A program made the translations under genes and the position numbers. A stretch of 64,000 bases of DNA from a phage: assembly GCA_017676145.1 (NCBI GenBank), contig GCA_017676145.1_3628.1. One strand, written 5' to 3'. Positions 1 through 64,000 of this stretch are shown one piece after another. Numbering within the stretch: the stretch's first letter is position 1; every line of letters begins with the position of its first letter. The notes beneath the pieces were generated by a model. The model ran no database searches. It worked only from the letters and a program-made list of their open reading frames with translations, and was not told the origin of the DNA.

Positions 1-341
1 TCGGTATATAATCTCCAGTTCGGAGATTGTGAAGGATCTGCTGGCATCCTAACCGGGTTAGATTTTGATGCTGCTGGGGCGTACCACCACTGAGGGCCTG
101 TATCCCCTTTAAACTCATACAACTGGTTAAAAACTGTTGTGGATGCACCATACGCCCAAGGGATTGGTGGCGTTTTAAAATAAAGGGTGTCAAGCATGGC
201 TTTTCGTACCGTAGGGATGGTGGTCCCATCCTCTACGACAACTTCATCCACAGCGTTACCGTTGACAATCAGGTGCAAACGTTCAGAATCAACAATTACT
301 TGATCTACCGCCTGCTCAAAGCTTGTCATGTCTTGCGCCAT
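1..341 (-). CDS. hypothetical protein, N-terminal part only (gene runs past window start); tail-fibre module
   Basis: ATG at 339-341 (minus) preceded by AAGGAGAAA Shine-Dalgarno; frame stays open to position 1; translation begins MAQDMTSFEQAVDQ. Confidence 0.4.
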   Translation of the reverse strand, partial: MAQDMTSFEQAVDQVIVDSERLHLIVNGNAVDEVVVEDGTTIPTVRKAMLDTLYFKTPPIPWAYGASTTVFNQLYEFKGDTGPQWWYAPAASKSNPVRMPADPSQSPNWRLYT

Positions 342-350
342 GATTTCTCC

Positions 351-617
351 TTAAGCTTTTTGCTCTTCGTTTTTAACGTGGTCAGGGTGCTGGCAACCCC
401 ACCGGAGCGAGATGAATTTGCTAATAAGCTGGGGGCAAGCTACTGAAGGTGCGTATATCCACGCATACCATTCAGGAAGCGTATCATTGTACCCCATATG
501 AATAAACACCCCAGTCATCACTGCCATGCCTATGTTTGACCATAGCTTAGATTGGGACACTTTTGTAGGGTCATCAGATGCTGCAACCAGTCCCCATAAA
601 AACTGAGTTAATTTCAT
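351..617 (-). CDS. small membrane protein (2-3 hydrophobic segments); holin or exclusion candidate
   Basis: 88 aa ORF with hydrophobic stretches IGMAVMTGVFIHM and WYAWIYAPSVA; lies between tail-fibre genes. Confidence 0.35.
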   Translation of the reverse strand: MKLTQFLWGLVAASDDPTKVSQSKLWSNIGMAVMTGVFIHMGYNDTLPEWYAWIYAPSVACPQLISKFISLRWGCQHPDHVKNEEQKA

Positions 618-626
618 TTACCCTCT

Positions 627-1673
627 TTAAGCATAAGATATGGTGATCCATTGACCGTTTACAAATTTTTGAATGGCTCCAGTCCAATAGTCGCCCTGAT
701 ACGGGTGTTTATATGCGTAATTGCCGGAGCACATTACATGCCCAGGGTATACTCTTGATTCTCTGTAGGTGGTTCTGAAACGGTTTGCTATCCTTACATC
801 TTCAACACCTCTACTAGGCATAGGAATAGTAAGGTTACCACTACTGTCTGCGCTACTACCATTTACCCTGCGGACCACGTTTCTTCCACCAACTGTTGCA
901 TATTGACCCCTGGCGGTTTTATCGTTACAATCTACTCTTCCACCTATTTGAGCGCTGCCGCAGGATTGTTGCCCATTAACAGTGGATCTAGGTATCGTTA
1001 CCGCATTAGCATTTGCAGAGGAGCTTTTTGCATCATTGCATTCAAGATTTCCTTGGATAGCCAGTCTTGCACGGTTGGCAGTTATAGCATTGAGCTTCAT
1101 AGCCGAAAACACAGGCTGCCCACCAGAAGGTTGAAATCTCCAACGGAAACCGTCTATTTGGTGAGAGGGATCATCAAGGTCTGTGCCGTCAGCACCACCG
1201 ATGTTGTCCATAATCCAGAAATCCATCATCGTCTTGTCTGGAGTTATGGTGGTGTATATCGCCGCACTATCTGTTGACGCGGATGCAAACTCGATTCTTT
1301 GAAGACCTAAAGTTTGAGTCTGGATCATTGTGTCTCCAGCCTTGTCAACATAAAGGTCATCCATTTCTTCAGGCGAGTATACATTGAGAACTTGACGTGC
1401 AGCAGCTTTGTCTGGAACGTCTGCCAGATTATTAGTGACCCTTAAGAATCTATTATCCCATCCTGGGACAACATCTTCTGTTAAATGCTTTAGCCACGCA
1501 GAGAGCATGTGGAGTTCAAAGTTAACAACTTCACATGCTATCCTTTGTGTCATATCCCAACCTTTCAATCTCTCTTCTTTGTTCGGTTGAGATTTGTTCA
1601 ACTCTCCTGTATTTTCAAGCACAACATCCTGATTGGCCCAAATATCAAGAGGGATAACTGGTTTAGTCATCAC
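627..1673 (-). CDS. tail fibre protein (paralog B)
   Basis: 348 aa; paralog of 2686-3726 with shared N-terminus and C-terminal NGQWIT motif; GDTM motif typical of phage fibres. Confidence 0.6.
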   Translation of the reverse strand: MMTKPVIPLDIWANQDVVLENTGELNKSQPNKEERLKGWDMTQRIACEVVNFELHMLSAWLKHLTEDVVPGWDNRFLRVTNNLADVPDKAAARQVLNVYSPEEMDDLYVDKAGDTMIQTQTLGLQRIEFASASTDSAAIYTTITPDKTMMDFWIMDNIGGADGTDLDDPSHQIDGFRWRFQPSGGQPVFSAMKLNAITANRARLAIQGNLECNDAKSSSANANAVTIPRSTVNGQQSCGSAQIGGRVDCNDKTARGQYATVGGRNVVRRVNGSSADSSGNLTIPMPSRGVEDVRIANRFRTTYRESRVYPGHVMCSGNYAYKHPYQGDYWTGAIQKFVNGQWITISYA

Positions 1674-1760
1674 GTTCTCCTGAGAAAATTCCTTAAGGAC
1701 TATTTTAACACTTTAGAGAACAAAATGCAAGAACGGCATCCTTGCCGTTCTGACCTTTGT

Positions 1761-2075
1761 TTACCTTTTACTATGCTCTACAAGCATGTGTAAAATCTTT
1801 TGCACATCGGCTCTGATACCGGAGACATCTGTCCTGACATCTTGCTTAAGGTCGTTAATATCGGCCTCTAGCTTACTTAACCGGGTCTCAATAATGGAAT
1901 CAAGTCTATCTTTTGTAACCATGCTATTTTTCACTAAAATGAGGTCTTTCTCCAGCTCATCCAACCTCTTGGAAATGCCTTTCCATTTGGTGTGCCACTG
2001 GTTGAAAGCCCATACACAGATCGGGACAACGGTACCCATGCAGATACCGTACAATGCCGCCAAATCCAACTCCAC
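1761..2075 (-). CDS. membrane-anchored coiled-coil protein (holin, antiholin or exclusion candidate)
   Basis: 104 aa; N-terminal hydrophobic helix LAALYGICMGTVVPICVWAF followed by a charged heptad-like region. Confidence 0.35.
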   Translation of the reverse strand: MELDLAALYGICMGTVVPICVWAFNQWHTKWKGISKRLDELEKDLILVKNSMVTKDRLDSIIETRLSKLEADINDLKQDVRTDVSGIRADVQKILHMLVEHSKR

Positions 2076-2086
2076 AACACCTCCTC

Positions 2087-2671
2087 TTAGAGGGTAGGTC
2101 GTTCCGGGAAGAAAATGTCAGGGGCTTTAGATGTATCTATTTCAAGAAGTTTTACCCTGTACATTTTCAAATCTCTGATGTTGCGTTTTTGGTCATCAGT
2201 GAGATCGTATTCAAGGTCAATCATGTCTTGATAGGCACCAATTCTAGCAGTAGCCCAAGCAAGTTCTGTCTCTATGACACCCTCTGCCTGTTGAACAAAG
2301 AATTCATTGTCTGTGACAAATTCATCACCAACTAAACGCAAAGCGTCGTGGTGGAGCATAATGTTTTCTGGTACCTCTTCTTTTTTGGCGATAACCACAC
2401 GAAGACCTGGAGCAGGCCACAAGGCATCAGGTTCTTCTGTAGATGTCTTAAGAATACCCTTCTCGTCAACAAGTAGGAAGATACAGCCTGGATTTTCTTG
2501 TCGTAGTGTTCGTGATTGCACATACCAATCGCCATCATCATTACGTAAAAAATATCCAGTGTATGCCGTATAATCCTCAACCTCCTGAGGAGTCAGCTCC
2601 TTGGTACCTTTGTTGGTGTGGTATTCGCCAGATCCCGGTTGGTAAAGCTTAAACTCTTGAAGTATTTTCAT
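2087..2671 (-). CDS. tail fibre assembly protein (Tfa-like chaperone)
   Basis: 194 aa; C-terminal YRVKLLEIDTSKAPDIFFPERP matches the conserved Tfa C-terminus (YRVLLNRVDTSTAPDIEWP type); directly downstream of a fibre gene. Confidence 0.75.
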   Translation of the reverse strand: MKILQEFKLYQPGSGEYHTNKGTKELTPQEVEDYTAYTGYFLRNDDGDWYVQSRTLRQENPGCIFLLVDEKGILKTSTEEPDALWPAPGLRVVIAKKEEVPENIMLHHDALRLVGDEFVTDNEFFVQQAEGVIETELAWATARIGAYQDMIDLEYDLTDDQKRNIRDLKMYRVKLLEIDTSKAPDIFFPERPTL

Positions 2672-2685
2672 GCTAGTCCTCCGAT

Positions 2686-3726
2686 CTACGCATAATTAAC
2701 AGTGATCCATTGACCATTTACAAGTTTCTGTAAAGGCCCTGCCCAGTAGGTTGAACCACGCATCTCTTTTTTATCACCAAAATGCCAACCTGTGACAACG
2801 TAGCCGTTGCGAACTGGAGATTCAGAAACACCATCAACAAGTCTTGCGCCGATTCTGATATCCTGTACACCTGTCTGCGGGATGGTGATCGTTACATCCC
2901 CGTTGCCGTTAGCCGTCACTCCATTCACAGAGCGCACCACATTTCTGTTACCGACAACACAATGCTGGCTTCTTACAACCATACTGTCACAACTTGCACC
3001 GCCATTGACATATACTGACCCAGCCGTCAACTGACTAGCTACATTGCAGTTGGTGAATGTTGCTGTGCTGCTAATGGTGAGGTTATTACATCGCATGTTA
3101 TCAACAACTTCAACATTGCCCACCACTTTCAACAACGCACGATTAGCCGTGATTGCGTTCAGATACATCAAAGTGAACTCTGGGTTAATGTCAGGCTGAG
3201 TTGGCTGAAATCTCCAACGGAACGCATCTACTGTAGAGGTGCCACCATCATCAAACGCCCCAATATTATCACTTAACCCAAAGTCGAGAGTTGTCTTATC
3301 TGGGCCAATAGTTGTCTCTATCCAAGCCTTATCTGTCTCGGCAGCTTTAAAGTTGATACGTTGCAAACCCAATGGGCCTGTCATTGTATCACCTGTAACT
3401 TTCACATACCTGGCGTCTGCCTCTTCCTTAGTAATAATACCAAGGTTTCTACGGGCAACAGGGATGTTCAAAAGATCACTCAAGTTATTATCACGTACCA
3501 GATAACGGCCTTCTTGAGCGGGGATCTGCTCGTCAGCAATGTATTTTGCCCAAGTCCCGAGCATATTGAAAATATAGTTAAGTTCTTCACAGGATGGCTT
3601 TTGACCAAGATCCCAACCTTTTCTCCACAAATCATCAATCGGGCGTAGCCTGTTCTGTCTGTGGGTGTTAGGCAGAACCTGATCCTCCTCTGCCCAAATC
3701 TCTAATGGAAAACTAGGTTTTGACAT
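2686..3726 (-). CDS. tail fibre protein (paralog A)
   Basis: 346 aa; GDTMTGPL motif; C-terminal KLVNGQWITVNYA; paralog of 627-1673. Confidence 0.6.
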   Translation of the reverse strand: MSKPSFPLEIWAEEDQVLPNTHRQNRLRPIDDLWRKGWDLGQKPSCEELNYIFNMLGTWAKYIADEQIPAQEGRYLVRDNNLSDLLNIPVARRNLGIITKEEADARYVKVTGDTMTGPLGLQRINFKAAETDKAWIETTIGPDKTTLDFGLSDNIGAFDDGGTSTVDAFRWRFQPTQPDINPEFTLMYLNAITANRALLKVVGNVEVVDNMRCNNLTISSTATFTNCNVASQLTAGSVYVNGGASCDSMVVRSQHCVVGNRNVVRSVNGVTANGNGDVTITIPQTGVQDIRIGARLVDGVSESPVRNGYVVTGWHFGDKKEMRGSTYWAGPLQKLVNGQWITVNYA

Positions 3727-3738
3727 TTTATCTCCTGA

Positions 3739-5811
3739 TTATGAGAAGTCTGGCGGGACAACATCTTCTACATACCCTTTCAGAGCAACCTGCCCCATAT
3801 GGAGCACGGTAGAATCCCTAGCGGTAACAGTGATGCTGTCAGACATTACTTGCGGGTATGCCCACACATACTGTTTTACCTCAGGGTATCTATACTCTAT
3901 GGTTGCCATGTTCCCGCAGATACATCTCCATAAAAATTCTTGGTAATTCCTGGTTGGGTCGTAGCCATATACCGGAGCAAGCTCTTTGCTAGGAACGAAC
4001 CCTGCAAGGTATTGTATTTCAGACGGTTGCCAACCTAACTTAACGATAGGTATGTTTACAGACTCTTTTGCCTTTTCAATACCACCCTGCATCACCCAAT
4101 CGTAGCACTCAGTGCAGAAGAAATCAAGAGCACCTGCTTCCTTTTTATATTGGTCAGCAAGGTTCAGCTTTTGCGTAAGCTCGGTTTCCATAATGGTCGG
4201 GAAAAACAGCAAAGCTGTCATCTGAGCCGATGCAGCGTGTGCTTTTATTGCCTTTGAAATAGCTGCAATACGAGCGCCAAGCTTACCACGACAAAATGCT
4301 ACATACTTGTCATAAACACCGCCAGTTTTAGGATCGTCAATAGTCCCAATGTCTAGTGCATATTCACCAGTCTCATCATAAAACGCCTGTTTTGTAGGGT
4401 AGTCATAAATACAAGGCTTACGAGTATCGGTATTGAACCACCACCACGGTTCACCAATCTGCATAATTACTGGCAGGTTGTTTCTCATAGCGGCTGATGC
4501 AAAATTCTTAAATACTGCAGTAAGGAAATTCATACCCTCTTCAATGGTTGGAGACAAGAGGTAACTACAAGGCGTATAGCCTGTTTTAGCATAGTTATCG
4601 TTCCAATCTCTCTGGGTCCATTCCAACGGACAGGCATCGCTATAAAGCTCAAAGCTTACAGACTGCATAACGTCGAAGTCATGTCGCTTGGCATTATACA
4701 TAAAGTCATCGTGCCATTTATAAGCTGCAGCGTTTAGAGCCCCTGTCCTGTTTATAGACCATTGGGTTCCGGACCATGTGTAATCATAATAATGGCTCAT
4801 ACCAACATAATGGTTTATGGTTCCGGTATAGCCCAGACGCTTGATATTGCTCACCACCCTTAAAGGAGATACGTTCCACATATCGTCATATGCTGTGCAG
4901 ATCCCAACGTCGTGCTCTTTCACCTGGATATTGTTAAGTTGCATCATTTTCCAGCCTGTGTCTGGCTGAAGCAGATCTAGACGCAACTCACACTCTACAT
5001 TTTCCGTTCTTGGGTCTGTACTATTACTTACCCAATCTTTAGGCATAAGTGGTATTAGAATCCTTCTCACCTGTCGAGGATCAACACCCATCATGTTGTT
5101 GTTCTGGTCCATCCCGACGCAGTCCTCGAAATCAATATGAATTTCTGCAACATTCTTATCCTCTGAGATGCTGACAGCATATTGAGCTAAAGGAACATAG
5201 ATGATTGTGCCATCAACAAGGTCTACAGTCATAATCATCTTTTCAGGGGTGGAGAAGTTGCTGGCATTGGTTATTGACATTCTGAACCAAAGCTTGGTGT
5301 TTCTCATCTCGTAGTGATCATCAAATCCAATGCCGAAATGGTCATACTTGTCAACTGTTTCCCAAATGCACCCAGCCATGCCTCCATATGTTCTTGACAC
5401 TAAACGGTTAATACAGCAGTTATTATCTGCAACAATACAGGTGCTTTCAGTCTGCTGGGTAGTTGTAACCCAATATCTTGGGTGAAACATTCTCTCCTCA
5501 ACAGTATCCCAAGATATTCTGTCAAGATTCTCATCTGAAACTATTGTGCATTTCGCTCTTTGTGTTCCAATCATAACCCCTTGAGAGTTTGATGAAAACT
5601 CCATAAAGAAGCTTCTTGGCAACCTGTTTGGCAATTTGTCAACAATTTCTACAGGGATCTCAATACTGGTTGCCCCAACCGGGATAGTTACATCGCCCTC
5701 AACATGATCATAATCTCTACCTGGAACTGCAGTATCCTGAACTGTGCGGTAATGAAACCGTGCAGCCATCGTAGAGTAATCACGGTAAGGTTTAAAAACA
5801 GCTGTTGCCAT
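3739..5811 (-). CDS. tail-associated protein with N-terminal Calx-beta-like segment
   Basis: 690 aa; N-terminal DYDHVEGDVTIPVGATSIEIPVEIVDK resembles a Calx-beta repeat; position in fibre module. Confidence 0.4.
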   Translation of the reverse strand: MATAVFKPYRDYSTMAARFHYRTVQDTAVPGRDYDHVEGDVTIPVGATSIEIPVEIVDKLPNRLPRSFFMEFSSNSQGVMIGTQRAKCTIVSDENLDRISWDTVEERMFHPRYWVTTTQQTESTCIVADNNCCINRLVSRTYGGMAGCIWETVDKYDHFGIGFDDHYEMRNTKLWFRMSITNASNFSTPEKMIMTVDLVDGTIIYVPLAQYAVSISEDKNVAEIHIDFEDCVGMDQNNNMMGVDPRQVRRILIPLMPKDWVSNSTDPRTENVECELRLDLLQPDTGWKMMQLNNIQVKEHDVGICTAYDDMWNVSPLRVVSNIKRLGYTGTINHYVGMSHYYDYTWSGTQWSINRTGALNAAAYKWHDDFMYNAKRHDFDVMQSVSFELYSDACPLEWTQRDWNDNYAKTGYTPCSYLLSPTIEEGMNFLTAVFKNFASAAMRNNLPVIMQIGEPWWWFNTDTRKPCIYDYPTKQAFYDETGEYALDIGTIDDPKTGGVYDKYVAFCRGKLGARIAAISKAIKAHAASAQMTALLFFPTIMETELTQKLNLADQYKKEAGALDFFCTECYDWVMQGGIEKAKESVNIPIVKLGWQPSEIQYLAGFVPSKELAPVYGYDPTRNYQEFLWRCICGNMATIEYRYPEVKQYVWAYPQVMSDSITVTARDSTVLHMGQVALKGYVEDVVPPDFS

Positions 5812-6497
5812 TAACCCTCCTGTCTAGTTGCGTTTACTGTAATACTTTCACAATAAATAGTTGTGGTGTCCCAATCAGGTCTTACGTCAGGAACATATAG
5901 CAAAGTAGCCAACCCACCAACTCCGAACTGGTTTTCTTCCCACACCGATCCGAAGCCGAGAGCTGTAGAATCGCCTTCAAAACCAAAAGCTTGTCCTTGC
6001 GATTCTGTAAGACGCAAATGACAAGGCAGTGGTAGCATATCTAAGATCTGATCTATGGACTGTAATATGTCAAAGCAAGTTTTTCTAATGTTTATGTCAA
6101 ATCTAAAGTTGTCACCTTTCCACGTATCGAAATTGTCTCTTCCGAACAATTGTCGCAAGGTTGAGATGACATCTTCACGAGTCCCGCCCCTCGATGCTGC
6201 TGCCTGCTGAATAATCAGGGTAGCACGAAAATCAGCATCTGAAAGCCCATTCCGAAGAATACCGAGTTGATTACCAACTTCGTCAAGGTATCTTCCACTG
6301 GCATTGTTAAGCAATCTTCCTTCAGCCAAACCTACCAGCATCTTATCAACATTCTCCAACCTTTTAAGGTACACGGTTAAGAATGTGACTAAATTAACCT
6401 TCTCAGCCAGAAAATCTCCAGGCAGGTAGTCAAGACCCCCCTGAACAAAATCTGGCAGAGTGTGGATGTGGTTAACATCCGACTTAATCTCTGCCAT
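5811..6497 (-). CDS. hypothetical tail protein
   Basis: 228 aa ORF, start codon overlaps stop of upstream gene; operon position. Confidence 0.35.
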   Translation of the reverse strand: MAEIKSDVNHIHTLPDFVQGGLDYLPGDFLAEKVNLVTFLTVYLKRLENVDKMLVGLAEGRLLNNASGRYLDEVGNQLGILRNGLSDADFRATLIIQQAAASRGGTREDVISTLRQLFGRDNFDTWKGDNFRFDINIRKTCFDILQSIDQILDMLPLPCHLRLTESQGQAFGFEGDSTALGFGSVWEENQFGVGGLATLLYVPDVRPDWDTTTIYCESITVNATRQEG

Positions 6498-6509
6498 ATC
6501 CCCGCCGCC

Positions 6510-8000
6510 TTAAATAGTTTGTTGGAAAGTTATATTGCTTTCATCGAGGTCAAACACCTCGGTCATGTTCGCAACAACATCGTTTGTAGTGTAAGCTTCG
6601 TCAGAGGCTCCTACAGGTTTAACTTGAATTACCAATCTGTTAAATCTGCCTATCGACACAGCAGCCGATGCAGCACCTACCAATTGGATATTATACAACG
6701 TATCGGCAACATCTAAGCCGTTAACAACTTGCAAAAGAGCCTCTGTAATGGCATCTTTTTCGGTAGTAGAAAGCGCAGCACCTGAGTAGGTAATTCTCAT
6801 ATCCAGGCGGTAAGTGTTTGCCTTAGAATAATAAATCCTTTCAGTCTGACCGTCTGATGTGGTAATATCGTAGAAGATATTCCCATAAGTTCTATTTGTG
6901 CAAGCTATGGTTTGATACAGCGCCTGACAGATATCCTCTGTTGCACCACCGAACACCACCACTTGAAACTTATAAGGTGGTATACCTTTCGCATCCGTTT
7001 TATCGGTGTTGTTAGAGAACACTCTTACTTTCTCAACACCCTTCACCTCGCTTACAGCGCTAAGGATTGCAGGACGGGTAGCTTTAGATGTTAACTGTTT
7101 AGTGCTGGAAGCTCTTAAGCGATACTCTGAGTCCTTCTCAACATCCCTGCCCTCATTGAATCTTTCTCGGTTGGTAAGCTTGATAAATCCGCTGGGAGTA
7201 GGCGACATTGTTGTCACGGTTTCTGCCTCTCTTGACAGCTCACCAGCCTCGTTAGCTATAACATCTAAGGTGATAGTTCTTTCACCTACAATCGGGGATA
7301 CTCTGAAATCTACTCTGCTATTAAGACCAACTTGATCAAGATTCGAATTGTATCCTATCCACAACGTTCCTGTCAACATATCGATCTGAATCAAATCGTC
7401 GTTCAACAGGGTTGTATTATCTACAATGAATTGCTTAATCTCGCCGTAAAAGCTTGGTAAATCAGAAGAGTCCAGAGACTTATCGGTTAAAACCAGACTT
7501 TTTGTTTTGATACTTCCATCTGTCTGGTTGGTAATTTGAAAGTTGTATTTACCAATCCTTAGGTCTGGAGCATTTATTCTGTGAGCAATAAGATTCCCTG
7601 CTACTTGCACATCGTTGCTAAGAACAAAGTTGCCACTGTCCAGCGTATAAGTTTTGGAATCATAAATCATATTGTACGGCACAGTTGTGTTGATTGTCAA
7701 CTGGCAAGTACCCGATGATTTAGAACGGCCTCTTCGGTAAATACCCTGTCTTCCAAGAAGCTCATCCAGGTAAATACCTTCTGCCCCATACAGCGTCTGT
7801 GATGCGTATACAGATGCTGCCATAAGAATAAGTTGATACTCTCGCTCGTTGAAGATAGTGGTCAGCTTATCTGCAACGGAGTTACTCTGTACGTTGAAGT
7901 TTTCGCCAAAAGCACGGATCAGGCTTTGCTTAGTTTCAACGATTAGGTCATTTAGGGTTGGTATAACGAAACCAGCCTCTGTCAATCCATACTTAGCCAC
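6510..8000 (-). CDS. hypothetical tail or fibre-associated protein
   Basis: 496 aa ORF in tail module; no motif recognised. Confidence 0.35.
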   Translation of the reverse strand: MAKYGLTEAGFVIPTLNDLIVETKQSLIRAFGENFNVQSNSVADKLTTIFNEREYQLILMAASVYASQTLYGAEGIYLDELLGRQGIYRRGRSKSSGTCQLTINTTVPYNMIYDSKTYTLDSGNFVLSNDVQVAGNLIAHRINAPDLRIGKYNFQITNQTDGSIKTKSLVLTDKSLDSSDLPSFYGEIKQFIVDNTTLLNDDLIQIDMLTGTLWIGYNSNLDQVGLNSRVDFRVSPIVGERTITLDVIANEAGELSREAETVTTMSPTPSGFIKLTNRERFNEGRDVEKDSEYRLRASSTKQLTSKATRPAILSAVSEVKGVEKVRVFSNNTDKTDAKGIPPYKFQVVVFGGATEDICQALYQTIACTNRTYGNIFYDITTSDGQTERIYYSKANTYRLDMRITYSGAALSTTEKDAITEALLQVVNGLDVADTLYNIQLVGAASAAVSIGRFNRLVIQVKPVGASDEAYTTNDVVANMTEVFDLDESNITFQQTI

Positions 8001-8070
8001 GTCACTCCTCCGGTATGAAAATCTCTACAAGGTATTTTACCAAATTTTGTAACAATAGTCAATCTGAGCA

Positions 8071-8096
8071 TAAAAATAAACCCCGCCGAAGCGGGG
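8071..8096 (-). terminator. rho-independent terminator or attenuator after the J-like gene
   Basis: plus-strand CCCCGC-CGAA-GCGGGG hairpin preceded by an A-run, which reads as hairpin plus U-run on the minus strand. Confidence 0.5.
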
Positions 8097-8105
8097 CTTT
8101 AAAGG

Positions 8106-11100
8106 TTAGTCGTGAGACTCGTTCCAAGGTCCCTGGAAGCTTGAGTTAGAACGACTAACGATCACAGTGGGACAGGAGATTGTGACACCTGTCACGCTAG
8201 ACGTTGACCACGGTGTGTAAATCTCGATAACAATGTCTATAGTTTGTTCACCCAGACCTGTTATCCCTACCGCACACATGCCGTTGTTGTCGTTAAAATA
8301 CTTCTTGCCAGCAAGGATCTGATGACCAGCTATCCATGCATTCAGTTGGGAGCTGGCAAGAGTACCATTCAGTTTAAAGAAGAATGTTACGTTCTTACCC
8401 TGACCTGAAACGTTATCTACGTATCTCCACCTCCAACGGCAAACCCTTTGCTGGGAGTTATATACTGGAGCACAATCCCCGTAAGTCCTGTGTGCAACAA
8501 TTGCACCTTCGAACTGGTTAGCGCGGATAACAGAAGCTTCTACACGACCACGGAAGGTACCTCCGGTTGCATCTATGGTGCCTCTAAAGCTACCATTATT
8601 GGCATAAACATCCCCACGGAAGGTACCACTGGTGGCGTTAACTGCCCCTGTGAAGTTACCTGCACTAGCGTTGATGTTACCTTTCACCCACACATCCATA
8701 AACTGGGCGTGCCCGTTCTTGTTAATATACCAACCGTATTTGTGGTACCCGTTGCCATCGTAGTTGTTAGACGAAATTTCTTGTGCAATCTTGGCAGAAG
8801 AGATCGTCCCGTTCTCTATAAAGGCATCTTTCAAGAACGCTTGGTTGTTCTTAATTGCGAAAGCAAGGGTTGCTGTTCCATTCCCAGGGTTGTATACCGC
8901 AAAGTTGTTTGCACTAACCATGAAGTATGATTGAACTTGGCCTCCAGAACCTTCCATGCCCAATTGGATACCTGCCACATACTTATTCCCTGCGGAGTCT
9001 ACCTGTATTTTTGTGCCCCATTGAGCATTTACTTTGCCCTCTAAGTCGGTCACAGCCTTAGATGTTGTAGCCACTGCAGCTCTTAGCTCTGATACATCCC
9101 CAACATCATCAATGATCTCCTGCTTAGCAACAGCAAGTTCTTGACGAATAGCTGACGCTGTGCCGTTAATAAGATCCACAGTTGCTTTGTTGGTATCGGA
9201 GATTGTAGCGTCCAGTGCTGTTTTTGTGGAGGTCAGCTTACCATCCAAATCCGCAATCGCCTGTTTGTTGGTAGAAATCTCCCCACGTGCAGAAGTTATC
9301 TGCTCAGACAGTGCGGAGGTTTTCTGATTCAACAAATCTGTGGTGGCCTTGTTGGTATTGGCAATCAAGGTATTGAGATCAGTTTTTGCGGTAGTTATCT
9401 TACCATCAAGGGTGGCATAGTTCTTAGATACCGTCGCGTTTGTCTGACTGATCTTTTGATCCAGAGTTTCAGAGGTCCTGTTAAGAAGATCCACTGTCGC
9501 CTTATTGGTGCTCAAGATGCTTGCGTCAAGTTCTGTTCTCTGGGTATTGATCTTGCCATCCAGAGTTTTATCTCCGGCAAGGTATCCGCTCTCCACTCCA
9601 CCTATTTGTTCTACCAACTCCCCTTTGGCTGCAACCAATTTCTCGTCTAAAGCCTCTGTCTTTTTGTTCAGAAGATCAGTGGTTGCTTTATTGGTTGTCT
9701 CAATCAGGGATGCCAGTCTTCCACTTTCAGTGTTCAGATCGTTGGTGAACTTGTTCTGTGCAGCAACAAGTTTCTTATCCAGCGCTGTGATATTGCCATT
9801 GACATCCTCAAACTTCTGAGTTGTCTCTGTAACTACAGCACCTATCCTATCCCCAAGTTGTTGGAATGCCTCATCTACCCTTCCGTCCATGTACTTGTTA
9901 AGTTCTGTGACACGATTTTCAACCTCTTCAATAGAGGAATCTAAAGTGCTCATCAACTCTTTATAAGTTTCTGTCTTTTTAAATTCAGCATCTATCTGAG
10001 GCATCAAATCTTCAATGGAGGTATAGCAGCGTGCAGCACACTCTACAAACTGAGAACTACCAAAAGCATTTGTGGTTCGAATATACCAATAATAAATCTT
10101 ATCGTTCTGCAGACCTTCAGATGTCCAAGTTGAACCAACACCCATGCGGGTGGCTTTTGAAGTAACGGTTGCATCACTTGTGTCCGGCAACCTTGTCATA
10201 CCAGATGTCCAAAAGTCATACTGGGTGCTTACACTTGCCAAGTCCCTACTGTGTGGAATCAGGGTGATAGCAAAGTACCCCTGCTTAACTTCTACAGAAA
10301 CCGGAGCTTCAGGTGCCTGAATGTTAAACTCGCAGTACGCTTCTGGAGATACACCGCCTTTATAAGATGTTGCAACCACGGTTGCTGTGTATGACCCTTT
10401 GGTCAATCCTTCTACGCGGACAAACTGCTCGACTGTTTGTGCTGTCCAAATAATCTCTCCGTTCTTTCTTACCTGCACAATATTTTGAGCGTAAGTCCCA
10501 ACGTTGTCCCAAGCTAAAACACCGTGAGTTACTTCTCCAGCTTGGAGAACGGAATATCTGAAGTTTTGCGGTTGAGCTACACCAGATGGGGATATCGGAA
10601 TATCTACATCGCCAGAATCCGGAAGTTGCCCTGTGGCATCATTCCACTCTTTAGCATCTTGACGAAGTTTTACCTTGACACCGCCCTTTTTGGTGAACTC
10701 CCATTCAAGAACCCTCATTTCTTGGCCCACTATACCAATACTTGGGAGGTCCATTGTAACATAACGGCCAGGCTTAAATTTAAAACCTCGCATATTGCAG
10801 GTGACTTCAATAATCCTGCCAGCTCTAGCACGTCTTAAGAAGATTGCAGAAACACGTTGAGCTTGATAAGGACTGGTAACAAAGCGATAGTCTATATCGA
10901 TTATCTTTCTTTCTCCATCCTTCTCTATCCACTCTGGTACAAACACTGATGGGAAATCTGTTTCAGAATACCCTTTGGTCGGACTAGTGAATCTGCCAGT
11001 TATCGTGTTAGATCTTTTGTCAAATGAGGCTTCCGGATAGATCTTAACCTCACCACAGACACAGTCCTCACTCAATGTCATTGTTGCCGGACCATAGTAT

Positions 11101-11945
11101 GCACCAACCAGCAAACCATACTTACCAGCAACATAACTAAGGTCTGCACCGCAAGCTTTCAGCATTTCTGCCATAATACTTGCTGGGGCCTCATCCATGT
11201 CAAACTCACCGTTAATGGTGTAACGTCGCTCACTGGTGCCGTCAGCGTTTTTTACCGCCTCGTCGCATATGTTGGCAGCCTCCTTGAAGGACTCCCAGTT
11301 GATGGTTTCGTCAGGACATTTAAGGTACGTTCTTAAATAGTCTAGGATCACCAAGGCCGCGTTATTGGTATACACCTCTTTACTGGTGCGAGGATCATAA
11401 CATTTTTTACCAACCTTGATGAGTGTAACGTTTGGCAACCCAAAAGGAAACTTGTTAGGGTCAAACCTGAAGCTAACACGTAGCCAGCTGATCCCTCTAC
11501 CTATCATGTCCGGTGACCACGATGGGCAGTGTGTGCCCATGAAAGGATCAGAGGTTTTTCTGTCGTTATGTAGCTCCCACGATACCAAATCTCCATACGA
11601 AGAAATAGGATTACCGTCGATAAGTATATCTTCTATACCTTCTAGCGGGTGATTGGCAAGAACAATGGCACAATGGAGGGTTCTGTCTCTATCCTGCTCC
11701 AAAAACGCAAGCAATCCAGATGTGCGTGTCTTCCCATACACTACAGAGCAAGGTGCAGCAGAAGATCTGAGAAGCTTTTGTCTATCTTGCTGACTTCTGT
11801 AAGATTTGTTACCCTCGAAAATCTTATCCAGAGTTCTGGTGGTAACAGTGTTCAGACTGTCAGCCAGAGCTGCCTTGGATGCGTTCCAGTCATAGCTTGA
11901 AGATCTTGCAGAAGCAACGATGTTATCAATCATTGCAATTGGCAT
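8106..11945 (-). CDS. lambda J-like host specificity protein (central tail fibre)
   Basis: 1279 aa; fibronectin-III-like segment (IQAPEAPVSVEVKQGYFAITLIPHS) and C-terminal block KYVAGIQLGMEGSGGQVQSYFMVSANNFAV resembling lambda gpJ ([30 protein letters not shown], recalled from memory); central coiled-coil repeats. Confidence 0.65.
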   Translation of the reverse strand: MPIAMIDNIVASARSSSYDWNASKAALADSLNTVTTRTLDKIFEGNKSYRSQQDRQKLLRSSAAPCSVVYGKTRTSGLLAFLEQDRDRTLHCAIVLANHPLEGIEDILIDGNPISSYGDLVSWELHNDRKTSDPFMGTHCPSWSPDMIGRGISWLRVSFRFDPNKFPFGLPNVTLIKVGKKCYDPRTSKEVYTNNAALVILDYLRTYLKCPDETINWESFKEAANICDEAVKNADGTSERRYTINGEFDMDEAPASIMAEMLKACGADLSYVAGKYGLLVGAYYGPATMTLSEDCVCGEVKIYPEASFDKRSNTITGRFTSPTKGYSETDFPSVFVPEWIEKDGERKIIDIDYRFVTSPYQAQRVSAIFLRRARAGRIIEVTCNMRGFKFKPGRYVTMDLPSIGIVGQEMRVLEWEFTKKGGVKVKLRQDAKEWNDATGQLPDSGDVDIPISPSGVAQPQNFRYSVLQAGEVTHGVLAWDNVGTYAQNIVQVRKNGEIIWTAQTVEQFVRVEGLTKGSYTATVVATSYKGGVSPEAYCEFNIQAPEAPVSVEVKQGYFAITLIPHSRDLASVSTQYDFWTSGMTRLPDTSDATVTSKATRMGVGSTWTSEGLQNDKIYYWYIRTTNAFGSSQFVECAARCYTSIEDLMPQIDAEFKKTETYKELMSTLDSSIEEVENRVTELNKYMDGRVDEAFQQLGDRIGAVVTETTQKFEDVNGNITALDKKLVAAQNKFTNDLNTESGRLASLIETTNKATTDLLNKKTEALDEKLVAAKGELVEQIGGVESGYLAGDKTLDGKINTQRTELDASILSTNKATVDLLNRTSETLDQKISQTNATVSKNYATLDGKITTAKTDLNTLIANTNKATTDLLNQKTSALSEQITSARGEISTNKQAIADLDGKLTSTKTALDATISDTNKATVDLINGTASAIRQELAVAKQEIIDDVGDVSELRAAVATTSKAVTDLEGKVNAQWGTKIQVDSAGNKYVAGIQLGMEGSGGQVQSYFMVSANNFAVYNPGNGTATLAFAIKNNQAFLKDAFIENGTISSAKIAQEISSNNYDGNGYHKYGWYINKNGHAQFMDVWVKGNINASAGNFTGAVNATSGTFRGDVYANNGSFRGTIDATGGTFRGRVEASVIRANQFEGAIVAHRTYGDCAPVYNSQQRVCRWRWRYVDNVSGQGKNVTFFFKLNGTLASSQLNAWIAGHQILAGKKYFNDNNGMCAVGITGLGEQTIDIVIEIYTPWSTSSVTGVTISCPTVIVSRSNSSFQGPWNESHD
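9100..9800 (-). repeat. in-frame tandem repeats (about 100 nt units) inside the J-like gene
   Basis: protein shows repeated TNKATTDLLN / TNKATVDLLN / TNKATVDLIN units; matching DNA units such as tggccttgttggtattggcaatcaagg and ttgctttgttggtatcggagattgtag. Confidence 0.4.
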
Positions 11946-12382
11946 TAATACCTCCAGACATCAACAACGATAGAATCTTTCATATCGAACGTAAAGATCC
12001 CTTTATCACCTTTCGCCCAAATCTGGTTGTTCCAGAACACACCAGCGGTGAGGCCGTTCAGACCTTCGAAAATAACAATATCGCCACGCTGAACCTGTTT
12101 AGGAGTATCCAGTCTAGTCAAAAAGAGATCAAAAATAGTAGGCAGGTGTGTGGTTTTGAAACGGAGCATGCACCATCTCTTGCTTTCCAACTCTGTTTTA
12201 TACGTTCCTTCAAAGTTAGAAAGAAAATCTGTTCCGTATTGGGCATCAACACACTTAGCCGCAAAAGTGCAACAATCGTGGAATCCCCATTCAAACGGGA
12301 CGGTGGCTTCTTCGTCAAATACTTTCCACAATTTTTCTTGCCAGTCTACTAAACGAGGGTGTGTGCTCATTAAACCTCCCAA
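11945..12382 (-). CDS. tail assembly protein, possibly NlpC/P60-like (gpK-like)
   Basis: 145 aa; FHDCCTF motif; immediately upstream of the J-like gene. Confidence 0.3.
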   Translation of the reverse strand: MGGLMSTHPRLVDWQEKLWKVFDEEATVPFEWGFHDCCTFAAKCVDAQYGTDFLSNFEGTYKTELESKRWCMLRFKTTHLPTIFDLFLTRLDTPKQVQRGDIVIFEGLNGLTAGVFWNNQIWAKGDKGIFTFDMKDSIVVDVWRY

Positions 12383-12936
12383 ATGATCGGGCGGCTCGCC
12401 ACCTGATCCACATATTTAAAAAATCTGTCATTATCGTTTCTTGAGCTATGGCTTTCCTCTGTGTATCGGTAAGGAAAACCTCTTAACCAGCTGTTGAAGA
12501 TGGAAGAGATGGATATGGACAAAGCACTATTCTCCCCTGTCTGAATAGCCATGTCCGTTATAAGGCCGTCAAACAAGCCATTAGTTGTAACAGGCAAACC
12601 ATTCTCCATAGCGGTGATATACAACGTGGCACGGCAACCGGAATACTCAGTCTTCAGAAGATCACCTACATACTTGGGATCAAACCCGTTCAATGTTGCT
12701 ACCACAGATCCGAAGTTGGTGGCATCTTTCTCAGACACAGCAGTCAATGTTGCTGATCCACCTATCCCTATAAAATGTTGCCCCTCAATAACCACAACAC
12801 CAGTTCCTGAGCACACCCTGACAGTCCCTGTTGGCAGCTCTAGCTTTGCAGCAATTAAGATCTCAACACCATCAAGCTCTAGCTTTTCAAGAAATAAATT
12901 ATCTAATGGCGCTCTTATCATCTTAGAAATCCTCAA
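12370..12936 (-). CDS. minor tail protein (hypothetical)
   Basis: 188 aa ORF overlapping neighbours; operon position. Confidence 0.3.
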   Translation of the reverse strand: MRISKMIRAPLDNLFLEKLELDGVEILIAAKLELPTGTVRVCSGTGVVVIEGQHFIGIGGSATLTAVSEKDATNFGSVVATLNGFDPKYVGDLLKTEYSGCRATLYITAMENGLPVTTNGLFDGLITDMAIQTGENSALSISISSIFNSWLRGFPYRYTEESHSSRNDNDRFFKYVDQVASRPIIWEV

Positions 12937-13513
12937 AGAAGTTGATAACTATATTGTCACCTTTCTGCATAGCATCAACCTTTTGCTTAATTTTATAAAG
13001 ATCTCGGATATGAAATCTACCCTTCGGAGATTGAGTTATTATTTTCATGGTATCCCCTGCGGCAATGGGTTTCCTAAGTCTTGGGGATATGTTTATAACA
13101 GCGGCCCCAACACCATCACTTCGTACTGAGGCTGTCACCACTTTCAACTCATCATTGACAGATATTTTATCTCCAGCTCTGGCTATATCCCTGTTAGGCT
13201 CCCAACCAACCGTCTTCAAAAAATCGTCGTTACCAGTCGGTCCTAGAGCGATTGGCTCATTGGAGGTCACTGAATGCCCATAAGCCTTGATAAGAAAAAT
13301 GTTTCCATCTTTGTAAACCTGATCAACAAAACTTTTAAGCTCTAACAACTGAGACTCGCTGATATTGGAAACCGTCAAAGTGCCTTTCCAATTAGGTGTG
13401 GCATAGGTTACTTTTTGCGTTTTACCTGTAAACGGGCTTTTAAACGTAACAATATCTGCCAACAACTCCAATCTAATGTCTGGAAGGTATCTAGGCCTTT
13501 CCCATAAAAACAT
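12923..13513 (-). CDS. minor tail protein (hypothetical)
   Basis: 196 aa ORF; operon position. Confidence 0.3.
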   Translation of the reverse strand: MFLWERPRYLPDIRLELLADIVTFKSPFTGKTQKVTYATPNWKGTLTVSNISESQLLELKSFVDQVYKDGNIFLIKAYGHSVTSNEPIALGPTGNDDFLKTVGWEPNRDIARAGDKISVNDELKVVTASVRSDGVGAAVINISPRLRKPIAAGDTMKIITQSPKGRFHIRDLYKIKQKVDAMQKGDNIVINFFEDF

Positions 13514-13570
13514 TGTGCCTCCAGGTTAAACAATCATGATAATTATTTTACCAGATTTTAAGTTAATACG

Positions 13571-13603
13571 CAATATAAACAAAAAGCCCCCGCCGAAGCG
13601 AGG
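13571..13603 (-). terminator. rho-independent terminator after the large fibre gene
   Basis: CCCCCGC-CGAA-GCGAGGG hairpin with flanking A-run (U-run on minus strand). Confidence 0.5.
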
Positions 13604-13612
13604 GCAAAACAG

Positions 13613-16600
13613 TTACTTCAATTTTCCTTGTAACTCGGTGACAACCTCTGTCAATTTTTTAACCTGTTCCTCAAGGGAGGTTATTCTATCATCTTGTTCT
13701 CTGCAAACCTGAACAAGCAATCCTGTTACAGCAGCATAGTCAACATTATAGAATCTTTCCTCGGTCATCAGAGGAATACCATCTTGAGTAGGACCAGGAA
13801 CCTCTTTCCTTTTCACGAAAGAACCAACCGCTTCAGGTAATGCTTCCATAACCTCTTGAGCAATTACCCCCGCGTGAGGCATACCATTCTCTTTTAGAGT
13901 GTAGGTATAGCCTTTCATCTTACGGATAGCTTCCAGCGCGTTAGGAATAACCTCTATGTTATCCTTCAGGTCACGGTCAGAGCTCTGGCTGACAGCAGTG
14001 CACTCTACTACGCCGTTAACAGCAAGGTACCTTGACTTGGCCTCATCTGTCTTAGCACCACAATGCCATACCCAACTGGCAGATGTAGCGTTGTCGTTTA
14101 TCTGGAACTCAAGCACGTTCTTCCTGTCTGCGCCATTACCCCAGTAGTACATTCTGCCTGTATTAGAAGGCATGTTGGAAGTGTTGGTAACATCAGTCCC
14201 ACCACCTGTATGTATCATGAACTCCGGGTCAAGATTGGAGCCTGCGGTTTTAAGAGTAATTCCCTTACCACCAAGCTGCTGCCAAGGTCCCCATGTGAAA
14301 ACACTACCTATTGTTGTTCCATAACGCAGGAATTTTTCCCCAAGATATGATATATACTCCTGTACGCAACTCTCTGGAACATTGGCGTAGTTCCTGTACA
14401 CTATAAGCGTACCTGCTCGGGAGCATGGGTAGTTTCTATCAGGTGTGGCTTGAGCATTGGCCTCCTGATGATAAAAACCTTCCCTATCCCCTTTATAGTC
14501 GTTAAGGTCATTAACCCCCAGACCTTGCCCTCTGTGTTGTATGACCTTGTTCCACGCTCTATGGTTACCACCCTCGATAGACCTGGTGTATAACTGATCA
14601 AGGCGACCAGCCATTTGGAAAGCATAGTTCCCAGAAAAAGCCACAGACAGTCCACCAACAACCATCGAACCTTCTGGTCCGTTGACGTTGCCAGCCATTA
14701 TTTTGGACGGGTTATTAGGCCCAAACTGGTTGTTCCAGTCTGCACCAGTGTGGCATACAAAACCACCAGGAGCTGAGAAAGTGCCATCTTTGTTGAAGTT
14801 GTAGAATCTGTGAGCAGAACCTACAACATCACGAACAATAACTTGACCAGCCTCTGGAGTAGATCTGAACTCTGCCTGTCCTTGCAGTCTTGCGCCATTA
14901 CCGCATTTAGAGGTAAAGGTATTGTTGATCAGATCCTCTGTTCCTTCCGATGCAGCTTGGAACCCTGCGTTAGAGAACAGTGCTTTTCTAGTGGTTTGGC
15001 TACCCGGGCAAATGTAGTTAAGACCGTTGTACCACATCTCTACAGGGGGCATTTCTGTCTTACTCATCAGAACCATTCGGTCAGGTGTGCCTATATAGTG
15101 CCGATCTGTACTACCGCCTGTATAGAACCCAGGTGTTCCCTTGAACTCCGCAAGAGTCCTAGTGTTTGTTACATCATCACCTTTAATTGCAAGGCTTAAA
15201 TTATCCGACGCAAGAGGGGCGCAAAACTTGACACCATCTTGGTTATTAGTAACATTTCCTACCTGCCAGTCATTTTCTCTGGTAAATACCTCAAGAACGT
15301 TTCTGCTTGTGTAGACACTGACAGGGAAAGCACGCGACTCAACATAGAATGCAACATACTCCTGCTTTCCTCTGGTTGGGGATACACATCCAAGAATTGC
15401 TTTCTCGTTTTGGTAGAAATTAATAACCCCTTGGAAAGAATCCCCTCTGTCTGTCCACCCACCGGTTCTATAGTGACACTGTAAGGTCGCACAGTTCATA
15501 GGGTCACTGCCAGATGACGATCTGGTAACTATAGTAATATCAGTACCAGTTGTGGGCGCATAGTATGGATCTGTTCTAACGATGATTGGGTAGTATTTCC
15601 CATCTTCCATTCCTGCAGTTCTTGGCAGTGTTAAGAAATCTTTTACGCCTGCCGCTACAGGAACTTTGAACAGATTCTGAGCATCTGCTAAAGTTGTAGC
15701 TCCAGTGCCACCTGCGGCCTGAGGTAAAGGTTCCCACTTGGCCTTCCGGTTGTTATAAACACCCCATTCCAGAGTACCATTACCGGACTCATCCATCCCT
15801 CCATCCCAGACGACCATCTTGGCGGCTTTCTTGGAACCCCAGAATCCTCTTTCTGCCCCTGAACTACGAATCCATTCTCCAAGTCCCCAGTTTGTCAGCT
15901 GACCAGTGAGATCCCCGACCTGCATGTACTTAGGACAATCTAATACACCATCTTCACGGAATCCTAAATACCGATGAGTTTCAGATCCTTTTGCGCCTTT
16001 GTGCAGGTGGACTGTTAACCAAGTCTTATTGTCGTTTCTTACCTCGGAGTAGATCCTATACCCATGCTCAAGGACACCGTCAGCACTGTATTTGTCCCCG
16101 TTAACAATACCTGATGCCGACTTAACATCAGCAGAGCTTTGAGACAGGTAAAGGTGCCCGAAGGTAGGGGAATTTCTAGACCCAAGACCGATGTGCGATC
16201 TAAAAGTATCATCGTTACGAGGTCTGACCATTGGCTGCCATGCAGTCCACTGGTTTGTGTTGGCCTGATAGGTTCTTAAATACCAAACATCTACGTTAGA
16301 GAATGGATAGTATTCCTGACGACAGCCAGTGCCACCGTTAGCATTGTTCTGCCAAACAATCAAGTGACCAGCACCAGAACCTGCAGGATAACCATTTGCC
16401 TCAGTTGCATTAGCTGTCATCGGCTGGTAGTATATGCCGTCCTGATTACCAGTCAAGTTATTGATATTGAAATTTGCCTCAAGGGCTGCACGTTGCTTAT
16501 AGAAAGCACCGATATTGATACGGACTCCAGCGGCATCTCTGGCTCCTGTACCGCCTTGCTCTATAGCAAGAGGTTGCCACGAGGCTGTTTGCTGGTTCCA

Positions 16601-17419
16601 CATACCCCAACGGCCTGTTGCATCAAGCTGCAAGTACCCTGCCGTGTTTAAATCATCTCCAGCACGGATAACTGTTCTTGTTGGGTTGTTTGCCTCCAGG
16701 CGTTTAAATTCATCACGAAGTGCTATTCTTTTTGTTGTTGCTACACCGTTGGTTACTGCAATGGTATACATGGCTCCAGAGGTAGCGCCACGGAAAATAC
16801 CATCAACAGTCGTAGTATCACGACGAGATACCACACCGTTCAAAAATTTTTCACCAGCTGCTTCAGAGGGGTAGTTAGTAGTTCTTCCCTCTTCAATAAC
16901 TGCAGGACCAACAAAGTTGACAAGGTGAATAACATCGCCTACAGTATGCACTGTACCAAAATCTACCCGCTGTGCAAGTGCTTTAGCATCGTTGGCTGTC
17001 TGAACCGTAACATCCATTACATCCTGGACAGACTGCCCTTCGGCTGTCATGATCATAGATGCGCCAATGGTAGACTCCAACTCCTCCCTTAAGGACGGGT
17101 CTGTATATACCATCCATGCAGCATCAGTAATCCCACCATCAGAGTACGGTGAAGACAGTGCAGGCACAGTGTGTGGAAATTCGCCTTTCCAACGCAGGTA
17201 GAGGTCTTCCTCTTCGAAGTAGGCAAAATCCATTGGGCCGTTTAACTTACCACCTTCCTTAAAGGAGATTACATGAGAAACAGTCCCATCCACATGGACA
17301 ACATCGCCAATTTTTACACGACGGGTCAGGTCTGGTTGTTGAACAACCAGGTAATCATCCTCTGTCACTGCGGTAGTGGCAGGAAGAGATTCAATTCTGA
17401 CAACTTTAATATCAGCCAT
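13613..17419 (-). CDS. tail fibre or tailspike with C-terminal intramolecular chaperone (peptidase S74-type) domain
   Basis: 1268 aa; C-terminus SSDRDLKDNIEVIPNALEAIRKMKGYTYTL matches the autocleaving chaperone signature; N-terminus shares an anchor motif with 20054-20722; internal duplicated segment. Confidence 0.6.
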   Translation of the reverse strand: MADIKVVRIESLPATTAVTEDDYLVVQQPDLTRRVKIGDVVHVDGTVSHVISFKEGGKLNGPMDFAYFEEEDLYLRWKGEFPHTVPALSSPYSDGGITDAAWMVYTDPSLREELESTIGASMIMTAEGQSVQDVMDVTVQTANDAKALAQRVDFGTVHTVGDVIHLVNFVGPAVIEEGRTTNYPSEAAGEKFLNGVVSRRDTTTVDGIFRGATSGAMYTIAVTNGVATTKRIALRDEFKRLEANNPTRTVIRAGDDLNTAGYLQLDATGRWGMWNQQTASWQPLAIEQGGTGARDAAGVRINIGAFYKQRAALEANFNINNLTGNQDGIYYQPMTANATEANGYPAGSGAGHLIVWQNNANGGTGCRQEYYPFSNVDVWYLRTYQANTNQWTAWQPMVRPRNDDTFRSHIGLGSRNSPTFGHLYLSQSSADVKSASGIVNGDKYSADGVLEHGYRIYSEVRNDNKTWLTVHLHKGAKGSETHRYLGFREDGVLDCPKYMQVGDLTGQLTNWGLGEWIRSSGAERGFWGSKKAAKMVVWDGGMDESGNGTLEWGVYNNRKAKWEPLPQAAGGTGATTLADAQNLFKVPVAAGVKDFLTLPRTAGMEDGKYYPIIVRTDPYYAPTTGTDITIVTRSSSGSDPMNCATLQCHYRTGGWTDRGDSFQGVINFYQNEKAILGCVSPTRGKQEYVAFYVESRAFPVSVYTSRNVLEVFTRENDWQVGNVTNNQDGVKFCAPLASDNLSLAIKGDDVTNTRTLAEFKGTPGFYTGGSTDRHYIGTPDRMVLMSKTEMPPVEMWYNGLNYICPGSQTTRKALFSNAGFQAASEGTEDLINNTFTSKCGNGARLQGQAEFRSTPEAGQVIVRDVVGSAHRFYNFNKDGTFSAPGGFVCHTGADWNNQFGPNNPSKIMAGNVNGPEGSMVVGGLSVAFSGNYAFQMAGRLDQLYTRSIEGGNHRAWNKVIQHRGQGLGVNDLNDYKGDREGFYHQEANAQATPDRNYPCSRAGTLIVYRNYANVPESCVQEYISYLGEKFLRYGTTIGSVFTWGPWQQLGGKGITLKTAGSNLDPEFMIHTGGGTDVTNTSNMPSNTGRMYYWGNGADRKNVLEFQINDNATSASWVWHCGAKTDEAKSRYLAVNGVVECTAVSQSSDRDLKDNIEVIPNALEAIRKMKGYTYTLKENGMPHAGVIAQEVMEALPEAVGSFVKRKEVPGPTQDGIPLMTEERFYNVDYAAVTGLLVQVCREQDDRITSLEEQVKKLTEVVTELQGKLK

Positions 17420-17454
17420 TCTTTCTCCTGAAAGGGGGCAAACAGCCCCCTATG

Positions 17455-20052
17455 TTAAAGGTACAATCCACGGTATTGAGCATAAAGTCCCAGACCGCGA
17501 AGGATTTCGCCAGAGTGATAGCCTACCGGATCAGAAACTGCCCAGCAGCCGTTTAAAACATTATCCCCGTTAATGAAGTGGTGCTTTTGCAGTAACTTCA
17601 CACAGGCTTCTACAACAATATCTATTTGAGGTATTGTCTCTGAATACCCGCAAAGACCTAGCCAGCAGCAACCTGCAAGCCATTCACCTACCACCCACAT
17701 CCTGTCACCTCTGTCTTGATAAGAATATCCTCCTGAGGTGTTAAAGTCTGTAGGGAGATTTCCGGAATGAGATGACTGGAATCTGTTGAGGAACCATGCC
17801 CATTTCTGGCAGAACAGGAACAGTCTTTCGTCAACAGGTTCTTTATGTTTCTTAAGCTCATATAGTGTGCGGCACGCAGCAACAAAGGCTCTTGATTGGA
17901 GTTTAGAGTTATCTACCATCTCCCACCAACCAGTCAACCCTTCATTACCCCTCTGCCATACGTAGCGGGATGCAACTGGTCCTTCTGTTTTAAATGTGTT
18001 ATTATACCAAACTTGGGAGTCGTACATAAATCCAATTGTATTTGCCAATCTTTGACGATCTATGTTTTCCGCACCCATACAGTAGACTACCGGATATTGC
18101 ATTCCGGGATAGGGCCAATTTGGCCTTTCCTCTAGAAGATAATTTTCCTTATCTATCACCTTTCCGGCAGGGAACACACCTGGAGTGTGTCTGTATGCGC
18201 CTTGCTTGTAGTTTCTGACATAGCAATCACCAACCTTGGCGGTTGATTCTGTCTTGCTTGCCATCCATACACTAAACCAGATCAGATAAGCATCCCTATC
18301 TGCAACATAAAATTGCGGCAGCGTGTTGACGCAATACAGATCGAACAAGCCATTACCTATCTGCCTGTCGCTCAGACTGAAATCTACAGAGGTAATTCCT
18401 TTAGGGTTGGCAAAGAAAGGTTTAATCTCATCTTCTGTGTGATGAGGTTGTGTTGGATCTAGTTTAAAATCACCTAGGGTAAGAGTTTCTGTTATCCATT
18501 GTCCGTTAGTGGCATATAGATCAGCATACCATAACCAACGGTCTTTGTCAAGAAATTTGACCCTTACCATCTCATCATCTGATCGATAAGTTACTGAATT
18601 TAAAGAAATCTCTCTTCCAAAATTGAAAGTTACTTTGCCTCTTACTATGTTGCAACGGGTGAAGTTGTCGGAGTGGTTGTAAATGTCGGTATCATACTGC
18701 ATACTAACACTAGCGCCACCGCTTACGGCAATGTTTTCCTCTTTTGGCAAGAGATACGGGTTACCGTCTTTACCAACCACCTCTACGAAATCAGTAACTT
18801 TGGCAACTGTCTCTGTTACTTCTGACCCTCCAAAAGGGACCCCTATCCTATACTGTTTTTTGTTATTGTTGCCATCATTAAGGATGAAATGTGGCTGGAA
18901 CAGAACCCCCTCTCCTCCGAAATTCATAACAATTTCAGCATCTCTGCCTATCTTGTATGTAGTCCCTTTTTGGATTATTTCGCAAGGCTGGCGTGCGTTC
19001 ATTCTAAAATTGATATACCCGTCGCTGTCCCTACTCATGACAGGAACTGTTCCTGCAACGAGACAAGTACCATCTGTGAACGGTGCCTTAATCAACGTGG
19101 TCTTTCTAAACAACTTGTCGTAGGCATTTATATCACTGAAATTAAGCAACTTGTTGTAAGACTGTTTAAACGCGGTGTAATACTTTTCCTCGCCTGTCAA
19201 AGTGTAGAGTTGATAACAAGCGTCACACCACATTTCTTCCCCGTCCAACTCTGGGGCTTGATTGTCTGCAACCACATTTATAGGGTTTACAATTACAGGG
19301 GATCCAGCAGGTATCACCGATCCACCCTGCTCTTGTGGCAATCTCACACAGTAGGTTACCTTGTGGCTGCCTGTAACACCCTTATCCTGCAGTTGGATTG
19401 TGCCGAACTCTGCAGACGTATGACCACTGTCGGCTATGCTACCGTTGGCCCAATAGCGGTTACCATCCCATGCTATATACCACTCAACCCACCAACTTAA
19501 TCCAGATGTTGTCCAATTTGGGTTAGCATCCGTGCCGCCGTAAACATCAGAGTCTACAGTGTTTCTTCCTAGCACACCGTTATACGCTTGAAATGCCTTG
19601 TCTAGGTATTCACCCCATGTCGGAGATCCAGCTGGGATTTTTCCTCTACCATTGGTAAAAGACACCACTACATCTTTAAACCCACCATGTGATGGGACCC
19701 CGTCTGTAGATAATGGGTAGTGGGACAATCTTTGCATTTTACTTTCTACTGCATATGCACCCAGAAGATGACTGTTGTAGGCTTCCCAGGCTTCTTTGGC
19801 CCTATCTAGATAAAAATCGCTTTTCGATGCCCTGTATGCTTCAATGTATCCCAGAATCAACACAGCCTGAGCTTCATGCATTGCCCAATCATTATTTATC
19901 TTACTCCCTGACCAACCTGACGCTATAAGTCCATCCTGGTTTACCAGCTTGTTCTGCGTGGAGAGATTGGTAATGCCTGTGTTATTATCGAGGCACTTCC
20001 TGTGCCCCTCAATCATCTGAAATACGTTATCAATGTTGTGTTGAATACGCAT
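17455..20052 (-). CDS. putative polysaccharide-degrading enzyme (depolymerase-like tail protein)
   Basis: 865 aa; no N-terminal anchor; Trp/Tyr-rich segments; follows a short anchor-bearing protein. Confidence 0.4.
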   Translation of the reverse strand: MRIQHNIDNVFQMIEGHRKCLDNNTGITNLSTQNKLVNQDGLIASGWSGSKINNDWAMHEAQAVLILGYIEAYRASKSDFYLDRAKEAWEAYNSHLLGAYAVESKMQRLSHYPLSTDGVPSHGGFKDVVVSFTNGRGKIPAGSPTWGEYLDKAFQAYNGVLGRNTVDSDVYGGTDANPNWTTSGLSWWVEWYIAWDGNRYWANGSIADSGHTSAEFGTIQLQDKGVTGSHKVTYCVRLPQEQGGSVIPAGSPVIVNPINVVADNQAPELDGEEMWCDACYQLYTLTGEEKYYTAFKQSYNKLLNFSDINAYDKLFRKTTLIKAPFTDGTCLVAGTVPVMSRDSDGYINFRMNARQPCEIIQKGTTYKIGRDAEIVMNFGGEGVLFQPHFILNDGNNNKKQYRIGVPFGGSEVTETVAKVTDFVEVVGKDGNPYLLPKEENIAVSGGASVSMQYDTDIYNHSDNFTRCNIVRGKVTFNFGREISLNSVTYRSDDEMVRVKFLDKDRWLWYADLYATNGQWITETLTLGDFKLDPTQPHHTEDEIKPFFANPKGITSVDFSLSDRQIGNGLFDLYCVNTLPQFYVADRDAYLIWFSVWMASKTESTAKVGDCYVRNYKQGAYRHTPGVFPAGKVIDKENYLLEERPNWPYPGMQYPVVYCMGAENIDRQRLANTIGFMYDSQVWYNNTFKTEGPVASRYVWQRGNEGLTGWWEMVDNSKLQSRAFVAACRTLYELKKHKEPVDERLFLFCQKWAWFLNRFQSSHSGNLPTDFNTSGGYSYQDRGDRMWVVGEWLAGCCWLGLCGYSETIPQIDIVVEACVKLLQKHHFINGDNVLNGCWAVSDPVGYHSGEILRGLGLYAQYRGLYL

Positions 20053-20053
20053 C

Positions 20054-20722
20054 TTAGATAGCTCCTGCTATAATCAGTGCCCCGTACCAAGTTAACCCGT
20101 TGTCGTAGGTTTCTAACTTGAAAATATCTGTTGCACCAGCTGTAAATGTTAGGATAGGATCTCTTCCGTATGCCCATTTAACATTATCAGGCCAATAGAC
20201 TTTGTTACCGCCAGAGGTCTGAGTAATGCATACGGTTATAGTTCTCGCTACCCCTTCAAGACCTTCTGTCTGATTTTCAAAAGAGATTGTGGTATTTGAA
20301 GTTAGTCGAACTTTAAAAGTGTCCGCAACTTCAAGATCCATATCAAGCTGACCACCAATAGATCCGTAATCAACTATTCTGCCAGAAGAAGTTGCAGCAA
20401 GCTCCCCAAAAACAGACCAGGCTTTTGCAGACACACCCCCAGCACCCTCTACAGTAGAGTCTGGGAGGATTATTTTAGGATAATCCCCGTTCCACGTGTA
20501 GTAGCGCTTAGTTTCTGGATCATAAGCAAAGTCCTTCTTGCTCTTAAGATAACCACCCTCTGTGAAATAGACTATCTTAGTAATGCTAAGATCGTTGACA
20601 ACATCGTCAATCTTAGCCTTTCTTGTCCCATCAGTCTGGTTGACAACCAAGAAGTCATCACTCAGGACTGTTTCTGCATCTTCAAGATCTGGAATTGGTA
20701 TTGTAGGATAAGCTACAGCCAT
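20054..20722 (-). CDS. tail fibre adaptor with conserved N-terminal anchor domain
   Basis: 222 aa; N-terminus DFLVVNQTDGTRKAKIDDVVN parallels DYLVVQQPDLTRRVKIGDVVH of 13613-17419. Confidence 0.45.
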   Translation of the reverse strand: MAVAYPTIPIPDLEDAETVLSDDFLVVNQTDGTRKAKIDDVVNDLSITKIVYFTEGGYLKSKKDFAYDPETKRYYTWNGDYPKIILPDSTVEGAGGVSAKAWSVFGELAATSSGRIVDYGSIGGQLDMDLEVADTFKVRLTSNTTISFENQTEGLEGVARTITVCITQTSGGNKVYWPDNVKWAYGRDPILTFTAGATDIFKLETYDNGLTWYGALIIAGAI

Positions 20723-20731
20723 GATTTCTCC

Positions 20732-21448
20732 TTAGTTAACATCAATAGCACGACCAGACTGGTTGGCAATAGCCTCATCATTAGAGGTAGCAATAACACC
20801 AGAGTATTCGCGCTCATCTGGAGCAAGCGTCCAGGTATTGCGGTTAATGGTTTGTTCTGCCTCGGTCATCAGTAGATCTTTATCCTGAGTCAACAGAGAG
20901 CCTACAGGGATTGGGTTTTCCATCTCAGGACCAGCATACTGGTTCCACCATGTGGCATCCCCGGTTCTAGGCAACCTGAAGTTGATCAGGTAGTACAGCT
21001 TATTAGCCCACTTAATCCAGCCTTCATCATCACAGAGAGAAGTTGTCCCAGCATCAGGTTGTGGATAGGTAAACTGATCAAGACCTACGAAAGCAAGTCT
21101 TACAATCTCGTTCTCCTTGGTAACAACCTCGAAGAACGCTTGATATGTTCTCGATCTTCGATCCATGGTAGATTGGAAGTTTATGATGTTTAGCACATCC
21201 GGCTCTTGTCTTGCCACTTCCATAATCTTGTTATCAAGAACAGTCTTCATGACCTTCTTGCTAAGAAAGTCCATATAAGGGAAGCCAAACAATTCGTCAA
21301 AGTACCAGCTCCCTTTCCAGGTATTAAACCTCATCCACAGGCGCTGGCGCAGACTTACCTGGTTTGAGTCTATCAACTCAAGACCTTTGTCTATCGCCAA
21401 ATCGCCTGTCTGTGGGTCCATCAATATATCACTATAAAGCGTAGCCAT
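20732..21448 (-). CDS. baseplate protein (hypothetical)
   Basis: 238 aa ORF in baseplate region. Confidence 0.3.
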   Translation of the reverse strand: MATLYSDILMDPQTGDLAIDKGLELIDSNQVSLRQRLWMRFNTWKGSWYFDELFGFPYMDFLSKKVMKTVLDNKIMEVARQEPDVLNIINFQSTMDRRSRTYQAFFEVVTKENEIVRLAFVGLDQFTYPQPDAGTTSLCDDEGWIKWANKLYYLINFRLPRTGDATWWNQYAGPEMENPIPVGSLLTQDKDLLMTEAEQTINRNTWTLAPDEREYSGVIATSNDEAIANQSGRAIDVN

Positions 21449-21460
21449 GCAAGCCCTCTA

Positions 21461-22138
21461 TTAGTGCGGTCCACTTGTCTCACCATCAGGGCAAGAGTGG
21501 GTATGACCTTTATATTCTGCATAGAATGAGTCCAAATCCACACCAGCAGCAGTTATGATTCTACCCGATGGGTCTATTGTGGCACCATTCATTCTAATAT
21601 TTCCATCCACAGCAGCTCGTAAATTGGCAGCTCCGTTGGTGAAAGAAAACTCCCCGCTACTGTCGCACCGTAATGTCCCACCAGGTGTTTGAAGCTCAAA
21701 ATCACCAGAAGGTGTCAGCTTAAAATAAACCCTATCATTCCATAACTCTACATTATCAGGATCGATCTGCAGAGCATTAGAGTCTGAATGAACAGAGGTT
21801 ATTGCCCACCCCGGAAACAGGCCGTGAGTTTGTTGATCATCGTTATTGTTTTCATTTCTCTCTGAAAACTGCAACCCTACAACATCTCCAGCCTTAATAG
21901 GGAGTGTTAACCTTGCCTTCCCACTGTTTGCAGACATCACCTGGATTGGCACATCATAGATAAGAGGGTATCTCTCAACATCTCCGTCATCAAACGTGGT
22001 TTCAGCTATTGGCTGCACGGCTGCGGAAGGGATACTGTAATCTACGCTGACAACTCTAGCCCTGATACTGGTGTGGTAGTCCCTCATTATTTTTTCTATA
22101 AAGGATCTTACGGCAGCATCTTTCCTATTTATTGCCAT
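21461..22138 (-). CDS. baseplate protein (hypothetical, spike or hub-sized)
   Basis: 225 aa ORF; position. Confidence 0.3.
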   Translation of the reverse strand: MAINRKDAAVRSFIEKIMRDYHTSIRARVVSVDYSIPSAAVQPIAETTFDDGDVERYPLIYDVPIQVMSANSGKARLTLPIKAGDVVGLQFSERNENNNDDQQTHGLFPGWAITSVHSDSNALQIDPDNVELWNDRVYFKLTPSGDFELQTPGGTLRCDSSGEFSFTNGAANLRAAVDGNIRMNGATIDPSGRIITAAGVDLDSFYAEYKGHTHSCPDGETSGPH

Positions 22139-23136
22139 TATACCTCCTCAGTTTTGTCAACAACTCCACCTATTGTTTCCCCAAGGCCAAGCTCTGTAGT
22201 GTAATCACCGCCCTCTATGGTGCCCTTATGGTGCACCGTGATCACCTTATAGAAGCCTGTGTATTGCCTGCTTTTAAGATAAATGGTGGACTCTGGGAGG
22301 ATAGCTCCGTTAAGGCATGTTGTTACAGTAAGACCAACATCCTCTCTCGGGTTTTTCTTTTTCTTACTTGTGCCACCCTTCGCAGCAGCTTTAGCTTTTC
22401 GTTTTTTAGCAGGTTCTGGGTTTTTAGGGGTAGGTGATCCGTGCATCCCAGACTCTGCACTTATTTCAAACACAGAGTCCTTGAACCTTTTTCCAACCTT
22501 GGTCCAATACAAAGCCCCATCCTGAACGCTAAACGTCGAGTTGGTCAGCCTTGCAAACCTGCGGAGGTTCTCTGCAGTGTTTCCAGAGAAAGCCATGGAG
22601 TATTGCAGAGTCTGGTTTCCAAAACCAACAACCCTACCTTTTGGCAAGTTCATATCCTTCAGCAGGTCATTAAGCACAGAGTTCAGAGGTGTGCCTTTCT
22701 GATAAGATCTTGTGCTTTGGCACTTAATGATGTTCTCAGTGCCATCACCAAAGATGAACTTAGTTTTTCTGGTCGGGCCTTCCCATCTGTCCTCAACAAA
22801 CTCTACAGTTCCGGAGAATATCAACTGGTTCTCATTATCATAGCCAGCCTCAAACATAACTGCAAGAGCATCAGCTTGATGCATATCTAGATAGTTGACT
22901 GTATCGTCAGACAGATTGTAAACTGTCACATAGCCTTTGTTTGGCTCTTTAGTATTGTCCTTTTGTATGTCAAACTCTATATTGGCAGCACCAGTGTCCG
23001 AGCTAATCTCATAAACTCCGGAATCACTCTCTCCTTTCTTTTCAACAGATTTTGGGATATTGGTTTTTGATTTACCGCCATGCTCTACAGGGCGACCAAA
23101 CAACAGTCGCCATGTTCTACGTCTGTACTCTGCCAT
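22138..23136 (-). CDS. baseplate or tail protein with lysine-rich linker
   Basis: 332 aa; PAKKRKAKAAAKGGTSKKKK low-complexity basic segment. Confidence 0.3.
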   Translation of the reverse strand: MAEYRRRTWRLLFGRPVEHGGKSKTNIPKSVEKKGESDSGVYEISSDTGAANIEFDIQKDNTKEPNKGYVTVYNLSDDTVNYLDMHQADALAVMFEAGYDNENQLIFSGTVEFVEDRWEGPTRKTKFIFGDGTENIIKCQSTRSYQKGTPLNSVLNDLLKDMNLPKGRVVGFGNQTLQYSMAFSGNTAENLRRFARLTNSTFSVQDGALYWTKVGKRFKDSVFEISAESGMHGSPTPKNPEPAKKRKAKAAAKGGTSKKKKNPREDVGLTVTTCLNGAILPESTIYLKSRQYTGFYKVITVHHKGTIEGGDYTTELGLGETIGGVVDKTEEV

Positions 23137-23516
23137 TATTCTAACCCTTGCTGTTCCTTGTAAAGATCAACTGGGGTACCGTATACAAGTTGCAGCTCAG
23201 ATCTTGCTCCAAGGTTGTATCTTCCAACCCGTCCCCAATATTGATCGTCTTTAAACGACAGCACCATCAATCTACCTTTCGGTAAGTCGTCTCTGTAATG
23301 CAGTCCGTCTAGAATATCTTGACAAGCTGTTACTTTTCTGGTTACTAAAGGGCTGTCACCTACCGGACCAAGAGATAACCACCAGGACTCATCCCTCTCA
23401 TTCCATTGCATACGCATTTCATACGTCTCATTGTCTAAAACAACACGCATGGTTTGATCAGGAAAGCCGTCAATGTCCCACACAAAGGTGATTATGCACC
23501 AATCTTTAAGCTCCAT
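23136..23516 (-). CDS. hypothetical tail protein
   Basis: 126 aa ORF. Confidence 0.3.
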   Translation of the reverse strand: MELKDWCIITFVWDIDGFPDQTMRVVLDNETYEMRMQWNERDESWWLSLGPVGDSPLVTRKVTACQDILDGLHYRDDLPKGRLMVLSFKDDQYWGRVGRYNLGARSELQLVYGTPVDLYKEQQGLE

Positions 23517-23528
23517 TACACGCTCCCC

Positions 23529-24440
23529 TTATTTTCCGTTAACTTTGTTGTAGTTTCCCTGTTCAGATGGGACTATGGTAGAAGGTCTTCCATATTCCTG
23601 ATAATACCAATCCGCAGCAGATTGGGTAACACCGTTTTCATCCGTCCACATCATAGATTTGTATGGCTGCCACTCTTCTGCAGCATTTGTGGATGCAGTG
23701 TCTGCAAATGCCCCTGTGTCCCTCTTGTTACCTACGTTACTGCCATTCTTACAATCGTTGACAGCACCTTTTTGCTGGGTCTTGCCTACTTTCTTAGGGT
23801 TGCTGTATACAGTTGCATTAACAACCTTGTTCAAGTAGAATGTGCGGAACTCTGTGAGTTCTACATCAAACACCATCGCAGCGCCTTCACCAACAGACTT
23901 GTTGGCAGAAAGACTGGTTATGATGTAGTTCTCAAGGAGTCTCTCCTCGGTAACCAAAGAAACCAATTGGCGCTTATTAATGATCTCAGTCAAAGCCTCC
24001 AGTGCAGCGCCCGGTCGCATAGATGCTGCAGGGTTTTTAGAGTCAGTATTCCTGTCAATGTAGTTTTGCTCATAGATTATATGTGGTGATGTATTTACCC
24101 TACCAGTAAAAGAAAATACACCATCTTTAATTACAGCGTGGTCTGACAGGGTAGATTTATCTTCCACCGCAAAATCAGTCTTATCAACAGAATGTTTGAA
24201 AGAGTAATTCTCAACCTGATCGAAGATAATGGCAAGATCGTTAGTAAAGTTTTTACCCTTCATCTCCGTATTGCGACCACCATAGTTAAGACCGCTGACA
24301 AACATAGTGTATTTTACATCACTTTCAGTTTGCTGCTCTGCCTTTTCAGCCTTTGGAGATTTAACCTCTTGAGGCTTGTACAGGTCTTTTTCATCAACTA
24401 TATTGCTTGGCATAACCTCTCCAGGACACTCCGATACCAT
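23529..24440 (-). CDS. hypothetical tail protein downstream of tape measure
   Basis: 303 aa ORF. Confidence 0.3.
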   Translation of the reverse strand: MVSECPGEVMPSNIVDEKDLYKPQEVKSPKAEKAEQQTESDVKYTMFVSGLNYGGRNTEMKGKNFTNDLAIIFDQVENYSFKHSVDKTDFAVEDKSTLSDHAVIKDGVFSFTGRVNTSPHIIYEQNYIDRNTDSKNPAASMRPGAALEALTEIINKRQLVSLVTEERLLENYIITSLSANKSVGEGAAMVFDVELTEFRTFYLNKVVNATVYSNPKKVGKTQQKGAVNDCKNGSNVGNKRDTGAFADTASTNAAEEWQPYKSMMWTDENGVTQSAADWYYQEYGRPSTIVPSEQGNYNKVNGK

Positions 24441-24480
24441 CTAAATATTGTATCATAAAATAGCCGTTTTTACAACACCG

Positions 24481-24510
24481 ATAAAATAAAGGGGGCCGGA
24501 GCCCCCGTTT
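24481..24510. terminator. bidirectional hairpin terminator between tape measure and downstream tail genes
   Basis: GGGGGC-CGGA-GCCCCC hairpin flanked by A-run and T-run. Confidence 0.45.
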
Positions 24511-24511
24511 A

Positions 24512-26851
24512 TTACCAAAGGTCGGTAGACATGAAGTTGATATCTTTATTGTTCTCCCACTCAAGTTTTGCATCAAACATTTTGTTAAACTCACCCTCAT
24601 CTATTGAAATCGTGATTTTCCCATCACTGATCTCTAAAGGTAGCATTTCCATAGTTCTTAATTGAGAAGCAAAACCAGGGCCACCTGGCAACGGAAGAGT
24701 ACCGCCCGGTAAGGTATCCAAAGGATCAACAAACCCGTTACCTCCCGATATGATATCTTTGCGAATCATATCGCTGATAGTATCCAGTTGCTGATTTCTC
24801 TCACTCAGTGGGTTGAAACGGTCATTAAATAACTCCCCGGCACTTAATATTGTACCGATAATACCAAGCTTACCAAGCAGGCCAACTTTACCACCAGGTG
24901 TCTTGAGGCCACCTCCTCCTTTTCCTGCTGCACCCCCACCAGAACCTTCTGTGGTAGCTGCACCCGCTGCTGCTGCTCCAGCTGCACCTCTTATAGAGCT
25001 AAGGAATTTGAAGGTTTTTACAAGCATAGATGCCATGACAAAACCTTTTGTCAGGGCGTTGACTACCAGCATGATGGCAGCAGCAAACCCTGCCCATCTA
25101 GCATAGCTAAAGGTGTCATGAAGCTCTTCAGAGTATTCCTTCGTCTTAGCTGTTATGAATCCCCATTTAATCCCCCATTCAAGGAAAAACATGCGGATCT
25201 TGACTATAGTGTTGTTTAGTTCACCAACTACCCAGTTAAGGCCTCTCACAAACCCGCTAACAAAATCACCAGAGGCATCCCACACAAATTGCAGAGTCTC
25301 ACCAGTGCGGATTAGTGTATAATAGAACTCTGTTAGTTCGTCAGACCAACGGGTGAATAGTTTCTGACGAGTCAGTTCGATGAAGGTTTTCAGTCTGTTT
25401 TCTGCCAGCACGTTAGACTTCTGCATTCTTTCATAACCAGCTGCAGATGCCTCGTTCATGTACTTAGCCACATACTTCATGATCTTGGCTGTTTTAACCT
25501 CACCTTTCTTCATCATATCCATGAACTGATCCATGGAGAGTTCAGAAAGACCAAAAGCCTCTTTGGTGGCCTTGATAAAAGGTTCGTATGCACCAGGCAA
25601 TGCTTCAGCAAGTTGTTGCTTCAGTTCTTCGGACATTACTTGTCCTTTACCGAGCATCTGTTGGATTGCCATGATACCACGCTGGTATTTTACCTCATCG
25701 GCACCATAAGCAGCAGCATACTGGGAGTATGCAGAAAACAGCTCATGCACTTCCTGATTTGTCATCTGGTTTTTGGCGTTTACCGACATCTGGGCGTAAC
25801 CTTGAAGACCAGATTTGAGATCAAAACCAAGACGCATAGCCTCTTGCTGGACAAACGCAACCTCACTGTTGGCTTTGTTTGGATCTCCAGTAACAGCAGT
25901 AAGAGCAGCACTTGCCCCCTCCATCATGTGACCGGATCTGTTAACCGCAGCAAATCCAGAAAAAGCTGTATACGCAGCTGTTGCATTAATAACAGATCTA
26001 CGTAAGTCTCTCATGGCATCGCCTAGTGTAAGCGTTTGGCTGGTGGCGCTTTTAAACCCGGACTGCAGCGCTGACAGGTGGGCGTTAAAGGTTGACTTCT
26101 TCATCTCCCCGCGAGCAAACCTGGACTCTAACTCTGAGTATCCTGGCAAGCTTCCACGGAATCCGGCCCCATACTTGGCAGAAAGTCTTATCGCGGAGTT
26201 GTAGAGGTGGGTTCTCCTTGCCTCACGATCCGACATAAGCTTATTATCCATACCAGCTTTACTGTCTCTTCTTAGCTGTCTATGATAACGATTCATAGCG
26301 GCTGTCTGAGCTTTCACAAGGTTAGGGTCGGAAGCCACACCACCCATATTAGGGTTACCTGGGATATACTTGAAAGATTTAGCATTAGCCAAAACTCTTG
26401 CCTTGGGTGCCTTATAGCCGCCGTAAGACACTGGTGCAGATTTGGCAGCCTTTTTGGCCTCTTTAGCTTGCTGCTGGTAGAACTTACGCATCCTGGCCAT
26501 TTCTGGATTTTTAGCGGTAAGATTACCTACAGCCTGTTTACGTCTTGCGTTCTCCCTACGTTCTATTGCAGCCCTTACTGCAGCCTCTTTCTTGGCTTGT
26601 GCTACGCTCTCCCTGTGAAGTTTAGCATTTGCCTGAGATTGCTGTCTGGCAACCCGCTGCATTGTTTGCTGAGTTTTAACAGCCACTGCTTGCCATCTAC
26701 TCATTGGGTTGGCTGAGTTAAAATCCTCGCCCAGTTTCCTGAACTCCCTCCCAATACTGCGAATTTTCTCTACAGCTTTTTTGTAGGAGGAGTTCTCTAT
26801 CTCAAAGCCAATCTTGTTGACTGTTGTGGCAACTATTTTGTTTGTAGCCAT
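24512..26851 (-). CDS. tail tape measure protein
   Basis: 779 aa; helical N-terminal half; Gly/Ala-rich segment GAGAAAAGAATTEGSGGGAAGKGGGG; immediately after the chaperone pair. Confidence 0.7.
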   Translation of the reverse strand: MATNKIVATTVNKIGFEIENSSYKKAVEKIRSIGREFRKLGEDFNSANPMSRWQAVAVKTQQTMQRVARQQSQANAKLHRESVAQAKKEAAVRAAIERRENARRKQAVGNLTAKNPEMARMRKFYQQQAKEAKKAAKSAPVSYGGYKAPKARVLANAKSFKYIPGNPNMGGVASDPNLVKAQTAAMNRYHRQLRRDSKAGMDNKLMSDREARRTHLYNSAIRLSAKYGAGFRGSLPGYSELESRFARGEMKKSTFNAHLSALQSGFKSATSQTLTLGDAMRDLRRSVINATAAYTAFSGFAAVNRSGHMMEGASAALTAVTGDPNKANSEVAFVQQEAMRLGFDLKSGLQGYAQMSVNAKNQMTNQEVHELFSAYSQYAAAYGADEVKYQRGIMAIQQMLGKGQVMSEELKQQLAEALPGAYEPFIKATKEAFGLSELSMDQFMDMMKKGEVKTAKIMKYVAKYMNEASAAGYERMQKSNVLAENRLKTFIELTRQKLFTRWSDELTEFYYTLIRTGETLQFVWDASGDFVSGFVRGLNWVVGELNNTIVKIRMFFLEWGIKWGFITAKTKEYSEELHDTFSYARWAGFAAAIMLVVNALTKGFVMASMLVKTFKFLSSIRGAAGAAAAGAATTEGSGGGAAGKGGGGLKTPGGKVGLLGKLGIIGTILSAGELFNDRFNPLSERNQQLDTISDMIRKDIISGGNGFVDPLDTLPGGTLPLPGGPGFASQLRTMEMLPLEISDGKITISIDEGEFNKMFDAKLEWENNKDINFMSTDLW

Positions 26852-26906
26852 GCTTTCCTCATAATAAAAAAGGGCCAGATCCCAGAAAAGGAATCCGGCC
26901 CTTAGA

Positions 26907-27155
26907 TTATCCTCTCCTGCGCTTAGCTTTCGCAGCAGCTGCGGCAGCCTTCTGCTCCCGCTCCATTTCTCTGTTTTGGACGGTATCTAGGAATTCTTCG
27001 ATATCAAGATACTCACAGAGCTTCAGGAAATACGCCATATCTGCAAGATTTAGCGATTCAAAATTTTCCCCTTTGAAATTCTTGAGCACCCTGCACCAAA
27101 GAAAGTCGAACCAGTTAAGTGAACTGTTCTTGGCTGCCCACTCACTGGCCCTCAC
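26907..27155 (-). CDS. tail assembly chaperone, -1 frame extension (GT-like fusion)
   Basis: ORF in the -1 frame relative to 27167-27640; frame is open upstream back to the slippery site at 27266-27272. Confidence 0.5.
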   Translation of the reverse strand: MRASEWAAKNSSLNWFDFLWCRVLKNFKGENFESLNLADMAYFLKLCEYLDIEEFLDTVQNREMEREQKAAAAAAKAKRRRG

Positions 27156-27166
27156 AACAACCTTGC

Positions 27167-27640
27167 TTATTCCTGCTCTTCCGGAGTCTGATCCAGATTG
27201 TTCACCTGCTGGATCATACCCATCTGCTGTAACATCTCCAGAAGGCTTCCTAAACCGTCTTGTGTGAAAAAACAGCCGTAGTTAACCTCCAGAACCTTAC
27301 CTGCCAGCTTAATCATCTCCAGCAGATGCCCTGCAAACACAACATCAGGGTTAAGCTTATCCACACCATCCACGGTAATATCTTCGAACAAGATTTTAAA
27401 TAACTCTTCGATAGAGTTATCATCAAGTTCTTGGAACAGGTAAGCCAGGGCTGTAGGAAGGACCTCTGCCATATTCTGACCGCCTGAGAGAATAGATCCA
27501 CCGATAGCACCTAGCGGGACAGCTACAATCTTACCGATTTTAGGCATGTTTTTCATTGCTTTCATCGGTCCCCAGTGGGTGATCACAAAGTTGTGCCCTG
27601 CTAAATCAATCTCTGTTGTAGGTCTAAAGTTTATAGCCAT
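27167..27640 (-). CDS. tail assembly chaperone (G-like)
   Basis: 157 aa; located between tube candidate and tape measure; contains slippery heptamer near its 3' end. Confidence 0.55.
   Translation of the reverse strand: MAINFRPTTEIDLAGHNFVITHWGPMKAMKNMPKIGKIVAVPLGAIGGSILSGGQNMAEVLPTALAYLFQELDDNSIEELFKILFEDITVDGVDKLNPDVVFAGHLLEMIKLAGKVLEVNYGCFFTQDGLGSLLEMLQQMGMIQQVNNLDQTPEEQE
27266..27272 (-). other. candidate -1 programmed ribosomal frameshift site (U UUU UUC)
   Basis: minus-strand TTTTTTC within codons TGT TTT TTC of the G-like ORF; -1 frame has no stop from here through 26907. Confidence 0.45.
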
Positions 27641-27750
27641 TTTATAGCATCCTTATTAGTCATGTTGTGCACCATATTTGTGTATTTTACCATGATTATG
27701 GTGCATTGTCAATTTAACCTTTCAAGCAATTCAAGAACGTGTGTCAAAAC

Positions 27751-27783
27751 CATAAAAGCAAAAAGCCCCACCCGAAGGTGAGG
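27751..27783 (-). terminator. rho-independent terminator after tube gene
   Basis: CCCCACC-CGAA-GGTGAGG hairpin with A-run (U-run on minus strand). Confidence 0.45.
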
Positions 27784-27802
27784 CCTATGCTAAAGTGTGC
27801 CC

Positions 27803-28276
27803 TTAGATAATACCTGCAAGACCTGCGAGGCCAGTGAGAGCACCAGTGATGTTGTCACGGTTGAGCCATGCATCCAGAATACCGATATCCCAGTCCAGTT
27901 GACCTACTTCGGTTCCGTAAGTCAGGTCAGGCTGCTTCTGAATCCAACCGATTGTGGAAATACCAGGACCCTGGCTGCCCTCCAGCAGAACTGGGAAGAA
28001 TACCAGACCAGTAATCGATGCCTGTTTCTGCCAGTCAGAGAGGTAAGCGTTCCATACAGAAGTGTTCTGCAAAGACACAGTCATAACACCTGATTGGTTA
28101 CGAGACAGTGCCGCAGACATTTCGCCATCCACACCAACATGAGGGTAGATGTTGTCTTCGTTTCTTGAAACAACGATCTTGGTGTCAGCAGCGAAGCCAG
28201 TGACACGCTGCTGCATCAGATACAGTTTGACCTTTTTAGGGTCATACGCATAAGGAGTTAAAATTTGAGTTTCCAT
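27803..28276 (-). CDS. tail tube protein candidate
   Basis: 157 aa; sits between sheath-sized gene and the chaperone pair, the usual sheath-tube-chaperone-tape measure order in contractile-tail phages. Confidence 0.45.
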   Translation of the reverse strand: METQILTPYAYDPKKVKLYLMQQRVTGFAADTKIVVSRNEDNIYPHVGVDGEMSAALSRNQSGVMTVSLQNTSVWNAYLSDWQKQASITGLVFFPVLLEGSQGPGISTIGWIQKQPDLTYGTEVGQLDWDIGILDAWLNRDNITGALTGLAGLAGII

Positions 28277-28286
28277 CTAGGCTTCC

Positions 28287-29663
28287 TTATTCAGTCATTG
28301 CAACAGCATTGGTGGATTTAGAACCAACTTTGTCCAGAAGGACGTTGATCCGGATACGAACGAAGTGCAGGGCGTTGTTATACACCAGTTCTACTTTCAC
28401 ACCTTCCAGAACACGAGCAGCCAACTGATTGGTTGGGATCTCTGCACGTTTAGGAACTGTGATGATCGGGTCGTAGAACACATTGTTGTCTTCGTCAAAA
28501 CCTGTCAGGATCGCGCCATTCTTAATGCCAGTATTGATCGGGTTGTTCATCAGAACAGACTTGATAACCGGAAGATCATCATCAGACATCTTCATGCTTA
28601 AACCCATATTGGAGCGGCGATGCATGTACCCGAACATGGATTCTTCAGATCTGAACTTGATCCAGTGTGCAAAACGAATAGCGTCTGCATACTGACCTGA
28701 AGCACACTTACCTTCCCAGAAAGCGCCAACACCGTTAATCATTCTATAGAAGTTAACGTGGTTTTCCCAAATCGCCATGCGCTGAGTTAAAGTCAGAGAT
28801 GGTGCAATCACACCCGGCATCTGTTTTAAGTGCAAGCTGTCACCGTAAGACGGATCGTTGGATGCCATAGCGCCTACGATACCACCCTCTGGAAAATCTT
28901 TATCAGCACGAGGATCGTACATGCCGACACTGTCATACTGTGCAGCCATCAGTTTGGTGGCGATGTTATTATCTTTGCCAGTCACATCTTCTGCAGTAGA
29001 GTAGACATGCAGCTTGTAGTTAGCCTGAGCCCACTTGGCACATGCTTCAATGTCGGTGTGGTCTTCATGGCACAGGAAGTACCAATTGTCACGCTCAGCA
29101 TTGATCTTATCAACTACTGTAGAAGGTTTTTCAGCATTGGCGATATTTTTGATTGTGTAGTTACCAGTATGATAACCAACAGTGCAGTTACCAGTGATGG
29201 TGAGAACACCTTCAGCAGCCTCTACAGTGATATCGTTCAAGCTATCATCTGCTTCAATTTTAGTCTTCATTGACTCTGCAATCTGAGTTGCACCTGTTCC
29301 ACCAGAGATAGGCACTATCAAAGAAGTATTGTAGCTACCTTTTGCAATAGTCATTACAACATCGGTATCAGCTGCGGCAGCAATACCTTTAAAATCTACA
29401 GTGGTCTTTTCTTTGGCCTGTCTGCCGATCATAACGTATTGTGGAGGGAATACACCACCAAAAGCTTTTGCTGCAAACTCATACGCTGCAGAGCCTTGTG
29501 CGAAACCATCTTCCACCATCTGATCCAGCTCTGCATATACGCGAGCTCGCTCAGTAAAGTTGTTGTGGATAGCGATGAACAGGGGAGTTTCGAAACCTAC
29601 AGTGTCAATAGGCTGGGTTCCGAGGTTAACTGTAACATCTACCACTTTATCTAAATATGGCAT
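28287..29663 (-). CDS. tail sheath protein candidate
   Basis: 458 aa; position directly upstream of tube candidate; assigned by size and order only. Confidence 0.45.
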   Translation of the reverse strand: MPYLDKVVDVTVNLGTQPIDTVGFETPLFIAIHNNFTERARVYAELDQMVEDGFAQGSAAYEFAAKAFGGVFPPQYVMIGRQAKEKTTVDFKGIAAAADTDVVMTIAKGSYNTSLIVPISGGTGATQIAESMKTKIEADDSLNDITVEAAEGVLTITGNCTVGYHTGNYTIKNIANAEKPSTVVDKINAERDNWYFLCHEDHTDIEACAKWAQANYKLHVYSTAEDVTGKDNNIATKLMAAQYDSVGMYDPRADKDFPEGGIVGAMASNDPSYGDSLHLKQMPGVIAPSLTLTQRMAIWENHVNFYRMINGVGAFWEGKCASGQYADAIRFAHWIKFRSEESMFGYMHRRSNMGLSMKMSDDDLPVIKSVLMNNPINTGIKNGAILTGFDEDNNVFYDPIITVPKRAEIPTNQLAARVLEGVKVELVYNNALHFVRIRINVLLDKVGSKSTNAVAMTE

Positions 29664-29703
29664 TTGTTTCCTCTTAATATCTGTGCACGGATATCAAACA
29701 CGC

Positions 29704-29720
29704 AGTGTAATCATTACACT
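29704..29720. promoter_or_regulatory. perfect 17 bp palindrome upstream of the sheath gene
   Basis: AGTGTAATCATTACACT reads identically on both strands; intergenic. Confidence 0.3.
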
Positions 29721-29735
29721 ACACAATTATAACGA

Positions 29736-30287
29736 TTACTGACCACTGTCTGTAACCGCTTTACCAGAATTGGGTGAAGGGAAGTGTGTGGTTATTTCAG
29801 CCTTAATTCCCTGAAGATCCTCAAAAGCCCCAATGTCTGTCTCAACAAACCTTACGTTAAATGTCAGCATCACAGTGGCTCTATTTTCATACGTCTGCTT
29901 ATTCAACGGCACTCTTTGAGGTGAGATTGTTGAATTGTTAGAGTAGGCAAAGCACGATCCCAGAGGGAAATACTTGTCATAAAACATTGGAAGATTTATT
30001 GCTTGCAATACTCTGCTAAGTGCAGCATATGCCCTGCCACGATAAGCTGTTAGCAGATAGGTAACAGTATAGCTGTGGGTGACGTAAGCATTACCCTCCG
30101 CATCTTGAAACTCATTATCTTCCCAAGTGGTAGGATTGATCGCCAAGGTTTGTAAAAGTACAAACTCACCTTCCGGCTTCGGTATGGTAGAGCTTTCTGC
30201 CAGAACTACAGTTCTTCCTGTGGCAACCTTGACAAGCTTAGCAATGGTTGTTTCAAGATCAGAAAAAACTTTTTCGAAAGCTTCCAT
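29736..30287 (-). CDS. head-tail joining or tail completion protein (hypothetical)
   Basis: 183 aa ORF between head and tail modules. Confidence 0.3.
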   Translation of the reverse strand: MEAFEKVFSDLETTIAKLVKVATGRTVVLAESSTIPKPEGEFVLLQTLAINPTTWEDNEFQDAEGNAYVTHSYTVTYLLTAYRGRAYAALSRVLQAINLPMFYDKYFPLGSCFAYSNNSTISPQRVPLNKQTYENRATVMLTFNVRFVETDIGAFEDLQGIKAEITTHFPSPNSGKAVTDSGQ

Positions 30288-30712
30288 TAGTTTTCTCCTT
30301 CAGGCTCTTCTACCACAAAAAATCTATATCTCCCACCACCAGAGGTAACATATGCATCGCATTTTAAAACGGTAAACCATTTCAAGTCACCACGGATGTC
30401 AGGAAGTTGAATTTGATCAGCCATTGCGTATGTTCCTTCATCCGGACTATACAACTTGGTTGAGGAGTAAACTGTAAAAGCCTCGTACTGTCTGTCACCT
30501 TCAGGGTTTATTTGAGAGGAATAATCTTTAGCCGCCCTTCCTGTCAACGGCTGCACAACACACTCTAAGACATCAAACTCTTCATACTCAAGTTCTAACC
30601 CCTCGTTGGCAAAAGGGCCACCAACTGTTTTGTTATACACTCTGTGGCGACCTTTGAATGTTTTACGAGGTATTAGTCTGTTCTTTCCTATCAGCTTATA
30701 ACCTGCTGCCAC
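30287..30712 (-). CDS. head-tail joining protein (hypothetical)
   Basis: 141 aa ORF; start overlaps upstream stop. Confidence 0.3.
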   Translation of the reverse strand: MAAGYKLIGKNRLIPRKTFKGRHRVYNKTVGGPFANEGLELEYEEFDVLECVVQPLTGRAAKDYSSQINPEGDRQYEAFTVYSSTKLYSPDEGTYAMADQIQLPDIRGDLKWFTVLKCDAYVTSGGGRYRFFVVEEPEGEN

Positions 30713-30727
30713 TCAACCCCCTTATTT

Positions 30728-31198
30728 TTACTGTCCGATTTTAAAGGTTGCAGATTCAAGCAGCACATCGTAATGCCGCATAGCCTCGTTGAAGCCTTTC
30801 TCTTGTGCCCACTGCTCGCTAACAGTAGGATTACTAAACTGCCCAGCCTCAATAACAAACTGGATAGCTTTGGCCCCTGTGTCCCCCATCTGCTTAAGAA
30901 TAGCCTCTGCACTTGATCCTCTAGCCATAGCTCTCAACAATTTTTCTGTCAAGGTCTGTAGTTGAGTGCTGTGAAATGCAAAGGCTGTCTCCATGAAATT
31001 GCGAACAGGCAGCCCGTTCCAACCGAAGTTGTGAATGGCTGCCAATGTTGCCATATTTAAGCCTGACGGGTGAGGTTCGTCATAAAAGCCGTAGGTTATT
31101 GTTTTACTTTCAAGTCTCACAAGTTCTTTGTAGAAGCGATCTAAACGCTTTAGGTTGAACCTTGTTTGACATTTAACCTTTAGCATTATATCCCTCAC
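30728..31198 (-). CDS. head-tail joining protein (hypothetical)
   Basis: 156 aa ORF. Confidence 0.3.
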   Translation of the reverse strand: MRDIMLKVKCQTRFNLKRLDRFYKELVRLESKTITYGFYDEPHPSGLNMATLAAIHNFGWNGLPVRNFMETAFAFHSTQLQTLTEKLLRAMARGSSAEAILKQMGDTGAKAIQFVIEAGQFSNPTVSEQWAQEKGFNEAMRHYDVLLESATFKIGQ

Positions 31199-31239
31199 TA
31201 ATGTATTTTACCACAAAGATACATCAAAAGCAACAATTT

Positions 31240-31860
31240 TTAAAAACTGCGTTTGCGTCTTGGGTGGCGAGGAGGTTGGTTATTTAGACCACTGATAGGT
31301 GTAATCCCCTGGACATCGAACGGTCCGTTGCTGTTTTCATTAAATTTAACCCGAATTCCTTCGTCTACACGAACACCACCAATGATAATCATTCTGCTGT
31401 AAGCATCTAACTCAGAATCTACATAGTCTGGGTGTGCCAGCAGCCAATCAAGGAAATCTTTCCATTGGGCGTAGGAAGATCCACCACGAATCTCTATGGT
31501 CTCATCACCTATTTTTTCCAGACGGGAAGTTATACTTGCATTACCGCTGGACACTTCCTGCATCATCAGCCACCGCACAAGCTGCACAAGCACATTGTAC
31601 TTAAGCAGAGGCAGCTTATCAGGATCTGCCGGATAATTTAGTTTCAACTTCTCCATGTCAAGGAATGTTTTAATTACCTCGTCAGGGAGGGTTTCCTCAT
31701 CAACATTGCCAAGCAACAACCTCATAATATTAATAAGAGGTTGGTCTGGATCAGGTTCCGGAGGTACAGGATCTTCTTTTGGTGGTTCTTCTGGGGTATC
31801 TACTGCACCATCATGGTTAGGCGGGGACGGGATAATCTCTTCATCTTCATACCATGCCAT
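31240..31860 (-). CDS. hypothetical head or connector protein with acidic proline-rich N-terminus
   Basis: 206 aa; EEPPKEDPVPPEPDPD segment. Confidence 0.3.
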   Translation of the reverse strand: MAWYEDEEIIPSPPNHDGAVDTPEEPPKEDPVPPEPDPDQPLINIMRLLLGNVDEETLPDEVIKTFLDMEKLKLNYPADPDKLPLLKYNVLVQLVRWLMMQEVSSGNASITSRLEKIGDETIEIRGGSSYAQWKDFLDWLLAHPDYVDSELDAYSRMIIIGGVRVDEGIRVKFNENSNGPFDVQGITPISGLNNQPPRHPRRKRSF

Positions 31861-31872
31861 TTGAAAATACCT

Positions 31873-31909
31873 CGTAAAAATAAAGCCCCATTCCTAATTT
31901 GGAAGGGGC
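31873..31909 (-). terminator. hairpin terminator or attenuator
   Basis: GCCCC...GGGGC stem with A-run on plus (U-run on minus). Confidence 0.4.
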
Positions 31910-31919
31910 CTTAACAAAA

Positions 31920-32762
31920 TTATGCCAGTGCAGCCTCAAAATCTTTCATCATATTTTGGAAAGTTTTTGCCTTACTTAAGGTAACACCGTGCTCTTTGGC
32001 GAAGGTTTGGAGTGCATCTTTTGAACCACTTTTGTCATCTTCGTTGTTAAGAGCTGCGGCCTGCTGTAGTAGGGCATCAACATCACTGCGAGAAGATCTT
32101 GATTCTTGTGCCTGTTCAGGATCCTGCTCAGTGCCTCCCTCCGGTACAGTCGGACCTTGGGATTCTTCACCACCAGGTTCAGTAGGACCTACAGGCGGCT
32201 CCGGCTCTGGTTGAGGCGGTGGAGCTATCGTAGAGACCAGCCCAAGATTTACAACCTGAGAACGTTTCTTAGGCCACTCAATGGTGAAAGTTTGGGTATC
32301 TTCTTCATAAACAACGTTGCATTGCTCATCGTTTATGGTCACCTTTTTAGGCATCCCTACAGGGTCCCATAGATGGCCCTCTGCCACTGAAACTTGGAAA
32401 GCCGCATCTACCTCTTTAAACACTGACGGGGTGAGTGTGATATTGACATCCCCACTTTGCAGTGTTAAAGTGCTTTCATCAAGGTTCTCTGTGAAGAACA
32501 GAAGAATAACACCCATACGGATAGTTGAAATACCAGTATCAATTGGCAGGCCTGTGTGTTTTGCAATCTTCTGGAAGAAGTCTACAATCGTTCTGCATGG
32601 ATAGTGCACACTGCCAATAACGAATTCTGTTGGCGGCAGCAGGGCTGATAAACCAACATTGATTTCTGGGTTATATTGTGCTAAAAATTGATAAAAACTT
32701 AACTGATTGTTGAAAACTCTTAATAGAGGATCATACTCGACTGGGTAGACGGTTCGCTTCAC
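31920..32762 (-). CDS. hypothetical structural protein with proline-rich linker
   Basis: 280 aa; PPPQPEPEPPVGPTEPGGEE linker. Confidence 0.3.
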   Translation of the reverse strand: MKRTVYPVEYDPLLRVFNNQLSFYQFLAQYNPEINVGLSALLPPTEFVIGSVHYPCRTIVDFFQKIAKHTGLPIDTGISTIRMGVILLFFTENLDESTLTLQSGDVNITLTPSVFKEVDAAFQVSVAEGHLWDPVGMPKKVTINDEQCNVVYEEDTQTFTIEWPKKRSQVVNLGLVSTIAPPPQPEPEPPVGPTEPGGEESQGPTVPEGGTEQDPEQAQESRSSRSDVDALLQQAAALNNEDDKSGSKDALQTFAKEHGVTLSKAKTFQNMMKDFEAALA

Positions 32763-32784
32763 GGGACACTCCTGTTAAACCCTA

Positions 32785-32820
32785 ATAAATAAAAAGGGGA
32801 GGGGGAGAACCCCCTCCCCA
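32785..32820 (-). terminator. strong rho-independent terminator after major capsid gene
   Basis: perfect 10 bp stem GGGGAGGGGG / CCCCCTCCCC with A-run upstream on plus (U-run on minus). Confidence 0.6.
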
Positions 32821-32843
32821 TATGGGATGAATCACATCAGTGA

Positions 32844-33854
32844 TTAGCCACCGTTTTTCAGAGTTACTTTAACAACCAGCTCTGGACGGGTGTTAACTGC
32901 CAGCATGGAAGTTTCAGATTCAATCTTCTCTTCACGCAGGTATGCAGAGTGTTTATACCACATGTACAGTTCCTGGGCTGGGGTATTTGCTTCGTTAACA
33001 TCATCTGCTGGAGCAAAGTGCAGCTGGAACATCTGATCAATACCCATAGGCAGAATGCGAGCTTCTTTCTTCGGAATATTGCCAGAGATATCTTCGATAA
33101 AGGTGATACCTTTATGCTCAAACACACGGTATACGCTGTCTTGACCGCCAGCACCCAGACGGCGACGCAGAGGTTCCTGAGCAGAGCCGTAATATGTGTA
33201 TGCCAGTTCTACCAGAGGGTGATGGGTAATAGCACTGAAGAACTCTGGTGAGCACAGGGCTACGATGCGATAGCCAGCTGCATTATCGCCAGCTTGCAGT
33301 GCGATGTGCAGACGAGCTTCTTCCAGAACCTCCATAGGATCCTGATCTGCTTTTGCAGGGTCGATCTCAACAGATTTCTGAGACACACCCCACAGAGTGT
33401 AGTAATCATACTGGCAGGTAGCGTCACCAGGTGCATAGGATTTACCCAGAATAGCCTGGAACAGAGCTTTCTCACGCAGTGCTTCATGAGAAACACGGAT
33501 ACGACGAACAACGCGGGTTACTACGTCCTGAACAGTTTTCGGAGCATCAGGAGTGAAGTAACGACGGAAGTTCTGAACATCTGCGGCAGTGATGCCTTTG
33601 TCCAGAGGGAAGAACGGGATGTTCAGGTTTTTAACCTGAGCACGTTCACTACCAACATAGTTACGTTCACCACCACGACGGCGTGCCGGAATGTCGGTTA
33701 CAACTTCATCAACACGCTCGATCTGAGCAATTGTTGAGGTGCCGAGACGGGTTTCGAACAGATCCATACCGGTGATCAGTCGGAATTGGCGCGGAACAAG
33801 GTCCAGAGTAGCACCTAAATCGACAATGCCAAATTCATCTTTACGAGTAATCAT
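32844..33854 (-). CDS. major capsid protein candidate
   Basis: 336 aa; follows scaffold-like and small head protein genes; followed by strong terminator. Confidence 0.6.
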   Translation of the reverse strand: MITRKDEFGIVDLGATLDLVPRQFRLITGMDLFETRLGTSTIAQIERVDEVVTDIPARRRGGERNYVGSERAQVKNLNIPFFPLDKGITAADVQNFRRYFTPDAPKTVQDVVTRVVRRIRVSHEALREKALFQAILGKSYAPGDATCQYDYYTLWGVSQKSVEIDPAKADQDPMEVLEEARLHIALQAGDNAAGYRIVALCSPEFFSAITHHPLVELAYTYYGSAQEPLRRRLGAGGQDSVYRVFEHKGITFIEDISGNIPKKEARILPMGIDQMFQLHFAPADDVNEANTPAQELYMWYKHSAYLREEKIESETSMLAVNTRPELVVKVTLKNGG

Positions 33855-33905
33855 TTATTTCTCCAAAGTAAAACTTAAATATTTTCCCGAACAATTTAGG
33901 GCTTA

Positions 33906-34292
33906 TTATTCACCAAGAGTCTGGACGTGAACTTTGTTACCTAAAGCTTCCAACTTATCCAGAATTCTTTGGTCTGCTTTAGCTCCATCTGCACCTAACA
34001 GCATATCTTTTGCAAAGGTAACACCATGGACGGCAACAACCAGGTTATAGGATTGACCTACTTCTAAAGGTTTTGCAAGATGAACCGTACCAGCATCTTT
34101 GACAAGAGCACGGTCAACAATAACGCCGTACACATCAGAACCGTCTGCGTTAGCGATGGTACCTGTTTTTGTTACAACAGTACCAGCGTGGTGATGCTCT
34201 GTCAGTGTTACCTTAATCTCTTTAAAATTGTAGCCAGCATCGCTAGAATCAACTTTGCCGAGCACGATATCAGAATATTGAGCGGTAATCAT
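33906..34292 (-). CDS. small head protein (decoration-like candidate)
   Basis: 128 aa; between scaffold and capsid genes. Confidence 0.3.
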   Translation of the reverse strand: MITAQYSDIVLGKVDSSDAGYNFKEIKVTLTEHHHAGTVVTKTGTIANADGSDVYGVIVDRALVKDAGTVHLAKPLEVGQSYNLVVAVHGVTFAKDMLLGADGAKADQRILDKLEALGNKVHVQTLGE

Positions 34293-34312
34293 TTATTTCC
34301 CCCGTTAATGTC

Positions 34313-35290
34313 TTATTTGTTAGATTCTGCACGTGCACGAGCAAGTGCTTTTGCAACGTTTTCAGCAAGAATTTCTTCTGCGGATTTTGCAATATCATCC
34401 ACAACAGGTTCGCCATCATTACCATGTTCAGTGGTGGCAAACTCTTCTTTAGTTTTATGCACCTCTGCTTCCAGCTCTTCAATTTTTGCTTGAGCTTTCT
34501 CCAGCATAGCTACGATAGGTTCGTTAGCTTTCTCCAGCATGAAGTCAACCAGGGTTGCGTGATCTTCTTCACCAACAAAGCTTAAAGCTTGAGCCTTAGT
34601 CAGCATTTTAGCTTTTTCAACTTCAACCTGGGCCTTGATGATTTCTTCAGCTTTACTCTGGGTTGCTTTCAGCTCTTCTACTTGCTTCAGCAGATCCAGA
34701 TACTCTTTAGTTTTGGTTACGTCCACCGGATTCTCCTCGGTATTTGCGGATTTTGCAACATCATCCACCTCGGTAGTTTTATCCACCTCAGTAGGTTCCT
34801 GTACCGCCTTGATCAGGTTCCCTTCTTTATCGAAGAGATCAGCGGTTACTTGTTCAAAAATCTGTTGTGTTTTTAGCAGGCTGTACTGATCTACCACACT
34901 AAGCTGCTTGCCTTCTTTTGCAGCTTTATGAATGGTCACGTTATCACAACGCTCTTCCAGCCATGAAATACAAGACTCTGCGTCAGCTTGCGCCCATTCC
35001 CAATCAGGATGCTCTTTAGCCCAAGCTTCCTCTTCAATCTCAAAACCAAGCATGTGTGCAAGTGCTTTGGCATCATCATACCACATATCGAAGAAACGAC
35101 GCAGGTATTCTTCAAAACTAAGCTCCACAGTAACTTGGCGAAGTGCCTTAACAATATCTTCTGTTAACTGCTCAGGCTGAAGATCACTCTTCATCAAAAG
35201 AGATACAGGTCTGTTGTTAGCGCTATAGCCTTGAGCCTTATGGCACAGGGCAATCCCCTTCTCTTTAATAGTAATCGTTTTTTCAGACAT
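34313..35290 (-). CDS. scaffolding protein candidate
   Basis: 325 aa; acidic with long coiled-coil-like stretches (EELKATQSKAEEIIKAQVEVEKAK). Confidence 0.5.
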   Translation of the reverse strand: MSEKTITIKEKGIALCHKAQGYSANNRPVSLLMKSDLQPEQLTEDIVKALRQVTVELSFEEYLRRFFDMWYDDAKALAHMLGFEIEEEAWAKEHPDWEWAQADAESCISWLEERCDNVTIHKAAKEGKQLSVVDQYSLLKTQQIFEQVTADLFDKEGNLIKAVQEPTEVDKTTEVDDVAKSANTEENPVDVTKTKEYLDLLKQVEELKATQSKAEEIIKAQVEVEKAKMLTKAQALSFVGEEDHATLVDFMLEKANEPIVAMLEKAQAKIEELEAEVHKTKEEFATTEHGNDGEPVVDDIAKSAEEILAENVAKALARARAESNK

Positions 35291-35721
35291 TATTCATTGC
35301 CCTCTTCTACAACACTGATCCCGAAGTTTACGTTGGTAATTTCACCAGTCTCTTCATCAACATTACCTGTTGCCTGAATGCTTAGGCCACCAACAATGCC
35401 AGCCTTCTTAGCTTCCCATAATTCAGGATTATTGTATTTAACTTTAGCAACCCAAGAGCCAGCCTTGATGACCTGCTCAGTGCCAATCACTACAACATCA
35501 AACTCTTCTTGAATCCACGTCTTTTCAATGGTGAAAGCATCTGTAGAGGTCAAGTGAAAAAGGTTTTCAGAAACTAGGCCTGCGGCGTATGCTGCGTCCC
35601 AGTTATCTTTAGCCTTTTTGATGGTGTCTTTACTCATCCACTCGCCGTGAGCATCTTTAGTGTCAGGTTCGTAGATGATTTCGTAGGAAATCATTTCTTC
35701 CTGTGGCATCTTATTCCCCAT
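35290..35721 (-). CDS. prohead-associated protein (XkdF-type pattern)
   Basis: ORF 35290-35865 overlaps portal; likely start at internal Met (35721 or 35709); motif YEIIYEPDTKDAHGEWMS recalls XkdF-family proteins; between portal and scaffold. Confidence 0.4.
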   Translation of the reverse strand: MGNKMPQEEMISYEIIYEPDTKDAHGEWMSKDTIKKAKDNWDAAYAAGLVSENLFHLTSTDAFTIEKTWIQEEFDVVVIGTEQVIKAGSWVAKVKYNNPELWEAKKAGIVGGLSIQATGNVDEETGEITNVNFGISVVEEGNE

Positions 35722-35776
35722 GTGGATTATTTTATCACGCCAAAGGAGGTTTTGCAACCCCCTGTGTTGATAATTT

Positions 35777-37333
35777 TTAATTTTCCATGTTAGATATGGA
35801 GTTATCTCTGGTTGATGACATCTTAGAAGTGCCGTTGCCAGTGGATCCTGCAGCCATTCCATCACCAGCTCTACTGATGTCCTGGCCCAAGAGCTTCATT
35901 AGCTCTTCCTGATCCATGTCCTCGTCAAATCTTTCATCAAACCCGCCTACTTCAAGAATCTTATTAATTACTGCAGGAGTTTTTGGCAAGTAACCTACAG
36001 CACCGATCCTCTGGACAAACTTGGAGAAGCTCTCCATGTCCACTTCTTCAATCAGACCAGGTTTCAGTTTAGGCATATCATCATCTTCAAGGATGATACC
36101 ATTCAATGCCAGAAGCTGTGGAATAAGATCTTTATTGAAGGCCTCAGTGATAATATCTATATCACGCTGAACAAAATGACCATGGATAGATTGTTTTGAC
36201 TCAGACAGCGAGAAAGATCCAACGTTATCGTTACCGAGGTTAATAAAGCCAGCACCGAAACGGTCAAGAATCGCCTTCTTACGGGCATCAATCAAATCTT
36301 TAGTGGAATACTGCTTACCCATGCCGTCAACCCCCTTCAGGGTCATGGAGTAAAGCTCTTTACCAGACTTATCTCTATCAGACGGAAGTATAAAGAAACT
36401 TTGCTCCCCGCTATGGGCATTTGCTGCGTCAAGCATAAGATCTGCAACCATTCTCCCTTCCATTGAATTCGGGTCAATGCTGGCCTTGTTCAGAATATTG
36501 GAAGGAATTTTCAGCTCAAGCACACCACCAAGGTCTTTGGAGCAGCCAACAACCTCAAGGTTTTCAATCAGAACTTTCTCACGGAAAGATCTGTAGCAAC
36601 CTATCATTGGTGACACACCTGCAGGGTTAGATTCTGTTCCTGACAGGGTCATAAGCATAAGCTTTTTAGCAGGGATGAAAATTTCAGGCTCATTAAAGCC
36701 TTTTGAAGGCATTGCAGCAAGAGGTCCAGCCCAGCGTGCATTCTGCGTGTTTAGAAATGCATTAGGTGATTGATAAATACCTGTCAGTGTTCTACTATTC
36801 TTGTCAAAGACAAACGGCTCTGATCTTGACAAACTGGCCTGAGGTCGAAATGCAATTTTATCAATAAGAAGCATCCCGGCGTATTTACCTTCTTTCTCTC
36901 TGCGGTATACTTTCTCAAACAGTGAAAAACCATACTCGTTAAAGGTAGCTGCGCTTCTTGCAATATCTCGAAGAGTTTGTTGGTTTGCCAAATTACGTAA
37001 AGAATACTCTATAAGCTCGGCAGCTTTCTTAGAGTCTTCACTTTTAACATTATAAAGGATCTTAAAATCATTGAATGCTTTCGTGATGAAAACATATTTT
37101 GTATCTAAGGCAGTAGCAACTGTGGAATCACATTTCATAGTCTCCACTGTAGCAATCAGCTGAGGCCAACGCAATTCCTCAACCATCATAGATTGTGATT
37201 CTGCCATAATTTGGGAAAGTGCGCCAGAACCGATCTCACTCATACGAACATTATGAGTTGGTGCGCCTGCGTTCCCAGATTTATTCACAGTTTTGGCTGT
37301 GGCGTTGTGTTTCCTGCGGTTCTTTTTGGACAC
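35777..37333 (-). CDS. portal protein
   Basis: 518 aa; directly downstream of terminase large subunit; size and position. Confidence 0.65.
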   Translation of the reverse strand: MSKKNRRKHNATAKTVNKSGNAGAPTHNVRMSEIGSGALSQIMAESQSMMVEELRWPQLIATVETMKCDSTVATALDTKYVFITKAFNDFKILYNVKSEDSKKAAELIEYSLRNLANQQTLRDIARSAATFNEYGFSLFEKVYRREKEGKYAGMLLIDKIAFRPQASLSRSEPFVFDKNSRTLTGIYQSPNAFLNTQNARWAGPLAAMPSKGFNEPEIFIPAKKLMLMTLSGTESNPAGVSPMIGCYRSFREKVLIENLEVVGCSKDLGGVLELKIPSNILNKASIDPNSMEGRMVADLMLDAANAHSGEQSFFILPSDRDKSGKELYSMTLKGVDGMGKQYSTKDLIDARKKAILDRFGAGFINLGNDNVGSFSLSESKQSIHGHFVQRDIDIITEAFNKDLIPQLLALNGIILEDDDMPKLKPGLIEEVDMESFSKFVQRIGAVGYLPKTPAVINKILEVGGFDERFDEDMDQEELMKLLGQDISRAGDGMAAGSTGNGTSKMSSTRDNSISNMEN

Positions 37334-37435
37334 AAGCTTTACCCCTCAAAACAGTATAACAAAATAGCCCTCGTGTTAGAGGGCTAGTATCTCCGATTAC
37401 TCTATTCTACCACATCTAATTAAGATTGGCAACAC

Positions 37436-38214
37436 TTAGATAAAACGCTTGAACATAGAAGGTGATGAGATTGATGGAATCACACAAGGAAGTGCTACCT
37501 CCTCTTTCTCCAGGAAATTAATCGCAGAAGCCACACAGTCGGCCCAGTCGTCTTTTCTGTTAAATGTTGATCTTTCCCCGTTGAATTTTTCAAGTTCAGT
37601 CAGAAATGCTTCCAGAGTATCAGGATGGAAACTGGATTTTACAATCCTCACCATTCCTTGTTGGGCAAGATTGGCAAAAGGTGAGAACCTTGTTAGTTTA
37701 GATTTGTTGGAAGGCATTGGATCTTCTTCAACCCTAAACCCTTCGGCGAGTAAGGATCTGGAGGAGGTTAAGAACTCACTCTTACCTGCCTGACCTGGGT
37801 CCACAGAGAATACGATTATACAATCATCACCATCAAACTGCGCCTGTTTCCTGATGATCACATCTCGTTCACCAGCCTTTTTACAGAACTTACCTTCCAG
37901 ACCTGTGGAATATCTCCCGTCATCCACGTTCTCAGGACAATAATCACCGGACAGGTAATAAAAGCCGTCGCTATCTTTACTTACCTTAACACTGGCGGTA
38001 AAGTCAGGAAATTTATTACCGGAAGTTCTCTCGGTTCCTGCCTTATCCCATGCCCTACAAGATACTGATCCAAGGGGTACTCTATCGGCATCACGAAGGA
38101 AAGATCTTTGAAAATAGTTTGCACCCTCAGGCTTTGCAAACCAGTTACCATGAAGAAGCTGAGCTTTTTCCAGTTCCGGCAGACCTTCAAGGAAAGCAAG
38201 GTATTCGGGGTTGT
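37436..38214 (-). CDS. terL: terminase large subunit, exon 3 (nuclease domain)
   Basis: reading frame is open upstream of the annotated GTG start back to about 38242 with no start codon; translation NPEYLAFLEGLPELEKAQLLHGNWF...DDWADCVA matches terminase C-terminal pattern. Confidence 0.6.
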
Positions 38215-39214
38215 CTCTTAAGCAGACAGGATTATCGAATCCTTATATTCAAAGGTGGTCGCAACACCACCTTCCGCACCTTTACGTGCTGCTGCATGTT
38301 ACCATGCAGAGTAGACTATATCACCACCCATCTCAGGGTGCTTCGCTTTTCGAGCGCCATAAGCTTGCGCCCTACTCCCTCTCGGGATAGTCGTTGAACT
38401 ACATTACCAATCGTAATTGTTTGAAATATAGGTGTAAGTCTTACGATCTTTTATTCCTTTAACAACACTAAAACTTACTCCCCACTTCTTAGCTATTTTA
38501 TTTACACACAAAACCCTGTCGCTAAGATCCTCGCAGATACCTATTATCTTGTGCTCACTTATCCTATTAGAGGTTGGCACTTTTCTAAAGTTAAACTCTT
38601 TAGAAATATCTGGGTATACTGAGCCATTCTTTATACCACTTACAAGTGGTTGATTGACACCAAACATTTCACAAATGTCTTTTACCCTTGCACCTTGCTC
38701 TAACAGCCTACATATTTCAAGAGCAGTGGCATCATCTAGGGACCTGTATCTATTGATATAGTCCTTTTTAAGTCCCATTTCATGAGCGTGATGTGTGTTT
38801 TCCTCAGGCGTTGTCCACTCAAGGTTCCATGCGGCGTTATTCAACTTATTACCATCCAGGTGGTTTACTTGAGTTTTCACGCTGGGATTATCATTATCAA
38901 CAAAAGTCATAGCAATCACTCTGTGGACTAGCACTTGGAACTTTTTACCGCCCTCGCACAAAGTTACCATAGCATAGCCAGTCTTTTTCTGCACATTAGG
39001 ATGGAGGAATTTATTAGAATACAGACTGTAAATTCTTCCATCGTATGTAGCACAATAATGATTGTAACCTAAAAAGCCTAAATTTTTCATTTCAAACATC
39101 TCCCTACTACAGGTTCGGAAGGGTAATTATAGCTGCTGATTGTCCGTTTAGCAATCGGATTTTCCAGCAATTAACGAAGTTATTCGACGTGCATTTCTGC
39201 ACGAAGCCACTATC
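38215..39214 (-). mobile_element. group I intron carrying an HNH homing endonuclease ORF
   Basis: minus-strand conserved elements P-like AATTGCTGGAAAATCCG (39156-39172), R GTTCAACGACTATCC (38384-38399), S GATATAGTCTAC (38311-38322); interrupts the terminase frame; boundaries approximate to a few nt. Confidence 0.65.
38404..39099 (-). CDS. HNH homing endonuclease (intron-encoded)
   Basis: 231 aa; HHLDGNKLNNAAWNLEWTTPEEN HNH motif; lies entirely within the intron. Confidence 0.75.
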   Translation of the reverse strand: MFEMKNLGFLGYNHYCATYDGRIYSLYSNKFLHPNVQKKTGYAMVTLCEGGKKFQVLVHRVIAMTFVDNDNPSVKTQVNHLDGNKLNNAAWNLEWTTPEENTHHAHEMGLKKDYINRYRSLDDATALEICRLLEQGARVKDICEMFGVNQPLVSGIKNGSVYPDISKEFNFRKVPTSNRISEHKIIGICEDLSDRVLCVNKIAKKWGVSFSVVKGIKDRKTYTYISNNYDW

Positions 39215-39536
39215 ATTTAATGGTTGCGCCTATAAACGAGAATGACAACGGTCTTGGCTTAATCTCCACACCTAGTCCGTTAACCGTGGTGTATTTCTCT
39301 ATTAACTCCTCTTTAGAGTCTCCCCAGATAAATTCACCGTCGCGCCGGATAAAATATCTTTTCTTACCACATTTCTCCGGATCTGGATACCCTTCATCGT
39401 CCAACCACCACCTAACCAGTTTGGCAAGCATGTGTTCTGAGTCGGGGTTACAGCTGATAACCATTCTTGATGGATACTTTGACTGAGATCGCAGACGAGA
39501 CATTAGATAGTCTATCTGCTCCCATTCGAATTGCGT
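39215..39536 (-). CDS. terL: terminase large subunit, exon 2
   Basis: frame open from 39539 to the stop at 39213-39215; translation TQFEWEQIDYLMSRLRS...VISCNPD...IGATIK; boundaries approximate. Confidence 0.55.
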
Positions 39537-39855
39537 CGTTTATGTTCAGGCAAGGTCGCTAGTCTTGCCCCGCCATTTTCAGGCAGCTGCATGTCTCCAT
39601 GCAGACCAGACTATATCTTATAAGCTATAACAACAGCTTACCCTCCCGTTTCGAATCGCTTGATTCTACGTCTTTCGACTAGTCGTTGAACGTTCATCCT
39701 CTCGGATGCTTCGCTGCGGATTATCTAAATCAACACTCTGTTACCATACCTTCGATCTCTCTTCGAAGCCTCTATTATGTTACCATAACAGGTTGGTGGT
39801 GTTAATAATAAAGATTTCCCCGCAATTAGGGAGGTTTTACGAGAGCTACAAATTA
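39537..39855 (-). mobile_element. group I intron (no ORF)
   Basis: minus-strand P AATTGCGGGGAAATC (39813-39827), Q TAATCCGCAGCGAAGC (39708-39723), R GTTCAACGACTAGTCG (39676-39691), S AAGATATAGTCTGG (39606-39619) in canonical order; candidate guide sequence GCTCTC pairs with exon end GAGGGU; stops in all frames. Confidence 0.7.
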
Positions 39856-40281
39856 ACCCTCATCGAAGCAAACCATGGTGTACTCAAGCCCTTGATGGTT
39901 AAGCTTATCTTGGACATACTCCATGTGGCAGTATTTTACAACGGCCCCTTTTTTGCTCCTGTCCCACTTGCCAGTGCTCGGATCAAACCGTGGAAAAATA
40001 AACTTATGATCCTTCTCTCTGAACTTTGGTTTAATGTTTTCAGGCAGATCACTGTAAATAGCTACTGCTTTAGGCCATAGACCTCCTTCACCCTCCAGCT
40101 GCGGGGTTGTTCTTCGGAACATAACCACAGAGCTGTGTGGGTCATCAATAATTTTAAGTGGCATTAGCTGCAAGAGGAACGACTTGCCAGAACCGGCTGC
40201 ACCTCCGATCACCAAAATATCTGCATCGTTCTCAAGGATCATCTTCTGCTTTTCAGAACACGGTCCGTAAATCTTAGACAT
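39856..40281 (-). CDS. terL: terminase large subunit, exon 1 (ATPase N-terminus)
   Basis: Walker A GGAAGSGKS and Walker B MVCFDE in translation; ORF ends at a stop that lies inside the intron. Confidence 0.75.
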
Positions 40282-40568
40282 TAACCTCTCTCCTTTGGAA
40301 ACAGTGTTCTTATATAGTCTTGCAAAATGATCAATTTAGCTCTATCATTACTACAAGACAGGTTATTATCCCTCATAATGCCAGAATTCACCGCATCTGG
40401 CGCACCTTTCTTCAAAGGGATAGCTTTAGCAGGTGGTTTCATAGCACCCTCGGGAGGTTTAACAATCAACCTTCCTACATCCGGAGGGTCAATCTTATAT
40501 TCTTTTTCGACACTTGTCGCACATCCGCACAGCAGTAAGCAAGCAACTAACAATACGGTGGCTCTCAT
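40281..40568 (-). CDS. o-spanin (Rz1-like outer-membrane lipoprotein)
   Basis: 95 aa; signal peptide with LLCGC lipobox; proline-rich body; overlaps i-spanin gene. Confidence 0.65.
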   Translation of the reverse strand: MRATVLLVACLLLCGCATSVEKEYKIDPPDVGRLIVKPPEGAMKPPAKAIPLKKGAPDAVNSGIMRDNNLSCSNDRAKLIILQDYIRTLFPKERG

Positions 40569-40963
40569 CTACCCTCCTGATTAATGCTCTCGTTATAGAT
40601 ATCTATAAGCTGGTCAGGTAGTGTTGACTTCTTACCTTCAGGTGATTGGAGGTAGATAATCTGCTTTTCTTTACCTGCCTTCTCAGCCATATTTAATTTA
40701 TCCTGTAAGTCAGAAAGAGATTTTTCAAGGTTTTTAACCTCCTCTGCGTGGCCCATTTTAATTTTGTCGGCCTGCTTTTGTTGTTGGTCAAGGATCCGTT
40801 CCCACTTTAACTCTGTTGCTGACACACCTTCCTGATAAGCATCATTGAGCTTAGAGTTAAACCAATACACGGCCCCAAGATAAGTCATGCCTATAGCCGC
40901 TGCAAAAACTAAACCTTTTATGATCCCTCTGTATTTACTCATCAATGTTAAAACTGAAATCAT
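40565..40963 (-). CDS. i-spanin (Rz-like)
   Basis: 132 aa; N-terminal transmembrane helix then coiled-coil periplasmic domain; 4 nt overlap with o-spanin. Confidence 0.65.
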   Translation of the reverse strand: MISVLTLMSKYRGIIKGLVFAAAIGMTYLGAVYWFNSKLNDAYQEGVSATELKWERILDQQQKQADKIKMGHAEEVKNLEKSLSDLQDKLNMAEKAGKEKQIIYLQSPEGKKSTLPDQLIDIYNESINQEGR

Positions 40964-40985
40964 TTTAAGGCTCCAGAAACGAAAA

Positions 40986-41012
40986 AACCCCGCAGCTATG
41001 CAGCTAACGGGG
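40986..41012 (-). terminator. hairpin terminator
   Basis: CCCCG...CGGGG stem with run of A on plus (U-run on minus) downstream of 41069-41338. Confidence 0.4.
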
Positions 41013-41068
41013 CGGGTTAAAATTGAGTAACCTAAATAGATCGAAACTAACTAAAAGGAGACTAATAC

Positions 41069-41338
41069 TTATCGAGGCACTCGGTGGATGATTCTGACAG
41101 TAACTGCATTCTCATTCATCAAGTATGCATCCACATCTCTGTAAATATAAAACTTCTGCTCGCTATCAACAACACAAGCCACTGCCCCTTCAGAGTTGTC
41201 TTCAAAGAAGACCACAACTGCATCGCAGCTTAGTTCATGATACGACTCTCGAAGATTTACAGCAAGAGGGTTGAAATCGTCACGAAAATCTACAGTATGG
41301 GTTGGATTTACACGTTCTACAATTTTAAGTGTATACAT
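41069..41338 (-). CDS. hypothetical protein
   Basis: 89 aa ORF. Confidence 0.3.
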   Translation of the reverse strand: MYTLKIVERVNPTHTVDFRDDFNPLAVNLRESYHELSCDAVVVFFEDNSEGAVACVVDSEQKFYIYRDVDAYLMNENAVTVRIIHRVPR

Positions 41339-41384
41339 TTTAAAGGTTCCTTTTGTGTGTATATATTTAAAGTATAACTAAAGG

Positions 41385-41461
41385 TGGTCTCCACGGAGTG
41401 ATTCGAACACTCGACCTCCTGATCCCAAATCAGGCGCTCTACCAAGCTGAGCTACGCGGAG
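41385..41461 (-). tRNA. tRNA-Pro (anticodon UGG)
   Basis: hand-folded cloverleaf: acceptor CTCCGCG/CGTGGAG, anticodon loop TTTGGGA, T-loop TTCGAAT, 3' CCA encoded. Confidence 0.7.
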
Positions 41462-41472
41462 TATTTATAATT

Positions 41473-41547
41473 TGGTGGCCCTGGGTGGAATTGAACCACC
41501 GTCTGGCGATTATGAGTCGCTTGCTTGAACCTTCCAGCTACAGGGCC
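41473..41547 (-). tRNA. tRNA-Met (anticodon CAU; could be Ile2 if lysidinylated)
   Basis: acceptor GGCCCTG/CAGGGCC, anticodon loop CTCATAA, T-arm GGTGG-TTCAATT-CCACC, CCA encoded. Confidence 0.65.
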
Positions 41548-41548
41548 A

Positions 41549-41624
41549 TGGTGCTGATGGCAGGACTTGAACCTGCAACCTATTGATTACAAATCAATTG
41601 CACTACCGATTGTGCTACATCAGC
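41549..41624 (-). tRNA. tRNA-Thr (anticodon UGU)
   Basis: acceptor GCTGATG/CATCAGC, anticodon arm ATTGA-TTTGTAA-TCAAT, T-loop TTCAAGT, CCA encoded. Confidence 0.7.
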
Positions 41625-41629
41625 AAAAA

Positions 41630-41728
41630 GGTGCTAGGTGATGGAATCGAACCACCTATGTATTCAACGACTACCTCGTCTATTTTCAGGATTAAAAATC
41701 CTCGCCCTTGCCAAAGGGCTTACCTAGC
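41630..41728 (-). tRNA. atypical tRNA-like gene, anticodon UUU (Lys) candidate, with about 30 nt variable region
   Basis: perfect 7 bp acceptor GCTAGGT/ACCTAGC, D-arm GCCC-TTTGGCAA-GGGC, anticodon arm GAGGA-TTTTTAA-TCCTG, T-arm GGTGG-TTCGATT-CCATC; extra hairpin GACGA-GGTAG-TCGTT in variable region. Confidence 0.45.
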
Positions 41729-41826
41729 GCAATATGTTGACCATGTGGCTAGTCGGCGATGACGACTGTAACATTTGATAATCCGGTTCTGCTTCCGGCT
41801 TTCGCTTAATTACAAGGTCAACAATG

Positions 41827-41917
41827 TGGCGGAGAGTAATGGAATCGAACCATCATCGAGTCATCCTCAACGGGACGGTTTTCAAGACCGCTTGAGCACC
41901 ATTGCTCCCTACCCTCC
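41827..41917 (-). tRNA. tRNA-Ser (anticodon UGA), long variable arm
   Basis: acceptor GGAGGGT/ACTCTCC, anticodon arm GCGGT-CTTGAAA-ACCGT, T-loop TTCGATT, CCA encoded. Confidence 0.65.
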
Positions 41918-42031
41918 TTTATAAATTACACTGATAATGACACTGATTTTCGAGCAGTTAGTGACTAGTATAAACGACGATAAATATCAATGCCATTATC
42001 TGTATGATTTATGCATTTAAAAATATAAATT

Positions 42032-42119
42032 TGGTGGTGAGTGATGGAGTCGAACCACCCGAATCGCAATGATAACAGATTTACAGTCTGCCCCGCTACC
42101 CCTACGGAATTAACTCACC
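42032..42119 (-). tRNA. tRNA-Tyr (anticodon GUA), long variable arm
   Basis: acceptor GGTGAGT/ACTCACC, anticodon arm GCAGA-CTGTAAA-TCTGT, T-loop TTCGACT, CCA encoded. Confidence 0.65.
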
Positions 42120-42249
42120 TAAATACTAATATTTAAATTCTTTTTAAAATAGCTAGTGTTCTCACCACTAACTATGAGGTATCGGTAAAGTGGTTACCGC
42201 CACTTGCCGAAGATTTACTCTGCTAAAGTAAGCTACATTAAAAAGAACT

Positions 42250-42324
42250 TGGCACCCCGTACTGGACTCGAACCAGTGTCAACGGCTTAGAAGGCCGCTG
42301 CTTTATCCACTAAGCTAACAGGGC
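42250..42324 (-). tRNA. tRNA-Arg (anticodon UCU)
   Basis: acceptor GCCCTGT/ACGGGGT (two G-U pairs), D-arm GCTT-AGTGGATA-AAGC, anticodon loop CTTCTAA, T-loop TTCGAGT, CCA encoded. Confidence 0.65.
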
Positions 42325-42420
42325 ACTGGGTGGCTTTCTTTTACACCTGAGCCGCCAGAAAAGGTGGGAGACCATGTTTACAATATTACACTGTTAAGCA
42401 AAGTTTGTCAAGAAAATATT

Positions 42421-42759
42421 TTAACTATTGCCAACAGGCTGTATCTCTGTGGTAAATGGCATAAAAGGTGCTGGTTTTTCAGCCTCTTCTACTACCACCT
42501 CTTCCTCTTCACCAAACATCTCATCATATTCTTCCTGCATTCGGTCTGCCTTATCAAGGACATACTCTGCAATGCTTTGACGAATATTTTGCTTGGTTTT
42601 CGGATCCAACATCAGCTCTCTTAAAACTTTGTGAGCTTCTGGAACCATCGCTATAAAAGATTCCTTCATATCAAGAATGTTCTTCTCTAGCTGAATGGCG
42701 TTGGACTCCTCTTTCAGAGGTCTGCCTCTACGGCGACGCTTTTTAGTTGTATCCGCCAT
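42421..42759 (-). CDS. small DNA-binding protein with AT-hook-like motif
   Basis: start at internal ATG 42759 with GGAGGAAAC Shine-Dalgarno; KKRRRRGRPLKE basic motif; acidic C-terminus. Confidence 0.4.
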   Translation of the reverse strand: MADTTKKRRRRGRPLKEESNAIQLEKNILDMKESFIAMVPEAHKVLRELMLDPKTKQNIRQSIAEYVLDKADRMQEEYDEMFGEEEEVVVEEAEKPAPFMPFTTEIQPVGNS

Positions 42760-42770
42760 GTTTCCTCCAT

Positions 42771-42800
42771 TATCACGTGATAGGTGGATTTTATCACGGC
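42771..42800. promoter_or_regulatory. operator-like palindrome TATCACGTGATA plus TATCACGGC half-site
   Basis: 12 bp perfect palindrome at 42771-42782 and a repeat of the TATCAC half-site at 42792-42800, just upstream of 42421-42759. Confidence 0.25.
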
Positions 42801-43104
42801 AAATACTGATTGTCAAGTTCGCCGCAGGGTGGTATTCCCTGCGACTTGCCCAGCGTCCTGGACCAGAAAGACCCAACAAGTGGGTTACCAGAGACCCATT
42901 ACCGCGCTTTGGCTCGACCTTATTACAGGTTGGCTGGGGTCACATCGTCATGTGCTGGCTGCCCCTACCATTTTAAGTGTGGTGCACTATCAAGCCCTCT
43001 AAGGGGAACTCAGCATTCTCCGAACCCTGTTTCAAAGCATCCGGAGATAAAGCCATCAAACTCATCTTTAAATTGGATATTCATCATGATACACGAAAAC
43101 AACC

Positions 43105-43347
43105 TCATTGTAAAGCACAAATAAATAAAACATACTTAATTTGTTTGTTATCGGGCTCAGGGTAGAAGTAGAAGATCTTGCTATCACCAATCTGAACACC
43201 ACCATCCCAACAACATAAACCATAACCCGTATTCATACAAGCTAAGTCGTTGGCAAAATCTATTGCATCATCTAGTGCACGAAATTCACCTTCATCTTCT
43301 AAATAATCCTCATTCATGGAACGGAAAACGAGCTTAACCTTAAACAT
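43105..43347 (-). CDS. hypothetical protein
   Basis: 80 aa ORF. Confidence 0.3.
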   Translation of the reverse strand: MFKVKLVFRSMNEDYLEDEGEFRALDDAIDFANDLACMNTGYGLCCWDGGVQIGDSKIFYFYPEPDNKQIKYVLFICALQ

Positions 43348-43423
43348 AGCATTACCTGTAGACCTCGTAAGTTAAAATTGTATCACATCATATTGCAGAT
43401 CTTATCAGGTAACATTATTTTTG

Positions 43424-43612
43424 TCAACAGATTCCGGCCTTATCCCTCCTGTCTGCGTATTCTTTAATCGCAACCTCACCTGCATTGGTAACCAGATCTT
43501 CAAAGTAATTCTCAAGCTCCTCGTCAATGTCCGGTGACCAGCTCTTTTTCCTGTCAGTGTGAATTGCAGACTTGTTGAACTTATTACAGTTCTTTGCTAC
43601 CGGATTGTTCAT
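43424..43612 (-). CDS. hypothetical protein
   Basis: 62 aa ORF. Confidence 0.25.
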   Translation of the reverse strand: MNNPVAKNCNKFNKSAIHTDRKKSWSPDIDEELENYFEDLVTNAGEVAIKEYADRRDKAGIC

Positions 43613-43622
43613 TAAGCTCTCC

Positions 43623-44201
43623 TCAACGTTCGTAGTAAATCTTATTCAACATTACCTCATCGTTTGCAGAAAGGATATCAAGATATGCATCACCAAATCT
43701 GCCTGCAACAACCTCTGCATGATACATCACTTCGTCAACATCGTCAAGAGTGATAACCGGATGACCATATCTTTCTGAATATTGCCTCAGGGTGCGATGT
43801 AACGAGTCGTCATCATATGCAGACTTTTTAATATCACAAACACGACGAATGGCCTTGATGTCGAAAAAACCTGTGCGATACCACCCAAGAAAAAAGTTCC
43901 GTGTGGTGTCAACATCTACATCAATACCATCAAGAACTTTATCTACAAGATAGCTGTCATCCTTTGGACCAGCGTCCTTAGTGCGAATGTAGTTGCCATC
44001 TTTTCCAGGCGATAGCTCCTTCTCATCACCAACCTGCATGCCATCATTTGGCGGTGTTAGCCACTTATCCGGATGCTTACGATCACGAGCGTTAGAATGA
44101 TTACGCTGGAAACCTGGCTTCCACTTGAAAGTTTTCTCCATCTGTTCTTCATTCTGATAACGTTTTGCAATCTTTTCGCGGTCATCTTTGCGTGAACTCA
44201 T
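43623..44201 (-). CDS. hypothetical protein
   Basis: 192 aa ORF with GAGGAGG Shine-Dalgarno upstream of ATG at 44201. Confidence 0.4.
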   Translation of the reverse strand: MSSRKDDREKIAKRYQNEEQMEKTFKWKPGFQRNHSNARDRKHPDKWLTPPNDGMQVGDEKELSPGKDGNYIRTKDAGPKDDSYLVDKVLDGIDVDVDTTRNFFLGWYRTGFFDIKAIRRVCDIKKSAYDDDSLHRTLRQYSERYGHPVITLDDVDEVMYHAEVVAGRFGDAYLDILSANDEVMLNKIYYER

Positions 44202-44706
44202 AACTGCCTCCTCTTCAAGTTATAGAAAAACTCACTGTATCGCTTTGTAACGAGCTTTTCTATCAAACTGGTGCGATTGCCTTACTTGGTATAGTTTACG
44301 CAGCTGTGTGGCGATTTAGGGGCCTTCCTGTCCGTTTCCACACATAAACTTTAACTAAACTCGCGCGGGAGGCTCTCAACCGACTCCTTACGGCGCTGGC
44401 AAGCTTTCGTCGGTGGTCCACATTAGTGCTCGGCCTTTGGCCTGCGCTATCGCTTCGCTCCCACACATGTTAACAGTCCTGCATGTATGCACTCCTGTCA
44501 TTGTGTGCACTATGGAGGCCCGGCATCTCGCCCCTCGTAGGCGAGTGCCAATGAAGGGCCGACACTACCAATAGTAAGTAATAAATTTAAAACATGGTAC
44601 TTAGGATCTAGTATATTCTACATAAGTTAAGTATATGTACTTTAGTACCATAAGTACTAGATCTTTTATTTTTTATTATTTAGTTATTTTAGTTATATTC
44701 TTTATG

Positions 44707-44787
44707 TGTCCGTATTGCGGACAGTTAGTGTCCGTATTACGGGCAGATGTGTCCGCGTGACGGACAGTAGTGTCCGTATCACGGACA
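44707..44787. repeat. iteron array: four 17 bp dyad-symmetric repeats at 21-22 bp spacing (origin or operator candidate)
   Basis: TGTCCGTATTGCGGACA (44707-44723), TGTCCGTATTACGGGCA (44729-44745), TGTCCGCGTGACGGACA (44750-44766), TGTCCGTATCACGGACA (44771-44787); adjacent AT-rich tract 44600-44700. Confidence 0.6.
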
Positions 44788-44862
44788 GTTACTACCCTCT
44801 GCTCTTGGATGGACATAAAACATACGAATCCTTATAGTGCAGATATTTAAGTTTTCACTGGT

Positions 44863-45213
44863 CTAACCAGTTGTTGACATTCGAATAACCTCTTCTGGTG
44901 GCAAAACTTTGGAAAATGTGCATCTTTTACCTCTCCCTTGTGTGGATATTTCAACCACTCCTGCACATTCTAAAGTTTTAACGCACGCTGCTGCTTTTGT
45001 TTTCTTTATCCCAACATCTGCTGCAATTTTCCTTGTGCTGGGTGTGAAGCGTGAATTTCCTCCAAGCTTATACCAGTTGTGCAGGTAGCAGTATACGATC
45101 TTGTCATACAAGTCAAGAACAACAACCTCCCCGGTTGTGTCATTCAAAACTTTTGACATAGACAGTATTTCAAGGGGGACTTTAAGATATAGCAGCTTAT
45201 CCCCATCTTTCAT
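44863..45213 (-). CDS. helix-turn-helix DNA-binding protein (candidate iteron-binding or replication initiator)
   Basis: 116 aa; PSTRKIAADVGIKKTKAAACVKTLECAGVVE has helix-turn-helix character; gene ends about 75 bp from the iteron array. Confidence 0.4.
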   Translation of the reverse strand: MKDGDKLLYLKVPLEILSMSKVLNDTTGEVVVLDLYDKIVYCYLHNWYKLGGNSRFTPSTRKIAADVGIKKTKAAACVKTLECAGVVEISTQGRGKRCTFSKVLPPEEVIRMSTTG

Positions 45214-45260
45214 ATCTCCTGATTCTCCTTGTGTGGCAATTTTCTTTAAAATAGCAGGGA

Positions 45261-45815
45261 TTACTCCCCGCTGTCAATAGCAAGACTCATTGCAATACGG
45301 TATGCCTCTTCTAATGGTAAGAGTCTCCCCCACACATCCCAACCGACATCAAACTGCCTGCCAAACAACTGTTGCGTGGTTCCGTGAGCATGACCGAACA
45401 GTTGGACTGATCCGTGATGCTTTCTGTTCCACGTTGCAAACTGGTAATGACTCATACAGATCAAATTCTTGTTGTGGCGAAACTCGTAATAATCTACAAC
45501 CTCATGATAGAACTCTTTCATAATTCTGACAGTCGTCCTTGTGTCATGGTTGCCACGAACAAGAATAATATGTCCGTTCAACATATTTAGAATATCTGGA
45601 AGTAAGTTGTTGATATTCTTATCATTAGTGCACGCAATATCCCCCAAGTGGAACACAGTGTCTGCAGGTGACACAACAGAGTTCCACTCGGTGATGATTC
45701 CAGCATTCATACTGTCAAGATTGTGATCATACTGAGATCTGTGTTTTTGACACGAGTCAAACTCCATGACCCGCTGGTGGAGAAAGTGTGTGTCACTTGT
45801 TACAAAGTATTTCAT
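45261..45815 (-). CDS. calcineurin-like metallophosphoesterase (candidate RNA 3' end-healing phosphatase)
   Basis: start at internal ATG 45815 with GAGGAA Shine-Dalgarno; motifs SDTHF, LGDIACTND, RGNHD, GHAH. Confidence 0.6.
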   Translation of the reverse strand: MKYFVTSDTHFLHQRVMEFDSCQKHRSQYDHNLDSMNAGIITEWNSVVSPADTVFHLGDIACTNDKNINNLLPDILNMLNGHIILVRGNHDTRTTVRIMKEFYHEVVDYYEFRHNKNLICMSHYQFATWNRKHHGSVQLFGHAHGTTQQLFGRQFDVGWDVWGRLLPLEEAYRIAMSLAIDSGE

Positions 45816-45822
45816 ACATTCC

Positions 45823-46233
45823 TCATTTAAGTTTAATGCAGTTTTTAAGCTGGCGTTCCATACGATCCACGACCATGTCTGGAACATCATGAATGCTTTT
45901 ATTACCGTGGCGGTTTTCAACCACGATTACGGTATAACTATACCCATGACTGATTGCCATGTCAACATATTCTTGCACATGTTTTTCTTTTGTAAACGTA
46001 TTACTTACCACGATACGGTCGTATCCCATACGCATCATATCTTCTACGTTATCTTTGCACCATTTTGCTGCAAGTGTTACTTTACTTGCATCCCAGTTGT
46101 AATTGCCGTCATCGTCGTACCAGAACATGTCGTTCTCAAAATGTGGATACAGACCTTCTAAAGATAGCGCATTTGCCAGTGTTGATTTGCCAGACCCTGG
46201 TAGACCACGCACGATATATAGCATTTTAGACAT
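45823..46233 (-). CDS. polynucleotide 5'-kinase (T4 Pnk kinase-domain-like)
   Basis: start at internal ATG 46233 with GGAGG Shine-Dalgarno; P-loop GLPGSGKST; IVVSNTFTK and VPDMVVDRMERQL parallel T4 Pnk kinase motifs. Confidence 0.7.
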   Translation of the reverse strand: MSKMLYIVRGLPGSGKSTLANALSLEGLYPHFENDMFWYDDDGNYNWDASKVTLAAKWCKDNVEDMMRMGYDRIVVSNTFTKEKHVQEYVDMAISHGYSYTVIVVENRHGNKSIHDVPDMVVDRMERQLKNCIKLK

Positions 46234-46351
46234 AGCGGCCCTCCGTTTTAATTTTAATGATAGTATAGCGTGCTCTTTTGAACATTTCAAGTGTTGACAT
46301 GATGCTGTTTGTGTGGGAAGATTGTGGAACAAAATGACAAATGAGGAACGT

Positions 46352-47269
46352 ATGATGAAGTATTTTAATGCAGACGACCTAGTTGACAAAGGTCTTGTAA
46401 CCAGCAGATATTACCCAGATCTTGGATTAAAGATCTATAAATATGCCAGAAAAGTATTTTACAACAATTTATGGCATTTGTCTCCTCGTTTGCTGGAGTG
46501 CCGGGGAATTGTTGTCGGTAATGAAGGAAATGTTGTGGCATGGCCCTTCACAAAAGTGTTTAACTTGGGAGAAAACTCCACCAACCTGCCTGACAATAAG
46601 CTTGTGACGGCGGTAGAGAAAAAGAACGGATTCCTTGGTGTGGTATCATCTCATAAAGGTGAACTATTGTTCTCAACAACCGGATCTCTTGATTCTCCAT
46701 ATTGTAACCTCGCAAAGGAAACCATCCAGGAGCAATGTGGTAATTTAGATCTTATCAAGAAGGTTATGGGCAAAGAAAACATGACATTCATGTTTGAAAT
46801 TTGTCACCCTTCAGATCCGCATATTGTTCAGGAAGATCATGGCGCATATTTGATAGGCTGCAGATATAATGATTCTGGAATAATGCTACCAGAAGCAGCT
46901 TTAGATGGGATTGCCAAACACCTTGGTGCAAAACGTCCTCACACTGTGCGTGAAATTCCGTTCAGCTATGCAAAAGAATTAGCTGCAGAAACAAGAGGTG
47001 AAGGGTATATGATTCGTAAGCCTTACTACCCTTATGACCTGCAGCTGAAGATCAAGTCTCCATACTATCTGGCACGGAAGGCCGTAATGAGGGGTAAGGC
47101 TTGGAAGATTTGGGATGATGATATCTTTAAACGTATTGACGAAGAGTTTTACGGCATGGTAAACTTCATTCGTAGCAATTACACAGAGGATGTGTGGAAC
47201 TGCCTCCTGGAGCAGGAACGCCGTGAGATACTTGATTGCTATTTCCACAACGAGGACTATATGCAATGA
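46352..47269 (+). CDS. RNA ligase (Rnl2-like nucleotidyltransferase)
   Basis: motif I-like EKKNG, motif IV-like EGYMIRKP, motif V-like KIKSPYY; start chosen at ATG 46352 after GAGGAA. Confidence 0.55.
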   Translation: MMKYFNADDLVDKGLVTSRYYPDLGLKIYKYARKVFYNNLWHLSPRLLECRGIVVGNEGNVVAWPFTKVFNLGENSTNLPDNKLVTAVEKKNGFLGVVSSHKGELLFSTTGSLDSPYCNLAKETIQEQCGNLDLIKKVMGKENMTFMFEICHPSDPHIVQEDHGAYLIGCRYNDSGIMLPEAALDGIAKHLGAKRPHTVREIPFSYAKELAAETRGEGYMIRKPYYPYDLQLKIKSPYYLARKAVMRGKAWKIWDDDIFKRIDEEFYGMVNFIRSNYTEDVWNCLLEQERREILDCYFHNEDYMQ

Positions 47270-47616
47270 AGAAGTTGATTGTGTGGCTTGATGATTTTAG
47301 AGATCCGTCAGATTATGGACTCCCAGACGCTCTGTGGCTAAAGAATTCTTCTGAGTTTATGGATTTCATCGATGACAAGGGAAAGCTATATAGACGCGTT
47401 TCTGAGTGGCATTTTGACAGCGACTTGGGAGAAATTTTTGAAGGATACGATTGCTTCTGCATACTAGAGGAAAAATTTGTATTTGGTAAGCCTCCTGTAG
47501 TTGACAACGTGAAGATTTTCGTGCATACTTCTAACCCATCAGCGGCTCGTAAATTCATGCTTGCTGCTGACTCGTTTAAAAAGTTTGGAATAGAGATTAA
47601 ACAAAACATCTACTGA
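47266..47616 (+). CDS. hypothetical protein, adjacent partner of SIR2 gene
   Basis: 116 aa from ATG overlapping upstream stop (ATGA); begins MKKLIVWLDDFRDPSD; single HTS motif; no family recognised. Confidence 0.4.
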   Translation: MKKLIVWLDDFRDPSDYGLPDALWLKNSSEFMDFIDDKGKLYRRVSEWHFDSDLGEIFEGYDCFCILEEKFVFGKPPVVDNVKIFVHTSNPSAARKFMLAADSFKKFGIEIKQNIY

Positions 47617-47624
47617 GGACACTT

Positions 47625-48386
47625 ATGCGACGACTGATCATTATCTCCGGCGCTGGTTTGAGCGCTGAATCTGGTATCCCAACTTTCCGATCTGGTTGCA
47701 CTGCAATGTGGGAGAATTTCAGCATCGATGAGGTGTGTAACATCCACACCTTTGCCAAGAACTACTATAAGGTGCATGACTTTTACAATGCACGGCGTGT
47801 AGCTCTGGGCAGTGTTGATCCTAACATTGCACATCTCCGGATCGCTGAGTGGTATTCCCGCTGGTCTGGTCGTGTGATCAACCTGACCACCAATGTAGAT
47901 GATTTGCTGGAGCGTGCTGGTGTAAAACATGAAGATATTTTACATGTCCACGGATATTTGCCAGAAATAGTCTATGAGGATGATGAAGGGAGTGACGTCA
48001 TTAAAGACATTGGATACTCTGAGGTAGATGCAAGCGAGTATACTTGGGTCAAGCCTAATGTGGTGTTCTTCGGAGAAGTAGCTCCGAAGTATACAGACAT
48101 GTATGACCTGTTGACTTCTCTTACGAGTAATGATATGGTTATCCTTGTAGGGTGTTCCAACACAGTTATCAATTTTAACTGGGAGCTATTCCCTGCCTGC
48201 AATAAGGGAACCAAACTGCTGATCGTTAACAAATACGACTCACAGCAGCTAGGGGAGAATGGTATTTCACGTAGTGATATTTACCAATATGAGGATCGCG
48301 GCATCCCAGTTTGGTTTAACGGGGCGGTTGATGCTTTCTCTGATAAAACATTCATTGAGACCGTAGAAAACTTTATGGAACTTTAA
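47625..48386 (+). CDS. SIR2-family NAD-dependent protein (sirtuin-like)
   Basis: GAGLSAESGIPTFRSG Rossmann motif and HVHG catalytic His motif; 253 aa. Confidence 0.7.
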   Translation: MRRLIIISGAGLSAESGIPTFRSGCTAMWENFSIDEVCNIHTFAKNYYKVHDFYNARRVALGSVDPNIAHLRIAEWYSRWSGRVINLTTNVDDLLERAGVKHEDILHVHGYLPEIVYEDDEGSDVIKDIGYSEVDASEYTWVKPNVVFFGEVAPKYTDMYDLLTSLTSNDMVILVGCSNTVINFNWELFPACNKGTKLLIVNKYDSQQLGENGISRSDIYQYEDRGIPVWFNGAVDAFSDKTFIETVENFMEL

Positions 48387-48399
48387 AAGGAGACCTTTA

Positions 48400-49113
48400 A
48401 TGCTGAATACCAAATTAATTGACAACCTGGAAAAACTGTCCCAACCTGAAAACTACCTTTGGTCTGCCAACTGGGTGGAAAACTGGAACCGTGTGGCAGC
48501 TAAAGTGAAAAAATCATACACACCATTCGAATTACAGCTTAGCTTCATTGAGGAAGAGTTCAATGAAGTTTTGGAAGAGCTGGAGAAAGGTGATGGCGGA
48601 GATCACCTGCTAAAAGAGGCCTGCGATCTTCACGTTGTCACAAGTTATGCCGCTTATCTTGTTAATGATAATCACGAAAAGTGGTCAAACCTGTTTGATA
48701 ATCCACAGGGTCTTAAGTTCAAGATCGGTGAGTTCTATGATACACTGATCGCTGCGAAAAACACCTCTAAGCAAAAAGCGTCCGCTTACCGCTTAGCAGA
48801 GTTGTCAACAGCTTTGCTGTTCCAGCTTCGCGGCGATGTGTGCGGGATGATGCGTAAGGTTCTCAAATCGAATGACAGCAAGTTTGCACGAGTCAACCAT
48901 CTACGGTATTCACACGGTGCCAGTGCAGATATGCCTGCTGAACAACTCATCGAGTTGGAGATTAAAGATCTTGAGCGACGCTTTGATGGTCGATATGAAG
49001 GTTTTGTTGCTAAGGAAGAATTCTACAACGGAAATAAAGTTATCATATTCCTCGACAGTAAAGGTAAGATTATGAAGCCTTCAAGCTTCAAGGATGTAAC
49101 AGAATATATTTAA
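48400..49113 (+). CDS. MazG-like nucleotide pyrophosphohydrolase
   Basis: EEEFNEVLEELEKGD and LLKEACDL acidic helix motifs. Confidence 0.45.
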   Translation: MLNTKLIDNLEKLSQPENYLWSANWVENWNRVAAKVKKSYTPFELQLSFIEEEFNEVLEELEKGDGGDHLLKEACDLHVVTSYAAYLVNDNHEKWSNLFDNPQGLKFKIGEFYDTLIAAKNTSKQKASAYRLAELSTALLFQLRGDVCGMMRKVLKSNDSKFARVNHLRYSHGASADMPAEQLIELEIKDLERRFDGRYEGFVAKEEFYNGNKVIIFLDSKGKIMKPSSFKDVTEYI

Positions 49114-49119
49114 CAACAT

Positions 49120-49147
49120 AGCCGGGGCGATCCCGGCTTTACTTGTT
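49120..49147 (+). terminator. rho-independent terminator
   Basis: GCCGGG-GCGAT-CCCGGC hairpin followed by TTTACTTGTTT. Confidence 0.5.
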
Positions 49148-49177
49148 TCGGAAAGTATGCAAGTGAGGTAGAAAGTT

Positions 49178-49486
49178 ATGTACAAGCACTCCAGAGACCT
49201 TGAAAACGATGCTGTGTTTGGAGATCAGATGAAAGAATTGGTTAAACTTATAGGTAGGATAGAGGATAAGTTTGACACTAAGATCTACATCGACAGCAAA
49301 GTATTCAACCACAAAATATGGACAAATCTGTGTGTTGGACTACATGGAGATAAGGATGTGGTAAATTTAGTTGTAATTAAGTTCATAGTGTGGCAGAATA
49401 GAACCATAAGTTATTACGATCCGCACCTACTTGTTTACCCGATAAAAGATCTATTAGAGAAGGAGGACTGCAATGCCGTTATTTAA
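49178..49486 (+). CDS. hypothetical protein
   Basis: 102 aa ORF. Confidence 0.3.
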   Translation: MYKHSRDLENDAVFGDQMKELVKLIGRIEDKFDTKIYIDSKVFNHKIWTNLCVGLHGDKDVVNLVVIKFIVWQNRTISYYDPHLLVYPIKDLLEKEDCNAVI

Positions 49487-49742
49487 TCTTGCTAAACCTG
49501 TAGAAGCACACCAGTTTGATGGAAGCTCTTCATCAGTATCTGATCTGCAACGGTGGATTGATACAGGTGTGTTTACATCGTCACCTGTTCGAACCAGAGA
49601 TATTCTTCGCATGTGTGAGCTTGTCGAGCCGTTTGGTAACCTTGTCTTGTACCAAGGGGATTGGTTAGTTGACTTTATGGGAGACTGGTTGGTAATGAGC
49701 AAAGAAGAGATGTTTAAAATTTTTAAGGAAGAGGCTGAGTAA
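49473..49742 (+). CDS. hypothetical protein
   Basis: 89 aa ORF, overlaps neighbours. Confidence 0.3.
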   Translation: MPLFNLAKPVEAHQFDGSSSSVSDLQRWIDTGVFTSSPVRTRDILRMCELVEPFGNLVLYQGDWLVDFMGDWLVMSKEEMFKIFKEEAE

Positions 49743-51025
49743 TGCATCAGATCAAAACAACACTGTACGCACTGAACAAAGATGGCAGCTACCAACAGTG
49801 GAAAGTATTCACGGATGGTGATAAGGTTATCGTAGAGTTTGGCAAGCTTGATGGTAAACTGCAATACAAAGAGACGATCTGCACACCTAAGAACGTTGGT
49901 CGTGCCAATGAAACTACAGCTGAGCAACAGGCTGAGCTGGAAGCGATCAGTAAGTGGGAAAAACAAGTCCGTCTGGGGTATGTTGAAAATATGGAAGATT
50001 GCGAGCAGGGTGTTGACCTTTTACCCATGCTGGTGCATGACTACCTGAAGCGTGGAAAGGCACTTAAATTACCTTGCTGGATCTTGCGTAAGTTAGATGG
50101 CCTTCGTCTACTTGTTGTTTTCCAAAATGGTGAGCCTAAATTTATTTCCCGTGGTAATAAGTCCTACCCTATTCAAGGAAAGCTTCTGGAGCAACTTCGT
50201 TCTTTCCACTTCACCACCGGGATTAAACAGCTCGACGGAGAGATCTATATTCATGGCCTGCCTCTGCAGAAAATAGTGTCTCTTGCTAAACGGTGGCGCA
50301 CACAGGAAGAGATTCAGGCCGAGATCGATAAAGACTACGAGGCAGATAAAAAACGCCGTCATGCCGCAATTAAGGCAGGCTTATCAACATACAAAAACTT
50401 CAACAAGGTAGATATTCCTGTTGATGTTGAGCCTGTTCGTGATGATTTGCGTTACGGTGGGTACTGTAGCTACGATCTAGAGTATCACATTTTTGATATT
50501 CCTAGTGACAAGGTGTGGTGGGATCCAGAAACAGAATCTGGACGCTGCAAGGATCTTATGGATGTAGAAGATACCATTACCACTCTGATGCTTGACCATA
50601 TCAAGGTTGTTGACGCAGAGCTTGCGTACACAGTTGATCATTGCGAAGAATCTGTCGGTGTATTCATGTCCGAAGGGTATGAAGGTACTATCATGCGTAA
50701 CTTCTGTGGTAAATACGAATACGGTCAGCGAACATCTGAAGCATTGAAATGGAAAAAGTTCAACGATGCTGAGGTGAAAGTTATTGACGTTGAGAAAGAT
50801 AAGAATGATGAAGGTGTTCTTATCTGTGTTGACAAGGAAGGTATTGTTGTTAAAATGAAGATGAAAGGTACGCACGAGGAGCGTAGCTATGACAGGATGC
50901 AGGAAATGATCGGCAAGTTTGTCACCTTCAAATATCAAGCAAGGACAGAAGACAACAACTACCAATTCCCTGTCGGTATCTGCGTCCGAAATGTTAACCC
51001 AGACACTTGGGAGGTGCTGGAATAA
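49742..51025 (+). CDS. ATP-dependent DNA ligase
   Basis: motif I KLDGLR, motif III LDGEIYIHG, motif V-like LKWKKF. Confidence 0.65.
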   Translation: MHQIKTTLYALNKDGSYQQWKVFTDGDKVIVEFGKLDGKLQYKETICTPKNVGRANETTAEQQAELEAISKWEKQVRLGYVENMEDCEQGVDLLPMLVHDYLKRGKALKLPCWILRKLDGLRLLVVFQNGEPKFISRGNKSYPIQGKLLEQLRSFHFTTGIKQLDGEIYIHGLPLQKIVSLAKRWRTQEEIQAEIDKDYEADKKRRHAAIKAGLSTYKNFNKVDIPVDVEPVRDDLRYGGYCSYDLEYHIFDIPSDKVWWDPETESGRCKDLMDVEDTITTLMLDHIKVVDAELAYTVDHCEESVGVFMSEGYEGTIMRNFCGKYEYGQRTSEALKWKKFNDAEVKVIDVEKDKNDEGVLICVDKEGIVVKMKMKGTHEERSYDRMQEMIGKFVTFKYQARTEDNNYQFPVGICVRNVNPDTWEVLE

Positions 51026-51166
51026 TTTAGGTATGTTTAGTAGATAACGGTAGCCAATTGAATGAGTGTTTTCAATTGGCACCTACATATGCCCTGATGT
51101 ATGCACTGTGCAACCTAGCCACGTGCTGATCAGGGCTCGTTATGAGTGAACTGGAGAGTATGAAAA

Positions 51167-51637
51167 ATGAAACTTGATAAAAATGTTCAACGAAAAGCTT
51201 TCTTGGATATGATCGCATATTCAGAAGGTACAGATAATGGTAGACAACCTACCAAGGATCGGGGCTACGATGTCATAGTCGGGGGCAAGCTGTTTAGCGA
51301 TTACAGTAAGCATCCAGGTGTTTACGTTAAACTAAATGCTAAACTTACCTCCTCTGCTGCTGGGCGTTACCAGATTCTGGAGAAGTTTGCTAAACACTAT
51401 ATGAAACAGTTAGGATTACCAGATTTTGGCCCTACCAGTCAGGACAAGATTGCGTTGCAACTGATCCGTGAGTGTAAGGCGCTCGATGATATTGATGAAG
51501 GTCGTATTCACCAGGCCATCCATCTTTGCAGATCCCGATGGGCAAGCCTTCCAGGTGCAGGGTACGGTCAGCACGAACAGAAGATCGAAAAGTTGATCGA
51601 GGTGTTTAAAAAGTCAGGCGGCGTTGTCCTGGATTAA
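51167..51637 (+). CDS. endolysin, lambda R-like lytic transglycosylase
   Basis: RKAFLDMIAYSEGTDNGRQ, GYDVIVGG, AAGRYQIL, WASLPGAGYGQ blocks closely parallel lambda R (recalled from memory). Confidence 0.85.
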   Translation: MKLDKNVQRKAFLDMIAYSEGTDNGRQPTKDRGYDVIVGGKLFSDYSKHPGVYVKLNAKLTSSAAGRYQILEKFAKHYMKQLGLPDFGPTSQDKIALQLIRECKALDDIDEGRIHQAIHLCRSRWASLPGAGYGQHEQKIEKLIEVFKKSGGVVLD

Positions 51638-51640
51638 TCA

Positions 51641-51669
51641 TTGACATAACCATACGGATGTGGTATTGT
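51641..51669 (+). promoter_or_regulatory. sigma70-like promoter candidate
   Basis: TTGACA (51641-51646), 17 nt spacer, TATTGT (51664-51669). Confidence 0.3.
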
Positions 51670-51700
51670 TGCCTCATAGAATGTTCAGGAGGGTTTAACC

Positions 51701-51907
51701 ATGAAAGATTTTCTGTTGGCAATTTTGTTCATGGCAGCATGCCTTGTCTGTGGTGTCGTGTTTGCAGGTGAGACAGCGTACCTTGTAGATGTATATCGGG
51801 ACAATGGTAAACGTATTTGCCTTTATGAGACAAGCCAAGGTGAGCTATATGAGCTTGTGAAACAAGGTGAGGCAGGTTCCTGCCCTCGCACCCATTTCTT
51901 TGAATGA
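51701..51907 (+). CDS. small membrane protein next to endolysin (holin candidate)
   Basis: 68 aa; N-terminal hydrophobic segment FLLAILFMAACLVCGVVFAG; no classical lipobox. Confidence 0.3.
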   Translation: MKDFLLAILFMAACLVCGVVFAGETAYLVDVYRDNGKRICLYETSQGELYELVKQGEAGSCPRTHFFE

Positions 51908-51916
51908 GGAGGATAC

Positions 51917-52381
51917 GTGGAAGACGGACGTTTAATGAAGTCTGAACGCAGGCTTATTGTGCAACTGATCCCAGAAACAGCTTGGTATAATAACCTCCGA
52001 AACGCTGTGAAGAAGAGTGAGTGGGATAAGATCCGTAAGAAGTGCTACAGAGAAGCCAACTACACTTGCGAGGTGTGTGGTGGCAAAGGTAGCAAACACC
52101 CTGTGGAGTGTCATGAACTTTACACCTTCGAAGAGGGGGTGATCCGGCTTGTCGGACTGATAGCCCTGTGCCCAGATTGTCACACATCGGTGCATCCTGG
52201 GTTAGCAAATATCCGTGGGAAATATGCTCAGGCAGTTAATCAGTTGGCTAAGGTAAATAAGATCACTAAGGGCATGGCTGAAGCTTATTACCGAGACTGC
52301 TTTGCAGAGTGGCGGGAGCTTAGTAAAGTTCCGGAATGGAAGACCGACTTTTCGTGGATAGAGGGTTACCTTGATGGCTAA
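51917..52381 (+). CDS. zinc-finger protein, possible HNH-type nuclease
   Basis: CEVCGG...ECHELYT...CPDCHTSVH cysteine/histidine pattern. Confidence 0.35.
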   Translation: MEDGRLMKSERRLIVQLIPETAWYNNLRNAVKKSEWDKIRKKCYREANYTCEVCGGKGSKHPVECHELYTFEEGVIRLVGLIALCPDCHTSVHPGLANIRGKYAQAVNQLAKVNKITKGMAEAYYRDCFAEWRELSKVPEWKTDFSWIEGYLDG

Positions 52382-52664
52382 GAAACCTGTAAAAGAAAAA
52401 TTTGATAAGACAGCTTTTGTATTCGATACACCTCTGGACGACATTATTAGAGGTATGCAATCATTGTACCGGAAGGCTGAATCTGATCAGTTGTCTGAAT
52501 CAGAACTTTACTGGCTTGGTTGGTGGGAGCTAAACCTTCCTAAAGCTGAAAGTTCTTGTCTGAGAACTGTTAAAACGTGCGCCCAAGAAAACGCTGCACT
52601 TGGAATCTACCACAAAAGGAAAAGATCAACAAAAAGCTCTCCAAGGAAGACTAAAAAGTCTTGA
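52371..52664 (+). CDS. hypothetical protein with basic C-terminus
   Basis: 97 aa ORF. Confidence 0.3.
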   Translation: MMAKKPVKEKFDKTAFVFDTPLDDIIRGMQSLYRKAESDQLSESELYWLGWWELNLPKAESSCLRTVKTCAQENAALGIYHKRKRSTKSSPRKTKKS

Positions 52665-52690
52665 CAAAAGTGTTATTAATCTGATATTAT
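52661..52690 (+). promoter_or_regulatory. sigma70-like promoter candidate
   Basis: TTGACA (52661-52666), 18 nt spacer, TATTAT (52685-52690); AGGAG and ATG at 52724 downstream. Confidence 0.45.
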
Positions 52691-52723
52691 CATTCAGATA
52701 TTTATAAACCAGGAGAACTAGAT

Positions 52724-53032
52724 ATGCTTAAAATTTTTATTGTTGAAGATAAAGATATTGTCCAGTTGTATGCAAACGAGAATCATAAAGGTATGATCCT
52801 GAAGAAGGCAAGCAACCTTCATGAAAACACCATTCAACCTGGCGATGTAATTAAGATCTGTGGCTATCTGATACCAGACTCCTTGATGAAAATAACCCAC
52901 CACTGGGGGTCTAATCCGTTCCTTTTTGAAAAATATTGGGATGTTGAGTCGCTTATTGCAGAGAGTGATGATGCATTCCATTACAGCATCCAACCATCTT
53001 GCAGAGTAACTAACAGGAGGGTCTTTGAGTAG
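52724..53032 (+). CDS. hypothetical protein
   Basis: 102 aa ORF with AGGAG Shine-Dalgarno. Confidence 0.3.
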   Translation: MLKIFIVEDKDIVQLYANENHKGMILKKASNLHENTIQPGDVIKICGYLIPDSLMKITHHWGSNPFLFEKYWDVESLIAESDDAFHYSIQPSCRVTNRRVFE

Positions 53033-54164
53033 AGAATATCCACTTATTGAGTCCATAGATTGTCTAGCTAATCTTCTTGAACCTGACGCTATAGTTTATT
53101 ATGACTTCGATCAGGTTGCATATCAAGCTGCAGCAAGTTGCGAAAAAAGGACAATTGAGGTAACACACAAAGCCTCCGGACGTAAGAAGATGTTTAAAAC
53201 ACGAACAGAGTTCTGGGGGCGGCAGAAGAACACAGTTGGTGGTTGGTTAAAAGCTGAGAATACCAACCGTGAAGCTGCATGTAAAAAGGCTGGCAAGGAG
53301 TTTATTCCGTGGACACGAGAAGATTTCGATGTCTTGGATATCCAAACCCCTGATCCTGTAGAGAACTGCTTGCACACAATTAAGTGTAAAGCTAATGCAG
53401 TCCTTAATTATCTCGGTATTCCGGAAGATCGGTGCGTGGGGGTACTTGGAGGCACAGGTAATTTCAGACTAGATCTTCCCATGCCGGAAAGATATAAAGC
53501 CAACCGTAACAACACTCTTCGACCACTGCTGCTTGGAGATGCAAGACAGTATCTCCAAAAGCAGTATAATGCTCAAGTGATCAACGGTATCGAGGCTGAC
53601 GACTGGTTAGCTATCCAGCAATTTGAAGGTTGGAACCACTACCAAAAAACAGGTAAGTTCAACAAGTTTATTATCTCTATTGATAAGGACCAAAGAACAC
53701 TACCGGGGCTTGTGTTCGATCCCATGCGAAACGATAAGGGAGATTTTGTAAGGGAAACCCCTATGCTGATCGATAACGGTATGGGGAACATCTTCATGAA
53801 GCCTAATGGAGAGGTTGGTGGTTACGGGATGCTGTTCTTCGGATACCAAATGCTGTGTGGTGACTCTGCTGACAATATCAAGCCGTATCAAGGACTTATC
53901 GGTAAGGGTAAGTTCGGGGATGCCTCAGCATTCTACCTACTGTCTCAGTGCAGCACTCCAAAGGAGATGTGGGTGGCTATTATTGATCAGTACAAGAAGT
54001 GGTTCCCGAAAGGTGTTGTTAAGTATACTGACTTCAATGGTATTGATCGCAGAATTTCCGTAGGTCAATGGATGAGTATAATTTTTGACTGTTTGTATAT
54101 GAAGCGAACATTCAATGATCAAACAAAACTTGTTAACGTTCTTAGAAATGTTGGAGCAATTTGA
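53025..54164 (+). CDS. flap endonuclease / 5'-3' exonuclease
   Basis: LCGDSADNIKPYQGLIGKGKFGDASAFYLL matches the H3TH motif of FEN-family nucleases. Confidence 0.7.
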   Translation: MSREYPLIESIDCLANLLEPDAIVYYDFDQVAYQAAASCEKRTIEVTHKASGRKKMFKTRTEFWGRQKNTVGGWLKAENTNREAACKKAGKEFIPWTREDFDVLDIQTPDPVENCLHTIKCKANAVLNYLGIPEDRCVGVLGGTGNFRLDLPMPERYKANRNNTLRPLLLGDARQYLQKQYNAQVINGIEADDWLAIQQFEGWNHYQKTGKFNKFIISIDKDQRTLPGLVFDPMRNDKGDFVRETPMLIDNGMGNIFMKPNGEVGGYGMLFFGYQMLCGDSADNIKPYQGLIGKGKFGDASAFYLLSQCSTPKEMWVAIIDQYKKWFPKGVVKYTDFNGIDRRISVGQWMSIIFDCLYMKRTFNDQTKLVNVLRNVGAI

Positions 54165-54496
54165 TGACTAAAAATGCTGTAGATAACGCAATTATGGAAG
54201 CTGTTTTTGAGGATGATCATACAACAGGGACACTTAAAACAAAAAACACATTCGTTGTTGCCACAGGTGTGTGGCGGTTGTATGAAGATGACACCATTTC
54301 ATACATCCTGTACACTGATGATTACGCAGATGACCGTGTATGGTCTGCTGTTTTAAAAGAGGATTGTGAGCTGATTGAGGGCGAGCGGTTATGCATGTTC
54401 ACCAGTGTGGAAACAGATGTTAAGCTTTGCTCTCTCGTCTTGTTCAAAGATAAGGCTTATGCTCCTGATGAAGGAGAGGAGGATGAGGAAGCATGA
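54161..54496 (+). CDS. hypothetical protein
   Basis: 111 aa ORF. Confidence 0.3.
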   Translation: MMTKNAVDNAIMEAVFEDDHTTGTLKTKNTFVVATGVWRLYEDDTISYILYTDDYADDRVWSAVLKEDCELIEGERLCMFTSVETDVKLCSLVLFKDKAYAPDEGEEDEEA

Positions 54497-55122
54497 GAGA
54501 GCGTCTATTATCCATAGACCAGTCGTTGACACACACAGCTTGCGTTGTATGGGACGATGGAAAGCCTGTTCATAAGGTTGTGTTACGAACTCAAAGCTCA
54601 TCTGCAAAAGAGAAGAAACCAGGGACGGTTTCTTTTGCAACAGCTGCTGAGCGTATTGACTGGATCTGCAAACAGGTTAGATATTATATCCACACGCACG
54701 GCGTTGACACCGTGGTAATGGAAGGGCTCTCCTTCGGATCGCGAGGGGATGCTACACGTGAACTGGCTGGGTTGTTTTACGGTCTTGAAGTTATGTTATG
54801 GGATGCTTTAGCGGATTGTGAAAATGACGGCCTGTTTAAGGTCCACACAGTGACACCTACAACTGCCAAAAAGTTTGCTCGTAGTCATCTACCTGAAGAA
54901 CTTGCTTTTGAGGAGAAGAAAAAGCTTGACAAAAAGACAGGTAAAGAGCATACTGTGAAGAAACCTGTTACGATGGATAAAAAGTTGATGGTCAAGGCCT
55001 GCGAAGTATCTGAACCGGGGTTCCTAGATGGGATCAATTTAGTACAAGGTAAGGCCGATCTTGCAGATGCTTATTGGATAGGCAGGGCGCATCTGGAGGG
55101 ATTATCGCAAAGCGTAAAATAA
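54493..55122 (+). CDS. RuvC-like resolvase candidate
   Basis: LSIDQSLTHTACVV and VVMEGLSFGSRG resemble RuvC-fold catalytic strands. Confidence 0.4.
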   Translation: MRERLLSIDQSLTHTACVVWDDGKPVHKVVLRTQSSSAKEKKPGTVSFATAAERIDWICKQVRYYIHTHGVDTVVMEGLSFGSRGDATRELAGLFYGLEVMLWDALADCENDGLFKVHTVTPTTAKKFARSHLPEELAFEEKKKLDKKTGKEHTVKKPVTMDKKLMVKACEVSEPGFLDGINLVQGKADLADAYWIGRAHLEGLSQSVK

Positions 55123-55679
55123 GAAAGAAAGCTGTCAAAGCCCCCGTTCATAGCGGGTGGCTAAAAGATTCTAAAGATATAGCTAACTTTCGGAAAGAAT
55201 TGTCAGAAGAGCAGGATGGTCTTGATCCGATCTTGTGCGAACCACTTCGTAAGCCTTGTTTAGATCACGATCATCTGACTGGTCGTTGTAGAGGTGTTTT
55301 GTCCCAATGCACTAATACCTTTGAGGGGTATGTGCTTAAATACTGGATGAAATACTGTAACGAGTATACAGATTGCAGTTTATCAGAGGCGTTGCGCCGG
55401 ATGGCTGACTATCTGGAGAAAGACTACAGCGACTTCCCGCTCCACAAAAACTACAGAGATGATATGACAAAGTTCTTGAGGAGATGCTCTAAGGCTACGA
55501 TTATTGCACGGGCAGAATCGGATCTCGATCTTGTCATTAATTCAGAGTACACCAAGCATGAGGCTATTGAGGCATACATGCAGGAGTTTATAAAGAAAAC
55601 TGAGGAGAGAGATTTCTATGGGGATGAAAAAGGTATTCAATCCTTGCGATTCAGTTCTGATCAGAATGAAATACCGTAA
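55074..55679 (+). CDS. endonuclease VII-like junction resolvase (T4 gp49-like)
   Basis: CLDHDHLTGRCRGVLSQCTNTFEG parallels T4 endo VII zinc/His-Me finger region; true start may be downstream of 55074. Confidence 0.65.
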   Translation: MDRQGASGGIIAKRKIRKKAVKAPVHSGWLKDSKDIANFRKELSEEQDGLDPILCEPLRKPCLDHDHLTGRCRGVLSQCTNTFEGYVLKYWMKYCNEYTDCSLSEALRRMADYLEKDYSDFPLHKNYRDDMTKFLRRCSKATIIARAESDLDLVINSEYTKHEAIEAYMQEFIKKTEERDFYGDEKGIQSLRFSSDQNEIP

Positions 55680-55839
55680 CTGGAAAGGTGTTGTTGCAGA
55701 TCGCTGCGTTACTGAGCCTAGTTTATGGTTTGGATCTACAGAGTATCATAAAGAAGAGCAGTGGTTGATGCATGCATTTGATGTAGACAAGGGCGAATAT
55801 CGTGACTTCGCTTTAAAAGACATTCTTCAGTTTTACTAA
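55618..55839 (+). CDS. hypothetical protein
   Basis: 73 aa ORF. Confidence 0.25.
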   Translation: MGMKKVFNPCDSVLIRMKYRNWKGVVADRCVTEPSLWFGSTEYHKEEQWLMHAFDVDKGEYRDFALKDILQFY

Positions 55840-55851
55840 GGAATCTTAACG

Positions 55852-56835
55852 ATGATGACAAAGTTAACTCTTGAGCAAATTTTAACACTGAAGCAACAGG
55901 GATACACTAATAGACAAATTGCTCGTGAATTTTTAGGTCGTGAGTCACGTGAGAGCTGGATCCGGCTACAGCTTAAACGTGCACAAGAGAATATGTCAGA
56001 GATTGTAGGAGAGGCAACGGAGCGCTTCCTTGAAGAACACAAAGGTGCTAAAGTTTGGGTGTATGATACAGAAACATCCCCAACAAACGGCTGGTTCTTT
56101 GGGCATTATAAGACCAACATTCAAACCTGCGGTATTGAAATTATGCCCTATATGCTAACTTTCGCAGGTAAATGGTTAGACAGCCCTAGCGTGGTTGACT
56201 GTGCTCTCCCTGATTACAAAATGTGGGGCGAGGATATCCACAACGATCTTGAGCTGATTCAAGATTTGTGGTATTATTTGGATAAATGTGATGTCGCAGT
56301 AGCACACAACTCTGGTTTTGACTGTGGGTGGGCCAACCAACGATTTGCATTTCACGGTTTGCCGCCAACAAGCCCCTACAAAGAGGTTGACACCCTCAAG
56401 ATGATTAAAAAGGCATTCCGTTTGAATGCAAACACGTTAGAGTATGCATGTAAATACTTCCAACTGGCCCGACAGAAACTAATTGACCACACATTTGAAA
56501 TGTGGATCAAGTGCGTTCATGGTGATCTTGAGGCGTTTAAACAGATGCGGGAGTATAATGTTGGGGACATCTTGTCTCTGGAAGGCCTGTATTTGCTGGC
56601 GCGTCCGTTTGCTAAGCAGCACCCCAACATGTCGTTGTACTACCAAGATGAGGAGTCAAAAGTTCGTTGCCCACGTTGTGGTGGAGAACACCTTCACGAG
56701 GAAGAGGCTTTGGCGTATACTCAACTGAGTGCATTTAAAACCTACCGCTGCGAAGGTTGTGGATCTGTTGTTCGTGATCGTAACAACATCCGTACCCGAG
56801 AAGAGATGAAAAACACCCTGATTCAGATAATCTGA
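55852..56835 (+). CDS. DEDDh 3'-5' exonuclease with N-terminal helix-turn-helix and C-terminal zinc ribbon
   Basis: Exo I VWVYDTETS, Exo II VAHNSGFD; N-terminal LTLEQILTLKQQGYTNRQIAREFL; C-terminal CPRCGG...CEGCG. Confidence 0.6.
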   Translation: MMTKLTLEQILTLKQQGYTNRQIAREFLGRESRESWIRLQLKRAQENMSEIVGEATERFLEEHKGAKVWVYDTETSPTNGWFFGHYKTNIQTCGIEIMPYMLTFAGKWLDSPSVVDCALPDYKMWGEDIHNDLELIQDLWYYLDKCDVAVAHNSGFDCGWANQRFAFHGLPPTSPYKEVDTLKMIKKAFRLNANTLEYACKYFQLARQKLIDHTFEMWIKCVHGDLEAFKQMREYNVGDILSLEGLYLLARPFAKQHPNMSLYYQDEESKVRCPRCGGEHLHEEEALAYTQLSAFKTYRCEGCGSVVRDRNNIRTREEMKNTLIQII

Positions 56836-56843
56836 CAAGTAGA

Positions 56844-56872
56844 GGGAGGCTTGCGCCTCCCCTTTTCATTTT
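56844..56872 (+). terminator. rho-independent terminator
   Basis: GGGAGGC-TTGC-GCCTCCC hairpin followed by CTTTTCATTTT. Confidence 0.6.
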
Positions 56873-56881
56873 GGAGGCACC

Positions 56882-57688
56882 TTGAGCAAGAAAGAGTCCA
56901 ACGACAAATATTACACAGACCCTGAGTATGCAGAATATCTTGTTGGTAAAGTAAAAGCTAGGTATGGGAATTGTGCATACGTTGAGCCTTCTGCTGGAAA
57001 GGGTTCTTTTTCAAAACTATTTTCAGAGATACTGTCGTACGATTTGGTACCAGATCCTGAATTTGAAGGCCCAACACCGTGTATTAAGGCAAACTTCTTA
57101 GAGGTGTACCCTAAGGCTGATGTCTTCATAGGTAATCCTCCATTCGGCAAAAATTCGTCTTTAGCTTGCAAGTTCTTTAACCACTGTGCATCATTGCTAG
57201 AGCCTGGCGGGGCTATAGCCTTCATCTTGCCACGGACATTTGAAAAAATATTTTTTGCAAACAAGCTGGACATGTCAATGCACCTTATCTACAGCGAAAG
57301 GTGCCCCAAGAACTCGTTTTTACTTAACGACAAACCTTATGACGTGCCATGTGTTTTCCAAATTTGGGAGAAAAAGGTGTGCAATAGGGATCCTGTAGAG
57401 ATTGGAGAGAATAAGCTATTTTCTTTTAGCACACCGGATGACTACGACTTCTGCATAAGACGTGTTGGATATAATGCTGGAAAAGTATTGGGAGATGATG
57501 ACCCAAAATCTGAAGAATCAACATATTTCATAAAATCTTTAGTTGATGGTGTTGACAGAGTGTTTGCTGAATGCTATTCTTCTTTTCAAGAAGAAGCAGG
57601 TAAGACTGCTGGAATGAAGAGTATAGGCAAGAAAGAACTACAATACATTTTGGAGACTAGGTATGATCAAAAGTATAGACTTGACTAA
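56882..57688 (+). CDS. DNA N6-adenine methyltransferase (putative)
   Basis: TTG start after GGAGG; AdoMet motif VEPSAGKGSF and catalytic NPPF motif FIGNPPFG. Confidence 0.6.
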   Translation: MSKKESNDKYYTDPEYAEYLVGKVKARYGNCAYVEPSAGKGSFSKLFSEILSYDLVPDPEFEGPTPCIKANFLEVYPKADVFIGNPPFGKNSSLACKFFNHCASLLEPGGAIAFILPRTFEKIFFANKLDMSMHLIYSERCPKNSFLLNDKPYDVPCVFQIWEKKVCNRDPVEIGENKLFSFSTPDDYDFCIRRVGYNAGKVLGDDDPKSEESTYFIKSLVDGVDRVFAECYSSFQEEAGKTAGMKSIGKKELQYILETRYDQKYRLD

Positions 57689-58121
57689 AGAGCTTACTGA
57701 TGCAAAAGCTTTTGGTGAGACAGCCGTGCAAAGGGGGCAGGCTATGGGGCTGGCACTACCTTTTGTCTTAAAAGAGCATTTTACAGATTTTCAGCTTATC
57801 CGGGGCGAAAAGGGAATGCTTATTCTGGAACATAAGCTGAGTAAGAAACGTTATAAAGTTGTTTTTAATTCTAAAGCTCCAACAAAACTTGGATTCAGAA
57901 CTTACAATCTCAACCCTTCTTATACTAAGGGTGTTGGAAGAGTGGAGCAGCAGCATCTCAGTGCTAGAGCTTCTTTGGCCCCTTTGATGCTAAATTTCTC
58001 AGGCGTGGCTTTGGGATACCTGGATAAGAAAAGAGTTCTTCATGTTCGTTTTACAGACTTTGTAACGCTTTTAGCTAACAACGAAGTAGATGAAAAGGGA
58101 CGTGTAAAAACAAACTTCTAA
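57663..58121 (+). CDS. hypothetical protein overlapping methyltransferase 3' end
   Basis: 152 aa ORF; no motif recognised. Confidence 0.3.
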   Translation: MIKSIDLTKELTDAKAFGETAVQRGQAMGLALPFVLKEHFTDFQLIRGEKGMLILEHKLSKKRYKVVFNSKAPTKLGFRTYNLNPSYTKGVGRVEQQHLSARASLAPLMLNFSGVALGYLDKKRVLHVRFTDFVTLLANNEVDEKGRVKTNF

Positions 58122-58136
58122 TAACGTGCAGTATGA

Positions 58137-58340
58137 TTGGAGACCGCAATGACACCAGAGTTAACAATTCCAGACAGCTTTTCAGAAAGCTTTATCCCAG
58201 AAATGATGAATAAGATGCGATCATTGCTTGATCAGATTGAGGAGGCTGTTTGGGAAGACGATGCCGTAGTAGCTAACGAACTGGTAGATAAGTGTAAAAG
58301 TATTATTGATGCAGTTGAAGAATACCACGGAGGTTTTTAA
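58137..58340 (+). CDS. hypothetical small acidic protein
   Basis: 67 aa ORF. Confidence 0.3.
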   Translation: METAMTPELTIPDSFSESFIPEMMNKMRSLLDQIEEAVWEDDAVVANELVDKCKSIIDAVEEYHGGF

Positions 58341-58942
58341 TGGATATTATTGTTCTTAATGCTCCACCAAGTTCTGGAAAAGACCATATCGCAGATCTTT
58401 TGTTGGAAGCCATTCCAAACTCGCATCACCGCGAGGTAAAGGAAATGCTATTCAGTGTGGCAATTAAGGCAGCTGGTATTTCACCACAGTTGTGGAATGC
58501 ACTCTATGATCGCCGCTACAAAGAAGAACCGTGCCCGTTCTTAATGATAGACGGCAAGCATGTTTCTCCGCGAGAATGGATGATCCATTGTAGTGAAAAT
58601 CTGATCAAACCTATCTTTGGTGAAGATGCTTTCGGTAAGGCCGCAGTCGCATCCTTGAAGAAAGATTTCCCTGAAGGTAAAGGGGTTGTTGTTTACTCCG
58701 ATGGTGGCTTCAAAGAGGAGCTGGCATGCCTTGGCGAGTACGCATCCATCACAGGTGGCGATCTTCTACTGTTCCGTATCCACCGTGCAGGATATGATTG
58801 GGGAAATGATTCCAGAACTTACCTTAGCCTAGAGAAGAACGGGATAAAAGGTATTGAGTTTGATGTTGTTAACCCCGAGGGAGCTCCTTGGGAGTGCGCA
58901 TCTGAGATTGTGTGCAAGTATATTGATGCTAAAGAGGGCTGA
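58340..58942 (+). CDS. deoxynucleoside monophosphate kinase (T4 gp1-like)
   Basis: N-terminus MDIIVLNAPPSSGKDHIADLL parallels T4 gp1 LIFLSGVKRSGKDTTADFI. Confidence 0.55.
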   Translation: MDIIVLNAPPSSGKDHIADLLLEAIPNSHHREVKEMLFSVAIKAAGISPQLWNALYDRRYKEEPCPFLMIDGKHVSPREWMIHCSENLIKPIFGEDAFGKAAVASLKKDFPEGKGVVVYSDGGFKEELACLGEYASITGGDLLLFRIHRAGYDWGNDSRTYLSLEKNGIKGIEFDVVNPEGAPWECASEIVCKYIDAKEG

Positions 58943-58947
58943 GAACA

Positions 58948-59541
58948 ATGCTGATCGGAATTGATGTAGATTTAACACTGGTAGACTCAGGAACAGCATG
59001 GTGGGAGTGGCTAGAGCGTTTATATGGTCCAGCCAGCAAGACAGTCGCTAAACCTTCTAACGGACTGATGTATTACGATCTGTCAAAGTATTGGCCTGAT
59101 CGCCCCAAAGAAAACATCATAGGGCCTTTTGATTTCTGGAGTGACCCGTTCCTCTACGACTTTCTTAAGCCTGAAGAGGGGGCTATTGAGGTTATGAAAG
59201 ATTTGGTGGCTCGTGGTCACAAGCTTGCGTTTATCTCTGTATGCAAGAAAGGTCACCTTGCATCTAAATCAAGGTTCTTAAAGCGTTGGACCAGCGATTT
59301 TATGGATCTTGACGATCACACCCAGGGTCACGGCTTCTACGCCACACATTTCAAAGGTAATGTGGCTGTAGATGTTATAATTGACGACAGGCATGAATAC
59401 CTGAACCAATTCGCTTCACGCCCTGAAGTTATTAAAATCTTAAAAGACACTCCTTATGAACAATTCGAGGAGTTGAAGGTTAGTGTTGACTATACCGCTA
59501 ACAGCTGGTATAAAATAGGGAAGTTTTTAGAAGGTATTTGA
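58948..59541 (+). CDS. HAD-superfamily phosphatase (nucleotidase candidate)
   Basis: N-terminal IGIDVDLTLVD (DxD motif). Confidence 0.45.
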   Translation: MLIGIDVDLTLVDSGTAWWEWLERLYGPASKTVAKPSNGLMYYDLSKYWPDRPKENIIGPFDFWSDPFLYDFLKPEEGAIEVMKDLVARGHKLAFISVCKKGHLASKSRFLKRWTSDFMDLDDHTQGHGFYATHFKGNVAVDVIIDDRHEYLNQFASRPEVIKILKDTPYEQFEELKVSVDYTANSWYKIGKFLEGI

Positions 59542-59542
59542 A

Positions 59543-59743
59543 ATGGGCAGATGTTCTAAAGGTGGCGATCCTGTAGTCAGATACGGTGACTGGCTAGAGG
59601 TGTATGATCTGGGTGGTAAGCTGGTGTACGCCTCTAGGATCACCCAAGATATGTGCTCCGATATGTTTAACAGATACCTTGCATTTAAGGCCAACATAAA
59701 CCCAGACGAAATTTCCAAAATTAAAACAAGGAGAGCTAAATAA
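59543..59743 (+). CDS. hypothetical protein
   Basis: 66 aa ORF. Confidence 0.3.
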   Translation: MGRCSKGGDPVVRYGDWLEVYDLGGKLVYASRITQDMCSDMFNRYLAFKANINPDEISKIKTRRAK

Positions 59744-60726
59744 TGCTAAAACTGTGCACTGCAAAGATTATTGCCGACAGCATTTCCGAGAAAGGTAAGC
59801 GTATCACTACTTTTGAGCTAGAATATCCTCGAATTATTCACTCAGAGCTTATGACACATCGAATGTTCAGCCGAAACGCTATGTCTTCTCGTGCAGTACC
59901 TGTCAGCAAGATGCTGCAGCAAATTGTGGAGAATCCGGCAATGCCAGTTCGCTTCGGTGTAAATAAGCGAGGAATGGAAGATGGAGGGGAACACGATCAA
60001 AAGATCCGTGTAGAATACACTGACATGGAGATGACCCCTGAAGAGTTTTGGAAAGAAGCTGCAAAAAACGCCGCTTGGCATGCAGAGAAGTTCGCCCTTG
60101 CTGGTTACCATAAGCAAGTATGTAACCGCTTAGTAGAGCCGTTCCAGCGCATGAAAACAGTTGTAACAAGCACAGAGTGGAATAATTTTTTCCACCTGCG
60201 TTGCTGGCACGATGCGGATCCTACGATTCAGATGTTGGCTAATTGCATGCAGGATGCTATTATGAATAGCACTCCTGAAATCCTTAAACCGGGTCAATGG
60301 CACACCCCATATGTAGAGCATGTTTATTTGGACGGAGAGTTTAACTACGCTGTACGTGACACAGAAGGAAAGCTCTGCATTCTCGATACTAAAGAAGCTC
60401 TGTCTATTAGTGCTAGTTGCTGTGCACAAGTATCTTATCGAAATATTGACAGCACGTTTGAAAAGGCAGACAGTGTTGCTAAAAAATTGATTGGTGGGGA
60501 TCGTATTCATGCAAGCCCTTACGAGCACCAGGCAACACCTATGGATCACGATAACGCAATGGAACGTTTAAACTACTACCTGTCTTCATGTGAAATCACA
60601 CAGGACAGCTGTGTTTGGCAGGAAGGTGTAACCCATCAAGACCGCGACGGTAAATTCTGGTCTGCCAACTTTTGTGGGTGGGTTCAGCACAGACAGCTGC
60701 TTAATAACCACTTCATGAAAGGTTAA
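59743..60726 (+). CDS. thyX: flavin-dependent thymidylate synthase
   Basis: ThyX-type motif THRMFSRNAMSSR (RHR...S...R pattern). Confidence 0.7.
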   Translation: MLKLCTAKIIADSISEKGKRITTFELEYPRIIHSELMTHRMFSRNAMSSRAVPVSKMLQQIVENPAMPVRFGVNKRGMEDGGEHDQKIRVEYTDMEMTPEEFWKEAAKNAAWHAEKFALAGYHKQVCNRLVEPFQRMKTVVTSTEWNNFFHLRCWHDADPTIQMLANCMQDAIMNSTPEILKPGQWHTPYVEHVYLDGEFNYAVRDTEGKLCILDTKEALSISASCCAQVSYRNIDSTFEKADSVAKKLIGGDRIHASPYEHQATPMDHDNAMERLNYYLSSCEITQDSCVWQEGVTHQDRDGKFWSANFCGWVQHRQLLNNHFMKG

Positions 60727-60727
60727 T

Positions 60728-60755
60728 CCTATCGCAGCGATAGGTAACTTTTGTG
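60728..60755 (+). terminator. hairpin terminator after thyX
   Basis: palindrome CCTATCGC-A-GCGATAGG followed by TAACTTTTGTGTT. Confidence 0.45.
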
Positions 60756-60784
60756 TTGACTAATAGTATTAGATAATCTATAAT
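60756..60784 (+). promoter_or_regulatory. sigma70-like promoter
   Basis: TTGACT (60756-60761), 17 nt spacer, TATAAT (60779-60784). Confidence 0.5.
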
Positions 60785-60824
60785 AATGGCTCACTTTGTT
60801 GGTGAGCCAGAAATGGAGACAGAT

Positions 60825-61286
60825 ATGAGTAATGTTATGATTCCTAAAAAGACATTTATTTCAGTTACTTTAGATTTCCTATCTACTGTTCCCGGGTTTA
60901 ACGTTCGCACACGAAACGGTCTCCGAGCTGCACTCTTTGCTGTAGGGTTTGATTTAAAAAATATTGATGTTCTTCGTGGAAAAAACGTTCGATGCAAAAA
61001 TAAGCCAACCCATTATCGAAAGGCAGATGTATTTGCTGGTGTCATGCGTGCAGACTTTAGATACCCGCAGATGTATAACGGTGTAGATATTTTAGATGTA
61101 GATAAAGCACCCTGTGAGGCAATGCTTGTTCAAGATCTTCCGTATGATATCCCAGTAGAAGATCGTGTTAATGTGAGAAAGTATACAAAACAATCTGAAA
61201 AGGCTGAAGATATTCATATTGTTGATGAACCTTTCAATTTTGAAGATCTGCATCGCCTGGAAAAATTATTCGGTATTGAAAGCTAA
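60825..61286 (+). CDS. hypothetical protein
   Basis: ORF 60786-61286 trimmed to ATG at 60825 (GGAG upstream); the 60786 ATG overlaps the -10 box. Confidence 0.35.
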   Translation: MSNVMIPKKTFISVTLDFLSTVPGFNVRTRNGLRAALFAVGFDLKNIDVLRGKNVRCKNKPTHYRKADVFAGVMRADFRYPQMYNGVDILDVDKAPCEAMLVQDLPYDIPVEDRVNVRKYTKQSEKAEDIHIVDEPFNFEDLHRLEKLFGIES

Positions 61287-61296
61287 GGTGGTGAAG

Positions 61297-61527
61297 ATGA
61301 GTCATAACTCCAAGTGGAAGGATCTTGGTTTTGCAAGTCGGGCAGAGTATGTTGGTTGGCTTTGGTTCAACGGTCTGACAAACGATATTAAAATGTATGA
61401 TGATGTTTATTATGATGAGTATACAGGTAAAATTATAAATATCTCTGTAGAAGAGGATACTTTTATCCAACAAGACACTGATACCTGCCTTGATAAATAC
61501 GTTGATGAAGTGGAGGAAGCAAATTGA
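61297..61527 (+). CDS. hypothetical small acidic protein
   Basis: ATG at 61297 after AAGGTGGTG; 76 aa. Confidence 0.3.
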   Translation: MSHNSKWKDLGFASRAEYVGWLWFNGLTNDIKMYDDVYYDEYTGKIINISVEEDTFIQQDTDTCLDKYVDEVEEAN

Positions 61528-63839
61528 TCACCAAGGTAATTAAAAGCAACGGATGTGAAGTGGCATTCGATCCAGAACGTTTAAATAAGGCAGCTATTTT
61601 CGGTGACGACGGTAACGGCAATTGGTCACATATTGCACTTGATGCATACAAACGGCTGTATGATGGGTGTACAACCAAAGAAGTTAACCAAGCTATCATA
61701 GACTCCTGTGTTAGCCGTAAAGACGAAGCTCATTCTCGTATGGCTGGTCGTGTTCTTATCGGTCAGATTTATAAAGAGGCTTTTGGAGGATTTACAAAGA
61801 TCCCTTCCTTACCCTCATTTTACAATACCATGGTTGATAAAGGGTATTGGGAGGATATGGGTTATAGCTTTACCGAGTTAAACACTTTAGACGCTGTTAT
61901 TGATCACAGTAAAGATCTCGGTTATGGCTATGCAGTCCTTAAACAGTTTCGCGACAAATACGGGATCAAGGATACTCTTAAAGACACCCTGTTTGAATCT
62001 CCCCAGATGATGTTTATGGGGATAGCAATGGCTGTCATGAAGAATATGCCGAAAGAACGTCGTATCAACGATGTTGTAAAATTATACACTTATCTGTCGG
62101 ACTTGAAGATTAATGCCCCGACACCGTACTTAAACGGTCTACGCACAGGTAAGACAGGGTATGCATCTTGTTGCGTAATAAAAGCGGACGATACAGCAAA
62201 ATCTATTGGTGTGGCACGTGAAGTTGCGTACACAATGACGGTTAACCAAGCAGGTATTGGCTACTATCTATCATCAAGATCTGCAGGTGATGGTGTTCGT
62301 GGTAACACTATTAAACATATGGGTAAGCTTCCATATTATCGAGGCATTGATGCTGGGGTTAAGGAGAATAGACAACAATCACGCGGAGGTTCGGCAACGG
62401 TATCATTCCTTGCGCTAGATCCACAGATTGATGAACTGATCCGTTTGAGAAACCCTATGACTGTTGCTTCAAAAAGAATCAACACCATGGACTACTCTAT
62501 AGGTATTAATAGATCATTTATCAACCGTGTGGCTAAGAATTTAGATTGGATGCTTGTTTCTTATAAGCACGCACCTCAACTGCACGAGGGTATCTTCACC
62601 ATGTCTATGGAGGAGTTTGATGCAGAGGTTGATCGTATCGCTAAAGATGACAGCATTCCTAAAACATGGATCCGTGCTAGAGACCTTGCCGTTGAACTGA
62701 TCACGCAGCGTACCGAGGTAGGCAGGCTGTATGTGTACTGGACAGATGAGATGAATAGACATACACCTTTTAAAGATGTAATCTATTCAAGTAATCTGTG
62801 TGCAGAGATAGCTCTTCCGACAAAAGGCTATTCAGATATGCGTAATATCTTCAAGTACGATGCTGATGATGGTGAGGTTGCATTGTGCTTCCTATCATCT
62901 CTTGTAGCTGGAAGGGTTACTCCAGAGGAGTATGAGGATGTTGCATACTACACTGTGCTTATGATTGACAATGTTATGGAAATTATGACATATCCGTATG
63001 AAAATATGGAGAGCACTGTTAAAAAACGCAGATCCATCGGGGTTGGCCTTACCAATGTTGCACATTTTATTGCCAGCCACAAGGTTGCTTACGGATCTCC
63101 TGAAAGTAAACAGCTTGTTCACGATCTTGCAGAGCTCCACAGCTACAGCTTGCATAAGGCAAGTTTACGATTGGCAAAAGAGCGCGGTGTCTGCGAGTGG
63201 ATGCATAAAACAAAATACCCAGATGGTTGGTTACCAATCGACACTTATAACAAAGAGGTCGATAGTGTGGTGAAAGATCCTTCTCTTAAGCAGGATTGGG
63301 AAGGGTTACGTAAAGAAATTATTGAAAACGGTGGACTACGTAATAGCGTTCTTGAAGCATACATGCCTAATGAAAGCTCTTCGTTGGCAACAAACACCAC
63401 TAACGGGGTTTATCCTGTCCGTGAACACATTATCTTTAAAAAGTCACCACAAGGGCAGGTGCTGTTTATCGTTCCTGACTATGATGAGTTGAAAGAGTAT
63501 TACACCTCGGCTTGGGACGTTGATACTAACGACATGATCGATATGTATGCTGTAATTCAAAAATTCACAGGTCAGGCAATCAGCGCGGATTTATACATAG
63601 ACTACACCAAGTTGAAAGATGGTAAAATTTCAATGAAGGAGCAGTTAGGGTACCTTATCCGTGCCACTAAATTCGGGATGAAGACATGGTATTATTTAAA
63701 CTCTAGGGTTGGTGCTGGTGACTCCTTGGCAGAGGAACTTCATGCCAAGAAACAGGCTGAAGATGAAACCAGAAAGAACTATCCTTTGATTGCAGATAGT
63801 TCAGTTGAAGATCCGTATTGCGAAAGCTGTGCACTATAA
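61524..63839 (+). CDS. nrdA: ribonucleotide reductase class I large subunit
   Basis: N-terminal ATP-cone-like MITKVIKSNGCEVAFDPERLNKA; active-site NLCAEI; C-terminal CESC tail; 771 aa. Confidence 0.85.
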   Translation: MITKVIKSNGCEVAFDPERLNKAAIFGDDGNGNWSHIALDAYKRLYDGCTTKEVNQAIIDSCVSRKDEAHSRMAGRVLIGQIYKEAFGGFTKIPSLPSFYNTMVDKGYWEDMGYSFTELNTLDAVIDHSKDLGYGYAVLKQFRDKYGIKDTLKDTLFESPQMMFMGIAMAVMKNMPKERRINDVVKLYTYLSDLKINAPTPYLNGLRTGKTGYASCCVIKADDTAKSIGVAREVAYTMTVNQAGIGYYLSSRSAGDGVRGNTIKHMGKLPYYRGIDAGVKENRQQSRGGSATVSFLALDPQIDELIRLRNPMTVASKRINTMDYSIGINRSFINRVAKNLDWMLVSYKHAPQLHEGIFTMSMEEFDAEVDRIAKDDSIPKTWIRARDLAVELITQRTEVGRLYVYWTDEMNRHTPFKDVIYSSNLCAEIALPTKGYSDMRNIFKYDADDGEVALCFLSSLVAGRVTPEEYEDVAYYTVLMIDNVMEIMTYPYENMESTVKKRRSIGVGLTNVAHFIASHKVAYGSPESKQLVHDLAELHSYSLHKASLRLAKERGVCEWMHKTKYPDGWLPIDTYNKEVDSVVKDPSLKQDWEGLRKEIIENGGLRNSVLEAYMPNESSSLATNTTNGVYPVREHIIFKKSPQGQVLFIVPDYDELKEYYTSAWDVDTNDMIDMYAVIQKFTGQAISADLYIDYTKLKDGKISMKEQLGYLIRATKFGMKTWYYLNSRVGAGDSLAEELHAKKQAEDETRKNYPLIADSSVEDPYCESCAL

Positions 63840-63846
63840 TTTTAAA

Positions 63847-63868
63847 GGGGCTTCGGCCCCATTTTAGA
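63847..63868 (+). terminator. hairpin attenuator between nrdA and nrdB
   Basis: GGGGC-TTCG-GCCCC hairpin followed by ATTTTAG. Confidence 0.35.
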
Positions 63869-63877
63869 GGTAGAATA

Positions 63878-64000
63878 ATGGCTGTATTTAATGCTGAGAA
63901 CACCGCTCATAAAACTGGTGACTATCCGCTGTTTCTGGGACAGCAAATGGGTATGTACGACTCTATCAACAAAAAATATCCACAACTGTTTGAACTATAC
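63878..64000 (+). CDS. nrdB: ribonucleotide reductase small subunit, N-terminal part (runs past window end)
   Basis: ATG at 63878 after AGAGG; PLFLGQQMGMYDSINKKYPQLFEL parallels NrdB N-terminus (PMFFG...YD...F.EL). Confidence 0.65.
   Translation, partial: MAVFNAENTAHKTGDYPLFLGQQMGMYDSINKKYPQLFELY

Follow-up and report, generated by a model that had tools for sequence, protein, structure and literature searches.

Four dyad repeats, the AT-rich tract that directly abuts them and the nearby gene of a 116-residue winged-helix protein probably constitute an iteron-type phage replication origin. They are located in a stretch of 64,000 nucleotides (the window) from a Vequintavirus, an E. coli myovirus of the rV5/FV3 type; the region is 96–97% identical to many Vequintavirus genomes. 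An origin-like module had been suggested here in the initial annotation, and the suggestion is supported computationally by the confinement of the repeats to a single locus, by a minimum of duplex stability in two genera, by the kinship of the protein with PLE RepA and by the recurrence of the arrangement in other phages. Two generic features of iteron origins are seen: repeats that are clustered and unique in the replicon, and an adjoining AT-rich tract of lowest duplex stability. We infer from this evidence that replication begins at this locus, with the protein bound to the repeats and the tract opened.

The minus strand carries every gene from about 41 kb to 46.4 kb. Read in the minus-strand direction, genes for a polynucleotide kinase-like ATPase and a phosphoesterase are followed by the gene of the 116-residue protein (45213–44863), a spacer of 75 bp, the repeats (44787–44707), the AT-rich tract (about 44706–44565), a GC-rich stretch without a long open reading frame (44560–44296) and the next gene, with its start codon at 44201. 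The tRNAs, the spanins, the large terminase and the structural proteins are encoded further downstream, in the same transcription unit as the small protein. The module is positioned at or near the major transcription divergence, which is near 46.3 kb, about 1.5 kb rightward. Genes for the DNA polymerase, the primase-helicase and an SF1B-type helicase are about 60 kb from the module, a distance that counts against an origin at this place.

The components had been noted before, as four imperfect copies with 21–22-bp spacing at 44707–44787, an AT-rich stretch at 44600–44700 containing short GATC, CTAG and GTAC palindromes, and a helix-turn-helix open reading frame of 116 amino acids about 75 bp from the repeats. 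All were located again, the last being confirmed as a winged helix-turn-helix protein. The repeats are 17-bp dyads, TGTCCG-N5-CGGACA, without strand, at 44707–44723 (TGTCCGTATTGCGGACA), 44729–44745 (TGTCCGTATTACGGGCA), 44750–44766 (TGTCCGCGTGACGGACA) and 44771–44787 (TGTCCGTATCACGGACA). Their start-to-start spacing is 22, 21 and 21 bp, or two helical turns, and each direct repeat of 21–22 bp has inverted arms of 6 bp on either side of a centre of 5 bp that is mostly A/T. Allowing up to two mismatches, the motif has no other matches in the 64-kb window. At least four matches somewhere were obtained in 3 of 100 shuffles, making the raw count unremarkable; it is the clustering that stands out, with at least four CCG-N5-CGG sites within 100 bp in none of 300 local-composition shuffles. 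The complete FV3 genome (136,947 bp) contains, at the same tolerance, the four clustered sites and one isolated site with a single mismatch within a gene. Confined as it is to one cluster, this is a single-locus cis element, not the operator set of a regulon.

Conservation was analysed in an alignment of six relatives, and sites were counted over 45 copies from 12 relatives. Ten of the 12 arm positions are invariant; the sole variant, TGTCCG to TGCCCG, affects positions 3 and 15, which correspond by symmetry. In the centre, four of the five bases are free to vary, the middle T being the exception. Arrays contain two dyads in YN3, three in A135, EdH4 and FFH2 (and in others judged by length class), four in most records and six in O157 typing phage 14, always in steps of 21–22 bp. 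Such a pattern is characteristic of sites that a symmetric dimer recognises, with the dosage of the array being variable. The arms are unchanged beside orthologues of 86–89% and of 71% identity, so that covariation between protein and site cannot be used within the genus. A small protein encoded across the repeats (a 46-residue minus-strand open reading frame at 44676–44816, annotated in some records) was considered and rejected, since the stretch of greatest variability covers its N-terminal part and conservation of its sequence is lacking.

The array could instead be a transcriptional control site, the small protein being a repressor or activator and the four dyads its tandem operators; we regard this as unlikely, although it is the main rival of the origin. 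Dyads of 17 bp repeated in tandem every two turns are also characteristic of phage repressor operators (lambda OR/OL, for example), and the array is alike in dyad size and spacing to lambda OR1–3 and OL1–3, to which dimers bind cooperatively. Several public records name the protein a transcriptional regulator. Operators of the lambda type, however, are spread over more than one locus and overlap with promoters, whereas the dyads occupy a single locus, vary in copy number and border an extreme AT-rich tract. They are located 3′ of the protein's own gene, and no further operators are found elsewhere in the genome. Arrays of two to six copies without loss of viability are also hard to square with precise promoter geometry. 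Origin iterons often double as operators, as for P1 RepA; therefore, regulatory activity would not exclude an origin.

The promoters around the array bear on the same question. Consensus scans, which detect canonical promoters, gave no match overlapping 44707–44787, and the promoter predictions of the rV5 authors include none at the array. The nearest −35 element starts 23 bp away and is part of a sigma-70-like match, TGGACA-17-TATAGT (44810..44838, plus strand, 10 of 12 consensus positions), antisense to the protein gene; phage Aya has TGGACA-17-TATAAT at the same site. In the alignment, the spacer between repeats and stop codon (44788..44862, no strand) consists of a variable part (44788–44809) and a conserved part (44810–44862); the conserved sigma-70-like match next to the array is a point in favour of operators. 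Such operators could act on this rightward antisense promoter or on an unrecognised promoter in the AT-rich tract, AT-rich tracts being places that house promoters too. Another variant is a roadblock, separating the upstream early genes (kinase, phosphoesterase and the 116-residue protein) from the downstream genes, tRNAs and late genes; this could be useful because no intrinsic terminator was found after the protein gene. Ahead of the gene, a promoter-like sequence, TTGACA-18-TATTTT with an upstream TG (45248..45277, minus strand), corresponds to "P76" of the rV5 record. Predicted transcription from it would cross the gene, the repeats and the AT-rich tract.

The AT-rich tract (about 44565–44706, no strand) is the proposed DNA-unwinding element. 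The GC content of positions 44600–44699 is 20%. GATC is present twice in the tract (44605 and 44660; genome density 5.1 per kb), CTAG twice (44608 and 44657; 1.2 per kb) and GTAC four times (44597, 44637, 44645 and 44654; 1.9 per kb). It also contains the inverted repeats GATCTAGTA...TACTAGATC. Nearest-neighbour duplex stability calculated over the whole FV3 genome places the global minimum in this tract for windows of 40, 80, 120 and 150 bp. At 120 bp, the value is −124.0 kcal/mol versus −133.6 kcal/mol for the runner-up, with a genome mean of −160.4 and a standard deviation of 6.2, i.e., about 5.9 standard deviations below the mean. In the alignment, the tract is almost invariant among the six relatives, one of which has a protein of only 89% identity, and it is better conserved than the flanking coding sequence. 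At 44660..44672 (plus strand), the 13-mer GATCTTTTATTTT matches exactly the E. coli oriC 13-mer consensus GATCTnTTnTTTT; neither strand of the 137-kb FV3 genome contains another exact match. As the match was noticed post hoc, this is suggestive only. No DnaA-box or IHF consensus was found in 44200–44900, which counts against an origin.

Opposite the repeats, the AT-rich tract is flanked by a highly conserved, GC-rich non-coding element (44296..44560, minus strand, about 57% GC), which may or may not be part of the module. In phage Alma it contains an 18-nt indel and frame-breaking 1-nt indels. Its fold z-score is −3.3, an Rfam search of 44296–44560 returned no family, and there is one double-sided compensatory pair only, conservation being too high for a covariation test. 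A second GC-rich stretch, at 42763–43104, is unrelated and not unusual in structure.

The proposed origin-binding protein is encoded at 44863..45213 on the minus strand, with AGGAG 4 nt upstream of the ATG and 75 bp between the stop codon and the last dyad. This winged-helix protein stands alone and is of the RepA_N-like/DUF6945/HTH_36 type; the Vequintavirus genome contains no other member of the family. The AlphaFold model (pLDDT 81.6, from a 21-sequence alignment; an earlier run on five sequences had a pLDDT of 47 and was not used) contains a beta-hairpin, a three-helix winged helix and a short C-terminal helix. By sequence and fold, its closest relative is the DNA-binding domain of the RepA of Vibrio PLE (PDB entry 4RO3), followed by the RepA_N plasmid initiators. 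Among the fold matches listed, the only full-length ones besides 4RO3 are the RepA_N domains 4PQL, 5KBJ, 4PT7 and 4PTA, which include the N-terminal beta-hairpin (Foldseek E-values from 1e-4 to 4e-2 over 112–114 columns). The remaining matches listed cover the generic winged-helix core of 70–85 residues, and many of these are transcription factors, as an operator-binding protein might lead one to expect; the closest characterised relative, however, is an initiator and not a repressor.

Sequence models are less decisive, membership being borderline for DUF6945 and absent for RepA_N, which counts against the origin. With Pfam DUF6945 (PF22182), the protein obtains 27.1 bits for a gathering threshold of 28 bits, and it is also just below the threshold of HTH_36. 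Homologues do pass the DUF6945 threshold (BIS47 with 28.7, P0019 with 47.7 and P0016 with 31.9 bits), and profile comparison with hhalign ties the protein to the GAP31 and BIS47 homologues with a probability of 98.3%. RepA_N (PF06970) is absent among its Pfam matches at E ≤ 1, an NCBIfam search gave no informative match, and a sequence search of the PDB returned RepA_N chains only at an E-value of about 1.2. Its PHROG is labelled "replication initiation protein", with weak matches to N-terminal parts of larger phage initiators. The family is very narrow: among 1.84 billion representatives, it forms a single cluster at 50% identity, and all matches outside this cluster are weak. A word-based search with the single protein as query retrieved only close relatives, and a scan of viral contigs added one locus. 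Public names for the protein differ, "DsrC like" and "replication initiation protein" being used as well as "transcriptional regulator". A fusion of the same domain to a GIY-YIG domain (P0013) was also found in the homologue search.

The chain ends about 25 residues past the wing; it is a DNA-binding domain alone, without an effector part. Distant homologues of 146–217 residues have a C-terminal extension, often with an acidic ...DDxx(I/L/P)P(F/Y) tip that resembles the C-terminus of SSB. A separately encoded counterpart of this C-terminal part was not found anywhere in the genome. That the protein consists of the DNA-binding domain only is the main weakness of the origin reading.

A packaging (pac) site is a further explanation, which we judge very improbable; the phage would package by the headful mechanism, and the small protein would be its missing small terminase subunit. 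These phages are reported to be circularly permuted, annotation of a small terminase is absent, the same transcription unit contains the gene of the large terminase about 4.5 kb further downstream, and in four independent assemblies a contig terminates within or next to the array. These ends are more simply explained by failure of assembly or coverage at the repeats and the extreme AT-rich tract. Against a pac site, the fold is a single domain of the RepA_N winged-helix type, where a small terminase would combine a DNA-binding with an oligomerisation domain, and no small terminase subunit is among the fold matches listed; the gene is grouped with early-type genes driven by sigma-70; and an unwinding tract is not needed for packaging.

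The proposed origin gains from its recurrence. A small homologue, semi-palindromic repeats spaced by 21–24 bp and a low-stability tract are found together in three other phage lineages. In the sister-genus phages GAP31 (Seunavirus) and BIS47 (Mydovirus), a stand-alone homologue of 105 residues is encoded beside phosphoesterase and RNA ligase genes, exactly at the major transcription divergence. Two semi-palindromic repeats with 23-bp spacing adjoin it, together with a T-rich tract that has GATC palindromes and an oriC-type 13-mer with one mismatch (GATCTTATGTTTT). In the full GAP31 genome (147,940 bp), this tract is again the least stable of all, whichever of the four window sizes is used (−123.0 versus −133.6 for the runner-up; mean −164.2, standard deviation 6.3), and the repeat word is present nowhere else. 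The runner-up tract is directly downstream of a second paralogue, GAP31_035 (39.7 bits with HTH_36), with two exact repeats 23 bp apart between gene and tract, the same layout as in the window. In a distant metagenomic lineage, with homologues of 176–193 residues and about 25–30% identity, there are four 17-bp dyads, TAGCCGCTTAGCGGCCA, with the same CCG-N5-CGG core as in the window. They are confined to a large non-coding region beside the operon of the homologue, a cluster matched in none of 2000 shuffles; two of them are 21 bp apart, and the local stability minimum is within about 100 bp. In Rheinheimera phage Barba19A, the homologue is directly preceded by five AGACA-N4-TGTCT dyads, three of them 23–24 bp apart. 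The non-coding regions of different lineages and genera share no significant DNA similarity, and their AT-rich tracts have a low-complexity similarity that is a hint at most. What recurs is the association of the protein family, the repeat geometry and the unwinding-prone tract.

The same comparison contains the best argument for operators. In GAP31, BIS47 and Barba, the repeats occupy the upstream or leader region of the homologue itself, immediately before its start codon, which is the classic autoregulatory position, and they could be autoregulatory operators. The initial annotation had named a multi-operator site as its alternative; this explanation is strengthened by the repeats upstream of these homologues and weakened by the single locus and the absence of an overlapped promoter in the window. 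Operators would also leave unexplained the genome-wide stability minimum in two genera, and why both GAP31 paralogues flank the two least stable tracts of that genome.

Among known systems, that of the Vibrio satellite PLE is the closest. PLE RepA, an experimentally validated initiator, was shown by EMSA to bind semi-palindromic iterons in a non-coding region, and replication of PLE requires both the iterons and repA (PMC7145576). Its assignment to the RepA_N family was made by structure and not by BLAST (PMC7145576). The iterons of this family are described as direct repeats of semi-palindromic sequence, in which sub-repeats of inverted orientation meet at a central tract (PMC7145576), a description that fits the repeats in the window. 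PLE, in a Gram-negative host, has no helicase or primase of its own and uses the replication machinery of the lytic phage, depending on the SF1B-type helicase of this helper (PMC7145576). Its origin contains three iterons of about 30 bp (PDB 4RO3; Barth et al. 2019/2020, PMC7145576; PMC8263062), while the window and most of its relatives have four 17-bp dyads with a 21–22-bp period. PLE is a satellite, whereas the module described here belongs to the 137-kb virulent phage itself. PLE RepA is also described with a separate C-terminal domain (PMC7145576), which the window protein does not have; identity is about 27% over the shared domain.

The RepA_N plasmid initiators, such as the RepA proteins of pSK41 and pTZ2162, bind semi-palindromic direct-repeat iterons with dimeric winged-helix domains. 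They differ from the window protein in host (Gram-positive), in replicon type and in having a host-specific C-terminal domain. Plasmid RepA origins are inside the rep gene. In the phage lambda origin, dimers of the winged-helix N-terminal domain of O bind to four iterons of dyad symmetry, about two turns apart, and an AT-rich unwinding region directly follows these; nearby transcription is required. The module had been said to mirror this origin. The layout is indeed alike, but this does not extend to the protein, which has no match to Phage_rep_O (Pfam) and groups with RepA_N-like/DUF6945 domains. The lambda origin is, moreover, within the O gene, while the repeats in the window are 75 bp outside the protein gene, and the C-terminal domain of O recruits the P-DnaB complex, lambda running on the host replisome.

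A note of caution comes from Odn, the origin-directed nuclease of phage ICP1, in which an iteron-recognising domain of the same kind is fused to a nuclease that cuts the PLE origin (PMC8263062). The domain thus marks an iteron binder, not necessarily an initiator, and its reuse for another task counts against the origin. The small protein might accordingly bind the repeats as a truncated RepA_N-type domain without being an initiator, replication being initiated by other factors or elsewhere; it could act as a competitor, in copy control or handcuffing, or against satellites, or it could be left over from an acquired replicon. The missing effector domain, the known redeployment of the domain in Odn and in the GIY-YIG fusion, and the very narrow family would all agree with such a role, which we nevertheless consider quite improbable. 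Odn attacks the origin of a satellite, whereas the window protein has no second domain and its predicted cognate sites belong to the genome of the phage itself, where they adjoin the DNA expected to melt most easily. Moreover, the short form, the repeats and the extreme AT-rich tract are kept across three genera of the subfamily, which favours a core function over a relic.

Returning to the origin, dimers of the 116-residue protein would each bind one 17-bp dyad. As the dyads are two helical turns apart, the dimers would be aligned on one face of the DNA and could form a cooperative, probably bent, nucleoprotein complex. This complex may help to open the adjoining AT-rich tract of about 140 bp, the place of the genome predicted to melt most easily, into which the phage primase-helicase, SF1B-type helicase and DNA polymerase would then enter. 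Replication would proceed bidirectionally, the forks running mostly in the same sense as transcription of the two large divergent units that begin about 1.5 kb away. Since an effector domain is missing from the protein, entry of the helicase probably relies on the opened DNA structure, and transcription from the promoter upstream of the gene may aid it in place of direct contact between initiator and helicase. With no C-terminal part encoded elsewhere in the genome, loading would be structure-driven or transcription-assisted. The authors of the PLE study speculated similarly on loading by RepA (PMC7145576).

In its strongest form, a bare RepA_N-type DNA-binding domain would be the complete origin-recognition factor of a 137-kb virulent phage, the origin being fired by architecture alone; this we propose tentatively, as a possible but rather doubtful extension. 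The phased array of dimers and the extreme unwinding tract, perhaps with transcription, would let the helicase enter without touching the initiator, whereas longer family members might recruit partners via their acidic, SSB-tail-like C-terminal tip (...DDxxIPF-like).

For rV5, a skew analysis intended to define the origin revealed only changes tied to the orientation of transcription (PMC3606486), and the lack of a separable origin signal counts against the proposal. The origin of rV5-like phages was not located in that genome paper (PMC3606486), and we found no later mapping in the literature, nor any publication on DUF6945, on a Vequintavirus transcriptome or on origin mapping in this genus.

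The rV5-like phages (Vequintavirinae) are widely isolated and used in biocontrol and in phage-therapy collections. The candidate provides cis sites, an unwinding tract and a putative binding protein, and would open the early replication of this group to experiment; for engineering, the module offers a candidate origin that depends on the phage. The differing public annotations of the 116-residue protein could also be reconciled. The computational evidence supports a RepA_N-like iteron origin in a large virulent coliphage, with an initiator cut down to its DNA-binding domain. If this is true, RepA_N-like initiator domains would extend from plasmids of Gram-positive bacteria and one Vibrio satellite into large virulent coliphages, raising the mechanistic question of how replication is started by an initiator that is reduced to a DNA-binding domain.

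The AT tract beside the four 17-bp dyads adjoins a GC-rich non-coding element of ~265 nt (44296-44560, minus strand; about 57% GC), which is conserved to a greater degree than the adjacent genes. Phages rV5 and A135 have an 18-nt indel within it, and in phage Alma 1-nt indels break the reading frame; the 56-aa 'ORF78' annotated in this region of rV5 is probably not a real gene. Its folding exceeds that of shuffled controls (z -3.3), one double-sided compensatory change is present, and no Rfam family was matched. Possible readings are a structured RNA, transcribed from the AT tract outward, and an element that acts at the DNA level.

A second stretch without an ORF (42763-43104, minus strand) is located upstream of the gene that ends at 42421. 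It has a GC content of 48.5% overall, rising to 54%-56% in a core at about 42800-43000, is unrelated to the 44296-44560 element and shows no unusual structure upon folding (z -1.1). The rV5 promoter P074 falls within it. The TTG listed as the start of the gene (42879) probably lies too far upstream, because the PHROG match begins only at residue 41.

On the other side of the repeat array, 23 bp from the last dyad, the plus strand carries a sigma-70-like promoter match (44810-44838, TGGACA-17-TATAGT; TGGACA-17-TATAAT in phage Aya). This match is directed into the gene of the proposed binding protein, in antisense; control of the protein by an antisense RNA is conceivable. Compared with the layout around GAP31_179, in the sister genus, the Vequintavirus gene appears to be inverted in place.

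Three metagenomic contigs (L007, L008 and L012) and GenBank record MG065672.1 (phage A141) end inside the repeat array or directly beside it. Probably assembly failed or coverage dropped out where the repeats and the extreme AT tract lie; alternatively, these are possibly real DNA ends. Another region of low stability lies outside the window, in a 2.2-kb stretch without annotated genes where two transcription units converge (FV3 record, 104328-106594), drawn as a 'non-coding' box in the rV5 genome paper (PMC3606486). Of the six 120-bp tracts with the lowest stability in the FV3 genome, two fall within this stretch, which could represent either a terminus or a second candidate origin.

Elsewhere in the window, ARAGORN reports a tRNA-like gene of 99 nt with a four-base 'anticodon' (41630-41728, minus strand), and Rfam a further tRNA (42035-42119, minus strand; 39 bits), absent from the ARAGORN listing. 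Both may be insertion-bearing or unusual tRNAs, and the tRNA cluster as a whole departs from the one annotated in FV3. In the relative L008 (1-948), the RNA ligase and Sir2-like genes flank a small gene that matches Pfam cREC_REC (PF20274). Going by synteny, its counterpart should be the window ORF 47236-47616 (plus strand), directly followed by a Sir2-like gene (47625-48386, plus strand); such a pairing is unusual in a virulent phage. Across the region of the origin-like module, 18 UNVERIFIED public records (MG0656xx, 'Campylobacter phage ...') are 90%-99% identical to E. coli Vequintavirus genomes; their host label is doubtful.

Among homologues of the binding protein, the long members of 146-217 aa (P0009, P0016, P0017, P0024, P0026, P0027 and P0029-P0032; loci L013-L017) have acidic C-terminal tips, for example DEDPDAPF, NDDMVLPF and LDEIPY, which are absent from the short forms of the Vequintavirinae. 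The tips resemble the C-terminal tip of SSB, DDDIPF, a likeness suggesting that the long members may recruit partners by mimicking the SSB tail. GAP31 encodes another small paralogue, GAP31_035 (98 aa; L022, 16780-17231), and beyond this gene come two exact 11-nt repeats at a distance of 23 bp as well as the tract that ranks second lowest in stability in the GAP31 genome. Two origin-like modules may thus exist in GAP31, versus one in Vequintavirus. Finally, P0013 (228 aa) is a fusion of a GIY-YIG nuclease domain and a DUF6945 domain, an architecture identical to that of the origin-directed nuclease Odn of ICP1 (PMC8263062). This fusion suggests a wider distribution of iteron-targeting nucleases.

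Follow-up and report, generated by a model that had tools for sequence, protein, structure and literature searches.

What is the role of a block of about 370 nt that is richer in GC than its flanks, poor in open reading frames and full of potential stems, and that lies amid the minus-strand genes of a phage? We followed up an earlier note which had singled out this block, at 44220-44590 of the window (the whole 64,000-nt stretch of phage DNA that was analysed), and had proposed that it might be a structured 5' leader, a small RNA or a decayed mobile element. By its sequence the window is a Vequintavirus, i.e. an rV5/FV3-like E. coli phage: 119 Vequintavirus records (rV5, FV3 and relatives) are 90-99.6% identical to it around the block.

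Genomic setting and coding capacity

The counterpart of the block in rV5 is the gap between ORF77 and ORF79, in which a 56-aa 'ORF78' has been annotated. The genes around it are all on the minus strand, and the rV5 authors refer to the surrounding minus-strand unit as genes 81 to 27 (PMC3606486). Read along that strand, the window has a sigma-70-like promoter predicted at 45277-45248 upstream of the ORF79 homologue, the winged-helix gene (the ORF79 homologue itself), a set of iterons, an AT-rich segment of 135 bp, the block, and the ribosome-binding site of the ORF77 homologue. The block is inside the minus-strand transcription unit, and no terminator was predicted on the way to it from the promoter at 45277-45248; it is therefore almost certainly transcribed. 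A promoter search of the AT-rich flank in the window found none, and no transcript map for these phages was found in the literature. Two features delimit the neighborhood downstream of the block:

44199-44213, minus strand: ribosome-binding site GAGGAGG and ATG of gene 43623-44201, the rV5 ORF77 homologue (PHROG 12226, unknown function)
42800-43100, minus strand: second GC-rich, ORF-poor block, directly upstream of a strong sigma-70-like promoter at 42816-42788

Most of what the earlier note had read from the letters was borne out. The GC content in 200-nt windows over 44200-44600 is 0.47-0.555, as against 0.34-0.46 in the flanks; it is 0.55 in the core (44264-44570) and 0.19 in the adjoining 44571-44705, the mean of the window being 0.44. 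The GAGGAGG upstream of the minus-strand gene 43623-44201 is present at 44207-44213, and the iteron/AT-rich flank contains four repeats of 21-22 bp at 44706-44791. There is no ORF of at least 60 aa in the block on either strand, the longest being of 56 aa (44296-44466, minus strand) and 53 aa (plus strand). The former corresponds to rV5 ORF78, and the block might accordingly be thought to encode a small basic protein. This frame is open in nine of 10 vequintaviruses, and in L005, a metagenomic locus, an indel keeps it in frame. However, its GTG start has no ribosome-binding site, the block has several further frames, on either strand, that are just as open, which its GC content would lead one to expect, the ORF78 frame is truncated in L005, its substitutions are mostly non-synonymous, and stems covary across it. 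Given that no frame shows a start signal or a synonymous bias, and that ORF78 is truncated in L005, we consider the block non-coding and the encoding of a protein by it scarcely credible.

The suggested kinship with the second block fared less well. The string GTGCACTAT does occur in both (44505-44513 and 42982-42990), but BLAST finds no further similarity; the chance expectation for a 9-mer shared by two blocks of ~300 nt is ~0.3-0.9, and since chance can explain it the link is weak. The folding of 42800-43100 is not significant (z = -1.3). A 44-nt patch within it (42894-42937) is 89-95% identical to a site in ~580 T4-like genomes; in RB14 this site is upstream of the vs.8 gene, and in T4 it falls within the 5' end of that gene as annotated.

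A predicted replication origin beside the block

On its other side the block abuts three features:

44863-45213, minus strand: gene for a 116-aa winged-helix protein, the rV5 ORF79 homologue, a probable origin-binding initiator (PHROG 12838)
44706-44791: four tandem iterons of 21-22 bp, GTGTCCGTATnnCGGACAG, each with internal dyad symmetry (repeat and inverted-repeat search)
44571-44705: AT-rich segment with a GC content of 0.19, two GATC sites and long AT-rich inverted repeats, a candidate unwinding element

The ORF79 homologue matches PHROG 12838, 'replication initiation protein', with E = 2.5e-80 and is so annotated in some records; its matches to the Pfam domains HTH_36 and DUF6945 are slightly under the cut-off. 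Homologues of both ORF77 and ORF79 are confined to Vequintavirus. The rV5 authors were unable to place the origin of replication (PMC3606486). The tandem iterons, the adjacent AT-rich segment and the PHROG-classed initiator gene are the components of a lambda-type iteron origin, and by this analogy we predict that the iteron/AT-rich region is a replication origin of lambda-like layout. As in lambda, four iterons of ~20 bp with internal symmetry are followed by an AT-rich segment; the small winged-helix protein is placed among replication initiators, and a protein of the satellites described below weakly matches 'replication initiation O-like'. The layout differs from that of lambda in that the iterons follow the initiator gene instead of lying within it, that no P-like loader was identified here, and that lambda has no comparable 300-nt hairpin block. 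A cluster of DnaA boxes was sought and rejected: TTWTNCACA sites with one mismatch number four in ~900 nt, the window average being one per ~340 nt, and there is no perfect box.

Hairpin modules of the block

The block resolves into an ordered series of elements, the first of which, SegB, is directly adjoined by the 135-bp AT-rich segment:

44514-44566, minus strand: SegB, a three-tier hairpin (GGCCC/GGGCC, GGCA/UGCC, CUCGCC/GGCGAG) with a conserved 6-nt internal loop and a 7-nt apical loop
44462-44507, minus strand: variable hairpin CACACA...UGUGUG, with its 5' half deleted in rV5 and typing phage 5
44362-44467, minus strand: 106-nt module with the octamer UGUGUGGG at one end and CUCCCGCGCG at the other, 92-100% identical in Vequintavirus
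44460-44467, minus strand: octamer UGUGUGGG, the first element of the 106-nt module
within 44362-44467, minus strand: small hairpins GCGAAGC and GGCC-AAA-GGCC
44417-44424, minus strand: linker AAUGUGGA within the 106-nt module
44379-44414, minus strand: SegA hairpin within the 106-nt module
44362-44371, minus strand: CUCCCGCGCG, able to pair with the octamer to form the helix P1
44305-44344, minus strand: E module, a UGUGUGG...CCACACA hairpin around CCCCUAAAUCGCC
44222-44263, minus strand: 13-bp AU-rich inverted repeat with a 16-nt loop, directly upstream of the ribosome-binding site and near-invariant

The potential stems of the earlier note are real by comparison with shuffled sequences, with z = -3.0 for SegB and z = -2.5 for the whole 399 nt on either strand. 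The deletion in the variable hairpin amounts to 18 nt in the alignment of vequintaviruses, and this hairpin competes with P1 for the UGUGUG strand. P1 is part of the minimum free energy structure in nine of 12 lineage representatives and displays no covariation. Pairing in the E module is kept at only 81% within Vequintavirus, and its CCCCUAAAUCGCC motif also occurs twice in the satellites. In the hairpin at 44222-44263, 99% of cells are paired, two of the pairs being G.U on the minus strand (z = -2.3).

Satellite plasmids sharing the cassettes

Small E. coli plasmids contain sequences 84-87% identical to the SegA patch (44362-44424) and to SegB (44514-44566). A region of this type was recovered from seven complete-genome E. 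coli plasmids of 13.2-13.7 kb, one of them assembled as a 39.6-kb trimer, and from two metagenome contigs. Examples of the plasmids are pE275a_13 (NZ_CP035869.1) and that of NZ_CP020521.1. The RefSeq annotation of the plasmids includes major capsid, baseplate and tape-measure proteins; identity to vequintavirus proteins is 50% for the baseplate protein, 25% for the tape-measure protein and 45% for one further protein. Given these capsid, tape-measure and vequintavirus-like baseplate genes, the 13-kb plasmids look like plasmid-borne satellites of rV5-like phages, of which no published report was found in the searchable literature. Among their other genes is one for a winged-helix protein of 303 aa that weakly matches replication initiators, and their iterons are their own, different from those of the phage.

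In all nine satellite copies the cassettes are placed between the iterons and a sigma-70-like promoter, which precedes an operon with the initiator-like gene. Their common plan is an array of cassettes, in each of which UGUG(UG)UGGG comes first and then one to three short hairpins, with the cassette content varying from plasmid to plasmid: SegB is absent from most satellites, and the conserved inner SegA from those of type d'. SegA and SegB are together the strongest nucleotide similarity between a 13.7-kb satellite and ~134 kb of helper genome, the only other non-coding match being one of 24 nt. That two modules of the block are also found in the satellites points to a signal that phage and satellite both need. 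This sharing and the probable origin next to the block, which tell most about its context, had escaped the earlier note.

The octamer UGUGUGGG is present in three to four copies per satellite array. On both sides of the satellite iterons the octamer (TGTGTGGG) is directed away from them: to the left, L329 has three minus-strand copies and L243 four, and to the right they have four and five plus-strand copies, respectively. L005 has one octamer on each side of the AT-rich segment. In the window the mirror pattern is not clean, there being a minus-strand copy at 45330. Outside the window, a 2.2-kb region of FV3 that is free of ORFs contains many copies of the octamer in one orientation, and the right-hand non-coding part of the satellites resembles this region; the mirror image in the satellites is thus possibly due in part to the joining of two helper-derived regions. 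We also considered the octamer as a genome-wide promoter or terminator motif and rejected this, since its other copies in the window are in coding sequence and have no wider consensus.

Conservation and covariation

To assess conservation we compared the window with nine other vequintaviruses, of which the metagenomic L005 is the most divergent. SegB is 96-100% identical across the set (invariant in nine of the 10 vequintaviruses and 96% identical in L005), and the module at 44362-44467 is 92-100% identical to the window across the nine others. As a neutral yardstick, the third codon positions of the ORF77 homologue are 65-95% identical. The contrast is sharpest in L005, with 96% for SegB and 92% for the 106-nt module as against 65% for the third positions. 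Moreover, L005 keeps the block up to the AT-rich edge together with unrelated iterons and without an ORF79 homologue, which indicates that the block is under purifying selection independently of the adjacent initiator/iteron set. No covariation was found in the stems within Vequintavirus; the sequences are too similar for the invariance of stems within the genus to be informative.

Comparison with the satellites provides the necessary divergence. SegB of the phage and that of the satellite L003 are 87% identical and differ by six substitutions, four of which form two compensated pairs (P = 0.005), with no one-sided change in a stem. The outer stem of SegA is ACCGAC/GUCGGU in the phage and GCUGCC/GGCAGC in satellites of type d, a difference of three compensated pairs (P = 0.0005), and satellites of type d' have a third sequence, GUCCGGAU/AUCCGGAC; three lineages thus have three different sequences in this stem, while the inner SegA hairpin and the internal loops are identical in the phage and the type d satellites. 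A comparison between satellites adds three compensated pairs in cassette c. Changes to only one side of a pair are rare, with a single case each in the SegA comparison and in cassette b. Both P values are conservative, as the calculation does not require the new bases to pair. In these alignments, therefore, hairpin formation is under selection and the loops are conserved, a combination which suggests that the hairpins are recognised by a common factor.

These observations bear directly on the possibility that the block has no present function, being either a decayed mobile element or a tolerated product of recombination between helper and satellite. The shuffled cassette content of the satellites, the loss of one hairpin by rV5 without apparent harm and the 44-nt patch common to T4-like phages in the neighbouring GC-rich block are what one might expect of such remnants. 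Against this, conservation of the modules is far above that of third codon positions, and the stems bear compensated changes with the above P values. The block is moreover present once per genome, has no terminal repeats and has no chromosomal match among 5,426 E. coli genomes, so that we abandoned the decayed mobile element of the earlier note, along with MITEs, whose terminal repeats and multiple loci are lacking in this single locus under purifying selection. We accordingly regard the absence of function as very improbable.

DNA or RNA signals

The stems supported by covariation are all purely Watson-Crick, and folding consequently does not tell apart the acting strand, or DNA from RNA. For SegB, z is close to -3 whichever strand is folded and whether as RNA or as DNA. 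The 113-nt module gives z = -1.8 as minus-strand RNA, 0.1 as plus-strand RNA and 0.25/0.68 as DNA, a strand preference that the satellites do not reproduce by z-score. Helices containing G.U pairs, namely P1 and the hairpin at 44222-44263, exist on the minus strand only, without covariation. About five to six one-sided changes stay paired as G.U on the minus strand versus three that give A.C, a difference that is not significant. On the plus strand, four satellite triloops, noticed post hoc, are of the form C-GNA-G or T-GNA-A (GTA, GTA, GAA, GGA); triloops of the C-GNA-G type are unusually stable in DNA.

Our tentative preference, which we hold to be plausible though short of probable, is that the block constitutes a set of origin-flanking hairpin signals which act on single strands and have been copied by the satellites; we infer DNA as the acting molecule and replication as the process served. 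The block would be the conserved, initiator-independent flank of the origin region, with its cassettes ordered as SegB, the dispensable hairpin, the octamer-SegA module and the E module beside the AT-rich segment and the iterons. Upon opening of the AT-rich segment the cassettes would fold as single-stranded DNA, and replication proteins apart from the initiator might read the folded structures as signals for loading or priming. Candidate readers are the T7-gp4-type helicase-primase of the phage and the host primosome; that the phage encodes a helicase/primase is also stated in the rV5 paper (PMC3606486). Initiator-independent signals of this kind would explain why satellites with an initiator and iterons of their own still carry near-identical SegA and SegB.

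Several observations are in line with single-strand signals at an origin: 1) the initiator gene, the iterons and the stretch with a GC content of 0.19 abut SegB; 2) the block is kept in L005 beside different iterons and with no ORF79 homologue, and the satellites pair the cassettes with other iterons and another initiator-like protein; 3) structure is kept over sequence in the stems, those with support being purely Watson-Crick; 4) the promoter of the satellites is placed on the far side of the cassettes from the iterons; 5) the octamers have the polarity described above in the satellites; 6) C-GNA-G triloops occur on the satellite plus strand; 7) SegA and SegB are shared with satellites whose shared proteins are only 25-50% identical. 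On the other hand, the origin is itself only predicted, and the near-certain transcription of the block implies that the hairpins form in RNA too. P1 and the hairpin at 44222-44263 have G.U pairs that are possible on the minus strand alone, the octamer copy at 45330 (minus strand) breaks the mirror pattern in the window, and the same octamer abounds in one orientation in the ORF-free region of FV3. The z-scores are equal for the strands and molecules of SegB and inconsistent for the larger module. Furthermore, T7-type helicase-primases are not known to depend on hairpins.

The main alternative is that the block acts as structured RNA within the early transcript of that strand, made from the promoter upstream of ORF79 or from an unmapped one, a view we consider possible but on the doubtful side. 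Such RNA could possibly be a processing or stability element, a site for a helper regulator or antiterminator, or a source of a ~105-nt RNA from the P1-closed module; the satellites would then have copied the hairpins so as to respond to the same helper-encoded factor. In keeping with this, the block is co-oriented with the genes and no predicted terminator separates it from the promoter at 45277-45248. P1 (UGUGUGGGAG with CUCCCGCGCG), predicted in the same nine of 12 structures, needs three U.G pairs and can therefore form on the minus strand only; one-sided changes in L005 and L340 leave it paired as G.U, and in L005 and Aya an A-U pair of the SegA outer stem becomes G.U. The hairpin adjacent to the ribosome-binding site has its two G.U pairs on the same strand, and it is only as minus-strand RNA that the 113-nt module beats its shuffles (z = -1.8). 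Conserved loops on covarying stems are typical of protein-binding RNA hairpins, and in the satellite P4 the replication operon is controlled via a structured leader RNA (CI), which offers a precedent.

However, the helices with G.U pairs are without covariation and the covarying helices are without G.U pairs, the excess of G.U over A.C changes (~5-6 versus 3) is not significant, the strand preference by z-score is absent in the satellites, and there is no Rfam match even at E = 10 on the block. The strong sigma-70-like promoter of the satellites is downstream of the cassettes with none found upstream, and no promoter was found in the AT-rich flank of the window. Across the satellite iterons, moreover, the octamer is reversed, and the annotation shows no gene in the same orientation there. 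As a particular form of RNA element, a riboswitch or other cis-regulatory leader was rejected: a P1-closed junction is plausible, but it is ~150 nt from the ribosome-binding site, and in the satellites a promoter intervenes between cassettes and genes.

The sharing of the cassettes might also reflect another kind of DNA site held in common with the helper, such as a packaging recognition site, or one for recombination or resolution on extruded cruciforms, in which case proximity to the origin would be incidental. SegA and SegB are indeed the strongest DNA similarity between satellite and helper, their stems are perfect palindromes, and satellites typically copy the packaging signal of their helper (reviewed in PMC10085698). 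Yet double-stranded sites conserve sequence, whereas the stems here covary; SegB is missing in most satellites and the inner SegA in type d'. As to packaging in particular, the terminase genes are ~4 kb away, and the satellite match to the 2.2-kb ORF-free stretch of the helper is an equally good candidate. We consider such a site improbable, and single-strand signals at the origin remain our preferred interpretation.

Implications

The region as a whole is a concrete and testable candidate for the origin of rV5-like phages, one part of which would be specific to the initiator and the other independent of it and dependent on structure. The cassettes link virulent phages used in typing and therapy sets to apparent satellites of 13 kb, which encode capsid, tape-measure and baseplate proteins of their own. 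We regard this link as the most interesting outcome of the analysis. If the cassettes are a handle shared by the two, they offer a direct route into the ways in which a virulent helper is exploited by its satellite. They would also make it possible to recognise, in genome data, satellites of this kind that are at present classed as small plasmids.

Comparison with known families and systems

An RNA covariance search, suggested as a check by the earlier note, gave no Rfam 15 match to the block at gathering thresholds; at E <= 10 the only hit was rli43 (21 bits, with a threshold of 100), on the AT-rich flank, and a search of the satellites gave no match. No tRNA or tmRNA was detected in the block by ARAGORN, and, in agreement with the earlier observation that the block lacks an intron core, it matches neither any known RNA family nor such a core. 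IMG/VR contains one relative and no satellite. Scans of viral, genome and metagenome collections with 14-mers and 18-mers returned almost only chance matches, the real ones being the vequintavirus loci L005, L250, L308, L314 and L316 and the satellites L243 and L263. Resemblances to CsrA-type GGA sponges, CRISPR repeats and k-turns were judged by eye and dropped.

The leaders of rrn operons offer a likeness at the level of motifs. The octamer UGUGUGGG is identical to boxC of the rrnH leader (positions 355-362 of locus L344), and the satellite L339 shares 13 nt (CAAUCUGUGUGGG) with this leader. A structured segment can also be closed off, like that of rrn, when the octamer pairs with a C-rich strand further downstream. 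The boxA-like CUCUUUA of the satellite differs from that of rrn, however, in being buried in a hairpin arm. The overall similarity was rejected for the block of the window, with a local alignment score of 18 against a shuffle mean of 18.8, and is marginal for L339, where 5 of 300 shuffles score as high. Nor does boxA (UGCUCUUUAACAA) have a match with up to three mismatches in 44200-45300; the closest candidate is the gapped GCUCGUUACAA at 44236-44246, downstream of the octamers. That the cassettes are either modular, structure-read cis signals of an undescribed kind, which plug a satellite into the replication or RNA machinery of its helper, or small structured RNAs released by boxC-like pairing of the octamer, is a broader proposition that we find rather unlikely as yet.

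Two groups of known elements come closer. Single-strand initiation and primosome-assembly signals are found beside plasmid origins, such as ssiA and ssiB of RSF1010, the n' sites of ColE1 and the G4-type signals. Likened by description, they share with the block the position of hairpins next to iterons and an AT-rich part (here those of a predicted origin), the keeping of structure over stem sequence, and independence of the initiator. Here, however, there are several different cassettes, each following a GT-rich octamer, and they belong to a virulent myophage and its satellites rather than to a plasmid. The second group comprises the CI leader RNA of P4 and the RNase III sites of T7 early mRNA. 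In these, early or replication operons have conserved hairpins, with internal loops, in stretches that are not translated. The P4 CI RNA is, like the present cassettes, found in a satellite; as against both, the stems here are only 15-16 bp and a promoter intervenes in the satellites. The element of rV5-like phages and their apparent satellites is thus outside the described families, its closest analogues being the priming signals that flank plasmid origins or the structured leaders of phages and satellites.

Exchange of the probable initiator module, and an AU-rich inverted repeat

At the side of the GC-rich block that faces the predicted replication origin, a divergent metagenomic vequintavirus (IMGVR_UViG_3300010279_000001, locus L005 1975-2420) has lost both the homologue of ORF79, which encodes the probable winged-helix initiator, and the GTGTCCG iterons, and carries in their place unrelated TCTGATGCA-type repeats. 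The breakpoint of this replacement coincides with the exact edge of SegB, the hairpin at 44514-44566 (minus strand). In this phage the initiator/iteron unit has been exchanged as a module swap.

At the opposite end of the block lies a near-invariant, AU-rich inverted repeat of 13 bp with a 16-nt loop (window 44222-44263), which stops 9 nt short of the ORF77 homologue's ribosome-binding site. The string GCUCGUUACAA, spread over its loop and 5' arm, resembles boxA with a gap. This inverted repeat may serve as an operator, or as a hairpin that controls translation.

Satellite-like plasmids and the ORF-free region of FV3

A common gene set, present on seven 13.2-13.7 kb "plasmids" of E. coli (one of them assembled as a 39.6-kb trimer) and on metagenome contigs, codes for major capsid, tape-measure and baseplate proteins, the last with 50% identity to its vequintavirus counterpart. 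An initiator-like protein, accompanied by iterons of its own, is also encoded. We read these elements as apparent plasmid-borne satellites of virulent rV5-like phages, of which we found no description in the searchable literature. A second non-coding region of the satellites has a 24-nt stretch and repeat units in common with a region of phage FV3 outside the window:

FV3 104328-106594 (L343 17381-19647): 2.2-kb ORF-free region flanked by convergent transcription units
L329 (NZ_CP020521.1, whole), L243, L004 and L337-L341: loci of the satellite-like elements

The FV3 region contains six CCACACA octamers, all in the same orientation, along with repeated CCTGAAGAG units and GTTTAC-type repeats, and may constitute a second cis-acting region, for packaging or as an origin.

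Database records

Across the locus of the GC-rich block, eighteen GenBank "Campylobacter phage" records (MG0656xx), with the host given as Campylobacter jejuni or Campylobacter, share 94-100% identity with E. coli vequintaviruses, and are probably mislabelled or contaminant assemblies. Separately, one vequintavirus genome (CP057073.1) is deposited as an E. coli plasmid.

Neighboring non-coding features and their counterparts in known phages

41630-41728 and 42035-42119: two irregular tRNA-cluster members, one a 99-nt tRNA-like gene (ARAGORN, four-base anticodon)
39587-39865, minus: group I intron (Rfam RF00028, 85 bits)

The 99-nt gene scores 35.5 bits with the Rfam tRNA model; the second member is detected by Rfam alone (39 bits), and the rV5 annotation has this stretch as tRNA-Tyr. 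Around the intron the same annotation records a terminase large-subunit gene in three parts, together with an HNH endonuclease.

Finally, a 44-nt patch (42894-42937) matches about 580 T4-like phage genomes at 89-95% identity, its counterpart lying upstream of vs.8 in RB14 and within the annotated vs.8 N-terminus in T4. Since a stop breaks the vs.8-type reading frame across it, the patch is non-coding in the window; its sequence suggests a short element exchanged between unrelated coliphages.

Follow-up and report, generated by a model that had tools for sequence, protein, structure and literature searches.

The window, the whole stretch of 64,000 nucleotides analysed here, comes from a Vequintavirus, an rV5-like phage of E. 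coli. More than 100 sequenced phages share about 96% identity with it, and in these the genes of the cluster under study are already annotated. The features of the cluster are:

45261-45815, minus strand: metallophosphoesterase (MPE), 184 aa
45823-46233, minus strand: Pnk-like kinase, 136 aa
46234-46351, no strand: intergenic region from which the kinase-MPE unit and the ligase operon diverge
46352-47269, plus strand: RNA ligase, 305 aa
47266-47616, plus strand: cREC protein, 116 aa
47625-48386, plus strand: sirtuin (SIR2), 253 aa
48400-49113, plus strand: MazG-like protein, 237 aa
49120-49138, plus strand: terminator-like hairpin, AGCCGGGGCGATCCCGGCT, then a T-rich tail

All six open reading frames were found where the sequence-only reading had placed them, with the same gene order and strands, and each has kept its catalytic motifs. 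Judged from their sequences, the six genes are real and look active; with long reading frames, strong profile matches and about 96% identity kept across 122 phage records, they are not chance findings.

The kinase and MPE genes are spaced by 7 nt on the minus strand and diverge from a plus-strand series in which the ligase gene is followed by those of cREC, SIR2 and the MazG-like protein. The ligase start previously proposed at position 46352 is supported by a GAGGA ribosome-binding site upstream of this ATG. The stop codon of the ligase gene is overlapped by the cREC start codon (ATGA), an arrangement that suggests translational coupling and makes these genes the tightest pair in the cluster, an observation new to this study; gaps of 8 nt (cREC-SIR2) and 13 nt (SIR2-MazG-like) follow. 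Seven nt past the MazG-like stop codon, a G+C-rich hairpin with a T-run (a consensus match) probably closes the ligase-cREC-SIR2-MazG transcription unit. The divergent intergenic region coincides with the switch of the coding strand of the genome and a change of sign of the GC skew (at about 46 kb); it harbors a minus-strand promoter-like site (46290-46262, TTGAAA-17-TATACT), recognized by consensus match only, and a plus-strand TTGACA (46295-46300). The phage itself carries genes for tRNA-Lys(UUU), tRNA-Tyr(GUA) and tRNA-Arg(UCU), which are classical anticodon-nuclease targets, 4 kb from the cluster, a point in favor of RNA repair.

The ligase is predicted to be an ATP-dependent RNA ligase of the Rnl1 family. 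It matches Pfam RNA_lig_T4_1 (E=2.6e-15), its family profile recovers T4 Rnl1 (2C5U; E=5.3e-15), and the best Foldseek matches of its AlphaFold model (pLDDT 92) are T4 Rnl1 (9DO4; 2.8e-13), Trl1-LIG (9QW7/6N0T/6N67) and Rnl3. Profile and fold comparisons alike group it with RNA ligases (T4 Rnl1, fungal Trl1-LIG and Rnl3), while the E-values of DNA ligases are worse by at least seven orders of magnitude; the original RNA ligase assignment stands. The nucleotidyl-transfer (adenylyltransferase) residues are all conserved in the ligase family, with R51, K68, F70, K90-x-N-G93 (motif I), E149, E217-G218, K233 and K235 being invariant. One position counts against a role in RNA repair: Lys119 of T4 Rnl1, essential in that enzyme, corresponds to an invariant Thr in this ligase family.

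From its sequence, the kinase is a predicted stand-alone P-loop 5'-OH polynucleotide kinase with no attached phosphatase domain. It matches Pfam AAA_33 (E=2.5e-10) and phrog_505 'polynucleotide kinase' (E=1e-9), and the best full-length matches of its family profile are polynucleotide kinases, namely the T4 Pnk kinase domain (1LY1; E=2e-8), the CthPnkp kinase (4GP7; 1.7e-6) and Pnkp1 (4XRP; 2.9e-6), and not unrelated P-loop kinases, in keeping with the T4 Pnk-like function first suggested. Residues G15, K16 and D35 are invariant, and D35, the general-base/catalytic Asp, aligns with D35 of T4 Pnk. Among kinase homologues with 42-47% identity, four of the ten tested carry a fused HD phosphoesterase, and one fusion joins the kinase to an Rnl1 ligase (P0321). 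The neighboring gene was correctly read as a calcineurin-type phosphoesterase: its product exceeds the curated cut-off of Pfam Metallophos (E=2.5e-6) and matches phrog_547 'phosphoesterase' (E=1.6e-51), and among proteins of known structure it is nearest to A. aeolicus aq_1665 (1XM7; E=4e-11). All metal-binding motifs are intact, and 15 homologues show no variation in any of the five MPE motifs (D8-x-H10, G58-D59, G88-N89-H90-D91, H123 and G141-H142-x-H144). The MPE is a candidate 2',3'-cyclic phosphodiesterase, or 3'- or 2'-phosphatase, for RNA ends, or a candidate for processing ADP-ribose phosphate products.

The 116-aa protein had been listed as an unknown; its match to Pfam cREC_REC (PF20274; E=4e-13), which at 50.3 bits clears the cut-off of 27, identifies it as a putative cREC (cyclic-phosphate-processing receiver) domain protein. 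Its receiver-type acidic pocket is invariant in 10 homologues (D9, D10, D51, D53, S89, N90, P91, K96), and it is predicted to open, without the aid of a metal, either 2',3'-cyclic phosphate or 1'',2''-cyclic ADP-ribose phosphate. The sequence-only reading saw healing as divided between separate kinase and MPE genes; the functions are indeed split, but with a predicted cyclic-phosphate esterase among them the split is three ways, not two. Among phages, cREC occurs in 344 records, mostly adjoining an RNA ligase, an arrangement found across the Vequintavirinae and in phi92/phapecoctavirus-like phages.

The SIR2 assignment was confirmed by a match to PF02146 (E=1e-26), and the protein belongs to a phage-specific sirtuin clade. 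Its profile is closest to E. coli CobB (1S5P; 3.1e-25), followed by Sir2Af and SIRT5, all of them protein deacylases; no defence-type SIR2 model was matched, and the protein, by sequence, does not resemble defence NADases. Both the catalytic His and the pocket for NAD+ have been preserved, with G9-A-G-x-S13…S16-G17…F21-R22, Y54, R57, N90, D92, H109-G110 and F149-G-E151 invariant or nearly so. In the region aligned to the Zn module of CobB, no conserved Cys was found, which suggests a remodelled substrate-binding lobe. The retention of the class-III anion-binding pair Y54-x-x-R57 in the absence of zinc cysteines is described here for the first time.

The MazG-like protein is an all-alpha NTP pyrophosphohydrolase of the MazG/PRA-PH/dimeric-dUTPase superfamily with a small C-terminal beta extension, and its best structural matches are dUTPases. 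It had been counted as part of the ligase operon, and it follows SIR2 after 13 nt; yet the linkage is loose, as in Mydovirus the gene lies 3 kb away, past the DNA ligase. This looseness had not been noted before. Membership in the repair module is doubtful, and the gene may serve ordinary nucleotide metabolism. Downstream follow genes for DNA ligase, endonuclease VII, an exonuclease, NT5C, ThyX and RNR; the ATP-dependent DNA ligase (49742-51025) begins 0.6 kb from the cluster.

The physical coupling of sirtuin and ligase, to which the sequence-only reading drew attention, holds here within one operon but is specific to a lineage. Of 61 independent sirtuin loci, 12 contain the complete set, and all 12 are of rV5/Mydo-like size; the other 49 have no ligase within 10 kb; that the adjacency is confined to rV5/Mydo-like phages is a further new observation. 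The sirtuin clade is present in 977 phage records versus 734 for the ligase, and the host distributions differ (287 versus 14 in Salmonella phages). T5-like phages possess the sirtuin without the ligase, and the phapecoctavirus vB_EcoM_REC has its sirtuin at a distance of 34 kb from the cREC-ligase pair, which stays together. In the T5-like phage SP15, the same sirtuin clade adjoins an RNA-repair-type HAD_SAK_2 phosphatase (E=5e-20), a second, independent link of this clade to RNA-end-processing enzymes. Overall, three separate phage lineages link the sirtuin to enzymes processing RNA ends or ADP-ribose phosphate (including those in PMC9503650).

The cluster is already known, so that the sirtuin coupling is not new as had been supposed: comparative genomics with phage V5 as the prototype described the same neighborhood, with the specific hypothesis that the sirtuin removes an RNA 2'-phosphate with NAD+, as KptA/Tpt1 do (Iyer et al., 2022; PMC9503650, section 3.7.3). 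The RNA-repair reading was reached there independently (PMC9503650; PMC7824862). Our literature search found no experimental study of the cluster enzymes. Transposon data published for Bas54, a relative, class five of the six genes as non-essential and cREC as intermediate on E. coli K-12, as expected for conditional accessory genes. Resampling on a uropathogenic clinical isolate revealed no significant change for sirtuin, cREC, ligase, kinase or MPE (q at least 0.75), which speaks against the repair reading; that study also found the T-even PseT (Pnkp) orthologue to be conditionally required on a natural isolate, which speaks for it.

RNA healing and sealing, as first proposed, remains the best interpretation. 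On balance, we favor viewing the cluster as an accessory RNA-repair module of rV5-like phages, in which kinase, cREC (with or without the MPE) and ligase quite probably form a heal-and-seal pathway; alongside the observed gene identities, active-site motifs, operon structure and conservation, we infer the following biochemical steps. The 5'-OH would be phosphorylated by the stand-alone kinase, the cyclic phosphate would be opened by cREC, with the MPE aiding the opening or stripping the resulting monophosphate, and the Rnl1-type ligase would then join the 3'-OH to the 5'-phosphate. If a 2'-phosphate remains, as in the fungal/plant pathway, the sirtuin might transfer ADP-ribose from NAD+ onto it, whereupon the catalytic His would drive its release as ADP-ribose phosphate. 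The by-product might be cleared by phosphoesterases, possibly including the MazG-like pyrophosphatase. Participation of the sirtuin is a tentative proposal, slightly on the doubtful side, and that of the MazG-like protein is unlikely. The cluster as a whole may play a counter-defence role.

Repair could instead follow the T4 route, with kinase, cREC and MPE restoring 5'-phosphate and 2',3'-diol ends for the ligase, while the sirtuin, as a CobB/SIRT5-like deacylase (or ADP-ribosyltransferase), retunes host or phage proteins, and the MazG-like protein, as part of the DNA-metabolism block next door, acts as a dimeric-dUTPase-type nucleotide sanitiser, both being mere neighbors. The sirtuin's closest relatives and its Tyr-x-x-Arg pair, the dUTPase matches and displaced Mydovirus position of the MazG-like protein, the downstream DNA-metabolism genes, and the lack of a nearby RNA ligase in most sirtuin-bearing phages, many of which have no such ligase at all, agree with this view. 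Moreover, the complete active site of the MPE could take off the phosphate entirely, which would make 2'-phosphate removal unnecessary and counts against the sirtuin step. In addition, a KptA is encoded by E. coli itself, and no sirtuin is known to act on an RNA phosphate. We nevertheless consider this sirtuin-free route somewhat unlikely, since the canonical deacylase Zn-binding cysteines are missing, the ties to RNA-end/ADP-ribose-phosphate enzymes recur in three lineages (PMC9503650), and the sirtuin lies only 8 nt from cREC, with a common terminator. A more distant proposition is that cREC, sirtuin and the pyrophosphatase produce or break down soluble immune signals, either ADP-ribose derivatives or cyclic nucleotides, instead of treating RNA ends. 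Genomic linkage to NAD+/ADPr-processing enzymes was the basis on which the cREC family was defined, and the opening of cyclic ADP-ribose phosphates was its predicted activity (PMC7824862); a pyrophosphatase could split ADP-ribose derivatives, like the Nudix enzyme of the jumbo-phage version (PMC9503650). However, cREC appears translationally coupled to the ligase and remains its neighbor in the phage whose sirtuin is 34 kb off, the MazG-like protein resembles dUTPases, and neither Macro, NADAR or Nudix partners (Pfam) nor PADLOC or anti-defence family matches were found for the cluster, rendering such signalling improbable.

The healing enzymes might also serve DNA, with kinase and phosphoesterase converting 5'-OH/3'-phosphate nicks for the downstream DNA ligase in the manner of PNKP-type enzymes. 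T4 Pnkp and HD-Pnk enzymes are active on DNA as well as RNA, the DNA ligase is present at every locus with the complete set (1-2.5 kb from the sirtuin), and the ligase-associated PdeM family gives a weak match to the MPE, at E=0.001 and far under the cut-off. Yet a clearly RNA-type ligase and cREC sit in between, the hairpin and two small ORFs set the DNA ligase apart from the operon, and the ligase found in a kinase fusion is an RNA ligase, with no DNA ligase among the fusion partners; we therefore give this possibility little credence. Finally, phrog_562 and many GenBank records of rV5 relatives label the ligase 'RNA ligase and tail fiber protein attachment catalyst', and T4 Rnl1 does have a second activity in tail-fibre attachment. 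A mainly gp63-like function is nonetheless highly improbable: the label was inherited from T4 through homology, all adenylyltransferase residues are conserved, and the Bas54 ligase tolerates insertions at 56 of 60 TA sites, whereas the N-terminal domain of T4 rnlA tolerates none.

Set against known systems, the ligase of the favored heal-and-seal module is, with 305 aa, shorter than T4 Rnl1 (374 aa). In canonical deacylases, Zn-binding cysteines shape the peptide-binding lobe; the phage sirtuin lacks them but retains the Tyr-x-x-Arg pair with which class III sirtuins bind succinyl/malonyl carboxylates. The proposed sirtuin step would represent a sirtuin-fold analogue of KptA/Tpt1 (Iyer et al., 2022).

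The cluster of six genes for a kinase, a calcineurin-type metallophosphoesterase, an RNA ligase, a cREC-domain protein, a sirtuin and a MazG-like pyrophosphatase is a rediscovery of a described and publicly annotated system. A sirtuin-centred, NAD+-utilising phage RNA-repair neighbourhood was described by Iyer, Burroughs, Anantharaman and Aravind (2022, Viruses 14:1977; PMC9503650), and its configuration 2 has Escherichia phage V5 and Proteus phage Mydo as prototypes (PMC9503650). Close relatives carry the annotations 'RNA ligase', 'polynucleotide kinase', 'sirtuin domain NAD-dependent deacetylase' and 'putative phosphoesterase', and the cREC protein is already named in at least one public record. 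Our literature search found no experimental study of the phage sirtuin, of cREC or of rV5 tRNA repair. A sequence-only reading had proposed these six ORFs and taken them for a tRNA-repair counter-defence set; all six are present with the positions and strands it assigned to them, and its RNA-repair interpretation was reasonable and the observation is confirmed, but it had missed that the system was known. The region is organised as follows.

Gene cluster and adjoining features in the window
45261-45815, minus strand: metallophosphoesterase ORF, 7 nt past the kinase ORF
45823-46233, minus strand: kinase ORF
Between kinase and ligase: divergent intergenic region of 118 nt
46352-47269, plus strand: RNA ligase ORF, 305 aa
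Following the ligase, plus strand: cREC gene, 116 aa, its ATG overlapping the ligase stop codon (ATGA)
47625-48386, plus strand: sirtuin gene, 253 aa, 8 nt past the cREC gene
Following the sirtuin, plus strand: MazG-like gene, 13 nt past the sirtuin gene
49120-49138: G+C-rich hairpin followed by a T-run, 7 nt past the MazG-like gene
49178-49486 and 49473-49742, plus strand: two small conserved ORFs of 102 and 89 aa (phrog_7684 and phrog_14585)
49742-51025, plus strand: ATP-dependent DNA ligase gene, found 1-2.5 kb from the sirtuin in every locus with the repair set

The source phage is an rV5-like (Vequintavirus) E. coli myophage. When positions 45000-49200 were searched with megablast, 122 phage records were matched; in 118 the match spanned at least 80% of the query, and the best reached ~96% identity; the best matches included APECc02 and the BASEL phages JeffSchatz and JohannBauhin. 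To the left of the six genes are structural genes and a tRNA cluster; the genes on their right encode DNA ligase, endolysin, endonuclease VII, an exonuclease, NT5C, ThyX and RNR. The GC skew turns from negative to positive at ~46.2 kb, in the divergent intergenic region between kinase and ligase, and the coding strand switches at the same point from a late block on the minus strand to an early-middle block on the plus strand. This flip could reflect the direction of transcription alone or a replication-related switch.

Searches of solved structures with single sequences returned no useful match for either the ligase or the kinase, so that family profiles built from homologues were needed. NCBIfam likewise gave only sub-threshold matches for all six cluster proteins. 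The ligase passes the curated Pfam threshold for RNA_lig_T4_1 (E=2.6e-15), and a profile of 33 ligase homologues matches T4 Rnl1 at E=5e-15. A Foldseek search with its confident AlphaFold model (pLDDT 92) ranked T4 Rnl1, fungal Trl1 ligase domains and archaeal Rnl3 highest (~1e-13 to 1e-10; T4 Rnl1 structure 9DO4 at 2.8e-13), DNA ligases appearing only above 1e-5. The Lys of motif I is present, as are motifs III, IV and V of the Rnl1 family: K90-x-N-G93, E149, E217-G218 and K233/K235 never vary and correspond in the alignment to T4 K99, E159, E227-G228 and K240/K242, and the full set of invariant residues aligns with T4 R54, K75, F77, K99, G102, E159, E227, G228, K240 and K242. The roles of these T4 residues reportedly come from mutagenesis in the Shuman laboratory. 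At the position of T4 K119 the phage ligase family has an invariant Thr. The C-terminal domain of T4 Rnl1 (residues ~255-374) confers tRNA specificity. The phage ligase has 305 aa against the 374 aa of T4 Rnl1, the profile alignment stops at about T4 residue 249, and the model holds only ~60 helical residues past motif V (TM-score 0.52 over the T4 chain). A transfer of the 2'-phosphate-binding residues of the Trl1 ligase domain to the phage ligase was dropped as unreliable at ~18% identity.

The kinase is a single domain of 136 aa. Its family, P-loop proteins of ~135 aa, is very large and numbers 6195 representatives at E<=0.001. Among the best full-length matches of its family profile are T4 Pnk (2e-8), the kinase domain of Clostridium thermocellum Pnkp (CthPnkp; 1.7e-6) and Pnkp1; the profile aligns to residues 1-145 of T4 Pnk only, and the invariant Asp35 of the phage kinase falls on the T4 general base Asp35. 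Among homologues with 42-47% identity, a fusion to an HD phosphoesterase was seen in 4 of the 10 multidomain examples scanned, and another of this group (P0321) is fused to an Rnl1 ligase. All five metal-binding motifs of the metallophosphoesterase are invariant; its nearest solved relative, aq_1665, is uncharacterised. The protein between ligase and sirtuin matches PF20274 with 50.3 bits (cut-off 27), and the acidic pocket of receiver type is intact, with D9, D10, D51, D53, S89 and K96 invariant. Its place between these two genes fits a cREC protein, for which neighbours are expected to be RNA ligases or NAD+/ADP-ribose enzymes and not histidine kinases. According to the paper that defined the cREC domain (Iyer et al., 2021; PMC7824862), its predicted activity is the opening of 2',3'-cyclic phosphates or of cyclic phosphates of ADP-ribose. 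The assignments of an RNA ligase and a Pnk-like kinase in the sequence-only reading are borne out, the ligase by family profile and fold and the kinase by family profile, and the 116-aa protein that it had listed as an unknown is a cREC protein.

The best-supported reading of the cluster is an RNA heal-and-seal pathway of kinase, cREC and ligase, with or without the metallophosphoesterase; it draws on homology, domain fusions, the operon's structure and active sites that are intact, and we regard it as probable. In such a pathway, the kinase would phosphorylate the 5'-OH, the 2',3'-cyclic phosphate would be resolved by cREC, with or without help from the metallophosphoesterase, and the Rnl1-type ligase would seal the break. 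The MazG-like protein has a four-helix core with E-x-x-E...E-x-x-D metal-binding motifs, which places it in the MazG / all-alpha NTP pyrophosphohydrolase superfamily. Its dUTPase-like fold and a gene position that varies among phages, 3 kb away and beyond the DNA ligase gene in Mydovirus, argue against a core role.

A HIDEN-SEQ preprint mapped transposon insertions in Bas54, an rV5-like relative (10.1101/2025.11.20.689424), in which the six genes match those of the window in length and order. Essentiality was called on E. coli K-12.

Transposon insertions in the Bas54 genes (10.1101/2025.11.20.689424)
0206, MazG-like: 35 of 40 TA sites hit, non-essential
0207, sirtuin: 48 of 51 TA sites hit, non-essential
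0208, cREC: 16 of 21 TA sites hit, intermediate
0209, RNA ligase: 56 of 60 TA sites hit, non-essential
0210, kinase: 33 of 36 TA sites hit, non-essential
0211, metallophosphoesterase: 26 of 27 TA sites hit, non-essential

In the resampling rows examined for 0207-0211, none of these genes changes significantly between a uropathogenic isolate and K-12 (q>=0.75), and the row examined for a T-even PseT orthologue lists that gene as conditionally important (log2FC -1.9, q=0) (10.1101/2025.11.20.689424). Since the Bas54 ligase is non-essential and the N-terminal domain of T4 rnlA does not tolerate insertions, the inherited label 'tail fibre attachment' for the phage ligase is weakened, and we disfavour it. 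The Bas54 orthologue of the DNA ligase is non-essential as well (69 of 73 TA sites hit), which is unexpected for the only annotated DNA ligase of a large lytic phage. The 102-aa and 89-aa ORFs between the terminator-like hairpin and the DNA ligase gene are also non-essential in Bas54, and no domain was detected in either of them.

How firmly the sirtuin belongs to this set was addressed by scanning 61 loci that encode its clade, ±10 kb each, with profiles of all components. A ligase lies near the sirtuin in only 12 of them, all in rV5/Mydo-like genomes of 137-153 kb; these 12 loci invariably hold the kinase, the metallophosphoesterase, the MazG-like gene and the DNA ligase, and cREC in most cases. 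The other 49, mostly T5-like and phi92-like, have none of these partners within ±10 kb. GenBank phage records contain the sirtuin 977 times, the ligase 734 times and cREC 344 times, and host distributions differ markedly (Salmonella phages: sirtuin in 287, ligase in only 14). In the phapecoctavirus vB_EcoM_REC, the cREC sequence falls under a feature that bears the label RNA ligase, and 34 kb separate it from the sirtuin. From the locus scan, the record counts and this layout it follows that ligase and cREC are the conserved core and that adjacency of the sirtuin is lineage-specific. That the sirtuin has a second association with an RNA-end-processing enzyme, independent of the first, is confirmed by the T5-like phage SP15, in which a HAD_SAK_2 'Swiss-army-knife' phosphatase of RNA repair (E=5e-20) is encoded two genes away. 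In Mydovirus, all genes are co-directional and the kinase gene stands between cREC and sirtuin. One Mydovirus locus (L001, Klebsiella phage VIK251) encodes NamPT and PRPP synthetase, enzymes of NAD+ salvage, at 1-1129, ~5 kb upstream of the repair cluster; no NAD+ salvage genes were found among the ORFs scanned at 35.8-63.8 kb of the window. About 20 GenBank records of the MG0656xx series, labelled 'Campylobacter phage' with C. jejuni as host, share 92-97% identity with E. coli rV5-like or phi92-like phages and are probably mislabelled or contaminant assemblies.

The sirtuin itself, a single domain of 253 aa with no sensor or partner domain, is encoded 356 nt downstream of the Rnl1-type ligase gene in one operon. 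Its nearest matches are E. coli CobB, archaeal Sir2Af and SIRT5 (3e-25 to 1e-15). GAGxS...FR, N90/D92, H109-G110, FGE and Y54/R57 are invariant or nearly so in 34 sirtuin sequences and align with CobB, so that the NAD+ pocket is kept, together with catalytic His109 and the Tyr54-x-x-Arg57 pair of class III. The family alignment has no conserved Cys in the segment aligned to the Zn-binding Cys region of CobB; this loss of the zinc module points to a remodelled substrate lobe. Against the defence SIR2 models in PADLOC (ThsA, DSR, SIR2-HerA and others), the protein gave only a non-significant match (E=0.0099, 13 bits). As PADLOC found no defence-system membership for the cluster, we rejected the idea that the phage carries a SIR2 NADase as part of a defence or exclusion system.

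That the sirtuin acts within the repair pathway at all is possible, although we put this somewhat below an even chance. Several points speak against a KptA-like role for it: the sirtuin often occurs without any ligase, its relatives are deacylases, the metallophosphoesterase is present and could render removal of a 2'-phosphate unnecessary, and the host has its own KptA. The main rival, an independent CobB-like protein-modifying enzyme, is in our judgement rather unlikely. For a sirtuin that does take part in RNA repair, the most attractive hypothesis is the published one of a KptA-like removal of 2'-phosphates (Iyer et al., 2022; PMC9503650), to which we add the pocket rationale and the lineage-restricted linkage. 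By analogy, sirtuin chemistry would make such an activity natural. The usual reaction begins with attack of a substrate oxygen on C1' of the nicotinamide ribose, after which the His-activated ribose 2'-OH attacks the adduct; were a phosphate oxygen the nucleophile, the same pair of steps would be those of Tpt1. SIRT5 and CobB bind a carboxylate with their Tyr-x-x-Arg pair; in the phage protein this invariant pair could hold a phosphate, so that the class-III pocket would accommodate an RNA phosphate in place of the succinyl carboxylate, with the catalytic His activating the ribose 2''-OH. The rV5-like phages would then perform a eukaryote-style, 2'-phosphate-retaining tRNA ligation, assembled from folds unrelated to the eukaryotic ones, with cREC taking the place of a 2H enzyme and the sirtuin that of Tpt1. 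As a specific claim, that the phage sirtuin is an RNA 2'-phosphotransferase, or a broader RNA-phosphate ADP-ribosyltransferase, we consider unlikely.

Should the published prediction be true, this would be the first sirtuin shown to act on a nucleic-acid phosphate and a second, convergent solution to NAD+-dependent 2'-phosphate removal; the cREC domain would gain a defined activity, and the rV5-like coliphages, a large and therapeutically used group, would carry a tRNA-repair counter-defence in addition to their own tRNA genes. The remaining interest of the system lies in the ready testability of the sirtuin and cREC predictions, as all the proteins are small and look soluble, mutants of Bas54 survive, and its transposon library is already saturated.

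The tRNA genes in question and a further feature to the left of the cluster are these.

tRNA genes and terminase region of the window
41385-42324, minus strand: seven-tRNA cluster, Pro(UGG), CAU, Thr(UGU), Lys(UUU), Ser(UGA), Tyr(GUA) and Arg(UCU)
41632-41728, minus strand: tRNA-Lys(UUU), 97 nt, anticodon loop UUUUUAA
39853-40281, minus strand: Terminase_6N ORF, part of the terminase large subunit
38404-39099: HNH/HTH homing-endonuclease gene between the Terminase_6N and Terminase_6C ORFs
37436-37927, minus strand: Terminase_6C ORF, part of the terminase large subunit

The CAU-anticodon tRNA is called Met by ARAGORN and Ile/ATA in the Bas55 annotation; the Tyr gene (42035-42119) was found by Rfam only, and the Ser gene (41831-41917) by ARAGORN, Rfam giving only a sub-threshold tRNA-Sec match. 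The tRNA-Lys(UUU) has a ~25-nt insertion in its variable region with a possible 5-bp extra arm (GACGA/UCGUU), unusual for tRNA-Lys; ARAGORN miscalls its anticodon as one of four bases, and the Bas55 orthologue is annotated as tRNA-Lys. PrrC and PARIS classically target tRNA-Lys(UUU), so this atypical gene 4 kb from the repair cluster may provide a nuclease-resistant replacement. The terminase large subunit appears split, as it is in the Bas54 annotation, which suggests an intron or another intervening element.

Compared with T4 Pnkp (PseT) and Rnl1 (gp63), which counter PrrC, the phage set shares an Rnl1-family ligase with the same catalytic residues, a related P-loop 5'-kinase with the same general-base Asp, and dispensability on K-12. 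However, T4 Pnkp joins its kinase to a HAD (DxDxT) 3'-phosphatase, whereas the phage kinase stands alone with 136 aa; no HAD domain was found among the cluster proteins, and 3'-end healing is assigned to cREC and the metallophosphoesterase. The phage ligase has 69 aa fewer than T4 Rnl1 and probably lacks most of the latter's C-terminal domain, its Bas54 counterpart is not needed for virion assembly, and T4 has neither a sirtuin nor a MazG-like partner.

If the sirtuin hypothesis holds, the logic would resemble that of fungal and plant Trl1 (ligase-kinase-2H CPDase) with Tpt1/KptA, in the shared order of cyclic phosphodiesterase, kinase, Rnl1-type ligase and NAD+-dependent removal of the junction 2'-phosphate; by its modelled fold the phage ligase appears as close to the Trl1 ligase domain as to T4 Rnl1. 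In contrast to Trl1-Tpt1, the components are separate genes, the candidate cyclic phosphodiesterase is the receiver-fold cREC and not a 2H protein (no 2H domain was found in the cluster, the cREC protein adjoining the ligase instead), and the NAD+ enzyme is a sirtuin and not the ART-fold Tpt1, no PTS_2-RNA/KptA match being found in the cluster. With CthPnkp (kinase-metallophosphoesterase-ligase) the cluster has in common a related kinase (E=1.7e-6), a calcineurin-type phosphoesterase and an ATP-dependent RNA ligase, and close homologues of the phage kinase occur as HD-Pnk fusions, as in the HD-Pnk enzymes. Unlike in CthPnkp, the phage genes are separate, the metallophosphoesterase is small and aq_1665-like rather than lambda-phosphatase-like, and the ligase is of Rnl1 type rather than a Pnkp ligase; a Hen1/methyltransferase domain was not found among the cluster proteins.

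With the class III sirtuins CobB and SIRT5, which are NAD+-dependent lysine deacylases, the phage sirtuin shares the motifs of the Rossmann NAD+ pocket, the catalytic His and a Tyr-x-x-Arg (Y54/R57) that aligns with FYNARR of CobB. It differs from them in lacking the Zn-binding cysteines, in a variable region between GAG and YxxR with insertions of up to ~27 aa, in a clade confined to phages, and in a gene context of RNA-end processing instead of metabolism. Closest of all is configuration 2 of Iyer et al. (2022): the window is ~96% identical to V5-group phages, its ligase protein is 97.7% identical to that of phage V5, and it holds both the hallmark of this type, a phage-clade sirtuin adjacent to a T4-like RNA ligase, and its partners, namely cREC, a kinase of nucleotides, a pyrophosphatase from the MazG superfamily and the optional calcineurin-like phosphoesterase. 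It is the same system in a close relative, with nothing essential different, and to its description we add the orientation of the kinase and metallophosphoesterase genes, divergent in Vequintavirus and co-directional in Mydovirus, the ATGA overlap of ligase and cREC, the variable position and dUTPase-like fold of the MazG-like protein, and the lineage-restricted linkage of sirtuin and ligase.
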